DNA of 61,395 nt, counting the filler, from Globobulimina sp. (lineage: Eukaryota): assembly GCA_003354225.1 (NCBI GenBank). It is 16 parts of 16 records of this genome, joined end to end, with 100 filler letters (N's around TTAATTAATTAA, not from the genome) between each part and the next. Parts side by side here need not be neighbours in the genome. Positions count along the whole stretch, not along the records: positions 34,624 to 38,363 come from PIVH01002168.1; 15 more parts are not named here. One strand, given 5' to 3'. The position numbers and the translations under genes are program-made. Shown piece after piece: positions 1-61,395 of this stretch (the stretch's first letter is position 1; each line of letters starts with the position of its first letter). The notes below the pieces were generated by a model, which did not search any database, had not been told where the DNA came from, and worked only from the letters and a program-made list of their open reading frames with translations.

Positions 1-95
1 TTTCAGACGAATCGGAATTAGAATACAAATTCATAAAAAAAAAAAATAAACATGAATTTATAAACAGATCTATAATGTTGTCATTTTCTTGATCA

Positions 96-1091
96 TCAAT
101 CGTAATATCTCTCAATTTCGTGACCATCAATTTGCGGATTCTGCAACTTAACTAAATGTATCATGTGTTGTTTCATTTCTTTTTTTTGTTTATCAATCAA
201 AGATTTTCTCCAATTCTCTCTAGATTCATTACGAAATAGATTTGAATTTGGTGACTGGTTATCATTATCATCCGAACTATTATCCAATATTGGCAATATA
301 GTTTGACTCAATTCATTCTTTAGATGTAATTCACTAATTTCTTCATTTGTCGCTAGTCTGGTTAAGTCCGCCAATTCCCGACGCATTTCCTGGTGCAAAT
401 CATCAATTTGTTCCACGGGCCATGTATTCCGAGTGCCTTGTCGATAAATATTCGGTTTGCTACCGAAACTTTGCTGTTTTTGACTCTGTTTCTTTTGCAA
501 TTGGACCTGGTTAGATTTTGATCTCTCAATTTCTAATAACTGCAGACTATCAAGGGATGAATGAGAACTATCAATGGATATCGATGCATTATCACTTTCT
601 AGGTCTGAACTATAATTTGTTCGGATCGTATCTTGTAACTCATCCATAGTCTCAGCACCAATGATTGTGCTCAATCGCTTATTTTCTGTATTTATATCTT
701 TTTCGTCTGTGTTTAAACGCAAAAGTGGTCCCATTGATGTAATTATTTCTGTCTTAGTTTCGTTGGATATAAACATATTTATATTATTTTCATTATTATT
801 TTCATGTTTTCTCGGAGAGAAACTATCATCCATACTTAGCACTAATTGGATTGTTTTGGAATCCATTACATATACATTGGCATTTGGAGGATTCGTTTCT
901 GATGCATCCACGTCAGATAATGGTTTTGGTTCAGTTGTTATAGCATTCGTATGTCTGACAGTGCGCAAATTATTATTAGAATAGTATATGTTGGTAATGT
1001 TCCTTTCACCACAGGTATAGGCCGGACAAGCGCTGGTGATGCCCATTGTTGACAACACTAACTTACTGAAGTAACTGTTACTGGAAAACAT
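96..1091 (-). CDS. Hypothetical low-complexity protein (Asn/Ser/Gln-rich, C-terminal coiled coil)
   Basis: 331-aa open frame in AT-rich DNA. No recognised domain and the start is uncertain. Confidence 0.5.
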   Translation of the reverse strand: MFSSNSYFSKLVLSTMGITSACPAYTCGERNITNIYYSNNNLRTVRHTNAITTEPKPLSDVDASETNPPNANVYVMDSKTIQLVLSMDDSFSPRKHENNNENNINMFISNETKTEIITSMGPLLRLNTDEKDINTENKRLSTIIGAETMDELQDTIRTNYSSDLESDNASISIDSSHSSLDSLQLLEIERSKSNQVQLQKKQSQKQQSFGSKPNIYRQGTRNTWPVEQIDDLHQEMRRELADLTRLATNEEISELHLKNELSQTILPILDNSSDDNDNQSPNSNLFRNESRENWRKSLIDKQKKEMKQHMIHLVKLQNPQIDGHEIERYYD

Positions 1092-1138
1092 CAGAAGGTC
1101 CTGCGCGCGCGCGATGTCTCACAAATAATTTACAGGCC

Positions 1139-2591
1139 ATGTTAGCCAGTCAACCCATTTTAACAGCAATAAATTTAAACGAAGAACCATTGGCTACCAT
1201 TGCTAAGACACATGATGCAATAAGTCCATTACAGCACACTTTCTCACCAGTTCTTAGTCCAACGTCATCGATGAGCACCAAATGTCAATCTACGACATGT
1301 CACCAAAAACAGACATTAAAATCCCATGATACTGATACAGTAATAAAAATATTATCAAAATCATATACCTCACGAACTATCAACGAAGTTGAGAATTTAG
1401 TTAATTTTTTTGAAGGATTTCAAATATTATCTCCAGAAATTGATCGGTTAATCGCTAAGGATAAATTTAGACAATTTATTAGTGAAACAAAATATAAATT
1501 TGTTCACAAAAACGATTATATATTTAACAAACATGATAAAGGAAACGAATTTTATCTCATTTTGAAAGGCGAAGCAGAGATATTTGATAACGCTGAAAAG
1601 AAGCAATATGTACTTAATTATGGTCATATATTTGGAGAAAGCGTCATGTTCGAGAACACCAAACGGAAAACGGATTGTAAATCAATAGGTGTCCATGGAA
1701 CAGATCTTGCATTTTGGGATAAAAATACATACAATAAATATATTGCGCATTGTGAACAAATACCAATGCATAAATATAAACAGTTTGATAGAGAAGAATT
1801 GTGGCTTCAAAATGAAAGTAAAATCAACATGAATCAGGTACATATTCACCTAGCTCTTCAAAGTTGAAATTAAAGTAATTGCATAAATAGAAAATGCACA
1901 AGCTCAGGAAGTATGATATTGATGCATATAATGCCTGGATTGCAGGCTGTGACCCTGAAGATGATACATTTGCTTATTTCAGCACTTTGTATCCGATTTT
2001 ATGCGAAATTATTTTAGAGAGAACCGGTTGTAAACAAATTGCGTTGCAGAAAGATTTAGAAGTAATATTATTAAAATATGGTGCAAAGAAAACAAAATTA
2101 TCAGATATCCATTATCCAGATACAAGGCATGTGAGCTCAAAAGATTTAACATGTTAAATATATGTGTTTTTTTATAAATATGTAGAAATTATCAGGTTAT
2201 TGCGTCAACAGAAACGTTTTGCAAATTTTTTAAATGGTTTAAAGCGACATTTAATATTATTAAAGAGTTATCATTTTTGAGTGAGTTGGGCTGTGATTTA
2301 TTTTGTTCCGAAGAAAGATGTGAAACAATTTTAAGCAAACAGCCATTTGGGACATTTATGTTAAGATTATCAAACAGTGAAAATAGTGTAATGTTAAGTT
2401 ATCGGACTGATAGAAATGCAAAAAAGAAATATAAACATATTGAAATTATTCGTATCAAAGATCATTTATACCGAGTTAGAAAAAATAAAAAAGCTGAATT
2501 AATGTGCATTGCTAAGATGATACGATCTTTTGTGAAAGTTAAATATTTGTACACACCCAATTGCATTTGTGTTAAAAAATCAATATTTTAG
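1139..2591 (+). CDS. Cyclic-nucleotide-binding domain plus STAT-type linker/SH2 domain protein (3 exons)
   Basis: cNMP motif (FYLILKGEAEI...YGHIFGE...KRKTD). Intron 1838-1890 (GT..AG, phase 0) joins the frames, as does intron 2131-2195 (or GC-AG 2127-2185). The C-terminus FFKWF...ETILSKQPFGTFMLRLS..SVMLSY is SH2-like. Confidence 0.8.
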
Positions 2592-2827
2592 TTTTTTAGA
2601 TGCTTTTTATATTTGGGAACAAATCTCATTTTTTTGTATATTTACTCATTGCTCGTATTTTTTTGTGTGGTGTTATTAACGGCATATATTTCCGAGATTT
2701 TCTTTCAAATTAAAAAGTATTTATGTTTATCTATTCGGAGTTTTAGTTATGTTATGTTTTGTTTTGTGTCTTTGTTCGCCAATGTTCTGCTCCTACGTTT
2801 AGTAAGTAAGTGAGTGAGAAATTAGTT

Positions 2828-3752
2828 TTATTGCACAATGAACGAAGCAAATCCGGTGACATCCGCTCTGAACAACACTTCGGAACTAACAGCATATTTT
2901 AACAATTTTATATGATTAAATCCAATATGTTTTGAACATAAAAGAGTGAGAATCAAAGACCATAATCCACACATACTATTTTCACATTGTTTTTGTGAAT
3001 TTAAAATAACTTCAACCAATTTGTCATTATCATTTTGATTTGATAATATGGCATCAATTACATATTTATCCTGCATCTTTGTATAATTTAATAAATCTAA
3101 ATTTGATCCTTTTGGTGGAACTTCATTGTATCCTTTACCAGCATGCGTAAAATCTGTTGTTCCAATAATTATTATATCTTTATTGCAATCAATATTTAAC
3201 ATTTTCAAACAATTAATAATATTCAATGCGCAAGTTTTGCTCTGTTTTATTGATTTAAAATAACTAATCAGTATTGGAACAATCGTAAAATTGTTGTTAC
3301 ATTGCAATTGTTCAAATTGTGAATATATATATTGAAGGAATGGTAATTGATTTTCGATAGAATGTTCTTTTGAATGTGCATTGTTATTAATTTGTATGCC
3401 ATATTTTTGGTTCATTGTATCAATAATATCCATATTTGGATAAATATCACCAAATGGTGTCGACCAGATTTGTGAAGAAAGAGTTATTTGATGACCAATG
3501 TGTCGATGATTTGTTCCAATTAAAAGCATCGTTGATGGCAACGTATTGTATTTATTGTAATGTGCTTTTAGATTATTATATAAATGATAGTATGACCACG
3601 CTGTTATTGGTCCCGCATCACAATACGCTCCGTGCGGCACAATCAATGAACACGCTTTGTATACCTTCAATGTTTCTTGTTTATTTTCTTCGTTTTCTTT
3701 TGTTTTATCTTGTGATTTATTGAAAAGAGCTCCTGGACCAAACTATATTAAA
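2828..3752 (-). CDS. MEMO1: MEMO1/AmmeMemoRadiSam protein B family (5' end truncated)
   Basis: Motifs IVPHGAY..AG, LIGTNH, TPFG, EHSIENQLPFLQ, TTDFTH and SMCG. The frame stays open toward the contig end. Confidence 0.85.
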
Positions 3753-3852
3753 NNNNNNNNNNNNNNNNNNNNNNNNNNNNNNNNNNNNNNNNNNNNTTAA
3801 TTAATTAANNNNNNNNNNNNNNNNNNNNNNNNNNNNNNNNNNNNNNNNNNNN
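3753..3852. other. Artificial contig spacer (N44-TTAATTAATTAA-N44, stops in all six frames)
   Basis: The same 100-nt spacer recurs at 7602, 11450, 15298, 19145, 22990, 26835, 30680, 34524, 38364, 42204, 46044, 49882, 53720 and 57558. The contigs between are about 3.74-3.75 kb in decreasing length order. Confidence 0.98.
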
Positions 3853-4293
3853 ACGAACATCATCACAAATAAACTGACCAGTCTGATGTTCATAATAAAA
3901 GTATACGCCATTAGATGATGCTTTATATACATTGGGTGCAACATGGATATCAAACGTGGCTCCACAATCGTCATATGACGTTGTGATCGCATCACAATCC
4001 CATTCTGGGCATGAACCATATGTGACTCGCATATTTGAATCTTGCCATTTATTCTGACAACCGCCAGTGGTTAATGGGTCATTAGAGTTTAGACAAAATT
4101 CCTCTAAAATAACATCATCTAATTCCTTTGCAATTTCCCACTGATGGAAAACAGTCGCATAATATAAAATCCATTCACCAGTATCGGAACATGTTGCATC
4201 AACTGCCATAGTGTAATATGGATAGTTGCTATATATTCCAGAATATAAATATTCACCATTTATGTTGGGACTTGAGACAGACGCCGCCGTCAT
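3853..4293 (-). CDS. Fragment of Cys-containing, probably extracellular protein
   Basis: Open frame running into the contig end, with a repeated NGxY..Y pattern. No family recognised. Confidence 0.4.
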
Positions 4294-4829
4294 TCCCCAA
4301 ACACATATACTAGTATCTAAATATTATTATTATCTTATTTGATATTATACTTTTGGGTATAGATTCATGTATACACAGATGAATCATATTTATATGCATA
4401 TTGCATAAACTGAACTTTGAGCAACCACAGCTTTTATAAACATGTATAAAAGGAAAAACGAGACCATGATTACACTACTGGCGTGTTTTGTGACTGGAAA
4501 ACTTCACAGTTTGCCAATCAAGTTCATTTTCCAAGCGTCAGAAAATTGTTCAAACATGTTTCCATCGGGAAACGTCTTATATTACAACGTCTATAAAGGG
4601 TGTATTTCGGATCCAAACAATGTGTCTTCTGTTAACCATGAATTAAAAACCAAGAATAAATACAACAACTTAAAATAATAAACATCGCAAAAAAGAAGAA
4701 TATGTAATTGTTGACATTCATTCGATGCTCCAAGTCTCCAAACAATGCAACATATCAAAGCAAAAAAATAATAAATATAGAATAAATAAAAGTATATATT
4801 TTGTTTTTAAATTATAGTGTTCAGTCCAA

Positions 4830-6594
4830 TCAGTTGGTAGCTATAAAATGTTCTGAGTATGCCTCACTAGTTTCGAACCTCGACACAGAATATATCATTA
4901 ACCTAAATACAGCATACCGCGAAGTATCAAATATGTGAAATAATTTATCAATATCATCATTACATTTCTCTTTCAAGATCTCCACCAATTCTGCATCACA
5001 TTTCGTAGTCGCAGCATCATATCCTAATTTATCAAACAATTCGATTCTATCCTCGCCAGAAATATTGATACAGAAATAGCTCCCGTTAGATACGTACTTA
5101 TAAAACAATTTGACGCATTGGAACCAGGGGTCCGTAACGGCCGCAGTCAATTCAAAATCATCCAAATTCAAATCAATAGTTAATTGGGTCGCATGCAATG
5201 ACTTATGATGTCCATTCCCGCTGCGACTACTTGTGATTGTCGGTAATGTGGCACTACTTAAACCCATACCAGATATTGTTGTGTCTGTATCCAAATCTTC
5301 CCGCTCCCGTTCAATGACTCGATCGTCACCGCGACTCCAGCTCACCACACGCGATTTGGGTACGTTTTTATGGAATTTCACATCAATCCCAGAAGCTTTC
5401 TCGTCCACTGTTATATGTATATTTTGCTGCTTACATTTGTATATAATCGCTTCCATCCATTGCGAGGTCTCTACGAAAAATAAGAGGTTTTCAATGGCAA
5501 ATTCTTTCATAAGATGCTGCGCAAATAACCTGAATCCATCCTTATGATACAATATTGCTTTTAATTTAAAAAATTGTGTGCCTAAACGTTGCCGTTTGTG
5601 CTCAGTTTCTGTATCTGACTGTGACAAATTTAAATCAATATCATCAGCCACTAATTTTTGTTTCTTTTTAAAACTGCGGACGTTTGTTCTTCGCGTTGCT
5701 GCTCTTGTGTTGATTTGACAAATGCATGTGGGTAATTTGAATTTTTTCAATGGATAAAATAAGACTGCATAACATTCTAAAAGTGCAGAAGTTGTACCCA
5801 TTGAGGATAAGATAACATATTTCCAGTTTGGCGGCTTCCAATTCAATATCATCCCTAACACGATAAATATGGATAAGCCGAGCACAAATAAGCGAATTGT
5901 TAATATTAGCTCGTGGCGCATTCGCCAGGCATCGTCGAATTTGGGTATTTTATACCAGATATATATTAGAAATGTCATCACCAATAATGTCTGCAATATG
6001 AGCACACTGCGGGATAATGCGTTGAATGCATTGGATGAGGCAATACATAGTAAATATATGGTTGCTGTTATCAGCCACGGGATTGTGAAGACGAATATCA
6101 TTTTGTTTTTGTTTCCGTACGTTTGTCGATGCTTTAAAAACCAATTATTCTCTGCAGGATTTATATACAATCTCCCTATGTGTAAAAAAATATTATTTGT
6201 ATACAGAAACGCCAAATAAGATAAACGTACATTGTTTATCTTGTAGCGCTTTATTGAATTTTATATCATAATAAATATTCCACCCTCTATAAGCAATTAA
6301 AAACATGGTTAATACAAATATTTGAAAGCATATCGAACTTACTATGATCCAGCCATTATATTGAATTGGTTTGCTTAAGCAAGCATGTAATAACACTTGA
6401 GATCTATCAATAACACAAAAAATAACACTAGATATGCCAATTAAAATTGGTATTATTGGTTGTCGCGGTTTTAAACAGTGATAATGTCTGTAAATACTAA
6501 AACAGACGGTCCAATTTAAGATAATAAGTGCGACGATAAAATTAAATCCAATGAAACAATAAGTGATTATATCCTTCCATCCATCATTGCGCAT
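4830..6594 (-). CDS. Multi-pass membrane (7TM-like) RGS protein (2 exons)
   Basis: Several hydrophobic helices, then an RGS box (ILYHKDGFRLFAQHLMKEFAIENLLFF...FYKYVSNGSYFCINIS...IFD...RF..SE.Y). Intron 6176-6230 joins QDKQ-W-RLYINP. Confidence 0.85.
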
Positions 6595-6682
6595 ATTGTA
6601 AATGAATGGCAAATATCACAAAAGGATGATCAAAAAAACGAGTTTCTCATTCAAAAAAACGAACAGTTTTGCATGTATATGT

Positions 6683-7400
6683 ATGGCACAATCAGTTTTG
6701 TTTGATTATAAACAGCGATACGGTGTATTACCTTCAAGCCCTAGACAATTACTTGCATTTTCAAGAGGAAATAAATATACAAAATCAATAACTTACGTAC
6801 AAGCAAAATCAATTTTAGAAACGACTAAAAATAAATTACAAAGCAGACCAAAACCTCCTACACCACCTGGTACAAAACGAAAAAGTGCAAACACACCACC
6901 AGTTCTACAAAATTCTGTATCGATGAATATGGCCCAAAATAAACTCAATCGACGAAAAAATAAATATAAAAAACATCAATTAAAACACAGTCAAACCAAA
7001 ATAAACACAGCCAACGTTTTCCATTGCGAGGATAGTAAAACAAGCACTGAAGAAACCAAAGAAGTACAAAAACAGAAACGTTTACGAAAACGTGTCGTTG
7101 AAGAATTAGTATCCACAGAAAAAACTTATTTGTCCGGATTGGAGAAATTATTCAAATTTTATATAAATCCATTTAAAAATAGTAAAGATAAAAAAATACG
7201 CAAATTATTAACTTCTGCGGACCATTCAATCTTATTTCCATCCGATTTATCCACCATTTATGCTTTACATATTCAGTTGAATGCCGATTTAATAAAATAT
7301 ACCGACAAATGGAACAATCAGACGTCCAAAGTCGGTCACATATTCATAAAATATGGTCATTTATTTAAAATGTATCAAGACTACTTTCACAAACATGAAA
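6683..7400 (+). CDS. RhoGEF (DH domain) protein, 3' truncated
   Basis: RKRVVEELVSTEKTYLSGL...IYALH...VGHIF...FKMYQDY is the N-terminal half of a DH domain. Homology breaks abruptly near 7400. Confidence 0.8.
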
Positions 7401-7701
7401 AATCTTTCCTTCTCCGCCTTCTCCTTCCACTGCTGCTCAGTATGATTCAAAGATTGACCCGAAGAACGTGCTGATGAATTTGTACTATGCTTTGAAACTT
7501 GTCGCGTTCGGCTCACGTCTTATCTCCTTTTTTGTTGTTGAATTGCATTTCTTTCACTCTCAGCTTTATTGTTTAGTCTAAAAGTGTATTCTGGATTCCT
7601 TNNNNNNNNNNNNNNNNNNNNNNNNNNNNNNNNNNNNNNNNNNNNTTAATTAATTAANNNNNNNNNNNNNNNNNNNNNNNNNNNNNNNNNNNNNNNNNNN
7701 N

Positions 7702-8600
7702 ATTGGCATAGGCCATGCGATTATGTCGTCCTTATCCCAGTAATGACAAAGATCCATTTTTGAATAATTTGGCATCACATGGTCTGGCTGTTGATCATGG
7801 TCAATAATGCCTTGAACCCAGGCATTGACAGTCATCATTCCCGCAGTAACTGCACACAAACATGAACTCCCAATTAATCGAGTCGGCGGATTGTCATCTT
7901 TTGGTAACCATTCTAACTCCTTATATTGCATAATTTTATCGGGCAATAATTTATTAAATATCTCTTTGGTAATATTAGTATCCGGATTATCAAAGGAAAA
8001 TGACGAATGAATGTCTGATTTCCCTGTAAAATATTCCACAATCCATGAATGACAGTATGAGGAGCCCGAAGAATACGGTATTCCTAATTTCATACATAAT
8101 GATAACACCGCTATATCAAAGCCGCCGCCATAGTCAATATTATTGAAAATAACATTGGATTTGGCTGCTAATTTCAAAACAGTATCCCATTTTTTTATCA
8201 CATCAATATTATACGCTTCAATGTTGGTATATTTACTGATAACGTGATAATTCTCCAAGCTTTGTTTTGCTGCGTCAATTTTTAACTTACCAACATCATT
8301 CAGTCCAAATAGTATCTGTCTATTTAAATTACTGCATTCTACTTTGTCATAATCAATCAAAATTATAGCACCGACGCCTAAACGCGCTAAGCCCATCGCC
8401 ACAGTACATCCAATGCCACCAACCCCTAATACTAAACATGTTTGTTTTTCTATAACATCCTGTTTCCAGCCTTGAATACATTTTTGTCGATCGAAAGGAT
8501 CATTAAAATCTTCCTCTGGTATTTTCTGATTAAATACCCCGAGCAATTGAGGCTCTGTAGCTTCTTTCTTATCCTCTTCTTTTTTTTCTGTGTTTGACAT
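7702..8600 (-). CDS. ThiF/MoeB/E1-like (UBA5-like) adenylyltransferase
   Basis: LVLGVGGIG..VA..LARLGVG.IILIDYDKVECSNLNRQ nucleotide-binding signature. Confidence 0.85.
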
Positions 8601-8653
8601 GGATAAATTTACACTTAATTGCAAAGTAACTCAAGACTGACTGACGTGTCAAA

Positions 8654-11445
8654 ATGAACATGTCAGCGTCAGATTTCCACAGTTCTGCATTCGATGACTA
8701 CGACGTGAAGCTGGATAGACCACCACCAAACAAAAAATACCGTGTGACTCCAAGCACTGAATACACCGAATCAGATCTATTACCTCCGACTATATTAGGC
8801 ACTTTATTGCCAATCCCACCCATTCCACCGCCAGAAACGAAAGAGTCTGTCCGCAAATTATTAGCTCCATACAAATCCAAAATCATTCCATACCACGCCT
8901 GGCATGCCAGAAATAATAACATTCGTCATCCACGCATATCTGTCATAAAACACAACCATTCAAATAACAATGGCCATGCACATAGAACCAACAATACAGA
9001 CTCATCATTGCCAGCATCCGAGTCAAGCATACATGGATATATCACAGTGTATGACATTCCTGATTCGTGCTGGAGTCTAATATTCCATTTCTGTCCGGTC
9101 CCTGATTTAGTATTCAACATAGCGAGCTCAAATAAGTTCTTTCAAACATTAGTCATTGATATGTCGACCTGGATCCATCGGCGAGTTGTTTTACCGTCGA
9201 AAATCTATCAAAAATGCTTGAAACAAAAAGTGCAAAATACGCTAGAAAGCATCTTTTTAAATTGGACATCGCTCAAACAATTGGATATTATGATAGGTAT
9301 GCAACCATTCATTGATTCCATGCATCGCAAATTCGAATTAAATGTTAACTGTTTTTGCATTGATTGTCATGATCAGCGCCAGACACTGAAGCGGATAGAA
9401 TTACTTTTATGTGGCGGTTATTATGCGCGCCCAGGCCCAAAATCGAGATATTACGCATTGGAAATAGCATCAATTTGCCCGGTGGCGATGTATCCGCAGT
9501 GACTGAAGCTGCTTTTAAATATTTGAGACTCATTCAAGACATCCAAGTCATCGATTTCTCCTTCAATATGTTTGCCGTTTCATTTGAATCCATTATAGAT
9601 TTCTTTGCTGCGCAGGCTGGCCAGGTTTATAATCCTCCGCCAAAAGCAAAAAAGAGCTACTTATCCCGGTGGACTATCAGCAAAAATCAAAAAACAAATG
9701 AGCGGAATAATCAAAATAAAAATAGCAATGACAATAACAACACAAATAATGAGGCGGCAGCAGTTAAAGAAGTGGAGGAGGCGTTGAATGATGACAGTAT
9801 AACACCGTTACCTTTTGACGATGTATTATTTCATAGTCCGCCCTTCCAAATTATCAATGATACGACGGATAGCTCCAAATCCTCTAAAAAACATAAAAAA
9901 ATCAAAATGAATGTAAAACATCACAGTGATAGTGATATTGAGCTAATATGCAATAATCACACAAATAGCAACAATAAATCCGAACGACCGGAAACGAAAA
10001 ACACTAAAAAACGATCAGTTTTAGGCAAACGGAGCATTGATGGTATTGGTGATGCTCCGCTGCCAAAGAAAAAGAAGTTGAAACGCAGCGAGAAACGGGA
10101 AATGGATTCAGATGAAGAAGACCAAGCTAATAAACCTAATCATAATGAATATGTCACAAAAGTCAGTCCATCGATATCACGACATTCATTTAAACATTTT
10201 ACGCGCAGAAAAAAACGGAGGACATCGGATGGTTCTCTCACGGAAAGGGGCCACAACAAAAACATTAAAGCAGTGACACCGACACATAATCGCAAGATTA
10301 AGAAAATGGTGTATCACAAACGAAAGCGATTGGGATTTGATCCTATGACCAAACGCAAACGACAACGGATACGGAGACCGCATAGAGGCTCCCATTCAGG
10401 CTCCACCTCACCGCGGCTATGTCGCAAAAGACAGAGTCTCCGCAAACATAAACTGGAGAGGTTCGATTGTCGTCACGTCACCGCAAATAATGATAATATG
10501 GATTCGAAAGAGAAGAATGCGGTGAAAGTGAAGAAGGAGGTCAGTGTTCCCAAGGAATTTCACTGTGTGTTATCCTCCACGCCGTCGCCTATAACCTCTC
10601 CGATATTGGATATGGAGGCATTTAATACGAGCATTTATGGCAAAACCATGAGGAAAACGATATTGTCCAACATCGATCCGTCGTTAATGTCGACGTTAAA
10701 AGATTTGAATAACGACGAATTGGAATTGAATCTAAGTTTGACGCTGAATATAGATTCGATTGATATTGGATTGAATGATAATGATAAGGTAACCACACAT
10801 TCATTGGATGAGGATAATGACAGATATTATGAGTCATATCGAGAGAATTTGCAGTCTGATTATTTGCACATTGATCGCAAGAAAGATTCCATGCAGGATT
10901 TGGGCCGAAAATCAAAATTACGAAGGATTTATTTTCGCGAATTGTGTATGAAGTCTTTCCCGGATTTGGCGTATAGTTATTTGAATACGATGCGGATTGA
11001 ATCATTGTCGCTGTATACCGGCGACACGAGTTCGCTGATTGCGTTTATCGATAAGTGTGGGACGTATCCGGTGATCAAAAAGATTGAGATTGAGGGCAGT
11101 TCTCCCTTTCGATGGCGCTGTGCCCCGCTTTGCGAAGCATTGTCAAAGTGCATTAATCTGTGTTCCATACAGTTGCCGTCTATCGTGGATGCGGTGGATA
11201 TCATTGCTTTCGATTCGTTTGTCAACGCCGCTGTGAATTTGACTGAAATCGGATTGGTTACTGGCGACCGACAATTATTTAAACCGATACATGATGTGAT
11301 CCATAAGCATGGCTTCAAAATGGATATAAATCCATCTGGTTTGCGCTTTATATTTGCGAGAAGGAAAAATAAACCCAAATTGAGAGAGAAATATCACAAA
11401 AATAAAAAGAAATTTATGCAAAGGAGGCGCTCCAATACATATTAA
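8654..11445 (+). CDS. F-box protein with LRR-like repeats and a basic low-complexity insert (2 exons)
   Basis: F-box-like IPDSCWSLIFHFCPVPDL...NKFF. Intron 9297-9376 (GTATGC..CAG, phase 1) fuses the 282-aa and 678-aa ORFs in frame. Confidence 0.65.
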
Positions 11446-11937
11446 TTGTNNNNNNNNNNNNNNNNNNNNNNNNNNNNNNNNNNNNNNNNNNNNTTAATTA
11501 ATTAANNNNNNNNNNNNNNNNNNNNNNNNNNNNNNNNNNNNNNNNNNNNTTTTTCAGTTAATTCATTATCCGTTGCTGTATTCACTTATACACCGAAAAT
11601 GAAAGGAAGTATTGGAGATATGGGAAAAATTACAATTGGAACTCTATCTTAAATTGGCCAAATAATCCAGTTGTAATATCAATATTGGATTTGGGATATC
11701 GTTTTTTTGATATGAACTATTTTATTATTCGCTACCAATCATAACTTTATGTTTTATGTTTTTACGCACCAGAATATGTTTAAGCATGTGTGTTACACAA
11801 AAGTTTATCGAGAAAGAGATGGGATGATAACCAGAAACTAAAAAGTGCAAAAGAAAATTAATATATATAATAAAAAGTGTAAAAGATATATTCAAAAAAG
11901 ATAAAAAATAATAATGAAATAGTGGCTAATTATACGT

Positions 11938-14137
11938 TCAATTGAAATTAAACATATTTTGTAATCTTGTAATCAGAGCCGGAGTGGATCTGTCATCGTT
12001 ACTCGCAAGTCTTCTTCTTCTTGCATTACAATTCTGTTTGACGTTATTTAATCGCCTCCACATAACAGCACAATTCCTGGCAGTCACATCATTCACAGTT
12101 TCTTCAACTGCTCCACATTTGCTTTCATTTTCACCTTCCCAGGAAACTATATACGTTGTGTTTGATGAACAGTTATATGAATTGATTTGTGCCCACATTG
12201 ATCCTACCGAAGCTAATGTGTTTTGCACAGCATTATATTCCTTACTTCGATCCTGTAACACTGCCCATAATTCACTCACTTTTCTACTTTTGAATGCAGC
12301 AACATTACATGCTTCAATTTTACCCGTCTCAATATTATACAATGTAAACTCACCTTGTTGAAATTGACCAAAACTCGCATTGTTTATTGTCGTCGTATTA
12401 TCCAAAGCATCCAAGCACTCTGATCTGAATAAAATATTCCCGCGCTTTCTATTTGGCGCAGTAACCTGCGGATTGTACCAATTGTCGAAAAATGTTTGAT
12501 TTGGAGTGGAATATGAATTTTGGTCGTCATGGCCCACGTATGTGTTTCTTGGAGGCAAAGCAGATATTTGTGATGCAATGGGACATGATTCATCCACAGA
12601 ATAAGAACCATTCACAATAAGCTTCCATGGTTTCTTTATTATCATGGAAGCGAAAAAAGTTTTTTCTGGATAGTCCACAGAAAAATCATCACCACATAAT
12701 CTCATGGAAATTAACTCCGTTCGTTTTTCATAGTTCCCATTGCACAAATCATCACATGCACATTTTATATCATCCCATATCTGCAAACTAGAATGATCAG
12801 AATCAGAATAATTATGTGATATATTTGCGATGTCTGTAAAAATATTATAGCAATCACTGATATGTACCATTTCATTATAATCACAATAACTGGTGGGAGT
12901 TTGTAAATTGTTTAATACGTTTTCAATATAGCCACCAATTATAAATGTTGGTGTTTTCAATCCGCCTTCATTCATCGATGATTTTCTTCCTCTTAAAGGT
13001 AGCGCACTGCCAAGATCTCCGGGACCATTGTCAGAGGTAATAACTATAACAGTATCGTCATACAATCCCATTGCTTTTGTTTGATTTATAATCTCTTCAA
13101 TCTTTTCTTGAGCATACAAGACAGCTCTACAAAGTAGCTGGGTATCAGGCGACAATGTGGAGATATTACAAATATCATAATCATAAACAAAGTACGGACT
13201 CAAAGGAGGTGGTTCAATCAACCGTCTGTGCGGAGTATGTACACTGTAATGGATATAAAACGGATTTAAAGCAGTTTGTCTACCAATAAAATCTACGATA
13301 TTTTGTGTATACAACGACTCGATATACTCTGTATTTTCAAAGTAAATTGGCACCGCATCTCCGTTATGGATACCCCAGGTATCTGACGAAGAAAACACAT
13401 TTTCGTTTTATAATGCAAGCGAAACAGAGTGTAGTTTATAATGGATAGTAATTAACAAACCATGTACTGCAAGTTTGCCATCTGGGAATAATGCGTTTTG
13501 TGTGTCAATTATTTTGCTATTACTCGTCGGATATTGGTCATGGTATGAGGTGAATTTTACCTTTGATCCACGAGCATTATAACTTGGCGTCACATACGAA
13601 TAAACGCCTTCGTCGAAACCTTTTGCACCGGGCAACGTATCACTGTATTTATAGCCAATATGCCATTTGCCTGCGATGAATGTATTATATCCATCATTTT
13701 GTAATAACTGGGTATAAAAAGTCAGATTACGTGCAACATGGCGATGTGAATGCGATACAGTCACACTGTTTATACCGGTAAGCCATGAATATTTGCCTGT
13801 AAATAATGATGACCGGGATGGAGAACATACAGCCTCACAATAATGTGAATTTAATTTAATCGCTTTATCAGATACCAATTGATCCAAAACTACGTAGAAT
13901 ATATACGTAGAATTATTATTATCGGCAATATATAATAGTGGCAAAACAAAAGAAAAAACCGCTAATAGTAAACAAACCAGGTGTTGGGTATGTTCCTCCA
14001 TTAAATCCGACGTCTGTAAAACCTAAATCATCAAACCACAAGAATATTATGTTTGGTTTCGATTCAATACTGGCTCCTTTTTGTATGAATACCGTTGTCA
14101 ATAGTAGAGCCTCACAGATAGTGGACATCGAAAGCAT
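11938..14137 (-). CDS. Secreted arylsulfatase (ARSB-like, 3 exons)
   Basis: Signal peptide, KPNIIFLWFDDLG, the formylglycine motif CSPSRSSLFTG, GKWHIG, SDNG and PLRGRK..EGG. Introns 13890-13977 and 13383-13460 restore the frame. Confidence 0.9.
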
Positions 14138-14271
14138 TTCAAGCAGAGCAACTTAAACTAGAAAAATGAACCAAAAATCTTACAAACGACTCGTGATTTT
14201 GATAATATTGAATTGATGCTATGGTTAAAGTAGAAAACTTCTTTTACAGTTTAGTTATAGATGAAAAACAG

Positions 14272-15207
14272 TTATTCCCATATTGAATCAGGTTCAGCTG
14301 GCAATGGATTGACTTGTATGCTATAATAGTTTTGAATTTCACTTAAAACTGTCTGGTCATCATCTGACACAAATGTAATGGCAACACCTTTCCTTCCATA
14401 CCTACCTGCTCTACCAATACGATGCATATATGTTTCACGGTTTGTTGGAATATCATAATTTATTACCAACGATACAGTATATACATCAATACCACGCGAT
14501 AACAAATCAGTTACAATAAGAACTCTAGTCGACCCACTTCGAAACTCCTTCATAATCAGTTCTCTCATTTTCTGGAACATATCGCCATGCATTGCACTCA
14601 CAGTGAAATCATTTTCTTTCATTTTATCAGTTAACCACATCACTTTCCTTCTGGTGTTGCAATAAATCAATGCTTGCGTTATGGTCAAACTCTCATATAA
14701 ATCCAAAATTGTCTGCAACTTATTTTCTTCTTTGCTAACTGCTACAAAATATTGTTTCATCCCTTCCAATTTTAACTGTTCTTTTTTCACCAATATTTTT
14801 AATGGATTCTTCATGTATTTATCAGTCAATGTTAATATTTCATTTGTTATCGTAGTTCCAAGCCATGCTTTTTGCACATTTGTAGGTAAAGATTTGCATA
14901 TTTCGTCAATATCGCTTTTGAATCCTCGGGACAACATTTCGTCCGCTTCATCCAATACAAATAGTTTCAGTTTATCCAATTTCAATGCACCTCTTGATAT
15001 CATGTCCTTCACTCTTCCCGCTGTCCCAACTACGACATTAATCCCATTGGTCAATGCATACACATCCTCACGAACTACAGTCCCACCGATAACGCATCGA
15101 GTTGTTAAACTATCCATATATGCACCCAATGATTGTATTACTTTTTGTATTTGTTGAGCTAATTCGCGAGTTGGTGTCATGATTAATATTTGACAGTGCT
15201 TTAGCAA
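14272..15207 (-). CDS. eIF4A: eIF4A-like DEAD-box helicase, divergent and 5' truncated
   Basis: [33 protein letters not shown] and [13 protein letters not shown]. The Q motif and Walker A are missing upstream of 15207. Confidence 0.85.
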
Positions 15208-15523
15208 TCATTCGGTTGAATGTGGCAGCGCGATCACCGCCCGATTTAGCCGCGCAGCCATGAGATTATACGACTTTGTTGCGCAGTTGAAGCACACNNN
15301 NNNNNNNNNNNNNNNNNNNNNNNNNNNNNNNNNNNNNNNNNTTAATTAATTAANNNNNNNNNNNNNNNNNNNNNNNNNNNNNNNNNNNNNNNNNNNNACA
15401 TGCAAGAAAAAATTGAAAACGATAAGCGGATTCACATTAAATAACTAGGAACACTAAGATTTTGTAGTAAGTTTTTTTATAAAATGTCGATCAATTTCAA
15501 CTGTACAGTCCAAACGATTCTAA

Positions 15524-17198
15524 TTAATGTTGTTTTAAAGGTTGTAATAATGTGAAAGTTGAATCTGCCCATTGTCCTCCATCCGCTTGGACACCATTTG
15601 TCAAACTAATCACAACATACACAATAAATCAAAATCATACAAATTAGATAAATTAATATGGAATACACTTAACCCGATTGGAGTACAATCATCATCAGCA
15701 AATATCAGATGAGGACTATATACAAAATAACACACATTTACACATGTTATAAAACACACAATACACACAATACCTTTCTCTTCTGCTGAATATACGCGTT
15801 GTGCCATTCACGTACTTAACACTATTCCCATACGAAACACCTCCATAGATCCATTTCTTCCCATCGCTGCTAAATGCATGTCCTCCGCATATCTGCTGCT
15901 CGTTATACGGCGACATATTATGAAACAACGCATGATAATTACCGCTGCAATCAATCCACAAAAAAGGATCCTCAGCCAACAACGCAGACAGCTCTGGAAA
16001 CATTATCTCCGTTTGCTGCTTATAAGTATGTGCATCTTTCCAATTAGCCGCCGTCACCAAATGTATCTCACTGCCAGTCGACGCATTGTTTCTTCTCATC
16101 ATCCCAATAAACTCCGCATCGCTATTGATCACACCGCCCAAATCTGTATCATTAAACCCCTTCGAAAACACCACCAACGGAGCACTAAAATATGCGTTAT
16201 ACGGCGCATGATTTTGTCCAGCATACTGCATAACGGTTGTATACTGCGCTGGGTCCGGCACTTTGCAGCCAGGCGGCGTGGACCCATCAGAGCAATGGCA
16301 CTCTGCGGACTGAGTGTAATTATACGTGCTGTAATACAATACATATTCGCCGTTATTGCCGCGGATTATATGCGGTTCCGCAGCAAAATGCGAGTGTACG
16401 ACCTCTACTCTTTGGAAGGCGGAGTTGAAGCCATTCGTGGAAATGGCATGCGAGAGCACGGAATTTATAGTCCAAGAAGCTAAGCCACAGTGATTGTCAA
16501 ATTCAGTTACAAACATATGATATTTGGTATCATTGGTCCAGTTGCCTTTGGTTGAGACGATGACAGAGCCGCCCCATGAGCTCGTCGGCTTGTTATTGTG
16601 ATCGGAGTCATTGGCGACTATGTAGCCAGCCGTTGCGTCCACAGCCTCCAAATCCAAGTATCCGCATTTATAGCCTTTCCAACCTGTGTTGCAGCTACAA
16701 TTCCCGCTGTTGCTCATACACTTTCCATTTAAGGCACAGTCTGTGTTACTTTGGCAATTCCAGATTATGCGGCCGCAGTTCACCAATTGCTGCGATATCG
16801 GGGTCCATAGCGGATAGCCAAAGCGAGCAAAGCAATGATTCGCATAATCACCACCAAACGACTTTGATTTTGTGTTTGTGTGTACATGTTGGTGTGCTAT
16901 AGAAGCGAGGGGTGATTTGCTGTGGTCACAGAACTTTAGTGTGATATGTGTAGGATTCACATTTGTAGGTCGCATTGGATGCTGCTACGCATGCTTGGAT
17001 GCAGTCTTTTGTGCTGTGGGTAAGGCCTAGGAATGCGACCCATTGCGTGCTTTTGTTTGGAGCTGAAATTGCACCGTAAACGTTGTTGCAGTTTGTCTGT
17101 TCATCGACGAAATAGTCGCTAGTGTGCACTAATGCAGTAAATACACTGTAATGGAACAGGATGAACAGACTGAAGGCGAGTGGCGACGTAGTTGCCAT
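15524..17198 (-). CDS. Secreted EGF-domain plus GH43-like five-bladed beta-propeller hydrolase (multi-exon)
   Basis: Signal peptide, EGF-like CALNGKC..C.CNTGWKGYKC, then SWGG, EPH, EDPFLW and RRE.PHL. Introns 16862-16934 and 15716-15773, plus a short third intron. Confidence 0.7.
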
Positions 17199-17272
17199 GC
17201 TGACTATGAAGTGTAGAGCAAGAAAAAAGATGTATCAAAAATCGTTTTTTTTCCTGAATATTGCTGAAATCA

Positions 17273-17934
17273 ATGCATCATTTATTGAAACAAGCAGATA
17301 AACAGAGCAAATATACAGTATCTGGATATATACACAACATGGAAGCATTAAACAATTTGCAACATATTCCACCGCTGGTCGTTCAGTTATGTTTTGCCTT
17401 TTATTATAATCCAGAATTCTTTGCTAAAGCTCGTGAAGACTGTTTCCAAATATCTGACGATAGATTAACTGTAACAAATATTGCATGCTGTAATTGGCAG
17501 CATTCTATTTATTGCAACAAATGGATTGACTCAATGTCGGGTTTAACCTATAAATGGACATTCAAAGTGCTTGTGTTCGATGCAAAGGGCAACATTGGCT
17601 TTGGAATAACGACCAATCCAAACCATTTGACAAGTGATTTTTGCAGCACTTCGCTGTTAGATATGCCAAATTATGCAATATATGTTGTTGCGGGAGGATG
17701 GAAGTTTGTGCATGGTTTAGCTATTCGGGACGGCGAAGTGAATGTTGTTAACAAGTGATACTTATTTTAGATTTAAATGGAAAGACATTGTCAGTTCAAG
17801 TTGGTGATAAAGCAAAGATTGTCGTATTTGATAACATTGCGACATCTGATTCTATAAAGTATAAAATGGCGCTTCAATTGAAATCTGAGAAGGATTGTAT
17901 TGCTCTCAATGATTTTTCAATAGGTGACAATTAA
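17273..17934 (+). pseudogene. SPRY/B30.2-like protein of an expanded protist family, frameshifted near 17757
   Basis: N-terminal SGYIH...IPPLVVQLCFAFYY motif and YKWTFKV..IGFGI. The continuation ILDLNGKTLS..YKMAL is in the -1 frame. Confidence 0.55.
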
Positions 17935-18233
17935 ACATGTTTTTATTAACAATGTATATATGTGATTCCGTTGCTGTGTCAAACTAATCCAATGGAAGCC
18001 CTTTCTCATAATACTAATATTTGAAGTACGCATTGTGTTGTTTCGGAAATAATGATAAACAAATCGGATATGTTATGGATGCTGGATCAATGATATTATC
18101 GCCTGAATGATATTTTAAAATAGAAATAAATATAATTAAAGTGTTCATTTCAAGCTAGTGTGCAAGGATAAGCAGTCAAAAAAAACCGTATAAGCTACAA
18201 GAAGATAACCATACGAATGACACAATTAATTGT

Positions 18234-18797
18234 CTAAAAGCAACGATCATCACATTCAGATTCTACAGTTTGGTTTTTGACTCTTGACACATTTCCTTCA
18301 TAGTATCAACTCTCTCATTATTATTTATATTATTCCTTTGTCTGTTTGGTGTCGATCCATACGAAGATAACTGAGTAAAATGATGATTACCTACGATATT
18401 AAATGATTGATATAATGAACTTTGCTTTGCATGATATGAACCAACAGAAATAACAGAGCCTTCTTCTAAATCCTGCTCCTCTAAAACACAAAAACACGCA
18501 CATAATATACAATTTATTTATATATTTGAAATGTAAATAAATGCAGAAAGAGTGACATGCAGATAGTCAGATACCATTGAATCGGAATATTTTTTTGAAA
18601 AATGAATTGTTTGATGATTGCATTGGTGGCGTGTTGATTGAGAATGGTTCGTTTGTTTGGGATTCATCCACCGGAATATATTGGGATTCTTTGTATTTTC
18701 CATTATGAATCTTCCAGTAAAATATAAAAATACAGAATGCAAATATTAACCCAGCAATCGCAAAAGACCACCAATGTGACGGATAACTTGTGGACAT
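18234..18797 (-). CDS. Small single-pass membrane protein (multi-exon, structure uncertain)
   Basis: N-terminal TM helix WWSFAIAGLIFAFCIFIFYW followed by short candidate exons. Confidence 0.35.
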
Positions 18798-19244
18798 TAG
18801 GCCTGATGCTAAAATATATATATTTGTTTTGTGGTGTTTGTTTTTAAATAGGTTAATTATGTCTGATAGATGTTAGACCCTTTACATTTTGCAATTCTCA
18901 AAAATGTGTCAAGTAAGTGAACATATTTTGTCATATGATCTCCAATGTATGGTAAAAACAAGAAAAAATAGAACTTATAATTAATTATCAACAAAACAAA
19001 ATTGTACAGAAACACAAAAAGAAAAATCCCACACAAAATTTCATCTGATATTTTTTTTTTTTATTATTTTGCTTTGTTACTTTGAGCAGTTTACGGTGAT
19101 CCACACATTTGTTGAGTACAAGCTCCACCCTGTTTACAGTACGTNNNNNNNNNNNNNNNNNNNNNNNNNNNNNNNNNNNNNNNNNNNNTTAATTAATTAA
19201 NNNNNNNNNNNNNNNNNNNNNNNNNNNNNNNNNNNNNNNNNNNN

Positions 19245-22200
19245 CAGACCGTTATTCCTTAAGTAACTGTCGAACAAAATGAGTTTGATTTCGGTGGAGT
19301 CACCATTGGCGATTCCAAATCATTGCCCATTGAGATCGTAAATACGTCCGCTGTGTCGGCTCATTTATTCTTGGAAATGACTGCGAATAAATCGTATCCA
19401 AATGGAACATTTGATATTTTCTTTCCTAATGAATGGAGTGATTTGGCCACCGAACCCAGCAAAGCTCCCATTATTAGTCTGCCCGCGATTGAGGAGGACG
19501 AGTTGCATTCATTTATGCCATCCCAAACGAGCGTAATCTCAAACAAATCCAGTTCCAAATCGCTTGTTAATGTATCTCGTAAATCTTCGCGACGATCATT
19601 GAAATCTTCGCGACAGAATTTATTAAACATTGCAGCACAAATACCATCAGACTGCATTCGAGTGGTTCGCTCTTTGGATAATCCAAATTTATTGAATAAT
19701 AATAATAATTCAACGCAATCTTTGGCAATAAATAAGGTGAAATTAGATACGACTTTGGCAGCGAGCAAAAGTAAAAAAGCATTGAATTCGCCAATGATGA
19801 GAAGAGGCAGTTTGTTGGCAATGGGTCAGCATCTAACAATGATGAAAGATTTGGAAGAATTAGTTACCGAACAAGCAGAAAGTAAAGAGAATGGCAAAAG
19901 TAATGTTGATAATGATTCCGATACAAAAGAAGAACTACGATATAGAATATTGGTGGAACCGAGTGGCAGTTTAAAATTTAAATTGACATTCAATCCGACA
20001 CAGATTAATATTAATGAATATGATTTTGATTTAAATCTGACAATGGCTGGTCTCCCATTTGCTGATCCACACAATATAGCATTAAGGAAATGTGTGTTCG
20101 GCAATGGGTTGAAGCCACGCATTGCTTTATCAAAGCGGAATATCTCATTCTTTGATGTTACTGTTTTAAGTCCACACAAAGCGAAACAACAACCATATCA
20201 CAAATATATTATGATGACCAATCAAGAAAATAATCAAATCGAATGGCAATTTAAAATGAAGGATAATATGCATCATTCGTACAGCAACTCGATGGATAAT
20301 TCACCCTGGAAAATAGTGCCTGACTGTGGCATATTAGAACCATTGAAAACATCCCAAATTGGCATATATTTTAGTCCCATAACGGATGAATTATTTCATG
20401 ACAATGTTGATTTATTGTTAGCAGCCACTCAGACAAATGATGTATATTTATCCATTGGCTTAGAAGGACAGGCATCGTTTCCAAAATTATCATTTAATTC
20501 GGCATTCTTATTGTTACCCACTGTTCCATTAAACTGCCGATCGTCGAAACTTTTAATGATTAAGAACCACGGTTATGAAAACTTGGAAATCCGATATGAA
20601 ATAATTGACGACAAAGCAGCGCCATTTATAAATTTACGCTTTCCAAAGGGTCGCATCATGGGCGGGAATGGTCCGAATGAGTTACACGTGGAAATCTCAT
20701 TATTTTCTGCGGCAAACATCTCGTTTACGACACGCATTGATTTTTTAGATATGGATAGCAACCGATTCTCGATATTTGTAGCTGGAATGGCTGAGAATTG
20801 CATTCTATCCAATCAACCATTTCTATACAATAATGATTATTCGATCCGCGTGGAGAACAACAAAGAGAATGTCGTCTCGAAATTAAAGGTATTAAATGCT
20901 AAGAAAAAGAAAGTGCAGTTGGTTGACAATAATTTAATTCCGGATGACATCCCAACAAATATATTATGCGATATTTCTGTATTGATTCGCTATTTGGAGG
21001 CAAATTGTTATTTGAAATTCGAGTCAGATATTGATTCCTTTCCAGCTGATTTGGTGCAGTCAGACGGAAAAATGATATTTGATTTAGTTCAATTTTTGTC
21101 CGGTAAGAAAATTCCTGCATTGAAGTTAGCAGCAAATAATTATAAATCGGTCAAAAATCAAAGTCAAGAAAGCAATCAGTCGCAAATTGAGCGATTAATA
21201 CATAATTATGCGCAGTTAATAAATTTTCTGAAAGCGCACGGTGCGTTAATTACAATGAGACCGGAATATTGTTTAAGTTGCAGTCAATATATTAAATTCA
21301 TTCAACTCTCAGCCACAATGAGCTCGGCACCGCCATCCTCGTCGAATAATAATGGAAAACAGAAATTTAATCAACTAAAATCCTCCAAAGCACAGTCTGA
21401 TACACAAAAATTGAAGAAGCAGTCGGAAAGAATACATCCGATGATATCCTATGTCTGTTGGACACAATTATTATTTCAAACTATTAAATTATTTGTGTTG
21501 AATACAATTACTTTTCAAGGTTTTATTAAACAATGTGGCATTTCGGAATTGATTGAGAGCCAAAATTCTTTTATTTTAAAATATGTGTCAAATAAGAAAT
21601 TATCTGCGGAACAAAAAGAGGATTATGACGACGACGAGGAAGATGACGAAGATCACACATTAAATGAAGATCGATTGACGAAGAGTAATGTTTATAGCAT
21701 GCAAGAAAATATATTATTAGTATGGCTCTCTGCTCATTACAATAAAGTGTCCATTCGTGGAAATCAAAGATTCTTATTAAGTGAGTATGATAAAAATAAG
21801 AATGCTGCGATAATTATTCAATCGATGAAGAAATTGGGATTAAATATAGCCATAAATTGCGACGATATCACAAAACCAATTGAACGCAATATCTGTTTAT
21901 TAATATTGTATTTGTATCAACATTTGCCAAATTACAAAGAAAATAATAAAAAAAATATAATTACATTTAATGGAAATATCAATGAAGAAATCATTCGGAA
22001 AATACACATTTCAAATCCATCAAAAGTGAGCAAAATATGTTATGAAATTATACTGAAAGGTGACGAACAATTTGAATTAAAAAATTCATCATTTATTGTA
22101 TTAGCACCGTTTGGCAAGAAAGTAAAAAAGAAAAACAAGAAAAAACAAAAAAAAAGTAATAATAATTCGCGGGCATCGACAGCAACAAATAAATCTGTCT

Positions 22201-22989
22201 CATCGCAGAGTCATTTATTATTAGAGCCGGAAGCTGACGTTGTCATAGCATATAAGCCACGGTTTATTCGTCCATCCGCTGCTCGATTAACATTATTAGC
22301 AAAGCCCTTTCCCGATGCTATATTTCCCTGCAAAATCCCAGAAACCATGACCTTTGAATTGAAATCAAAATTAATCGAATCGAAACCAATTAAAACCATC
22401 CAATGCAAAGCCAAATTATACGAATCTACAAAAATTGAGTTTGAAGTAAATAATCCATTCTGTCAAGATTGCGAATTTAATGTTATTATTAAGAATTTGA
22501 TAGAAAAGGAAAAATCAGATCGAATTCCGTCGCCCTGGCATTGTGATAAAAAATCGATTAAAATTAAATCCAATGAAAGTTGTAATTTCTCAATGCAATA
22601 TTTGCCGTTTACTATGAATGGAAATAATTTGAAGAAAGATAAATGTTCCATAACTTTTATGGATACCAAATATGGCGAATTTTTATATTTTGTGATTGGC
22701 GAATCTTTGTTGCCGTCAGCCATCCAACACATTGCCTTAAAATGCAAAGATACCGAAAGCATATCGCATGAAATCAATTTTAAGAATAATATTACAAATC
22801 CGTTACTATTGAAAGCGCAAAAGATTGCAACACATAGATCACAGTTACCAGCAAATCATAAGCAGTCCTCATTGCAATCCAATCCATGCATTTATGACAT
22901 TAATGTGTCATCGCCATTCTATGTGGCACCAAAACAGTTAAAATTGTCAGATAAAACAGACGAAAATGAGGCAAGTAATGCCAGTTTAA
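19245..22989 (+). CDS. CFAP47: CFAP47-like cilia/flagella-associated protein (ASH/Ig-like plus calponin-homology domains), internal fragment
   Basis: More than 1200 aa of open frame spanning the contig. FDFG.V.IG Ig repeats, FTTRIDF.D, SNVYS.QENILLVWL..HY and LYLYQHLPNY match my recollection of CFAP47. Confidence 0.75.
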
Positions 22990-23152
22990 NNNNNNNNNNN
23001 NNNNNNNNNNNNNNNNNNNNNNNNNNNNNNNNNTTAATTAATTAANNNNNNNNNNNNNNNNNNNNNNNNNNNNNNNNNNNNNNNNNNNNTATTCGGAGAA
23101 GTTAATGATTTCTCTGCGGAAAACATCTTGCGAAGAAATAAACTCTCCGTGC

Positions 23153-26100
23153 ATGGCGTCCGCAATAACCAACTATAAAAATGTATTCAACGAACCAGCG
23201 ACCCTCGAGAACCTCTCCCACATTTTCGACATTTTAAACGAGAAAAACGATGATCGCATAGTCTTCCGTGATTTCTGCAAACATATCAAACACGTCGGCC
23301 TCAACACTATATTATCGCAAAAAGAGCAACGCAGTGTCTACGATCACATCGCTTCCGCGGTCGAAAAGAACCGCTCCATCACCAAAGAGTCGTGGACCAA
23401 AGGCATAGACATCGCGCACCAAGAACCCAACACCAAATTGCTATATCAACATATCTTAGCCGGCCGTCAGTACAACGCGCAAGCCGGCCGCGTGGAAATC
23501 GAAATGGACGAAATCAAGTCCACGCTGCAAGAGACCAAAGCACCGTGGCTGTATCGCATCGAATGTATGGAGTCACTGTGCCGGCAAATCACACACAAAA
23601 AGATGCGTAAAGATAAGCTCCATTCCATCTTCAAGCCGTACCTCATCGCCTTGACCAAACAAGCTCGCGACCGCCGTTCGAATGTCAGCAGAGTGTCTTG
23701 CGAGGTGCTCGCCAAAATAATCTTGCGTTGGAAGCACGAGTTCTTAAAGTATTCCTATACTACGATCGAGTACATCTACGAGTTGGTGCGGCAAAAGATA
23801 CAAATCGTACACGAGTCTGGCTACGCAGTGTTGGAGATATTGCTGAAAAACTGCGGCGACCACAAAGAGTATAAAATAATGGACATCTTAGGCCGCGCAG
23901 CCACGCAGTCCAAGTTTGTCAATCTGCAGGAAGACTGCTTCGATTTGCTGCATTTGTATTTGGTGCAACAGAGTGCGAAGTTGAAGAAGAAGAGCGAGTT
24001 TTGGAGCAAGTTGTTGCAGTATACGCAGAGTGGCGTGAACGATACGGCCGATGTCAGGAACAGTGCCTTGGCGCTGTTGGCCGAGATCGAGAGGGAACGG
24101 CCGCAAATGGCGGCGAAGGTGGTGCAGAAAATGGGCGTGCATTTGAAGAAACGGTACGAGAGTCAGTATCAAAATAACGGTGGCGATGACGAGAAGAGTC
24201 AGTTTAGGTTCAAGCCGAATGAAATCAATACGTCTCGGAGTCAGAGTTTGAGGAACCAGAAAAGCGTCAGTTTCAGCCCAAAGAGTTTCAGTCAGCCGAC
24301 CAGTCCGAAAATGCCAATGAGCCCCAAAAGTCCAAGGACTCCCAAAGGTCGTCGAAAAAGTAAGTCGTCGGTCAATTTTCCAGTTACGTGCGATATTTTG
24401 TTTTAGTCCTTGCACTCAGTGGTAGTCAGACCGCAGTCAGACACTTTTCACTGACAAACATGGCAAAGTCCTGTGGTCAACGCACTATGTACACATACAT
24501 AGAAACCGCCAAAAGGCGAATTCCTGAATGCATTTGGTCAGAGATTGAAGGAAAATGACATATTGTTTGCATTTCAATTTATAGACTTTAAAAATGATAG
24601 GAAAATCACATTGGATGAGTTTGAAATTTGTTGTAAACGCTTAAATGTCACAGATAAAAAAAACGCCGCTGCGTTGTTTAATATTTTAGATGAAGAAAAA
24701 ACGCAATCCGTCAATATAGAAACGTTTAAATCCAATATAAACAAACGTGATTCGGCATTAATGGATTTCTGGTATAAGGTATTAAGTGGCACACATTTGC
24801 AGCAATCGCCACTGTCCAATGACATAGATTTTGAAAATGCAAATAAATTATTGTTAAACAACAAAAATTCTCCAGACATCCGCTTAAATGCAATGTTTTC
24901 CATAACCCGCAAGATTTGTGGCTTAAAGAAATATGACAACCAACCAAAGTTTGAGGCGCAATTTAAAAAATCTTTAGGTCCGCTATTGAATCAATTAAAA
25001 GACCGAAATAACGCCATAATCCGACAAGTTTGCATCTGTTTTAGTAAAATATTTGTGGCTAAAATGGCAATGTATAAAACGTTTGCCATCCGGACGTTGG
25101 AAAATCTATCAGAATGTATAAAATTGCAAGATCAGAAAGTACATTTATCCGCTACCCAATGTGCGGCTGCGTTGATCAAATATTGTCCGGATCGCAATGC
25201 CTGTCCCTTAATGAAGGTGATTTGCAGCAATTGCTGTGCTAAAAACTTTACTTTATTACGGAGCGCGTCGTTTGAGTTTATCAATTATTATTTATTTGTG
25301 ATGCTCAAAGAGTTTGAAGACAAAAAGAAGATATTCTGGGACTATTTGGACAAGGCATTGGCGTCGGGTTTGAATGACAGCGATACCGGTGTCAGGTGTG
25401 TAAATTCGCAAAATATTGCCATGGGAACGGTATTTGTATGCATATGAAACATATATATAAAGGGATTTGGCATATATCGCATTGGTGAAAGTGGAGATGT
25501 TAAAGAAGGACGTCGCGGAAAAATATATCAATGGCTTGAAAAAATCGAGGAAGGAGAAATTTAAATCATTTAAAAAGAGTGAATTGAAGCGAGTGCGCAG
25601 TGGTGATATATACAAAGAGGTGGTGCCGACCTCTCCGAAGTCTCCAAAATCGCCCAAAGCGCAAAGGAAAATGAGCAGAAAGTTGAGTCGCAAAATGAGT
25701 CGGAAAGCGAGTAAGGCGGCGATGGCTGCGGCGGCGAGTGGCACTGACAGCGGTTATAAAATTAATAAGCGACCGAAATTTGATATATCTGACGATGAAA
25801 AAAGAGAGGAAGAACTGCGAAGACAACGGCAAAAACGAAAGGAGGACCGATTGAAGAGAGAGAAAGCGGATCGGTTTGAAAAATTAAAGTTAATGCAAGA
25901 ACAGGAGAGATTGGAGCAGGCAGAAAATGAAAAAATGGAGAAGGAAAAATTGGAAAAGGAAAGGGTGGAACAGGAAAAATTGGAAAATGAAAAAATGGAG
26001 AAATTGAAGCAGGAAAAAGAAGAAAAAGAAAGGTTGGAAAAAGAGAAGGAAAAAATGGAGGAATTAAAGAAGGAAAAAGAAGAAAAGGAAAAAATGGAGA

Positions 26101-26408
26101 AATTGGAGAAGGAAAAAGCAGAAAAAGAGAAGGAAAGATTGGAAAAAGAGAAGGAAAAAGAAAAGGAAGAAGAGGAGAAAATGGATAAAGTGGAGGATAA
26201 TGATGGAGATGGTGACGGTGTGGAGAATGACGAGGAGAATGATGAGGATTATGGTTATCCGAAAGTGCATACCGCAGCAAAAGTGTATATGGAAGATAAG
26301 GGATTTGAATGTAAGAATCCGTCACATTTAGTATTGTATGCAAAAAAGAAAGGGTTGGATGGTGTGTCTTTTTCGAAAGTTAATAAATATTTTAAAGCTC
26401 AGAAATAA
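23153..26408 (+). CDS. Protein with two tandem EF-hand plus TOG (CLASP N-terminal-like) units, SPK repeats and a Glu/Lys coiled coil (3 exons)
   Basis: EF-hand-like DFKNDRKITLDEF and DEEKTQSVNIETF, and TOG-like W..R..., DRRSNVSR..C, DT.VR. Introns 24383-24502 and 25396-25462 join the three ORFs in frame. Confidence 0.7.
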
Positions 26409-26599
26409 TAATAATGATATTTTTTATTGTAAATATGTACGTATTTTTATTTGCGCTTCGAATTTATTAGGTTTTATTCATTTTTTTAATTTTTTTATGG
26501 TGTGAATTAATTGCTATATTCTATAACATTTACAAGTTATACAGTTCATTATTTTAAAAATTTGAAAATTGCATGTGATTCTTGACAATATACCGTTTG

Positions 26600-26695
26600 A
26601 GTGTTGGGTTTGCAAATCCAGAACAAAGTCAGAGCAAATTTATAATTGAATTTTCGGTATACAAAGGGGGAGGGTTATCCAATGGAATATATCGC
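26600..26695. mobile_element. Copy of MITE family (one end)
   Basis: About 90 nt nearly identical to 31873-31965, ending ATATATCGC followed by TAA. Confidence 0.7.
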
Positions 26696-26702
26696 TAAAG
26701 GT

Positions 26703-26833
26703 GTTTGTATGCAAAAATATTTCTCTCATTGAGTCGCTTGATATTTATCATGTTGATTTATCATTTATGATTTATACGTTTGGTTTAAATTAATTTAACG
26801 ACTCGATGTAGAGAAATATATTTGCATACAAAC
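26703..26833. repeat. Imperfect inverted repeat with about 35-nt arms
   Basis: GTTTGTATGCAAAAATATTTCTCTCATTGAGTCG pairs with CGACTCGATGTAGAGAAATATATTTGCATACAAAC. Confidence 0.75.
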
Positions 26834-27067
26834 CNNNNNNNNNNNNNNNNNNNNNNNNNNNNNNNNNNNNNNNNNNNNTTAATTAATTAANNNNNNNNNN
26901 NNNNNNNNNNNNNNNNNNNNNNNNNNNNNNNNNNAAATAGATTTGAAAAAAATCGTCAGATTTCATAAAAATTCTCAAAATTACGTCACATTCCATTCAT
27001 CATGTATTGCGATGACAATCTATGTAGGACAAAAAAAAATGAATTTCATGATTCATGACAAAAAAAA

Positions 27068-30000
27068 ATGAATTTCAACCAAATAATGGATAAAAATACT
27101 GCATTGCAGCAATTCTTTGGATCAATTTGTGGACCGATGACTGATCCGACCACCAACCACAAATTACACGACATTAATAACTTTGATTCCGAATTAAATG
27201 ACTATGTCCCCAATGACCTGCAATTCATCCCCAATAAACAGAAAAATGACACTGATAACACGGCAACTTCCATCCCACCTCCCCTTGAAACGCTTGATAA
27301 TGATACCTTTGCCCATAATGATGAAGAAACAGACGATGCCTTCACGCCGCACTTTGATCCCAACTATCTCCCCCCAACCCAACCAGTACTGAATGTCATA
27401 ATAGATATCCAACACCAAACGCCTGGATATTTCCCGACCCGCAGTGACTTACAAGAGAACGAAGAGAAAAGAGAGTGTGAGCAAATACCGGATGTTCATG
27501 TAAGCAAATTCAAATCGATAGAACTTGCTATAAAACAGGCAAATCCAAACAGCGCCCCCGGATACGATGGGATCAAAACCATCCATCTCAAAACAAACTC
27601 GCATCACATTAATAAAATACTCTGCACACTCTTTAATGTCTGGAATGACACTTACTGCATCCCCTACTACTTCCGATTGGGTTCGATCATCCCGATCCTC
27701 AAAACTCCAAATGGCTGCACTCCGAATCAATACCGGCCCATAACTCTCCTGCCAATTATATTTAAAGCATATGAAAGATTGGTACTGTGGGAGATGTGCA
27801 TTCAGCATAAGTTTCGAGCGAACCTACATATATTACAAGGAGGCAATCGATCGAGAAGAGGCGTCCCAGAACAGATAGGAGCCCTGAATCTGATTGCAGA
27901 GACTGCAAAAATGAGAGGAATTCCCCTTTACTGTGCGCTTCTTGACATACGTAAAGCTTTTGACACAGTCTGGAGAAAGGGGCTCCTATACAAACTACAC
28001 ACCGATTTTAATATTCCTATCCATATTTGCAAGATAATTAAAGCCATTTAAAATAATTCACACGCGGCAATACGTGACATACCCTTCATTTCAAATAAAT
28101 TCATCCTACATAATGGAGTGCTGCAAGGATCTGTTCTTTCCCCTGTATTGTATGCAGCATTCCTCAATGACATGATCTATGAGCTACAGGCGTCTGGAAA
28201 CGGTGCATTTTCGCCGAATAATGATGAAAAAATAGCGTGTATATTCTACGCTGATGACGTAATATTGACCGCAAATAAAATCTCGCATCTTAATAAATCA
28301 ATAAAAATATGTGAAAAGCACAGCATTCGATGGAATTATCAATTTAACAGCAAAAAATGTAAAACTATGATATATAATGATGATACAATTAATAATAACA
28401 ATATTGATACATATAATATAAATGATATAATACTAATAAACAATGAATACTATGAATCTGATGCCATACACAATAACAAGCCAGCTCCAATGATATTGAT
28501 CCAGAAACCAATAAAAAATCAAATAATGGCAATAAATGTCGATAATCAAATACAGACATATGACAAAACAGAGATTCCTACGAAGCACCTTGAGATGTTC
28601 ATGAATCACGTAGCATTTTATGGTGACATCACGAATAAACCCTTCCCGATTATGTGGATTAATATGCGATATGATCGTAACTACAGTCCGTCGGTGATGC
28701 ACCATAAATTGCGACTAAATAACAGCAGATTGCACTGCACGACTTTTATGCGCTACTTAGGTGCCATGTTAAGTAGTTACGACAGCGCCAATTTGGTCTC
28801 CACTGAGTACACTAACAAACACTTTTTGAAAAAACTTGATAACAAAGCGCGTGTTCTCACGTCCCTGGATTTTAATCATGATTATATATCCCTGGACGAC
28901 AAGATACGTATCCTGAAGACATTTTATTTAGTCTATACGGAAATTTTTGCGCAGGTTCTAGATTGTGAGAAAATAAATTTGGCCGAAGCCAATCAAAAAC
29001 AACTTGATGTAATCCGAAAGCAAACAAATATCCAGAAATTCGTTCCTGAACAACTTTACTTATGGGCTGGAATACCAACACCGTTTGAACGGTGGGTGTC
29101 ATTGAAACTGACCTTTTATTGGAAACTATTGCATATTCCCAATGTGTCATTAATGCATAAATGGGCCCATTTACCCCACATAAATCACCATAAACTCTAC
29201 AAACAATATAAGACCCTGAAAAGGGAATGGCTGCCAAAAATAAGCCAAGTGTTGCAAGATGAGGTCCGAATGACTGATCCATTTGACACAATACTGGAAC
29301 CACATGAACTTAGACCGATAATAATAAAAACACAACATCAAAACATCCTAAATAACTTGAATAATTATCATCCTCTGAAAGTGCTACAACATGTAACCAG
29401 TGACTATAGACCGATGAACATATATGAAAAAAACGAATTGGCTGAATACGTAAAAGAGCCAATGATACAGACGTACCGTGCATTATTTTATAACTTCAAT
29501 CAATATGATCCGTATTGCAAGCTTTGCAGGAAAACCATAAACAAACCATTGGAACTGCACCTTGCTGTCCTATGTCCTGTCTTAGATACTTTAAGAAAGG
29601 ATTATTGGTACCATGCTAGTTTCACTTTTGCCAGAAATGGCTCCAAAATCAACAAAATCCATAACCAAATATATATGCAACGATTGATTGAGCTGTGCCG
29701 TAATGTTAACATTAATAGATCGCAATTCTGGAGAATTCTCTGTGGTGCCAATATTTACAAAGTTGACACCAATGAGTTTGTATACATGCACAAATTGATA
29801 AACATAAACGTTGATAAATACACATTATATCGGAACTTGATCTCACAAACTCATCGTTGGATATCTGATATCTTCAGAATACACCGCAACGAGATAAGTA
29901 TCAAACGCATGAGAAATAAACATACCACCATGCCTTGCAAAATGCCATTATATCATACCCGTAGTAGAAATATAACTGAATGGCATAATAACAAAAATAG

Positions 30001-30592
30001 ACTACACCCGAATGACCTCATAATAGCTACGGACTCCTCACACGATCCATGCACTAACACCACCGGAATTGGAATAATTATAAAAGATCATAACAAAATA
30101 CACTGCTATGCACAACCCATAGGTGCGCAGACAAATCATTATGGCGAACTGTATGCGATACTAAAATCTGACTTTTTAATAAATAGATGTAAAATCAACA
30201 CTGATAATCGCCGAAAAGTAATATTCACCGATTCCTTATATAATTTCATCCCATTAATTACCACCCCCCGAAGAATAGATAAATTAGCCCATTCTAATTT
30301 ATTCAGAAACACGCAAAAATACTTGAAAAAGAGTGAGAGCATTCTGTGGAAAGTTAAATCACATACCAAACCAATACAGCAGCCTTTTAATAATGTAGCA
30401 GATAAGCTGGCAGAGATTGGGAGGATCCATCCAAATAACTCCAGCTATCTTACTACCAACTACAATTCCATACAATATGCCAGATATAAATCCTTCACGT
30501 TCACACATGGTGTCTCGTTTGATACCATAAACAACCTCGCCGGGATGTTCAAGCAATCGGTGAGTATGGAGCCAGACTTACTCCCTGGCTGA
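27068..30592 (+). mobile_element. Non-LTR retrotransposon ORF2 (RT, CCHC zinc finger, RNase H), 5' truncated, with one in-frame stop
   Basis: APGYDGI, YRPITLL, LDIRKAFDTV, GVLQGSVLSP, YADD, RYLG and CKLC..HLAVLC. RNase H motifs TDSS, TNHYGEL, FTDS, KVKSH and NNVAD. The two ORFs share one frame, split by TAA at 28049-28051. Confidence 0.92.
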
Positions 30593-30917
30593 ATGTGCCC
30601 CTACTACTAGAAACATAACATTTTGCTTTCGTCATGGCACTCAGCGAATTACAAATGCAATCTCAATCCAATGCACAGTNNNNNNNNNNNNNNNNNNNNN
30701 NNNNNNNNNNNNNNNNNNNNNNNTTAATTAATTAANNNNNNNNNNNNNNNNNNNNNNNNNNNNNNNNNNNNNNNNNNNNATAATATTATAATAATAATAA
30801 AACACTGCAATAATATGCATTATTTTTGTGACTGTTTCTGTGTTTGTGACTGTTTGTATATGTTTTTAGATTTAAATAGCACCACAAAAATAATAAACAA
30901 GTTAATAAATTAACAAG

Positions 30918-31325
30918 TTAATTCAATGAATAAATCTCTGTTGATTGGGCATTGTTCACATAACCAACTTTGTAATTTTCACATAACCAATCTTCTTTAT
31001 CCAAATCACATAATTTATTTAAATCCTTAAATAATTGTATCTCAATATCATCCAATCTCGACTTTCTAGTTAAATGCTTTTGCTTTAAATCCCTCCATCT
31101 TGTAATAAATTGTAACTGAGCGTGGCGTTGTGATGTAAGCAATGCAATAAATTCTTCCGTGGCAATAGTTCTTTCTACATCAACATACAACAAACCAACA
31201 CCAAATACAATACAAACATACAAAACAGCCAATAACATTTGTAATCCTTGTATGAAATAAGCATAAGCTGTCCATGTTTGTATAACCGTAGATGATCCAT
31301 GCGAAGTCAATATAGAAACAGTCAC
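30918..31325 (-). CDS. C-terminal fragment of a membrane protein, bracketed by a 35-nt inverted repeat
   Basis: TM helix then a soluble tail. No start context, and the frame is cut at the repeat at 31330. Confidence 0.45.
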   Translation of the reverse strand: MTVSILTSHGSSTVIQTWTAYAYFIQGLQMLLAVLYVCIVFGVGLLYVDVERTIATEEFIALLTSQRHAQLQFITRWRDLKQKHLTRKSRLDDIEIQLFKDLNKLCDLDKEDWLCENYKVGYVNNAQSTEIYSLN

Positions 31326-31456
31326 TTTTATTATTGCAGTGTTTTATTATTATTATAATATTATGATTTAAGTTGAATATCGACTCGATATTACAGCTTA
31401 AAATTCGTAGTCGACCAATTGTGCATTTTTGGTCGATGGAAGAGATGGTTCCGTGG

Positions 31457-31545
31457 GAGAATCACAGAATCACAGAATCAAGTCTAGTGAATCACAGATT
31501 CAAAGTTTTCGAATCAAAATCACAGAATCAAGAATCACAGAATCA
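31457..31545. repeat. Degenerate GAATCA(CA) tandem repeat cluster
   Basis: About 9-10 GAATCACA/GAATCAA-like units. Confidence 0.75.
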
Positions 31546-31787
31546 TTTACTACAATAATAATTTATATGTTCCATCAAGGTTTGTATTTATTACAGAATT
31601 TGCGATACACACTTTGTCTCGTACTGATGTTGCATCTGTAGATTCGAGACACCATCAGCAATATCACAATCACAACCGCGTGAACTTTGCATCCCATGAT
31701 TGCAGAAATTGACTGTCGAGGTAGACAGAAATTGCAAGATTACTATCTTCATCGATGGTATAAGAAAGTAAATTATTAATACTCTTA

Positions 31788-31965
31788 ACGATATATTTGG
31801 AAGATTTAACAAAGCTATAGCAAACCGTTTCTGTCTGAGCCAAATGTAAACAACTACAGTAGTAGCTTTGTCTTGGGTCTGCAAATCCAGAACAAAGTCA
31901 GAACAAATTTATAATTGAATTTTCGGTATACAAAGGGGTGGGGGTTATCCAATGGAATATATCGT
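31788..31965. mobile_element. Complete 178-bp MITE with 10-bp TIR ACGATATATT and TTA target-site duplication (Tourist/PIF-Harbinger-like)
   Basis: TTA|ACGATATATT...AATATATCGT|TTA. The internal sequence is shared with copies in two other contigs. Confidence 0.75.
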
Positions 31966-32062
31966 TTAATTAAGGCTAACAACTTTGAATAAATAGAGCT
32001 CGCATAATATGCAGTGTCAGTTATGTCAATATCTTTAATTTATTCAAATGCTACGACATTTG

Positions 32063-32991
32063 CTATTTTATTTTCTTATCCTTCTGATGATTTTCAAAAT
32101 ATTTGAGTGCATAATACAGCACGATTACAAATGCAATGTCAGATATTCCAAACAACATTGACATTAAATTAACCACACTCCATGTTGCTTGACATATGCT
32201 CGCTGAAAAGGGCAATTTAATAATAAGTACACCAACCAGTACCAGACAATACTTTGACATCTTTGTTAAATGTTCATCGCAATTTCCTTTAATGAAAATA
32301 TATTGAAATACAGCAAAAACCGAAACGCAGCCAAAAACATAAATATATTCAGCCACGATAGCAATATTTGAGAATAAAAATTCAACAAATACAATAGATA
32401 CAAGATACATAATTTGTGTGATTGAGAAATCTTTACGTTTTACAATTAAATTACTGCTTAACATTGATAATAATTCTAAACTTAAAAATGTTCCAGAAAC
32501 ACCAGTTGATGCTTTATCTGTGAATGCAAAAAATATTCTAAATTTTGATGAAAGTGGTAATAAACAATGATAAAATATGCCAGAAATATTCATAAACATA
32601 AAAAATATGAATGATAATGATAATCTGGCAGAAAATTTGCGAAATTTTAAAAATCCAACAGAACCAATAATTATTCCTGATTAAATTAGTTGTTTTATAT
32701 ATGAATTATATAATTTATATACAATTGCAAAGGTATACCGAGAATTGCCAGTATCAAAATTGACGGACATCGAATAACATGATCATCAAATAACGAAATA
32801 TAATTAATTTGACAATATTCACCGCCAACTAATATTTTTATTCGATCATAATATCCTGTTTGGTTCAAATAGTATCCATTTTCAGAAAAGAAACCAAACA
32901 ATGGATGTATCGTCCAATCAAAAGTTGTTTCTCTTCTTAATATGCTTAATCTGGAAAATTCATCTCTCATTGGAATGGTAGCACTTGACAT
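32063..32991 (-). CDS. Multi-pass membrane protein (possibly CREST/ceramidase-like, 2 exons)
   Basis: An intron at about 32678-32737 joins ILAIL-G-IIIG. Multiple TM helices and an NISGIFYHC motif. Confidence 0.55.
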
Positions 32992-33195
32992 GATCAGAGT
33001 AAAGTTTTTCTACGGTCAGACTTTTTCTACTGTCACTTGTGTGTCCTGTCACTTCCCGTTTGCTGACATCGAAACTGACGCAGTAAAGTATTTTCAGAAG
33101 TATAATTTCTTAATTTCGGCTGCAGCTGTGGACAATATAAGAAGTGGACAATATAAGATGGCCCACTGTAACAGCAAAAAGTTGGTGTGATACAT

Positions 33196-34424
33196 TTAAC
33201 GCAAACGAGACTTACGAGAGTGTTTCTTGTTTTTTTTGGATGATTTAATATGTTTATGCTTTTTTCGCTTTTTCCTTTTCTTTCTGCAATCACTATCATC
33301 ACTATCCCTATCATTATTTTTCTGTTTCTTCCTTCTCCGCTTCTCCTTTTTCTGTTTTTTTAATTTCCTGTTTCTTTTCAATGAATCATAAAATTGCATA
33401 TTAATGTCCTCCCTCTCATTACCAACAGACTCTGCTTTGTTTCTTATCTCCTTTTGTTTCTTCACATATTCATTCATTAAATGCATTGGGTCGTCCATAC
33501 ACTTCCTATGTACTGCTTTCTCTTTCAATTCGTCCGTATTACGATTATAATCCTTTAATCTCCGCGGCAATGAACGTTGGATGTCATCCGATTTCATTAA
33601 CATTCTCCTATCAATCTCCTTAATCACAATTCATATAAATATTAAATACACAGCGCGAGGATTAAAAGACTAAATAACTAAACTCGTTGAACAGTCATAA
33701 GATACCACGGCTTCCTATTTCCCCGCAATTCAATCTCTGTCCTCCCCACTTTGAACTGTCTATCCTCCATTTCTTTTTTCTGTCTCTCCTCTTTGATACT
33801 CGCCTGATTCGCATATCCGTTCTTATTATATTTATTTCGCAAATCGCGCTCATTAAATAAGGAAAAATGCGAATTATTCGGTTTGTTATCATTGTGATTC
33901 TGCACTGATTTATTATCACTGACTGTGTTATATTGTTCTGGGTCAAATTCAAATTTTGATTTAGCACTGTAATGATCCTCAATAATGCTCACATCGTTCC
34001 TTTTGTGTCTCTTTCTCGGTCCATATTTTATTTGTTCTTCACTTAATTCATGCATCTCGTTATATTTTCTTTTTTTGTTTTTATTTTTATTTTTATTTTC
34101 CTCCATTTTTTCCCGTTGCTGCTTATCGTTGATCTTTTTAGCAATATCTCGCATCGATTCGTCTTTTATGTGCTCATTAATGTCTATGTTGTCCAATGCA
34201 TATTCTATACGTGCTTTTTCTTCTTGTTTGGTGATACTTTTTCCTGTTAATCGCTCAAAACGAATTTCCTGTAATACTTTGTTACGACAATGTTCTTTTG
34301 CTTGGATTAATTGTGCATTGGCTTGTTCATCGCGTGCTACTTTGGCTTTATTGTCTTCGTTCCATACATTCCATGATTTATGTGGCAAAATCACTAAGCC
34401 TCCTCCGCCGGGATGCGGTGCCAT
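33196..34424 (-). CDS. LENG1: LENG1-like protein (Cir_N domain), 2 exons
   Basis: ILPHKSWNVWNEDNKAKVARDE N-terminus, KPWY, DDPM motif and Lys-rich tail. Intron 33619-33683. Confidence 0.7.
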
Positions 34425-34623
34425 GCTGTTTCCCTAAATGTGCGGTATGCAAATTAAGTTTTTGAGTATTTATTAACATGACTGACTTTTGTTACATGGG
34501 CACGCCAAGATACAGACGCAAAGNNNNNNNNNNNNNNNNNNNNNNNNNNNNNNNNNNNNNNNNNNNNTTAATTAATTAANNNNNNNNNNNNNNNNNNNNN
34601 NNNNNNNNNNNNNNNNNNNNNNN

Positions 34624-35104
34624 TTCGAATGTCTCCAAACTTGTAAACTATGGTTTGTCCGTCATTTTTTTTAAATAATACGCGAGGCCTAATTTCTCTT
34701 CTTTGAAATTTTATCTTTGTCGCTGGTATTATTTTATCTTCGAATTCATCGTAATTGCAATGCCTACACCTTTCATTGTAGTGATAGGAGTCCATATATT
34801 TCAGACATTTTGCACATTCCTTTATTCTCATTCTTATATAACCAGCCGTACTTAATACAAAACATTTATTGCTTTGTGTCTTAAACACTGTCCCAGTGCC
34901 ACATATTGTTACTTCATAGCATTTTTCAACGTATTTATAATCTGCCTCTAACTGTCCAATACAAGCAATGATATCTTCTTTATTGTATCTTGATTCTGTG
35001 ATTGGTTGTCTATGATCTCCATCATTATGCACAATCGATTGTTTTATACAATTTGATTCTGTTTTTTTTTTTGCATTATCTAGCTCAACGACATTTCGCA
35101 CCAA
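34624..35104 (-). CDS. Trypsin-like (S1) domain fragment with CxxC insert
   Basis: CIGQL...GTGTVF...FVLSTAGY resembles the S1 N-terminal barrel. Truncated by the contig end. Confidence 0.5.
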
Positions 35105-35413
35105 AAATCGGGTATAATACTACACACCGTCATAATAGTCTGCTTCTTTCTTTTCAATACTGTTTTTTCGTACTAACGACATGCAGCGAAAATGATTTTA
35201 GATGAAAACCAGCTTAAATAAATCTTTTTTTCCACAGGATTAAAAAGTCCGAACAATGAATTTGTAATATTCAGATTCAAACCAAAAATCAACACAGACG
35301 CTCGCTCGGCTCACTTTTGTAATGATGACAATTAAATGATTACAATATATATGCTTACATAACAAGACAAAAACAAGCACAAAAACAAGACAAAAATCTA
35401 TTAAATTAAAGGG

Positions 35414-38363
35414 TCAGTAATGCTGTGCATCGGTAACCCATAATTGGGCATTATGGTAAACAAAGGAGCCATCAACAAACATTTTCTCCAATTCTTGAAA
35501 TCTAAGCGGAGATATTCGTAATGGATGGCCACGTTTTAACCATTTGTCTTCCTCGCCATGTTGGTCCAAATACAGTGAATGCCACAGACATCTCCGTTTA
35601 TGCGCCACCAATAAAATGGAGCCCATTTTCAAATGCACGACGCCGCCCAATCCGCCACCACATGACATCATATGATCATAGGTTTCGAAGGTATGCTGCT
35701 TGGAATTCTTACAGCAATCCCCACGGAAACATATCAAACGATGACAGGTCAGACACAAACCAGCCTCACTCGGCACCCTTTGACATCGATTACATTTCTT
35801 ATATAAAATGGTTGTATATAATGTTTGATACAAAGACGGCAATCGTTTCAACATAAATGGTAACGGACTCATTGGCGCACGAAATATGCCCAATAATTCT
35901 GGAGGAATAAATTTGTCCCAATACGGATTCTCACAAAATAATAACTGCGATTGTTGCAAACCTGATAATCGACACACATTCACAATATGTTTGTCGCTGT
36001 ATGGAGTCCCTAAATGTGTCGCATTCCATTTCTTATTCAATATATTAAATATTGATGGCAACAATAAATATCTGCTCCAGGTGCTATATTCAAATATGAT
36101 ACGCAATCTGCTCAATATCAATCCATCCGAATTCACCACCTTTCCTGAAGGCGTTACATTCATTGTAGACAGTCCATCTTTTTTAGAGCCTATCAATGAT
36201 AACATATCCGCTGAAAACTCCATTTTCTGCACAAAATCACTCGTCTTATACACCAATTTAAATATCTATATATTCATAATTCGATCGGTGAAATACACAT
36301 AATTATTCACAAAAATAGAACAATTGTTTCGTTATTTAATGGATCAAATATTAAGCAAACATATCAGCGATAAAGATGCTGTACAGACATTGTTATCACA
36401 CATCAAATTATCAAAATGTTGCTGCTGCACACAAACAAATGGGAAAACAAACTGTGTCGTTTGTGGCTCAGTATACTGCAACGAATGTTATTTGAATCAA
36501 AAAAATATTTCAAAATGTTCCATTTGTAACGAAGATGTGTGTAATGGCAAAAACAAGGAATATAATTGTTATTTAATCTGCAATCAATGCAATAAAAACG
36601 TATGTTTCCTGTGCTCGCATTTTTGTTTAATGTGTGGCGACGCGGAATGTTACAAATGTACCCCGTCATATCACCTTTGCAGGAAAAACAAACATGATTT
36701 ACATCACGAATTATGTCAATGTTATGTGTGCAAAACCATTGGATATTGTTCTCAATGTCTATCAAAATGCAAAAGCTGCGCACAGCCAATCTGCGACGAT
36801 TGTTGCTATTTTCATACCTGCCTTGGAGCCACATTTAGGAACATTTATTGTCAAAATTGCAAAGAAAAAGAATGTATAAAATGCAAACTGTGCCAGAAAA
36901 TAATCTAAAAAAACTTAACAATGTGCTTCATGATCGCCAAATGCCGCAACAGCGGCAAACAAAACCATTGTATCGAATTAAGAAACCATTTAGATTCACT
37001 TAATATTTTTTCTTCGCACCATTTTCCATCTTCGCCGCTGGGAATGTTTGCATTTGACTGATTTTTGCGTAACTCCGATCGCAAATATTTTTCATAACTT
37101 TTATGGCTCCGAATGTGCGCAGTGTGTCTATCAAACCTCTTTATATTCACATCGTGTATAAATCGTATAAAATGTGCTTTGCTTAAATGTTTTATGAATC
37201 GTAAACAGTGCGGGTTTGCATCGTTAAACGTCGCCCTGCTCCAACGGATTAAGAAGTAAATAATGCGGCCCATATACGTTAACAAAATGGTGAGACATAA
37301 TTGGTCAAATTTCTCCGCGACCACCGGCAAATACTCCCAATCCATACACAAAACACGCGTTGCTATTTCCAGCGGAGAAGTATCAAAAACCCAGCCGGTC
37401 GCGAAAAAACCGCGAATGATTCGATCTAATTGCACTGAATCTGCACACTTTGATTCTTTCTCATTATCGGCATGGTCATCGTGATTGTGATTAGATAAAA
37501 ATATAATAACTCTCGATAATAAATATAACGTTTCTAATCTGCTGTCATTTAAAAAGGATTTCTGCATTTTATACACATGCTCAGTTACTAATTTATAATC
37601 ATTTTCGTCCTCCACATTGCCATCGATAATGCCATGTAATGGCCGATATGAATCATACCTGCACAGAATTGAATTTATCAAATGTTTATAGCAAATAAAT
37701 AAATGTATATACCGTAAGGAGTTCTCCAGCAAACGTATGTTGAATAACAATGTGAAGCGCAGCCATTCAATGGATTTGTGCGAATTAGGTATCATTTGCA
37801 TGCCGGGCGAATATCGCGTTATATTTGAGATTAACTGGTCGATGGAATCGCGAATCAGAGCCGGCATCTCTGCAATTCTCTGTTTTTTGTGTGCGCCAAC
37901 ATACATATTCGCCAATTCGTGCATCGTTGGCAAACTCGAGGAAGTCACCAAATTATTTTTATTTTTTATATTGCCCAATACCTGGGACGAACGCTCATTT
38001 TCTGGCTGTTCTGTTTTTTTTATATTCGCGTCGGGGATACACAACGAAATGGGCAACAACGCATTGCCTAATCTCCTGCACAAAGGGCAGAAAAATTCGC
38101 GTTGTAAGTCCAATAAATGCAAATGTGGATGCATTTGCTGTGCGTTTTGTTGCGACATTTGATGCGCTAGAAATCTTTGATAACATTCAATGTGCAAACA
38201 ATGGCCGCACGACAACATTTGTACACCCCCATCCCCTTCGAAATTGATGGTACGATGTCGGTCCACATCGATATCCAATGAATACGCCGTATGGTAATAA
38301 TCTCTCGTCGTACATCGCATCGTTTTCTTCTCCACGTCCCCCTCACTGCCATTATCAACTTCC
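35414..38363 (-). CDS. UBR1/UBR2/PRT6-type N-recognin E3 ligase, C-terminal part (RING plus UBR C-terminal domain)
   Basis: SCGHCLHIEC, EFFCPLCRRLGNALLP, CLPLLR, LCLTC..C, SLYLDQHGEED..LKRG.PL. Introns 37659-37712 (in frame) and 36266-36919. Confidence 0.9.
36339..36908 (+). CDS. Cys-rich multi-CxxC zinc-binding protein nested antisense in the UBR intron
   Basis: About 190-aa intronless ORF with about 37 Cys, mostly in CxxC pairs, lying wholly within intron 36266-36919. Confidence 0.7.
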   Translation: MDQILSKHISDKDAVQTLLSHIKLSKCCCCTQTNGKTNCVVCGSVYCNECYLNQKNISKCSICNEDVCNGKNKEYNCYLICNQCNKNVCFLCSHFCLMCGDAECYKCTPSYHLCRKNKHDLHHELCQCYVCKTIGYCSQCLSKCKSCAQPICDDCCYFHTCLGATFRNIYCQNCKEKECIKCKLCQKII

Positions 38364-38737
38364 NNNNNNNNNNNNNNNNNNNNNNNNNNNNNNNNNNNNN
38401 NNNNNNNTTAATTAATTAANNNNNNNNNNNNNNNNNNNNNNNNNNNNNNNNNNNNNNNNNNNNTTCGTACTTTCTGTTTCAAAATCATAATTCATGGTAT
38501 TGAGAAACTCTTTCTAAACCCAACATGAACTTCGCATTCTTGTTCCTCTTGGGGATAATTTCTTTTAGGAAAGTTTTTCAGTAACATTATTCTTTGTCTT
38601 TCATGGCAGCATTGCCATAGTCCTAGGTCATAATCGGTCTTTTCAAATTTGTAGATGGTCATCGGTGATTATGAGTATCAGCACATTGAACGTTTATCAG
38701 TCCCCCACCTAACCAAATTATTTTTAATTGCCAAGAA

Positions 38738-39552
38738 TGAAGAACAGATCATACATCCGCATAGCCAGCAACAAAGCAAACAGAGATCTAGGCGATGTGG
38801 GCACTTTTACCACCGTCGAAACCGCGTATAAAATGCCTCGAGCAAGGCGAAGAAGAACAAAAGACAAAAAAAGACATTCCAATACCAAGCGCAAATACCA
38901 GCCAATATCAACCGCATTATCACCAATTAAATTTGATGAGCCATCAATAGTAAAAGCTTCCAGTTTGTCTGTTCACTCCGCTCCTTTTAAACCCCGAGCT
39001 ATTTCCCAGAGACCAGCACCCACCGCAACCGCAACAGCCACGGCCCTCCCTTTCCCTCTCCCTCTCCCTCTCCATACCCGTGAGCATTACCACAGAAACG
39101 GAACAAACGCAACCGGCCAAAAGCGAAGAAATGTTCCGTTTCATAATCCGATGAAAACTGCGCAAACTGTGCATTCAATGCCATCTGAAACACATGGAAT
39201 TGTGCGTTTTGTCCCGGAAATTGCAAATAAACCAATGAAGGCATCACCTGTTTTAACCGCGAGGGCGACCATGAAAATCAAGAGACATAGGCACAAGAAA
39301 CAGAGTGTTGGCAAACCGCCTGGTTTGAAAGCAATAGACGCAGAGAAGAATAATAATGATGCTGATGATGAGCGGAAAAGCATCAGTTTCTTAAACATGT
39401 TAGATAGCATAGACACAGATGGTATATTTAATGACATTGTAAATCACCAAAGAAATTATGATTTCCCAAAAAGTGCATCTGGCATATTTGTGTCAGACAT
39501 CTGGCAGCTTTCAGCATTTGATGACGATTCAAATTGGGATGTGGTTATTTAA
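38738..39552 (+). CDS. Hypothetical basic protein with TA/PL hexamer repeats
   Basis: About 270-aa open frame with coding (ACCGCA)n and (CCTCTC)n runs. No domain recognised. Confidence 0.45.
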
Positions 39553-39844
39553 TGAATTTGAATGCGTGCATTTGGATGAACTGACTGTGAGTCCTTTGCA
39601 TTTGAAGTGTGGTTTTGTGTGTTTTGATGTTCGTGTTCAGCGCTAGCTATTGGCGATGCTGTCAATTTAACAGCACTGCCTCGTTTGTGACCTGATGTTT
39701 TTTTGTTAAGTTTGAATGTTTTTACGCTATTATTTAATGGTTTTTATTGCTTTTATCGGGTTCAGGTTTTTAAGCTAACTTCGATGATTTAAAGATTTTC
39801 TTGCAGTGAGCAAGTCACAATCCTAGTTGACGCAGAGAAAGATA

Positions 39845-40222
39845 ATGTTACGGTGCTTAACGCATAGCAAACCAGGACTAATGAAGATATCTACGAGACA
39901 ATTTTCCGCAGTATATTTATGTGTTGAATTTCCAACAGCCATTCCATTTGAATCTGTTGATTGGAAGCAAATAAATAGTAAAATGAAAGAATTTAAGGGA
40001 TTGAAATCAAAGACGTGGCTTTCTGGAATTGATAATAATTTTGCAGGAGGATTTTATGAATTTGATACAAGACAAAATGCACAGAATTATATTGATAATT
40101 ATTTAATTGGCGTAGCTAAGAGTTTTGGAGTTGAGGGTGTTTTTAAAATGTATGATAAGGAAAGAACAAAGGATCCATCCATTGGAATGAATTCACCTTT
40201 TTTTCCCATTGAAAAAACATAA
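39845..40222 (+). CDS. YdhR-like putative monooxygenase with a mitochondrial presequence-like N-terminus
   Basis: GLKSKTWL...AGGFYEFDT..NAQNY...S..MNSPF, preceded by MLRCLTHSKPGLMKISTRQFS. Confidence 0.65.
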   Translation: MLRCLTHSKPGLMKISTRQFSAVYLCVEFPTAIPFESVDWKQINSKMKEFKGLKSKTWLSGIDNNFAGGFYEFDTRQNAQNYIDNYLIGVAKSFGVEGVFKMYDKERTKDPSIGMNSPFFPIEKT

Positions 40223-40375
40223 TGACCTTACACTCACAACACCGATTGATATATGTCTCTATAGTTTGTGTTTTCAGATAAATTGCTTATTTCATTAGAT
40301 ATTGAGATGGTGTCAGCCTTCATTTTTGATGTTTTTTTTTCATTTTTGTGCTTCACTCTCACGCTTACGTACATA

Positions 40376-41710
40376 ATGTCGACACGATCACAAGCAACAA
40401 AGACGAAATCACCACGCAAGAAAGCAGTAAATAACAACGAGGAAATTGATGAGAAAAAAGTTGAAAAAGAAAACAGTAGAAATTCTATAATAAAAATCAG
40501 AGAGGTACGACAAACCTGAAACGAATTTGTGGCAAATGAACATGCATGAAATATTTTGTATTTTTTTTTTTTGAAATTGTTTTTGCAGAATGCGTTTGGT
40601 GATGAAATATTATGCAAATTATATGAGAATAATAACGGATCAAACGTAGTATTCTCGCCATTCTGCATATTAATTGCATTAACAATTTGTATGAATGGGT
40701 CAAATAAAAATACATTAAAAGAAATCAGAAATGTAATACATCCAAACAGAAAGAATAAACAATTTACATTTAAAAACATCACCAACATTACAAATAAAAG
40801 AATGAATATTTGGAAATATTTTAATCAAAAATATAACGGTTCAAATAGCAAACCATTGATACAAATTATAAATAAATTGTACATTCAACAAAAATTCAAA
40901 GTGTTACCAAAATATGTTCTCGCGGTGGAAAGTGCCAATGTTGAATCAATTAATTTTAATAAAAACGCAACCAAAGTTATCAACGAATGGTGTAAAAAAA
41001 ATACTAATCATAAAATTAAAAAAATTGTAAGTGATGAAATGATGTTATCCGATATACAAATATTAATCGTAAATGCAATATATTTCAAAGGGAATTTTGT
41101 GAATAAATTTGGGAGAAATAATACAAAACAAAATGTGTCGTTTTATCACAATAATAAGAGAAAAATTGAAAAATGTAAAATGGAAATGATGCATTCAATA
41201 AAAGCACAATATTTTAAACAGGGAATAGATGATATTTTTGATGTTGTTAAGTTAGAATATAAACAGTCGGATTTATCATTAATTTTAGTGATTGACAATT
41301 ATTCAGAAACCAATCAAATATCATGTTTTAAATCAGATTATTTTTCATCATTAAAGCTTGGATCAAAGAAGAAATTGGATTTATTTGTTCCGAAATTTAA
41401 ATATGATTTTTGGACTGAACTAAATAAAGAATTATCAGCAATGGGCATTCATGATGCTTTTGATCGGAGTGCGGATTTTTCAAATATGACACAAGACGGA
41501 TTTTTTATACATATTTCATTTCTTATTCATAGAGCATTCATGGAAGTTAATGACGAAGGAACTGAACATATTACAGCAATAAATAAATGCAATAGAAATA
41601 AATCACCACAAAAGATTGTGATAATACGGTTTGATCATCCATTTACATTTTATATTTATGATGAAAAGAAGGAAATTGTTTTGTTTTCGGGAGTATTTGC
41701 TGGTAAATGA
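40376..41710 (+). CDS. Serpin (2 exons)
   Basis: NVVFSPFCI, INEWCKKNT..KI, VNAIYFKG, VPKFK, EVNDEGTE and FDHPF.F. Intron 40505-40588, phase 0. Confidence 0.92.
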
Positions 41711-42303
41711 CTTATTTAATTCTTTTTTTATTTTATTTCGACTTTCTTTTTTTATCAAATCGCTGTTTTGAATTGCTGGTTTTCTCAAAGTACTGAGCTC
41801 AAACTCAAAGTTCTAGTGATTTCACATATAAATAAAAAGTGCATCATATCCAACGATATGTCTTCAGATTGAATAGATCATAGAATTAATGACCTTACCC
41901 ATATAATGACAGCTATGAATTAAAGTTTAACTTAATTTGATGCTTTTTACCTTTTATATGCTGGTTAAAACAAGCATCATTATCAGGAACTTGTACATTG
42001 CAAACACCACACAATCTGCTTCCTCTTTTATCACATGTTTTCTTTTTTGATTTTATACGATTTTGACCACCATCGGTATCATTGGTGTGTTCCTTTTGTT
42101 TCGTTTCCGCATTTTGTGGTTGATAACGATTCGCTGCCTTAAACGTTTCAAATGTTATTGATTTCGTCTGTTTACTCTTAGGATATTTCCCTCCATCCTC
42201 AGANNNNNNNNNNNNNNNNNNNNNNNNNNNNNNNNNNNNNNNNNNNNTTAATTAATTAANNNNNNNNNNNNNNNNNNNNNNNNNNNNNNNNNNNNNNNNN
42301 NNN

Positions 42304-45300
42304 GTTCATTGGTAAATAGATCAAATAACATCAAAAATGGGACGGGCGGATTAGAGAAATATAATGACATCGATAACATTAATTTATTCCGAACAAATGT
42401 TGTGGATAAAATCCCCAATGAAATATTGGATGATTATGTAAATTTAATCGCAGATTATTATAAAATGATTGTAACAACAAAAGACCATCGAATTATTGAA
42501 CTGTATGAAAAATTATTAAACTTAGCACCTAAAATTATTTTTAACCAAAATAATCGCGGAAATGGTAAGAGCGACGATAATAAAAAAAATGCGACATTTC
42601 ATATGCAAAAAAAACTGAAAGCTTTTCGCGAATTGGATTATGAGCAAATAATTAAACATATCGCTTACACTGAGTCCGAAATGGAAAAAGTTAATAATTC
42701 CATTGAAAAAACTAAAAATAAAATCAAATCGATGACAAAAAAAGAAATTGAGATCAAAGTCGATAAATTAAGGCGTAAAAGAATAATAAAATACGCAAAA
42801 TTGAACGATTTAAGCAAAGCCTACAAGCAAACCGAGTATAATTTGGCAATGGAGATAACTGAGCAAAAAATCAAAAAGTGGCATAGTAAATTTATTAAAA
42901 TGAAAAAGCACAAAAAAAAGTTGGATTTTATCAACGGTACATATAAATTTATAAAAGTTGACAGTGAGAAATTATTATTAATCATAAATAAAATGAAAAA
43001 AGGCAGCACCGGTGGCCCGGACCAACAGTCAGCTTTTCATCACCAACAATTAGCAAATTATAACAATGAAAAATATATTAAATGGTTTGGCAAATATGTT
43101 GAGATGATATGTAATAACAAATTAAGCGAATTTCAAATATTAAATGTTATGACATCAAACGGTATACCTATTCCAAAGAAGGACCCCTTGGATCTTAGGC
43201 CCTTATTATTAAATAAAATAATTGTGAGAATTGCAAATACGTATTCTGTATTAACTGAAATTGAACAAATTGCCATAGTACAGTTAGCAAATCAGTATGG
43301 AATAAATAAAAAAAACGCACTTAGCATTATTGTCCATTCAATGGACAAATTTATAGAATATGCAGTCAAGAAAAATAATGATTATTTTGACAAAAAACGT
43401 ACAAATTTATTTTACGGCGTAGACGACGAGAAATATAATAATCAAATAAATGAAATGAATTCGGAGTTATACCAAAATAAAAAAGAAAAAATAAAAAAGA
43501 TATTACAAAGAAGTGAGTTTACGTTCGACGACGACAATTTTATAAATGACGAGATTTTAGATATGATTTTTTGGGAAAACGAAGATTTGGACAATATACA
43601 CGTTATAATGAAAGATGACTTAGCAAATTTTTTTAACCGCATACTACGTAAACCGTCCCTGGAAAATCTAAACCGCAGAGTTCCTAATTTATATCCTATT
43701 GCTTACGTAAATTATTCGATGCCCACAAAAGTTGTGTTTAATGGAAGCATACATGAACAGGAAGACGGTTTACATCAAGGAAATACCATTACGAGTGTCA
43801 TTGTGATAGTAAATGAGGCGGAAATTAATGAAATTGCTGTTGAATTACTGCGAAACAGCGAATTATTGAACAAGTTAGTTATTGAACTGAATTACATTGA
43901 CGATGCAAATAAAGGAGATGTTTTACGTAAATGTATATTAAACCATTTAATTAAAAAGAAAATTGGCCTTAAATTTGGCAATAAATTCAATAATAAGAAG
44001 ACAGAAATAATTCTAACACACAGCCAATCAATATCTCAAACCAATCAATATCTCACAAATAATAAATTTAAGATTTTGGAGAATGCAAATTTTGAGATGT
44101 TGGGAATTGAGCGCGGCAAAGGTAGATATAACAAAATGATGAAGAAAAAACTTGAAAAAATGAAAATTAAAATAGATATTATTAATAATATTGATAATAA
44201 TTGGTATAAATACAAATTATTGAATTCATGTGAAAAATTTGAAAATTTTAATTATTTTATATCATGTGGACGACGAAGGTAAATTTATAATTACTTCAGA
44301 TAATGATTGGTTGGTTAACGCCGACGAAGTGCATGAAAAGATTATAAAATCATCAATTAATATACCAATAAATGACGAAACCAAACAATTATTTTCGATT
44401 GGCAGAGGTTTTGGAGGTTTAGGCATTCGCAGTTTAACTAATTTGATAGCGCCCGCCTACATTTCTGGAATTCATAAAATCGTTATTTTGTTATGGAACG
44501 AGTTAAATATTGAATTATTACACAAAACAGGTGGCAAAATCAGAAAAAATGTGCAAAACGCAGTTAAGTGGAACAATTTGAATACGACAAAGAAATTTAA
44601 TATTGAGATCAAAGATGTTTTTTACGATTTGGATGAATTAAATATGTTTTCGTATGAATATGAAGACGAAACTATTGATTGTAATATAGAATTATTCAAA
44701 AATATGTTAAATAAAGCGAATCTAAACACAATTGAAGAGAATGAAAATACATTGAATGATAATGAGAGTATAATGGATGTTGATGAAAATTATGAGAATA
44801 ATGCAAGTTATGCACAAAATAATAAATTAAAAATGCGCTGCCTGACATACGGCATAGAAAATAGAATTTATCACAGTATCTTCGACAAAGCAAGCACTTC
44901 GCAGAGAATTATTATGAACGCGCGCAGATCAGCTAAATGCATGGCGTTTTTAAATAATATAATTGGAATTGATTGGTTGAGTGAGATGGAAATGAACGAC
45001 CAAGATTGGAATCTAATAATTAGGATATTATACGGCATATCATTGATAGATAAAAGAAAGAAAATTATATGTAACCAATGCCACGAACATGTACACGAAG
45101 AGAATGTATTAGAGCATGCTAATAAATGTAGATTTGGATCAAAAGCACATCATTATAGGCACGACAGCATCGCATATTATTTATATAAATTATTTGACAC
45201 AGAATTTGGTAATACATCCTAAGTAACGAGAAACCGGATATTTGGATTAATAATAGTATAGAATTTGAAAAAAATAAAATTAGTAAATTGTTATTGGACG

Positions 45301-45940
45301 TCGTGGTATCGGATATATTTAGTAATGAGAATAAGAGGAACATTGAGAATGAAAATATTGGACATTTTATGGCTGGAAAAATTGGTGAAAGAAATAAATT
45401 GGCAAATTATGAAAATAAATTTGAAGCTGACTTATTAAATGGATATAAATTTATACCTTTGGCATTTGAGAGCTTTGGAGGAATTAGTAAGAAAGTTAAG
45501 AAATTAATAAATTCAGCGTTATTATATAAAGCAGGCAGATTAAAACAGGATATTATGATATTAAAAAACAATTTTTACGCAAAATTCGCAATATTTATGA
45601 AGAAAAATATGATTGAATCATTAAGAAATCATTTTACAATTCAATAAATTCAACATAAGCAAGATATTAAATAATTATTTTTATTAAAGTAATTGCTCCG
45701 GATATTAACTTAATTCGTTTTTGATTTTTATGATTTAGATGTTTTGTTTGTGTTTATGTTAGCAACCAATCCAATAGTTGTTTTTATGTGTTCTTTTTGT
45801 GTGATTGGATTGCTTTTTTTATGTAATTATGACGAATTATTGTTTCGTTGTATTTACAAAAGTTTTATGAGGTATAGGTGGTGCCACTTATTTATTTTAA
45901 TTTGAGCACAAGATTTGGCTCGTTAAAGAAAAAAAAAAAA
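42304..45940 (+). mobile_element. CRE-clade-like non-LTR retrotransposon (RT, CCHC, restriction-like endonuclease) with two frameshifts, 3' UTR and poly(A)
   Basis: GGPD, IPK..LRPL, D..NFFN, GLHQG, YIDD, LG and GGLGIR. CNQC..H..KC..RHD, KPDI, LDV, K..Y and FIPLAFESFGG. A12 run at 45929-45940. Confidence 0.85.
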
Positions 45941-46171
45941 TGGAGAGATATGGCTACAATCATTTGCTCGGCGAAGTGGAACAGAAACGCGTTTGATACT
46001 GTATGCTGGCGCCGATTGTTCATATACACGGATGAGATCATATNNNNNNNNNNNNNNNNNNNNNNNNNNNNNNNNNNNNNNNNNNNNTTAATTAATTAAN
46101 NNNNNNNNNNNNNNNNNNNNNNNNNNNNNNNNNNNNNNNNNNNGACCGGATGACCGCATGTACAAAAATTG

Positions 46172-46873
46172 TTATTTAGAAGTACATCCCTTTCCACATA
46201 ATATTCTTATAACATTATACCATTCGTCTCTTTCCTTTCTGTCTTTGCATTTAAAAATCCAGTCCCGTTTACTAGTTACAACACGAAATTCTTGTTCTTT
46301 CTTCGATTTCCTCATCCTACAAATTGGGTATTTTTTAAAATCGATAAAGCCTTTGAGTTTATATTTCGCTCCATACGGTTTATTACTCTCTATATAATAT
46401 GTCAACGTTTTCAGAACTCCATTCAACTCAAAATATCGCCGTTTCCACGCTGTATGATAGCCACCGCGTTTCATCATCCATCCGTTTTTAAAAGAAGCCA
46501 TAAATTTCTCTTTTTCATTCACAAAATTTCCACACTCTGATTTCTGCTCAATTTCACAATCATTTTCTTGCTGCAAAATGCTAGTGCAAGAATTACAAAG
46601 TATGTAACCCTCTGGGTATTTACTGACATCGTGTGTACTGCAATGGTGTACATATTTATGTTCATCTAACCATGTTATACATTCGCTACATTTTAGATTT
46701 TGATCTGATTTGCATCCGTAGATGGACTCATGCTGAACTTTTATTATCTTTTTACCACAGGTGCAATTTATATTTATTGGCTTAGTTTTTGAGGTGTCTT
46801 TATCTTTGCTATGGTTTGATCCAACCGGAGCAATATTGACAGATAATACGGCGCCTATGATATCATCGGCCAT
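46172..46873 (-). CDS. PH-domain protein with Cys/His-rich N-terminal module
   Basis: KNGWMMKRGG..TAWKRRYFEL...LKGFIDF...RDWIFK....ERDEWYNVI. Confidence 0.85.
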   Translation of the reverse strand: MADDIIGAVLSVNIAPVGSNHSKDKDTSKTKPININCTCGKKIIKVQHESIYGCKSDQNLKCSECITWLDEHKYVHHCSTHDVSKYPEGYILCNSCTSILQQENDCEIEQKSECGNFVNEKEKFMASFKNGWMMKRGGYHTAWKRRYFELNGVLKTLTYYIESNKPYGAKYKLKGFIDFKKYPICRMRKSKKEQEFRVVTSKRDWIFKCKDRKERDEWYNVIRILCGKGCTSK

Positions 46874-46941
46874 GATGATGAAATGTTTGATTTGAAATCA
46901 GCTAAAAAACTCTAAGATGGCCTTGGATTGATTGAATATCA

Positions 46942-46976
46942 GCAAAAGTGATGCTCTACCACTGAGCTACGCACCC
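46942..46976 (-). pseudogene. 5' half of tRNA-Ala(UGC)
   Basis: GGGTGCG-TA-GCTC-AGTGGTA-GAGC-A-TCACT-TT-TGC gives the acceptor 5' strand, D-arm and anticodon. No 3' half follows. Confidence 0.7.
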
Positions 46977-47111
46977 TGGCTATAAGTAAAAGTTCATAAG
47001 ATTTTGCAGAAACATGCTGATGAAAATTTATTGGATTTATATGCTGATGATATTGATGGAAAGTTGAACATGCTGATTTTTTTATTAACCGTTATATTTT
47101 TCAAATTAAAA

Positions 47112-47732
47112 ATGCTTAGAAAAGTTTTTACTTCTAAATTTACCATCAGCGTTGCAACAGCAACAGTGGGGATATCAATTTTTTACCATGGATACTATCA
47201 ACCAAAGCACATAATCAAGTCAGCAGATGTAGCGAATTTATTGGAGGAAATATCTGCAGCAAAACATCAGAATAATCAAGAAATTACGTGCAACAAAATC
47301 GGAATAATTGTGTTTGATGGAGTTTGCAATATTTGTAATGCTGGAATCAAGTTTGTGGATAAATATGAAAAGAAAAACAGGAATAAATTATATGTTGCGT
47401 GGGCACAAAATAGCAATGTAACAAAACCATTATTAAAGAGTTTGAACATATCCGATCAATCAATTTATGATAGATTTGCATTCATTGAATATGATACGAC
47501 GCATAATACCGTGCAATTGTATCGTGCTTCAAGTGCTGCATTGCAAATAGCAACATATTTAAAATTCCCATTAAATTTATGTGTTGCCGGTATTATAATA
47601 CCTGAACCATTCAGAGATTGGATGTATGATTTGATTGCACGTAATCGATATCAATGGTTTGGACGGACTCATCAATGTCAAATTGATCAAACTACACAAA
47701 TTATGGAAAGATTTATTCATACAATTGAATAG
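47112..47732 (+). CDS. DCC1-like thiol-disulfide oxidoreductase (DUF393)
   Basis: VFDGVCNICN (DxxCxxC) and RDWMYDLIARNRYQWFG. Confidence 0.85.
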   Translation: MLRKVFTSKFTISVATATVGISIFYHGYYQPKHIIKSADVANLLEEISAAKHQNNQEITCNKIGIIVFDGVCNICNAGIKFVDKYEKKNRNKLYVAWAQNSNVTKPLLKSLNISDQSIYDRFAFIEYDTTHNTVQLYRASSAALQIATYLKFPLNLCVAGIIIPEPFRDWMYDLIARNRYQWFGRTHQCQIDQTTQIMERFIHTIE

Positions 47733-47951
47733 CACATGGTCATGGTATTAAACTTATAGTAGGAGTCGCAACATTATCTGACATCAATTTGATCAAACCG
47801 TGACAATATTACTCTGATGTTATAACAAAACAAACAAACTGATCCTTTATTTATTGCCATGCAAAGCAAGAGCGCTCCACGGAGTGTTTTGTTGTCGTAC
47901 AAAATAACTTGTTTCTATCTGAAAACTGTCAGCAGTCTAACTGTTTAAGTA

Positions 47952-49328
47952 ATGGTCATTATTTGGTTTCTTCTTTCCATGGTTGTATCTATGTTCGCGT
48001 TTAATGCAATATCGTTTGAGCCATTAACATCGCCGACGATTTTACAGCCCTATTCGCCAAATAATTGCAATAGCAAATGCTCATTATCTCGATATATAGA
48101 TAAATCGAATGAAAATGAACAATATTATTGGTTAACAGCATCATCATTAAATAGTGCATCAACTGACTGGATTATTGAAAATAACATATATTCAAACCAG
48201 GTCATGCAATATAATAATTCTTTAAACCAAATTACAAATCACTTACCATATATTATGCCAACTTATGTATCGCAAAACTATTCCATCAATGAACCATTCA
48301 GTTCGTGTACATCCATTATTACTAACAATACAATTTTATGTTACAGTTATTCCTCCCAAATGCATATATTAAATGGCCAATGGTCACCGCCAATTATTGT
48401 TGCTCAAAATATAAACAATTATCATTTTCCATTCGAGGTGCTTTGTCTCAATGTATCTCTCGGCAATTATTTGGTGATTATGCATGATGCGGCACACTTT
48501 TATTATACATTATTAGATTCAAACGGTAACGTTAAACAGTTACAAAAACTATTTTTTTCACCAAACATAACCTACCAAGGAAAGATGGATATAAATTATA
48601 TTGCAGTGGAATGTAACACTGCTAATAATACACTGTTGATAACATGGATGAATATACCAAATGAAGACAGTATTGTTTGTCAAAAAAATGTCTATGGAAT
48701 ATTTGCAAAATATGATCCATACAACAATGAAATGACAATTGTAAACGATAAAAGTGAAGAAATCAATCTGAATTCGGATTTTTGGTGTGCTTATCATCCT
48801 ATTTATATCGAATTAAGTGAGCAGAATAATTGTTGCTTTTTTATGCCATATAAAGAACTTTCGGAATTAACCAATGTCGGAATTGGCTTTTTGTCCATAT
48901 TTAATAATAATTTCGAGCATATGCATCATCATTCAAGTCGGAGTAATGATGATATTTATATTGCTGAGCTAAGTTTAAATGTGGATTATAAAATTATAGA
49001 TTTGACAGATTTAAGCACATATGACGATGTTTTAAAATATTTTGCAGTTTTATATTTGGAGGAGAATGAATATTTTAATGGAACCCGATTTAATGTAACT
49101 GTGTATTCGTTGGATTATACCAATAATTTAGAGAATACATTGAAAGTAATTATGGATGAAACGACATTGATAGCAGTTAATGGAGACGTGGAACATTTAT
49201 GTGTTGATTTGGATTCAATAAATAATGTTTTGTTTATATCATGGATCCAATATGTTTATGATGATAACGGTTGTAAACAAGACTCTGCAACGATTGTTGC
49301 TCAAACATGGAATGTTACTTTGTACTGA
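47952..49328 (+). CDS. Secreted hypothetical glycoprotein
   Basis: Signal peptide, many N-x-S/T sites, beta-rich, 458 aa. Confidence 0.65.
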   Translation: MVIIWFLLSMVVSMFAFNAISFEPLTSPTILQPYSPNNCNSKCSLSRYIDKSNENEQYYWLTASSLNSASTDWIIENNIYSNQVMQYNNSLNQITNHLPYIMPTYVSQNYSINEPFSSCTSIITNNTILCYSYSSQMHILNGQWSPPIIVAQNINNYHFPFEVLCLNVSLGNYLVIMHDAAHFYYTLLDSNGNVKQLQKLFFSPNITYQGKMDINYIAVECNTANNTLLITWMNIPNEDSIVCQKNVYGIFAKYDPYNNEMTIVNDKSEEINLNSDFWCAYHPIYIELSEQNNCCFFMPYKELSELTNVGIGFLSIFNNNFEHMHHHSSRSNDDIYIAELSLNVDYKIIDLTDLSTYDDVLKYFAVLYLEENEYFNGTRFNVTVYSLDYTNNLENTLKVIMDETTLIAVNGDVEHLCVDLDSINNVLFISWIQYVYDDNGCKQDSATIVAQTWNVTLY

Positions 49329-50037
49329 TGATAATTCTCATAAAAACTTTTAAGTGTACTTGACTTTTGTTTAACATGGAGTCTACTTTACTTTTAACAA
49401 GCGTGCCAACACCGGAAGACACTGGCAAAACAATCCAATTCCCAACTGAACATGAGATTGATATGTCATCATCGATTGCGTTTGCAAAGCTGCACAGTTG
49501 CAGTTCCTATCGATTCTTTCAAAATTTAGCAACAACGCCTAAGACATATAATGATATTTTAACTCTAATCTCAAAATATTATACTCCTGTTCAGTTTTCT
49601 TATTTGTGTAATGCATCAACATTTGTATAGTGTGTAAACATATTTTGCCCAGAAACAAACAGTCGAAGAAGAAAATATTTGCACTATGATTGATTCGTCG
49701 ACGCCACAAACTGTCCAATGTAATAATATCCCAATACCGTCATGGAAATTGAGCAGTGATAATGAAACCAAATCATATCCATCATTATGTCCTTATTTTT
49801 CGCAACATTTAACATTAGAATTGCTATTTTGGATTTTATTGATTTTGTTTTTCAAAATGGATGGTCCAAATCTAGGATCATNNNNNNNNNNNNNNNNNNN
49901 NNNNNNNNNNNNNNNNNNNNNNNNNTTAATTAATTAANNNNNNNNNNNNNNNNNNNNNNNNNNNNNNNNNNNNNNNNNNNNTTTTATTATTGAACATATT
50001 TAATTTATTACTTCATTATAATGGTTTTGTTTTCCGT

Positions 50038-50658
50038 GATTTAACAATATTTGGCTGGCTCATCTTTTCGTAAAACATTACCTTTTGAAATGAAAATCTG
50101 TTAATTTGTTTACAAACATTTCACAATTTTAATTTGTATAATTTATACAGATAATATATGGATTGGATAGATATCCAATTAACGCTGTAAATGACTGGCA
50201 TTTTAAAGGGATTGACCAGCACATTTAAACATTCTTTGTGGTTTACATTGTTACATTCACCAAACATAAACCACCGCCACCTGCTTGCTTTTATTATTGG
50301 ATAAATTTAAATCATGGATTAATTATCTTCCTCCACCTGCTACTAAGCTGGAAACAAATATTGTGATATTTCAATTAGAAACAAATATGGTACCTTGGTT
50401 CACTGTTTAAATTAGATTGTTGTGATGCTGATAATTAATGTACTGGTCGTTCTTTTGTTGTGAGTTGTGACGGTCAAACAGTCCCTTTAAAATTCCAGTC
50501 ATTTGCAGCCTTGTATCTCCATTCTGACACTCCATATATTATCTGTATAAATTATATAAATGTTTTGTTGTGAATGTTTGTAAACAAACAGAGTTAGTTT
50601 CGGTTCAAAAGGTAAAGTTTTTTTAGGAAATCGAGTCAGGTTAAGTTTTCTGTTAAAT
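50038..50658. repeat. Long imperfect inverted repeat (about 180-nt arms)
   Basis: Blocks TTACCTTTTGAA, TTTGTTTACAAACATT, TATAATTTATACAGATAATATATGGA and AAATGACTGG.ATTTTAAAGGGA each have a colinear reverse complement in 50480-50615. Confidence 0.85.
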
Positions 50659-51169
50659 TTTAGGTTCTTTTTCTTTACAAGTTTTCACGAGTGTCCTAGG
50701 TCCCAATTTATATTGCGCAATATAAGAGCAACGAGTGTTGTTATTTTCAGCAAGCGAATCCGAAAAACCTTAAGCTTCTAATAGCGAAGCCGAATTAAAT
50801 GTCACTCTCTAACATAATAGATCTAAATAACTGACTAACGTGGTTTTTTTTTTATGGCACAAACATTTTTTCGTTCGTCTATTGGATAGGGACCAACTAC
50901 ATTGCTCACAGATGCCTTGCAATTGCAATCATTTGAATGTTTGATTGTACAGTAATTCCCCAAATCAAAAGTAATGGCATAGCAATAAGTACTGTTAACA
51001 TTGTTGGTTTTGTTTAATATGAGCTATATCGCAATATATAAAAGTTAATACTCGCGGAGAACCGGCTCAATACATTATGTTATGGCAATTCTTGCCGCGT
51101 ATGGTAGGGAAAAAAGAGTAGCATCGTTTTTGAAAATCCTCTGCATTTTCTTTCGCTTCAAAAAACTAA

Positions 51170-51375
51170 ACGATATGTTATATAACACCTCCCCTTTGTA
51201 TACCGAATATTTCTCTTACCTTTCCAACAAACGTGAACCGCCTAAAAGATAACCACCTCCCCCTTTGTATACCGAAAATTCAATTATAAATTTGTTCTTT
51301 GTGCTGGATTTGCAAACCCAAGACAAAGTTATAACAAACACAGTACAAATCCGAGACAAACCTATAGCAAACCGA
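51170..51375. mobile_element. MITE-family copy with internally duplicated sub-terminal segment
   Basis: TAA|ACGATAT start. CCCCTTTGTATACCGAA occurs twice. 51255-51330 is the reverse complement of the copies at 26605 and 31870. Confidence 0.65.
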
Positions 51376-51880
51376 CGAGCATTGATAATTTTCTTGGACT
51401 CAAAAAAAAACGTAATAAAATTATACATGCACAAAAATACTTGCATTATGTTGATGCATTCTACACAAACACAAGTTCACGTACACACACATTTGCAAAC
51501 AAATACAAAACTTGCAAACAAATGCAATCAAAAACTTGCAATCAAAAACTTGCAAAAAAAATTGAAACAACAAAAATGGAAAGAAAAACATAAAAAAAAC
51601 ATAAAAATACATAAAAAATAACGAAAAAAAACACATTTCATAACGATTGGCGTTCAACAAAGACAACGACATACATTTCTATTACATATACGGTTACTTT
51701 CAGGCGCAAAAGTATTCAAAATGCAAATCTATTTAAATAATTCGTAGATTTCATAGTTTTTAATGGTCTCTTTCTTTCAAAAAACAAACATGTACAAAAT
51801 TTTTACAAAAAACAATTTAACAGTGAACCATGTATTTATTTAATAATTATCATATTCCTGAACAAAACGAAATACTTTAT

Positions 51881-53400
51881 TTATAATTCCATGTTATCAT
51901 TCAAGGCATAATTATAACCATAGTCCATTGCCATTGCATGCATTGTTTGTGTGTCTGGATTATCATAATTCATTTCATGCGGATTAATATTACATACCAT
52001 CGGCACAGAATCCATTTGCATTTCATTATTATAACCAACCAGAACCGCGTTGTCATAAATGGTTTGATTACACGCATCACAATCAAACTGTGCATGAGCT
52101 TCATAATAACCTCTATTATCATATTGCAATTGCGTTCTATCACTGCTCCCACTCACAAATCCGTACCCAACTAAATTATTATTATTATTAATGCCATTAC
52201 GCGGTGAAAATGTCACTGACCGCGGAGTGTTACCGCTATGCACATAATTATTACCTACGAAGGTAAACGGGCTCTGACTATTATTCGCATTGAAGTTATT
52301 TCCGTGAACCGGTGGCACAGATTGTAATTGTGAGTGATTATAATGTTGCTGTAGCGGTACAGGCACATTGTAAGTGGCGAATGTATTATTGTGTGGGTGT
52401 GGCGGTGGTAGTTGTTTCGAAATGTGTGGATTTGGTGGTTGATAGTGCGTATAATTATCCATCGTATGTAGCGGTGGTGGTAATTGCTGCGTGATATGCG
52501 GTGTATTGTTAACCATCGACATGGAGGTATTGCGAGTGATTGGTTGCGAATTACCGCACATAGGTTGCGGAATACCTATTTGTGCATGTTCCACCTCCAT
52601 CTGATTACACTCCATTTCTTCCCCACTAACAACAGCAACCAAATTAGTCACTGGTTCGTCATCTAACTGCGGCAAACTATGTAACTGTTCATCATTTATG
52701 CTCGATAAGGATGAGGTAAATGAATTAGCACTCAGTGAGGTCAATGAATTATTATTCATCAATGGACATAAATACTGACTATTTTCCGTATTATAGGGAG
52801 GATATACGTTATTATTATGGCCAAAACTTAGTGGAATTCCAACTAAATCAGGCGATGTATCAATTATTATGTCTCCATCAATGAAATTACCAAATGGAAC
52901 CGGTTGGGGTTGTATGGGTTGGCGAGGAGTGACTGTCCAAAACGACATAGTGCCGCACACATATTCATTGATGATATTTATAAATATATAGTCAGCCGCA
53001 GTGGATAGGCGTTGGTCATAATGCATATATTCTTCCTCTTCAATGGCAACAATAAGTTCTGTGATGATATGCATGTAATACACATTGCATTTTGTATCTA
53101 CTTCAGTGATATTCATATGATGCAAGATAATGGGCGGTGGCAGCGCAGTTTGTGGAGTGTGTAATATTTTTTGTAGACATTTTTGTAACGAATGGGCTTT
53201 GTCCGCAGCCTTTTTGCCGCTTTTTATGTTCCAGGACTCAGATTCATCGAAGTGTTGCAAGAGGGAAAGGCACGACCGTCGGAAGAGTGTGTTGTTGGTG
53301 AACACGGTCGGCAGAATTAAGGCGACATCGCGCGTTTTGAGGAAACCTATTTTAGCGGATAATAATTTGCAGAATATGGTGAGGAATAAATTCTTTATGT
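51881..53400 (-). CDS. Hypothetical protein with Pro/Asn/Gln-rich disordered C-terminus (upstream exons likely to about 53656)
   Basis: 474-aa-plus open frame. No domain recognised. Confidence 0.55.
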
Positions 53401-54303
53401 GATAGTCATCCCAGTCATATTTACATCGACCAATTTCATAACAATACTGATATTAAATATATTTCAGACAATGCACAGATGTGATATGTACAGAAAAATA
53501 TATTTATGAGTTGGAGTCATACGTTGTATGTATTTATGAAAATGATTTCTGATAAAATGTGATCTCCGAATACTTTTGGCTTCCACCGATTTAATTTATT
53601 GCGGGCTTTTGATTTATACTCTTTTGCCGATGTGATTTTCGATGCACATTTGCCATGACTTACTACTGTATGCTCTGTGTACATATTGTATTTTTGTTAT
53701 ATTACAAACCATAAAAAATNNNNNNNNNNNNNNNNNNNNNNNNNNNNNNNNNNNNNNNNNNNNTTAATTAATTAANNNNNNNNNNNNNNNNNNNNNNNNN
53801 NNNNNNNNNNNNNNNNNNNTGTAAATGTTGGCAGTTATCGATAATATTCGTTGTTTTATGAATATGATTGCAATTCATCTCAGTTTGTTTGAATAAATTT
53901 AAATCAATTTCGTCATCATTTGTCTTTGGGCCAACACAACCGATATGGTCTTGTTTGTGCGTTTCATTTTGTTTATTCTTATTTGTAGATTGTTTATAAT
54001 TTCTCTCTTTTGGTGTTTCTCGAGATGCCTCATTAACACAACCCATATTGTCTACAGTTCCAAGAAAAGCACAATTTAATTCCTAATTCGAGATTCGTGA
54101 ATTGAATTCTAACAAAATTTGTACCATGCACAGTAAAAAGATCATGTAGTAAAAAGATCATGTACTCATTTCTGTCAAACAACATATCAAAATGAGCAAA
54201 CTCAACATTTTATCATTTTTGAAACAATCATTGTGAATGAGATAGTGAAACAAGTGAATTATTTTAGTGAAGAAAGTGAATTATCATTGCAACTAATATC
54301 AAA

Positions 54304-55042
54304 TTAATGCACTGAAGCTGATGGCATCAAAACCGTACCCATCAAAGTTCTGTGATATGCAGTGGAAGTTTTAGGTCGTGGTGCCATAGTATTTAATGTA
54401 GTATGTGCTCTCCAGACATCTTTAAGATCTTGTCTTGGAAAGCTAGATCTGTTTGGAACGTTTGCTTCATATTTTGGTGATATGTAATCTTTCATTGTAG
54501 AACATCGTAAACGAATTCTTTTTGTTCTCGCAGGTACGGAGCAATTTGCTTTATCAAAAGTTTGTTTCTTTTTCCCTGGAAACATTCGTAATGAATATCG
54601 TGAATAATCTGAGTCTATTTTTTTTGATTGATTTATTATTCTTTTGCCCGGTCTGAATGAACAACTCATATCACCGGAACCATGTGTTTTTGTGCACTGT
54701 TTTTTATGGAAACGATATGTTATCGGATTAGTTGAATCCCAGACTCTATACACATCCTTTGCTGTTGTTTTCGGTCTTGATTTGATATGTGTTTTATGAT
54801 CCAAATAAACTGATGACTTCGCTGTTGAACGATTCGAAAAGCTTCTTTTTGTGGCAATTCTAGCTTCTGCTGTTTTGGGTTTTTGTACCCATTTTTTACC
54901 CGGCTTTGGTTTCAAAAGAGCATATCCAGATAACCATCTTGGCGCAGATGGTGTAGGATCAAACAAATGTGTTTGCGATCTGAAGTTTCTTGTGTTACAC
55001 CGCAACTTATCAAACCTAAAATGCTGTGGACTGCTAGCCATG
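54304..55042 (-). CDS. Hypothetical basic protein
   Basis: About 245-aa open frame with repeated RPKT and PGKK motifs. Confidence 0.5.
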
Positions 55043-55267
55043 ATAATCCTATTCAACTTAAAACAAATTATTAATTGTGTGCAAATTATGAGCTATTGCT
55101 ATATATACAATGCTTAATTCAATTAAAAATAATATAGAAACACATAAAACTGGAAAGAAAAGACCAAAATGGATTTAAATAAACTTATAAAATATAAACA
55201 CAAATAACCAAAACCTAAATTACAATGAAACAAATAACAATACAATCGATTTATATATAACTAATCA

Positions 55268-57557
55268 TCAAAAATAATCATCATAAACAAGTAATTTCTC
55301 CGTTGGATAATATCCATTCATTGCTCTATATTTGCATAATATGCCATCCGTGCTAGTTCTGCTTCTTCTCCTTCTCCGTTGTGCATCATATATTTGATTA
55401 AACGCTTCTAAATTTTTATGTTTCTTCTCTTCGTCTTCCCGTTCTTTCTGCATCTTTCTCATCTGTTTCCTCCTCAGAATCGCATGTCTTATTTTCTTGC
55501 CACCCTCTTCCAGCATACTCCAAAGTGTATCCCCTGAACTCTGAATATCCTGTGTTTCACTTGGCAGTTTCTACCAAAATCATACTTACATAAATCAATT
55601 ATTCCACAAAACAAAAAAACAAATAAAGTAAACAAACCCAGTGCCGGTGCATCTATATAGCCAAAATATACATTTTCTTTCTTCCATATTACACAAATAC
55701 AAACTTATAAACTTATGCCAATCGCATTTATGCAGTCTCAGTTGTTTTGCTCATACAAAAAAAACACAACACACACACACCACGCACACACCACATACCT
55801 TTAGGAACACAGAAGACATTCCCGACGCAATTTTTTCGTGCTTAGGCCTGGGTTTCATCGACGAAAACCTCCTATTAAACTGCGGTCCGGTTGCATGCAG
55901 AGGCGGTGCCAGTAATTGCTCCTCTTTCTGAGGCACTGTTTGTGCGCGGATAACCTGCGGCAAATCCCCACTTTCACTTTGATTTTGAGCTTGGCTGCGC
56001 ATTGGCGGCGGAGCTTCAATCTTCTTCTCCTCCTCTTCGCCATCAATATCATCCCAATCCGAACCATCAGAATCCTCCACCTCCTCCTCCTCCAGCTCCA
56101 CTTCCGTCTCTTCGTCGTCGTCCTCATCCAATTCCATTCTCGAACCAATACCATCGTTATCATTGGAGTCCGAATCCAAATCATCATCGTCCAGATCTTC
56201 ATCGCCTTGCATTATCACCTCCAGCGGTGATTTTTTACCTTTGTTGTCAGTCAGCGTACTGCTGAAATGTGGCATATCCGCCACATTAATACTGATGGAA
56301 TAGGAGTGTCGCAGCGGTTTATTTTTATTGTGAGCCTCTTCCTCTTTCATTTCCGTATCCTCCTTGGCCTCGTAGCTGCCTTTCGGTGTCGCACAGACAC
56401 TGCCTTCCTCCTCTTTGATTTCCTGCGTAATGCTCGATTCTAATGACTGTGAACTGTCCTTCTCCAATGCTTCAACGTCGTCATCCAGTGTCTTTGCCAT
56501 CTCTTCGTCCGAATCTGTCACAGGTTTGGCCTCTCCGAACTTGAGCGTGGTGGGCAATTTTCCGCGTTGCATCAGGCTCTCCTTCAAATCATTCAAAAAT
56601 CGCTGCGTGGACAACAAGATATCATTCGGATGGCGCCGGTCGTAGCCACCTAAGTCATTATAGGCGTCAAAGCCGGCGATATCCGTCACGATGGAAGTTA
56701 ATATATAGCGATAATCGACAAATATATCGCCATCATGCTCCTCCTCAATGTCAATAATCTGATCGGTTAGTTCCAACACAATATCGAGCTCGTTGTCCAC
56801 TATATCTTTGCCAAAGAAATCTGTTATTAAAATGGCGTTCGGTTCCAGAGATTTGTAGGACAATGAACTGTTGTCCACAATTACTACTTTGCTCAAATCC
56901 TTGTTGTATTTGGTCAGGTCTTTGTGGTGATATATCTTGCCACGTTCGTCGAAATCGTACGTGCAATCTGTGCATATGTGTAATAATAGAAAATAGAAAC
57001 AGTATTATGCAAAAATAACAAAGTGAATATACGACGACTGGCTCAGTAACGCGTTTCCCAGCGAAAGTAAATGATTTTGTTACATGTAAAATGCACATAC
57101 CGTCTCGGAAGAATATGTGTTCCCACAGAGGCTCCTCGGTCTCTTCCTCTTTGCCCATATTCAGACATAAATGGGCGTGCAATTGCTGCATTAAGCCGTC
57201 ATAAACATTTCTATTCGCCGCAGTAAAAAAGACGATATCCCAATGCTGGTCCAATTGGTCGAGAAAGTCCTCCAAACCCGGTCGAATACGCACAATAAAG
57301 CCATCATACACAAAAGCGGCATCTTTGTAGCCTTTGCGTTTCAGCGCAGGCAAAAAATTCTCAATTTCAATGCTGTCGTCTTCGAAGGAGATAAATTTAT
57401 GAAAATGTTCGTCAAATCCAGGCAAATTGTACTCAATTTCACAGCCGATGACTGTCAGTTCTTTGATCAATGTGCTCCGAGAGTCGATAATGGCATTTGT
57501 TTCACTGATTTTATATGGATAGGCAAAGTTTTTCTTTTTTTTAAGACGCGTGGTATT
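55268..57557 (-). CDS. FCP1/SCP (NIF) phosphatase-family protein with acidic tail, multi-exon, 5' truncated
   Basis: VRIRPGLEDFL, FFTAA, FRD-DC, KDL...DLSKVVIVDNS and NAILI. Intron 56968-57100. Confidence 0.8.
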
Positions 57558-58211
57558 NNNNNNNNNNNNNNNNNNNNNNNNNNNNNNNNNNNNNNNNNNN
57601 NTTAATTAATTAANNNNNNNNNNNNNNNNNNNNNNNNNNNNNNNNNNNNNNNNNNNNACCCTTTTTTTGTTAAAATGTGAAGTGTATTTAAATTTTTTCC
57701 TTTAACTGTCTTTGATTTTGTTTGCGTTTACAATGTGATTTGAACATTCGCTCCTTTGGCCATGACTGCATCGCTTAGTAAAAGAACAGTTATCGTCGAA
57801 GGTGTTGATGATTTTTTTGATGCTCACACATAAGTTGACATAAAATCAATCCATCAATTACAAAATTTATTACAATTCACACTTTTTTTTGTATGTGTTG
57901 TTTTTTCTTTGAATTTTTGTGTGTTAATTGGTAAATAAATCAATTTTAATTCAATTTGGAAACACCTTTTATTTGCTACTTTCGACCCCCTACGTACTTA
58001 CGAGAGCCCCCCCCTTTTTTTTCTTTTTTCTATGTTTATTCTATTTTTTATAATTTGTCATGTTTAATTATAGTATTTTCTTGATGTTTTGAAGAAGCAA
58101 ATTATTTAGTTAACACCTACATGCTACAGATATATACATAGGAAAAAGTTATTAAAAATACAAAAATGTCAATCATCAACAGTTGCGTTTGTGTCATCAA
58201 GTATTGTGTGA

Positions 58212-59642
58212 TCAAGTATTCCCTCCCGCAGTCCCTACAACATCGTCATCCATAACCGCCTCTGCAGTGTCTGTATCGTCTATAACCTCTTCGTCATAGC
58301 CATCGATATGCATCTCCTCATTCACATATCCTTTTGTCACAACTGCCCCATGGTAATCTTTTAGATCTTGCAACAGATCGTCATCAGCATCATCTTCACC
58401 AACCATTAACTGAACAGGTATTGGCATGCCCGCTGTATTACTATTTACAACAATCAATACATTGTCCATTTTCCTATTAACAGTACGCGATGACATTGAT
58501 TTCAATTCAATCATATCATTCATATTCGGAGGAGGCGGTGGCAGCGTGTTATTACTGCCATTTATATGTTGCAAGGCTCCAATTGCCGAAATGCTTTGAA
58601 CTGTGTTTCTAGACTTTCTTCGTTTTTGTTTTCCAAGTTTATACAATAAAGAAAGTAAGTAAGCAATCACCAAACACACGCATACCACCAACAAGAAGGC
58701 CACAAACATCAGCAATAACTGAGTTGCTGTGCTAGATCCATTTTGTGCCTGTTTTACTGTTGGAGCTACAGTTGGAATTGGTGACGGATGGCTGCTGGCA
58801 ATTTGTGAATCAGCAACATGTACAGTTGGTATATGCGTTGGGGATATGGTCGGAGGTGTTGTTGGATATATGGTGGGAGAAACTGATGGAGAACGGGTTG
58901 GATATATGGTTGGATACAGTGTTGGAAACATGGATGGTGAGCTGGTGGGAGGACTGGATGGGTGTTTTGAAGGGAGAATGGTTGGGTTAATTGTAGGATA
59001 TGCAGTTGGTTGAACAGTGGGATCACATGTTGTAATTTGAGGAGTAACACCGACACCATTGCTCCACACAGCATTTGAAATCAATGTATTTGGTCTGGAG
59101 GTGTCTAGAGATATAATTTGTTTGTATGGTCCACAATCTGTTGCGGAATAGTCGACACAAACACAAGTGTAATGTTCTTGACTGCCGCATTCAGCATCAT
59201 ATATGCGCCAAGCCGGTTGATATGAGGTTGACGACTCGTCGATACATATTGCGTCGAAACCATACCAGGTGCCCGAAGTGGTGGTCACATTCATTTTGTC
59301 GATAACTACTGCATCACCGTGGTTGTTTTCGATCATTATTTTTGCTTCGGGCACCATGTTATATGACGGTTTGTGGCAATTGGATGAGCCTAATGTTGTA
59401 AACATAGGCGAGGACTGTCTATATGCTATGAAGGTAGCAGCAATTGTAGTGGCTGGCAGTGTGTATTGATAGATTGTGAAATTGAACCACAATGTTATAT
59501 GCACTGTGCCCACAGTGTCAGCTGAATAGTAATCAAGCATTGAGGTGCTCAATGATTCGACATCGTTAATAGCTATGGATGGAATTTGGTTAAATGATAT
59601 CAGCAAAAACAACGCAAAAAACGAGTGAACATAGGTTGCCAT
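58212..59642 (-). CDS. Type I membrane protein with PT-repeat mucin-like stalk
   Basis: Signal peptide, Cys-containing ectodomain, (PTxx)n repeats, TM helix and acidic cytoplasmic tail. Confidence 0.8.
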   Translation of the reverse strand: MATYVHSFFALFLLISFNQIPSIAINDVESLSTSMLDYYSADTVGTVHITLWFNFTIYQYTLPATTIAATFIAYRQSSPMFTTLGSSNCHKPSYNMVPEAKIMIENNHGDAVVIDKMNVTTTSGTWYGFDAICIDESSTSYQPAWRIYDAECGSQEHYTCVCVDYSATDCGPYKQIISLDTSRPNTLISNAVWSNGVGVTPQITTCDPTVQPTAYPTINPTILPSKHPSSPPTSSPSMFPTLYPTIYPTRSPSVSPTIYPTTPPTISPTHIPTVHVADSQIASSHPSPIPTVAPTVKQAQNGSSTATQLLLMFVAFLLVVCVCLVIAYLLSLLYKLGKQKRRKSRNTVQSISAIGALQHINGSNNTLPPPPPNMNDMIELKSMSSRTVNRKMDNVLIVVNSNTAGMPIPVQLMVGEDDADDDLLQDLKDYHGAVVTKGYVNEEMHIDGYDEEVIDDTDTAEAVMDDDVVGTAGGNT

Positions 59643-59674
59643 GATAGTTTTCAGGCTTTTCAGAAGCAAAACAT

Positions 59675-60970
59675 TTAATCATTTTGTTGAGAAAAGGCAG
59701 ATTCAAATCTTGCAATATGTTGTGTGAAATAGTTATCATTGAGCATCAACTCCAATGGTTCAACTTTTAACAAGTGTTTCTTTGCCAAGTCGTTCCATTT
59801 TGAATCGCTGACACATGTATTACCATCATTGATATTTAATTTTCTAACATCCACAATTGCGGCACGATTAAATTCTAAGTTATCATCAAAAAATATTTGA
59901 TGAATATTTGTATCATTCTCATTTAAAAGAAACATTTTTCCGCCGTCGCTATTCTCGCCGTGCAAACTCCACCAAACATAGTCATCGGAAAACATCATTG
60001 TTTTGTGTTTTAACGATTGCGTTTTAATAAAATCATAAATGTCTCGTTTATTATTAAAACATGTCACATTGTTCTTGTTGTACCATCCCATTCGATCGAG
60101 TTTATAAAATTCATTTAATTTCATATTTGTAATATCCTTTGTTCGCTCCATGGGATTTCTGCCATTAACACCAACAAATAAATTGATTCCATTCTCTGTC
60201 TCGCGAGTAATGGCAGCAATGTTGGTGTCGTCGAGTATTAACTCATTATATTCATGTTTGTGGCAAAAATTATTAAATTCTTTCATGACATCATCAATGT
60301 CGGTACCAAATGTCCTGAAAACAATGGAAAACGATCGTTTTGCTTCGATTAAGTCATGAATGCAATTCCAAAATGCTGGCATAATGAAGGAATCATTTGT
60401 ATCTGTTTCCATTTTAGTTAAGAGTTTATTGTATTTATTGATATATGTTTTGCTGATTTCATTTATTTTATTCTCAAATAATTGTATAAATTGCAATGTA
60501 TATGACCTTCGTTTATGTTTTATATCTTGATCAGTTTTACCGTATGGCCCCGGATACGGATATTGTTGTTTTACAAATGACATAAATGAAATTAAGTCAT
60601 TTGGTTGAATTGGTGTAATATTGTATGGATAGATTGGTTGCCATATTTTATTATTGATAATAAATGATTGGTTATACTGATAATGCGATGGACAATCATC
60701 AATTTCATACACTTTGCCCCAGCTACATTCGGATAGTACCTCATTTATAACACCTTCCAATGCTTTGCCTTGCACTGCATCCGACATTACAATTGTTTTA
60801 TTGATATCAAAATGCAAAATCAAATGATTATTACTGTTTGCTAATAATTTGCAATTGGATGATATCCATTTTTTAGTGACTAACCTCCACATTATAAATG
60901 TGCTTGATGCGATCCCGGCGGATAATACTGCTTTGTTGCTCCGAGACAACGACATTGTGCAAGCTAACAT
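59675..60970 (-). CDS. HAD-superfamily-like conserved protist protein
   Basis: LHFDINKT (motif I-like), FRTFG and IFFDDN (motif IV-like). Confidence 0.6.
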   Translation of the reverse strand: MLACTMSLSRSNKAVLSAGIASSTFIMWRLVTKKWISSNCKLLANSNNHLILHFDINKTIVMSDAVQGKALEGVINEVLSECSWGKVYEIDDCPSHYQYNQSFIINNKIWQPIYPYNITPIQPNDLISFMSFVKQQYPYPGPYGKTDQDIKHKRRSYTLQFIQLFENKINEISKTYINKYNKLLTKMETDTNDSFIMPAFWNCIHDLIEAKRSFSIVFRTFGTDIDDVMKEFNNFCHKHEYNELILDDTNIAAITRETENGINLFVGVNGRNPMERTKDITNMKLNEFYKLDRMGWYNKNNVTCFNNKRDIYDFIKTQSLKHKTMMFSDDYVWWSLHGENSDGGKMFLLNENDTNIHQIFFDDNLEFNRAAIVDVRKLNINDGNTCVSDSKWNDLAKKHLLKVEPLELMLNDNYFTQHIARFESAFSQQND

Positions 60971-61031
60971 TGCGTAACTAAGTTTTTTGTAATAAATTAA
61001 GATTTTTGAAATCACAAACTTGTGCACCTAA

Positions 61032-61395
61032 TTACTCATCAATAGCAAATGCCCATTTAAATCCATACGCCGATTTTCTCCCTCTAGTACCTCTACAAAC
61101 GCGTAATATACAGCCCGTTGAGTATCCAAGTTCTTTGTATATTGCTATTGGTCTGTCCCAGATTTTAATTACAGAATTATCGTCTTTGCTTATTTGAAGA
61201 ATGCGTTGTTTATTTTGTTTGGCTTCAGAATATCGTTTGATAGCAACTGGATTATTTGATTGTGCTTTATGACCATTGACAAATCGTAAATTAGATTTCA
61301 AATTGTTGCGTGGATCTCCGTCAATATGATCCACACTGTTATAATTATTTGGATTTCCGACCCAATGCTTTGCTACAATTCTATGGATATACTTT
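61032..61395 (-). CDS. HNH homing endonuclease with C-terminal NUMOD1/IENR1 DNA-binding domain (5' truncated)
   Basis: YIHRIVAKHWVGNPNNYNSVDHIDGDPRNNLKSNLRFV, then ILQISKD..IKIW...ELG...I..VCRG..KSAYGFKW. Confidence 0.85.
   Translation of the reverse strand, partial: KYIHRIVAKHWVGNPNNYNSVDHIDGDPRNNLKSNLRFVNGHKAQSNNPVAIKRYSEAKQNKQRILQISKDDNSVIKIWDRPIAIYKELGYSTGCILRVCRGTRGRKSAYGFKWAFAIDE

Follow-up and report, generated by a model that had tools for sequence, protein, structure and literature searches.

An intact Cys-rich open reading frame lies antisense within a spliced intron of a UBR-type E3 ligase gene in Globobulimina sp.

The stretch of DNA analysed here, referred to as the window, comprises 61,395 nt of the Globobulimina sp. 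assembly GCA_003354225.1. One of its contigs (PIVH01002168.1, 3.74 kb, ending at 38363) holds two genes that occupy the same interval on opposite strands. On the minus strand lies the 3' part of a gene for a UBR-type ubiquitin ligase, of which the contig retains only the last ~746 codons. Its last exon (35414-36265, 283 codons and the stop) encodes the C-terminal PRT6_C/UBR domain and is preceded by a 654-nt intron (36266-36919, GTTAAG...ATAG), the last intron of this host gene. Upstream of that intron, an exon ending in ...LRHLAIMKHI (36920-37658) is defined by tblastn of the homologue P0014, by the spliced model and by RNA-like contigs, and a second, 54-nt GT..AG intron (37659-37712) separates it from an exon with a RING-like stretch (37713-38363), which is cut by the contig end. 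On the plus strand, a coding sequence of 189 codons and a TAA stop (36339-36908; its product is called P0001 below) lies wholly inside the 654-nt intron.

The original prediction had called the host a UBR gene, and homology bears this label out. Specifically, the host C-terminus matches Pfam PF18995 (PRT6_C) at 4.3e-36 (125 bits, with the cut-off at 26.2), and the last exon matches residues 1600-1730 of human UBR2 at 4.3e-13 and is 77-83% identical to four database proteins, P0008, P0010, P0012 and P0014. In phmmer searches, the RING-like stretch aligns to residues 1162-1230 of human UBR2 (3.6e-7) and to the RING region of human UBR1 (1.1e-6), while the Pfam zf-RING_2 match of the host, at 15.9 bits, stays under its 27.3 cut-off. 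The order of a RING-like stretch followed by a C-terminal PRT6_C is that of the UBR1, UBR2 and PRT6 N-recognins and is collinear with human UBR2; unlike in those proteins, the UBR box is unseen and the N-terminal two thirds are missing from the window. This absence is explained by the contig ending there: the alignment to P0014 (2155 aa) starts at its residue 1385, and its N-terminal 1384 residues have no counterpart in the window. A truncated UBR gene had been considered and was dropped, as the window consists of 16 short contigs joined by spacers and the gene runs off the end of its contig. P0014 itself carries a UBR1-like winged-helix domain, and a Pfam search of it for zf-UBR gave no match at E<=0.01. 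This homology makes the host gene orthologous to one for a UBR1/2-like (PRT6-type) E3 ligase of about 2150 aa.

Both host introns are spliced out in RNA-like contigs. Read on the minus strand, the last bases of the upstream exon are ...ATG AAG CAC ATT, up to 36920, and GTTAAG (36919-36914) comes next; at the other end, the intron closes with ...ATAG (36269-36266) and the next exon opens with ATA TTT AAA TTG (IFKL) from 36265. Contigs from three of the four sequencing runs examined (X5, X6 and X7, presumed to be RNA, from three studies; X6 and X7 diverge from the window by 5-10%) each join 36265 to 36920, and the skipped stretch has CT..AC ends on the plus strand, i.e., GT..AG on the minus strand. 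The same three runs also skip the stretch GTATAT...TGCAG at 37659-37712, with the joint at 37654>37709 before the cut is shifted by +4. This 54-nt intron is in frame and stop-free in the genomic reading, and its 18 codons are absent from P0014. The spliced host model of 746 aa aligns to residues 1385-2155 of P0014 with identity in 548 of the 779 columns and no gap at either junction, and P0008 starts with MKHI-IFKL, continuous over the junction of the 654-nt intron. P0014 and P0008 could derive from relatives that have no intron here, instead of from RNA. The contigs and P0014 thus agree with the proposal that the UBR frame reads ...KHI|IFK only if 36919-36266 is spliced, and, contrary to the possibility that the UBR halves are separate transcripts, the two halves belong to one mRNA from which the 654-nt intron is removed accurately. 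It had further been stated that the other introns measure 50-135 nt, which holds for the one intron checked (54 nt) and is limited to that one.

The frame inside the intron has the features expected of a real gene. It is open from 36303, with its first ATG at 36339 and its stop at 36906-36908, leaving 73 nt of intron upstream of the ATG and 11 bases (36909-36919) between the stop and the host exon boundary. Of the 189 residues of the encoded P0001, 37 are Cys, and the sequence contains 15 CxxC motifs if overlapping ones are included; the protein is laid out as an N-terminal helical segment, three modules of ~8 Cys each and a Cys-rich tail. Both the complete opposite-strand ORF of ~190 aa and ~37 Cys that was said to fill the intron and the predicted distance of ~11 nt from its stop to the splice donor are thereby matched by measurement. 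About 7% of random codons in window DNA are stops, and at the window base composition the probability of an open frame of 201 codons is 3.4e-7, with about 0.003 chance frames of such length expected in six frames over the whole window. In composition, the nested gene resembles the reference genes of the assembly: its GC is 0.344 (reference genes 0.361), its GC3 is 0.354 (reference mean 0.351), and its codon score of 0.079 falls within the reference range of -0.12 to 0.23. On sequence grounds, the nested ORF is a real protein-coding gene.

Protein relatives lend this view further weight. An exhaustive HMMER search of 1.84 billion representative proteins returned five relatives of P0001 at E<=1e-3 (E 6.5e-31 to 5.7e-4), all of similar length (167-226 aa). 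Their N-termini align with the P0001 start, which supports the ATG at 36339, and the stop also coincides. Of the 25 invariant columns in the family alignment, 22 are Cys, all of which are present in P0001; the relatives match 24-33 of its 37 Cys, against an identity of 13-35% at the other positions, and one distant member, P0006, has lost several Cys pairs. Because the family keeps these 22 invariant Cys columns, protein-level constraint on the ORF is supported, and the question of purifying selection that accompanied the original prediction receives a positive answer from the same comparison. Other searches were sparser. Specifically, a word-index protein search returned only P0005 and P0006 with the family profile and no match with P0001; the ESM Atlas gave P0001 a best score of 0.82, under the trust level; and no relative was confirmed among 212 pattern matches in metagenome_contigs or 87 in viral_contigs. 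A scan of metagenome_contigs with the host exon found three loci with only 13-29 matched residues and neither gene there. A derivation of P0001 from the host's own Cys-rich parts was rejected (BLASTP against P0014, best E 11). Judged from its members, the P0001 family is small, unnamed, fast-evolving and lineage-restricted, and with only five detectable relatives in such a large collection it would represent a new Cys-scaffold family.

What the nested protein does can be approached through its Cys pattern. Pfam returned no family for P0001 at E<=1, and profile matches to PDB entries with RING, CXXC and B-box folds are weak (E 0.014-1), as is an ANCHR-like B-box in two of the six family members (best E 0.043). 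The predicted model is poor, with a mean pLDDT of 55.6 and only residues ~20-80 near 80; with this model, the wide VIA search reached a weak best Z of 4.6, to RIM and FYVE fingers, and Foldseek found nothing in the PDB at E<=1e-3. The weak profile and fold matches all belong to the class of cross-brace zinc fingers (RING, B-box, FYVE, PHD), with which P0001 shares paired CxxC motifs 4-9 residues apart and modules of ~8 Cys. It differs from them in having nearly all-Cys ligands, short spacers, three or more modules head to tail within 189 aa and no significant match to any family. Metallothioneins are small proteins with about 30% Cys and no aromatic residues, and they are matched by a metallothionein profile; P0001, with 189 aa, 19.6% Cys, 10 Tyr, 4 Phe, 8 His and no Pfam match, was rejected as one of them. 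Neither a hydrophobic N-terminus nor a membrane segment was found in P0001, which is probably soluble, and it is predicted to bind zinc, with the Cys pattern as the sole basis. The conserved Cys scaffold is suggestive of zinc-binding modules of the cross-brace type, with about eight Cys each, that are arrayed in an intracellular protein and may act as a protein-binding scaffold.

The available data are best compatible with a model in which the two genes form an ordinary, evolutionarily old pair of host and nested gene, a reading to which we assign a probability of about 0.72. Two family members each come from an ENA contig of the same size as that of a host-exon homologue, namely P0007 with P0010 (8669 nt) and P0006 with P0012 (8370 nt); this pairing, made by equal contig size, is indirect evidence. 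In the first pair, the nested protein is 42% and the host exon 83% identical to that of the window; in the second, the values are 30% and 78%. No host-exon record on a contig of the same size is listed for the other four of the six family records, i.e., P0002 (4425 nt), P0003 (1016 nt), P0004 (11066 nt) and P0005 (4254 nt). These matches point to an old, inherited nesting of the Cys-rich gene in the UBR intron, which would have been passed down from an ancestor common to at least two relatives, and the intron may have been retained because the gene sits in it.

The original prediction had instead proposed that a retrocopy or mobile-element cargo landed in a normal-sized intron. The complete gene in a spliced intron stands, but a recent landing is not supported: no poly(A) tract, target-site duplication or terminal repeat was found, and codon usage is native. 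We consider it very unlikely that the gene arrived recently in this lineage by insertion into a formerly ~84-nt intron. The intron minus the 570-nt ORF would indeed measure 84 nt, near the verified intron of 54 nt; the assembly also contains reverse-transcriptase ORFs (27059-30592); and intron-free or empty versions may exist, given that P0014 and P0008 are continuous over the junction. The nested ORF also has no introns, a state that says little because most ORFs in the assembly are long and uninterrupted. Against such an arrival, the sole A run is an A7 that includes the stop codon, neither the ORF nor the intron is flanked by a target-site duplication or by terminal repeats, with only scattered repeats of 9-30 nt occurring there, and GC and GC3 are as native as codon usage. 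The search for transposon hallmarks turned up nothing beyond scattered inverted pairs, 9-29 nt long, and no other ORF in the intron matches a family, and the window holds no second copy of the nested ORF (best non-self tblastn E 0.043). Two diverged relatives lie on contigs sized as those of the host-exon records, and the gap in identity between nested proteins and host exons fits long co-residence. An assembly artefact, in which two UBR fragments would have been chimerically joined with an unrelated gene between them, is given next to no credence. Strong fragmentation of the assembly (contigs of about 3.7 kb) and a word depth of 5-10 in the DNA-like run X1 would favour one, but GT and AG mark the exact limits of the insert and the RNA-like contigs of three studies skip precisely this stretch. 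X1 contigs moreover cover the intron unbroken and bridge both of its boundaries (36179-36730 and 36709-37174), with the qualification that the assembly itself may have been built from X1. The suspicion of a chimera voiced beforehand is thus answered by both kinds of contig.

Transcription of the nested gene bears on a further alternative, namely that the frame is a silent or decaying relic of a former gene that has lost transcription and stays open by chance or through recent loss of function. No contig of X5, X6 or X7 lies in 36330-36844, though all three runs yield contigs joined over the intron and X5 covers the host well (word depth about 90-140); such contigs show presence only, not strand. 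This lack of cover and the lost Cys pairs of P0006 would suit a relic. On the other hand, the contigs are incapable of showing the absence of rare or stage-specific RNA, the frame is intact through 189 codons despite the stop frequency of random codons, all family-invariant Cys are kept, and the relatives start and stop at matching positions. We therefore regard a relic as unlikely, if less so than a recent arrival. In the preferred reading of an old gene pair, the nested gene would be expressed at other times than the host, or at a far lower level, from a promoter located either within the 73 nt that precede the nested ATG or in the host last exon. Any 3' UTR of the nested gene longer than 11 nt would run antisense over the host donor site and exon, and the mRNA would be expected to end there, over the host 5' splice site and exon; for 3' UTRs of this length, the geometry upholds the claim that the nested transcript must overlap UBR splice signals or exons. 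By eye, 36909-37100 contains no AATAAA or ATTAAA downstream of the nested stop, and the organism's own signal may differ.

A more far-reaching idea sees more than a passenger in the nested gene: locked into the last intron of the ligase gene, it would code for a lineage-specific multi-zinc-finger protein that partners with or regulates the UBR ligase, and its antisense transcription across the host 5' splice site would switch the host between a full-length and an intron-retained form. If this were true, the intron-retained host protein would end after ...MKHIVKFF and thus be made without PRT6_C, the two genes would show reciprocal expression, and the survival of the intron in an intron-poor genome would be explained. 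We treat this switch as a speculative proposal, its odds a shade poorer than those of a relic and slightly better than those of a recent arrival.

Intronic nesting as such is well known in eukaryotes, and the arrangement is real but ordinary. Published studies report that roughly 10% of Drosophila melanogaster genes lie in nested structures (PMC3814207), that 2mit sits in an intron of tim2 in the opposite orientation (PMC3786989), that nested pairs tend to diverge in expression, which is attributed to transcriptional interference (PMC5174743), and that in Giardia an antisense transcribed gene overlaps an intron, the overlap being proposed as the reason for intron retention (PMC6545626). As in nested pairs of Drosophila and other animals, a short intronless gene is enclosed here by an intron of a larger host gene, with opposite strands being frequent in those pairs too; nested genes of animals usually sit in long introns, whereas the present intron is tiny, with 570 of 654 nt taken up by the nested coding sequence, so that the nested transcript must overlap the host splice donor or exons. 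The Giardia pairs share the setting of an intron-poor unicellular eukaryote with an antisense gene over a host intron, but there the antisense transcripts are verified and merely overlap, whereas here a whole antisense coding sequence, known from the sequence, lies inside the intron. A literature search, judged by title, found no pertinent paper on gene nesting within an intron of a UBR gene.

Since the intron is nearly all coding on the other strand and the nested stop lies so close to the donor, the locus offers a compact test case for asking if an antisense gene nested in this way limits the loss of introns or disturbs splicing of the host. The arrangement also matters for annotation, as an ab initio gene caller could miss the 189-aa gene or split the UBR gene in two. 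The latter seems to have happened in relatives, where the last exon is filed as a separate protein of 259-279 aa.

A small, conserved gene sits within an intron that is spliced out of the UBR1/2-like E3 ligase gene. On the minus strand, the host exon finishes with CTT GCC ATT ATG AAG CAC ATT (…LAIMKHI), with its last base at 36920. The intron starts with GTTAAG immediately after this base and finishes with ATAG at 36266 (654 nt), and the next host exon opens at 36265 with IFKLVYKTSD. Four public sequencing runs, whose recorded kinds (DNA or RNA) are guesses only, were compared with positions 35300-38363. The DNA-like run X1, which may be the assembly's own data, covers this whole region at a word depth of 5-10, with the two boundaries of the 654-nt intron each crossed by a piece (36179-36730 and 36709-37174). 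Runs X5, X6 and X7 represent three studies and bear three organism labels; in each of them a contig connects 36265 with 36920 and leaves out everything between. At its ends, the skipped stretch reads CT..AC on the plus strand, that is, GT..AG on the coding strand, and the same contigs skip a second stretch of 54 nt (GTATAT...TGCAG, placed at 37659-37712 after a shift). Two exact GT..AG skips within the same contigs look like spliced mRNA. X5 matches the window at about 99% identity (a 1356-nt contig has 15 differences), and identity is mostly 90-99% for X6 and X7. X6 has the same organism label as X1, but over 35300-38363 the majority of its contigs reach only 90-99% identity with the window, which suggests a diverged strain, an allele or a sister species.

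Protein relatives of the host read across the same junction. In P0014, a full-length relative of 2155 aa, the segment LRHLAIMKHIIFTLIY runs continuously over it, and the N-terminus of a second relative, P0008, is MKHIIFKL. A spliced host model of 746 aa (minus-strand exons 38362-37713, 36920-37658 and 35414-36265) matches P0014 residues 1385-2155 with 548 of 779 columns identical and a gap at neither junction. The 54-nt intron (37659-37712, minus strand) is in frame and stop-free, and the genomic ORF gains 18 extra residues by reading through it; its removal is shown by the RNA-like contigs and by P0014. The original prediction had required a 654-nt intron to be spliced from the UBR gene, and the exact skip in X5, X6 and X7, together with P0014 and P0008, bears this out, with the predicted KHI/IFK junction found joined in contigs of three runs from three studies.

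Inside this intron, the plus-strand frame is open from 36303, with an ATG at 36339 and a TAA at 36906-36908, leaving 73 intron bases before the ATG and 11 between the stop and the host exon. The encoded protein, P0001, has 189 aa, 37 Cys (19.6%) and 15 CxxC motifs. With stops making up about 7.1% of random codons in this AT-rich DNA, the chance of a 201-codon open frame is 3.4e-7, or 0.003 expected across the whole window. P0001 has no Pfam family at E<=1, and a word-index protein search returned no matches. Searched exhaustively with HMMER, 1.84 billion representatives yielded five proteins, 167-226 aa long and with 30-48% identity (E-values 6.5e-31, 3.7e-30, 8.8e-8, 6.0e-7 and 5.7e-4), all unnamed and sourced from ENA or Logan contigs. 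The N- and C-termini of the six sequences match up, and 22 of the 25 invariant alignment columns are Cys. Specifically, 24-33 of the 37 P0001 Cys face Cys in each relative, and the other positions are 13-35% identical. At the sequence level, Cys kept amid low identity is the signature of selection on a putative metal- or disulfide-bonding scaffold. The intact ORF and the family's invariant Cys confirm a complete antisense Cys-rich gene within the UBR intron, and the proposed figures (a 654-nt intron, about 190 aa, about 37 Cys and a stop about 11 nt from the splice donor) hold. The family is unnamed and narrow; the nested arrangement itself is of an already known kind.

Since P0001 has neither a hydrophobic N-terminus nor a membrane segment, an intracellular, putatively zinc-binding role is likelier. 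As read from the translation, its Cys spacing forms three repeats of roughly C-x2-C-x4/5-C-x2-C-x3-C-x2-C-x4-C-x2-C. PDB profile matches are weak (BRE1 RING, MLL CXXC and MID1 B-box, E 0.014-0.016), as is a match to an ANCHR-like B-box in two of six family members (best E 0.043). The AlphaFold model has a mean pLDDT of 55.6, with only residues ~20-80 near 80; Foldseek gave no match to it at E<=1e-3, and the best VIA match is to RIM and FYVE fingers (Z 4.6, weak). P0001 is thus a putative array of cross-brace-like zinc modules, in no named family.

The last host exon carries PRT6_C (Pfam, 4.3e-36) and aligns to human UBR2 residues 1600-1730 (4.3e-13), and the upstream exon aligns to the RING region of UBR2 (3.6e-7) and UBR1 (1.1e-6). 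P0014 carries PRT6_C and a UBR1-like winged-helix domain (Pfam) and has no zf-UBR (UBR box) match in Pfam at E<=0.01; the 'UBR' ligase of this lineage may be without a recognisable UBR box. Nothing in the window corresponds to residues 1-1384 of P0014; the reason is the end of the contig at 38363 and not a truncation of the host gene. P0008 extends 62 residues beyond the stop position common to the window's host protein, P0014 and two further relatives, P0009 and P0010. The contig also holds, downstream of the host, a minus-strand gene at 34625-35119 that runs off its end; this gene shows a few CxxC pairs too (…CAKCLKYM…CRHC…) but has no Pfam match and is unrelated to P0001.

The reading as a nested antisense gene in a spliced intron stands; the proposed recent landing as a retrocopy or mobile cargo finds no support. 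The sole A run after the ORF is A7, stop codon included, neither the ORF nor the intron is flanked by direct or inverted repeats, and the window holds no second copy. Base composition and codon usage are native: GC (0.344), GC3 (0.354) and synonymous-codon score (0.079) all fall inside the span set by 16 reference ORFs from the same assembly. Derivation from the host protein is rejected (best BLASTP E 11 against P0014).

Indirect evidence from sequence records instead suggests that the nesting is old and inherited. A search with the last host exon found P0010 (259 aa, 83% identical over the aligned part), and P0010 and the nested-family member P0007 each come from an ENA contig of 8669 nt. Likewise, P0012 (279 aa, a cluster neighbour of P0010) and the family member P0006 each come from an ENA contig of 8370 nt. 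Chance is very unlikely to produce two such exact agreements in a set of six family and eight host-exon records. P0010 and P0012 each have a short protein record of their own that starts just within the last exon, as expected if a stop-bearing intron precedes the exon there too. Relative to the window, the nested protein is 42% and the host exon 83% identical in the P0007/P0010 pair, and 30% and 78% in the P0006/P0012 pair. Two points speak against an old nesting: the remaining four family members, on contigs of 4425, 1016, 11066 and 4254 nt, have no listed host-exon partner from a same-sized contig, and P0014 and P0008 could represent DNA of relatives without the intron.

In the likeliest account of how the pair works, the gene would be transcribed from its own promoter, either in the 73 nt before the ATG or in the last host exon. 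Its mRNA would have to end past the 11 nt that follow the stop, and therefore would overlap the host 5' splice site and exon in antisense. In the RNA-like runs X5, X6 and X7, the host is well covered and contigs join over the intron, with no contig on the nested ORF; this fits separate expression of the two genes but does not prove it. Retention of the intron would bring the host frame to a stop after …MKHIVKFF and cost it the PRT6_C domain. For Drosophila nested pairs, one study describes divergent expression and puts it down to transcriptional interference (PMC5174743), and for Giardia introns overlapping antisense genes, another proposes the overlap as the cause of their retention (PMC6545626). 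When the literature was searched for genes nested in UBR introns, the one paper that matched was unrelated, as judged by its title.

The real neighbourhood of the pair is the piece 34624-38363 only (3.74 kb). The 61,395 bases comprise 16 pieces, sorted by falling length from 3752 to 3738 nt, and are not one chromosome stretch; 15 spacers (3753-3852, 7602-7701, ... 57558-57657), each N44 + TTAATTAATTAA + N44, part these short contigs of a fragmented assembly, set end to end. Genes from two different pieces are not adjacent in the genome, and a gene that reaches a spacer is broken off where its contig stops. The assembly is eukaryotic (GC 0.35), and other pieces hold SH2, serpin, RhoGEF and CFAP47 domains and reverse-transcriptase ORFs. 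At 27059-30592 (+) lies a non-LTR-like retroelement with RVT_1 matches, and long ORFs without a family match at 42306-45647 (+) may be another element. The last contig ends in an ORF with an HNH_3 endonuclease domain (61032-61394, minus strand; 2.1e-6), and a CLASP_N-like ORF at 23090-24406 (+) has a GC3 of 0.64, well above the 0.22-0.53 seen in other reference ORFs. In the nested gene, TAA does serve as the stop codon. Single in-frame TAAs split a sulfatase ORF at 13408-13410 (-), where the parts before and after it cover profile positions 30-133 and 135-274, and break a reverse-transcriptase ORF at 28049-28051 (+); these could reflect a pseudogene, a low-coverage sequencing error or a tiny intron.
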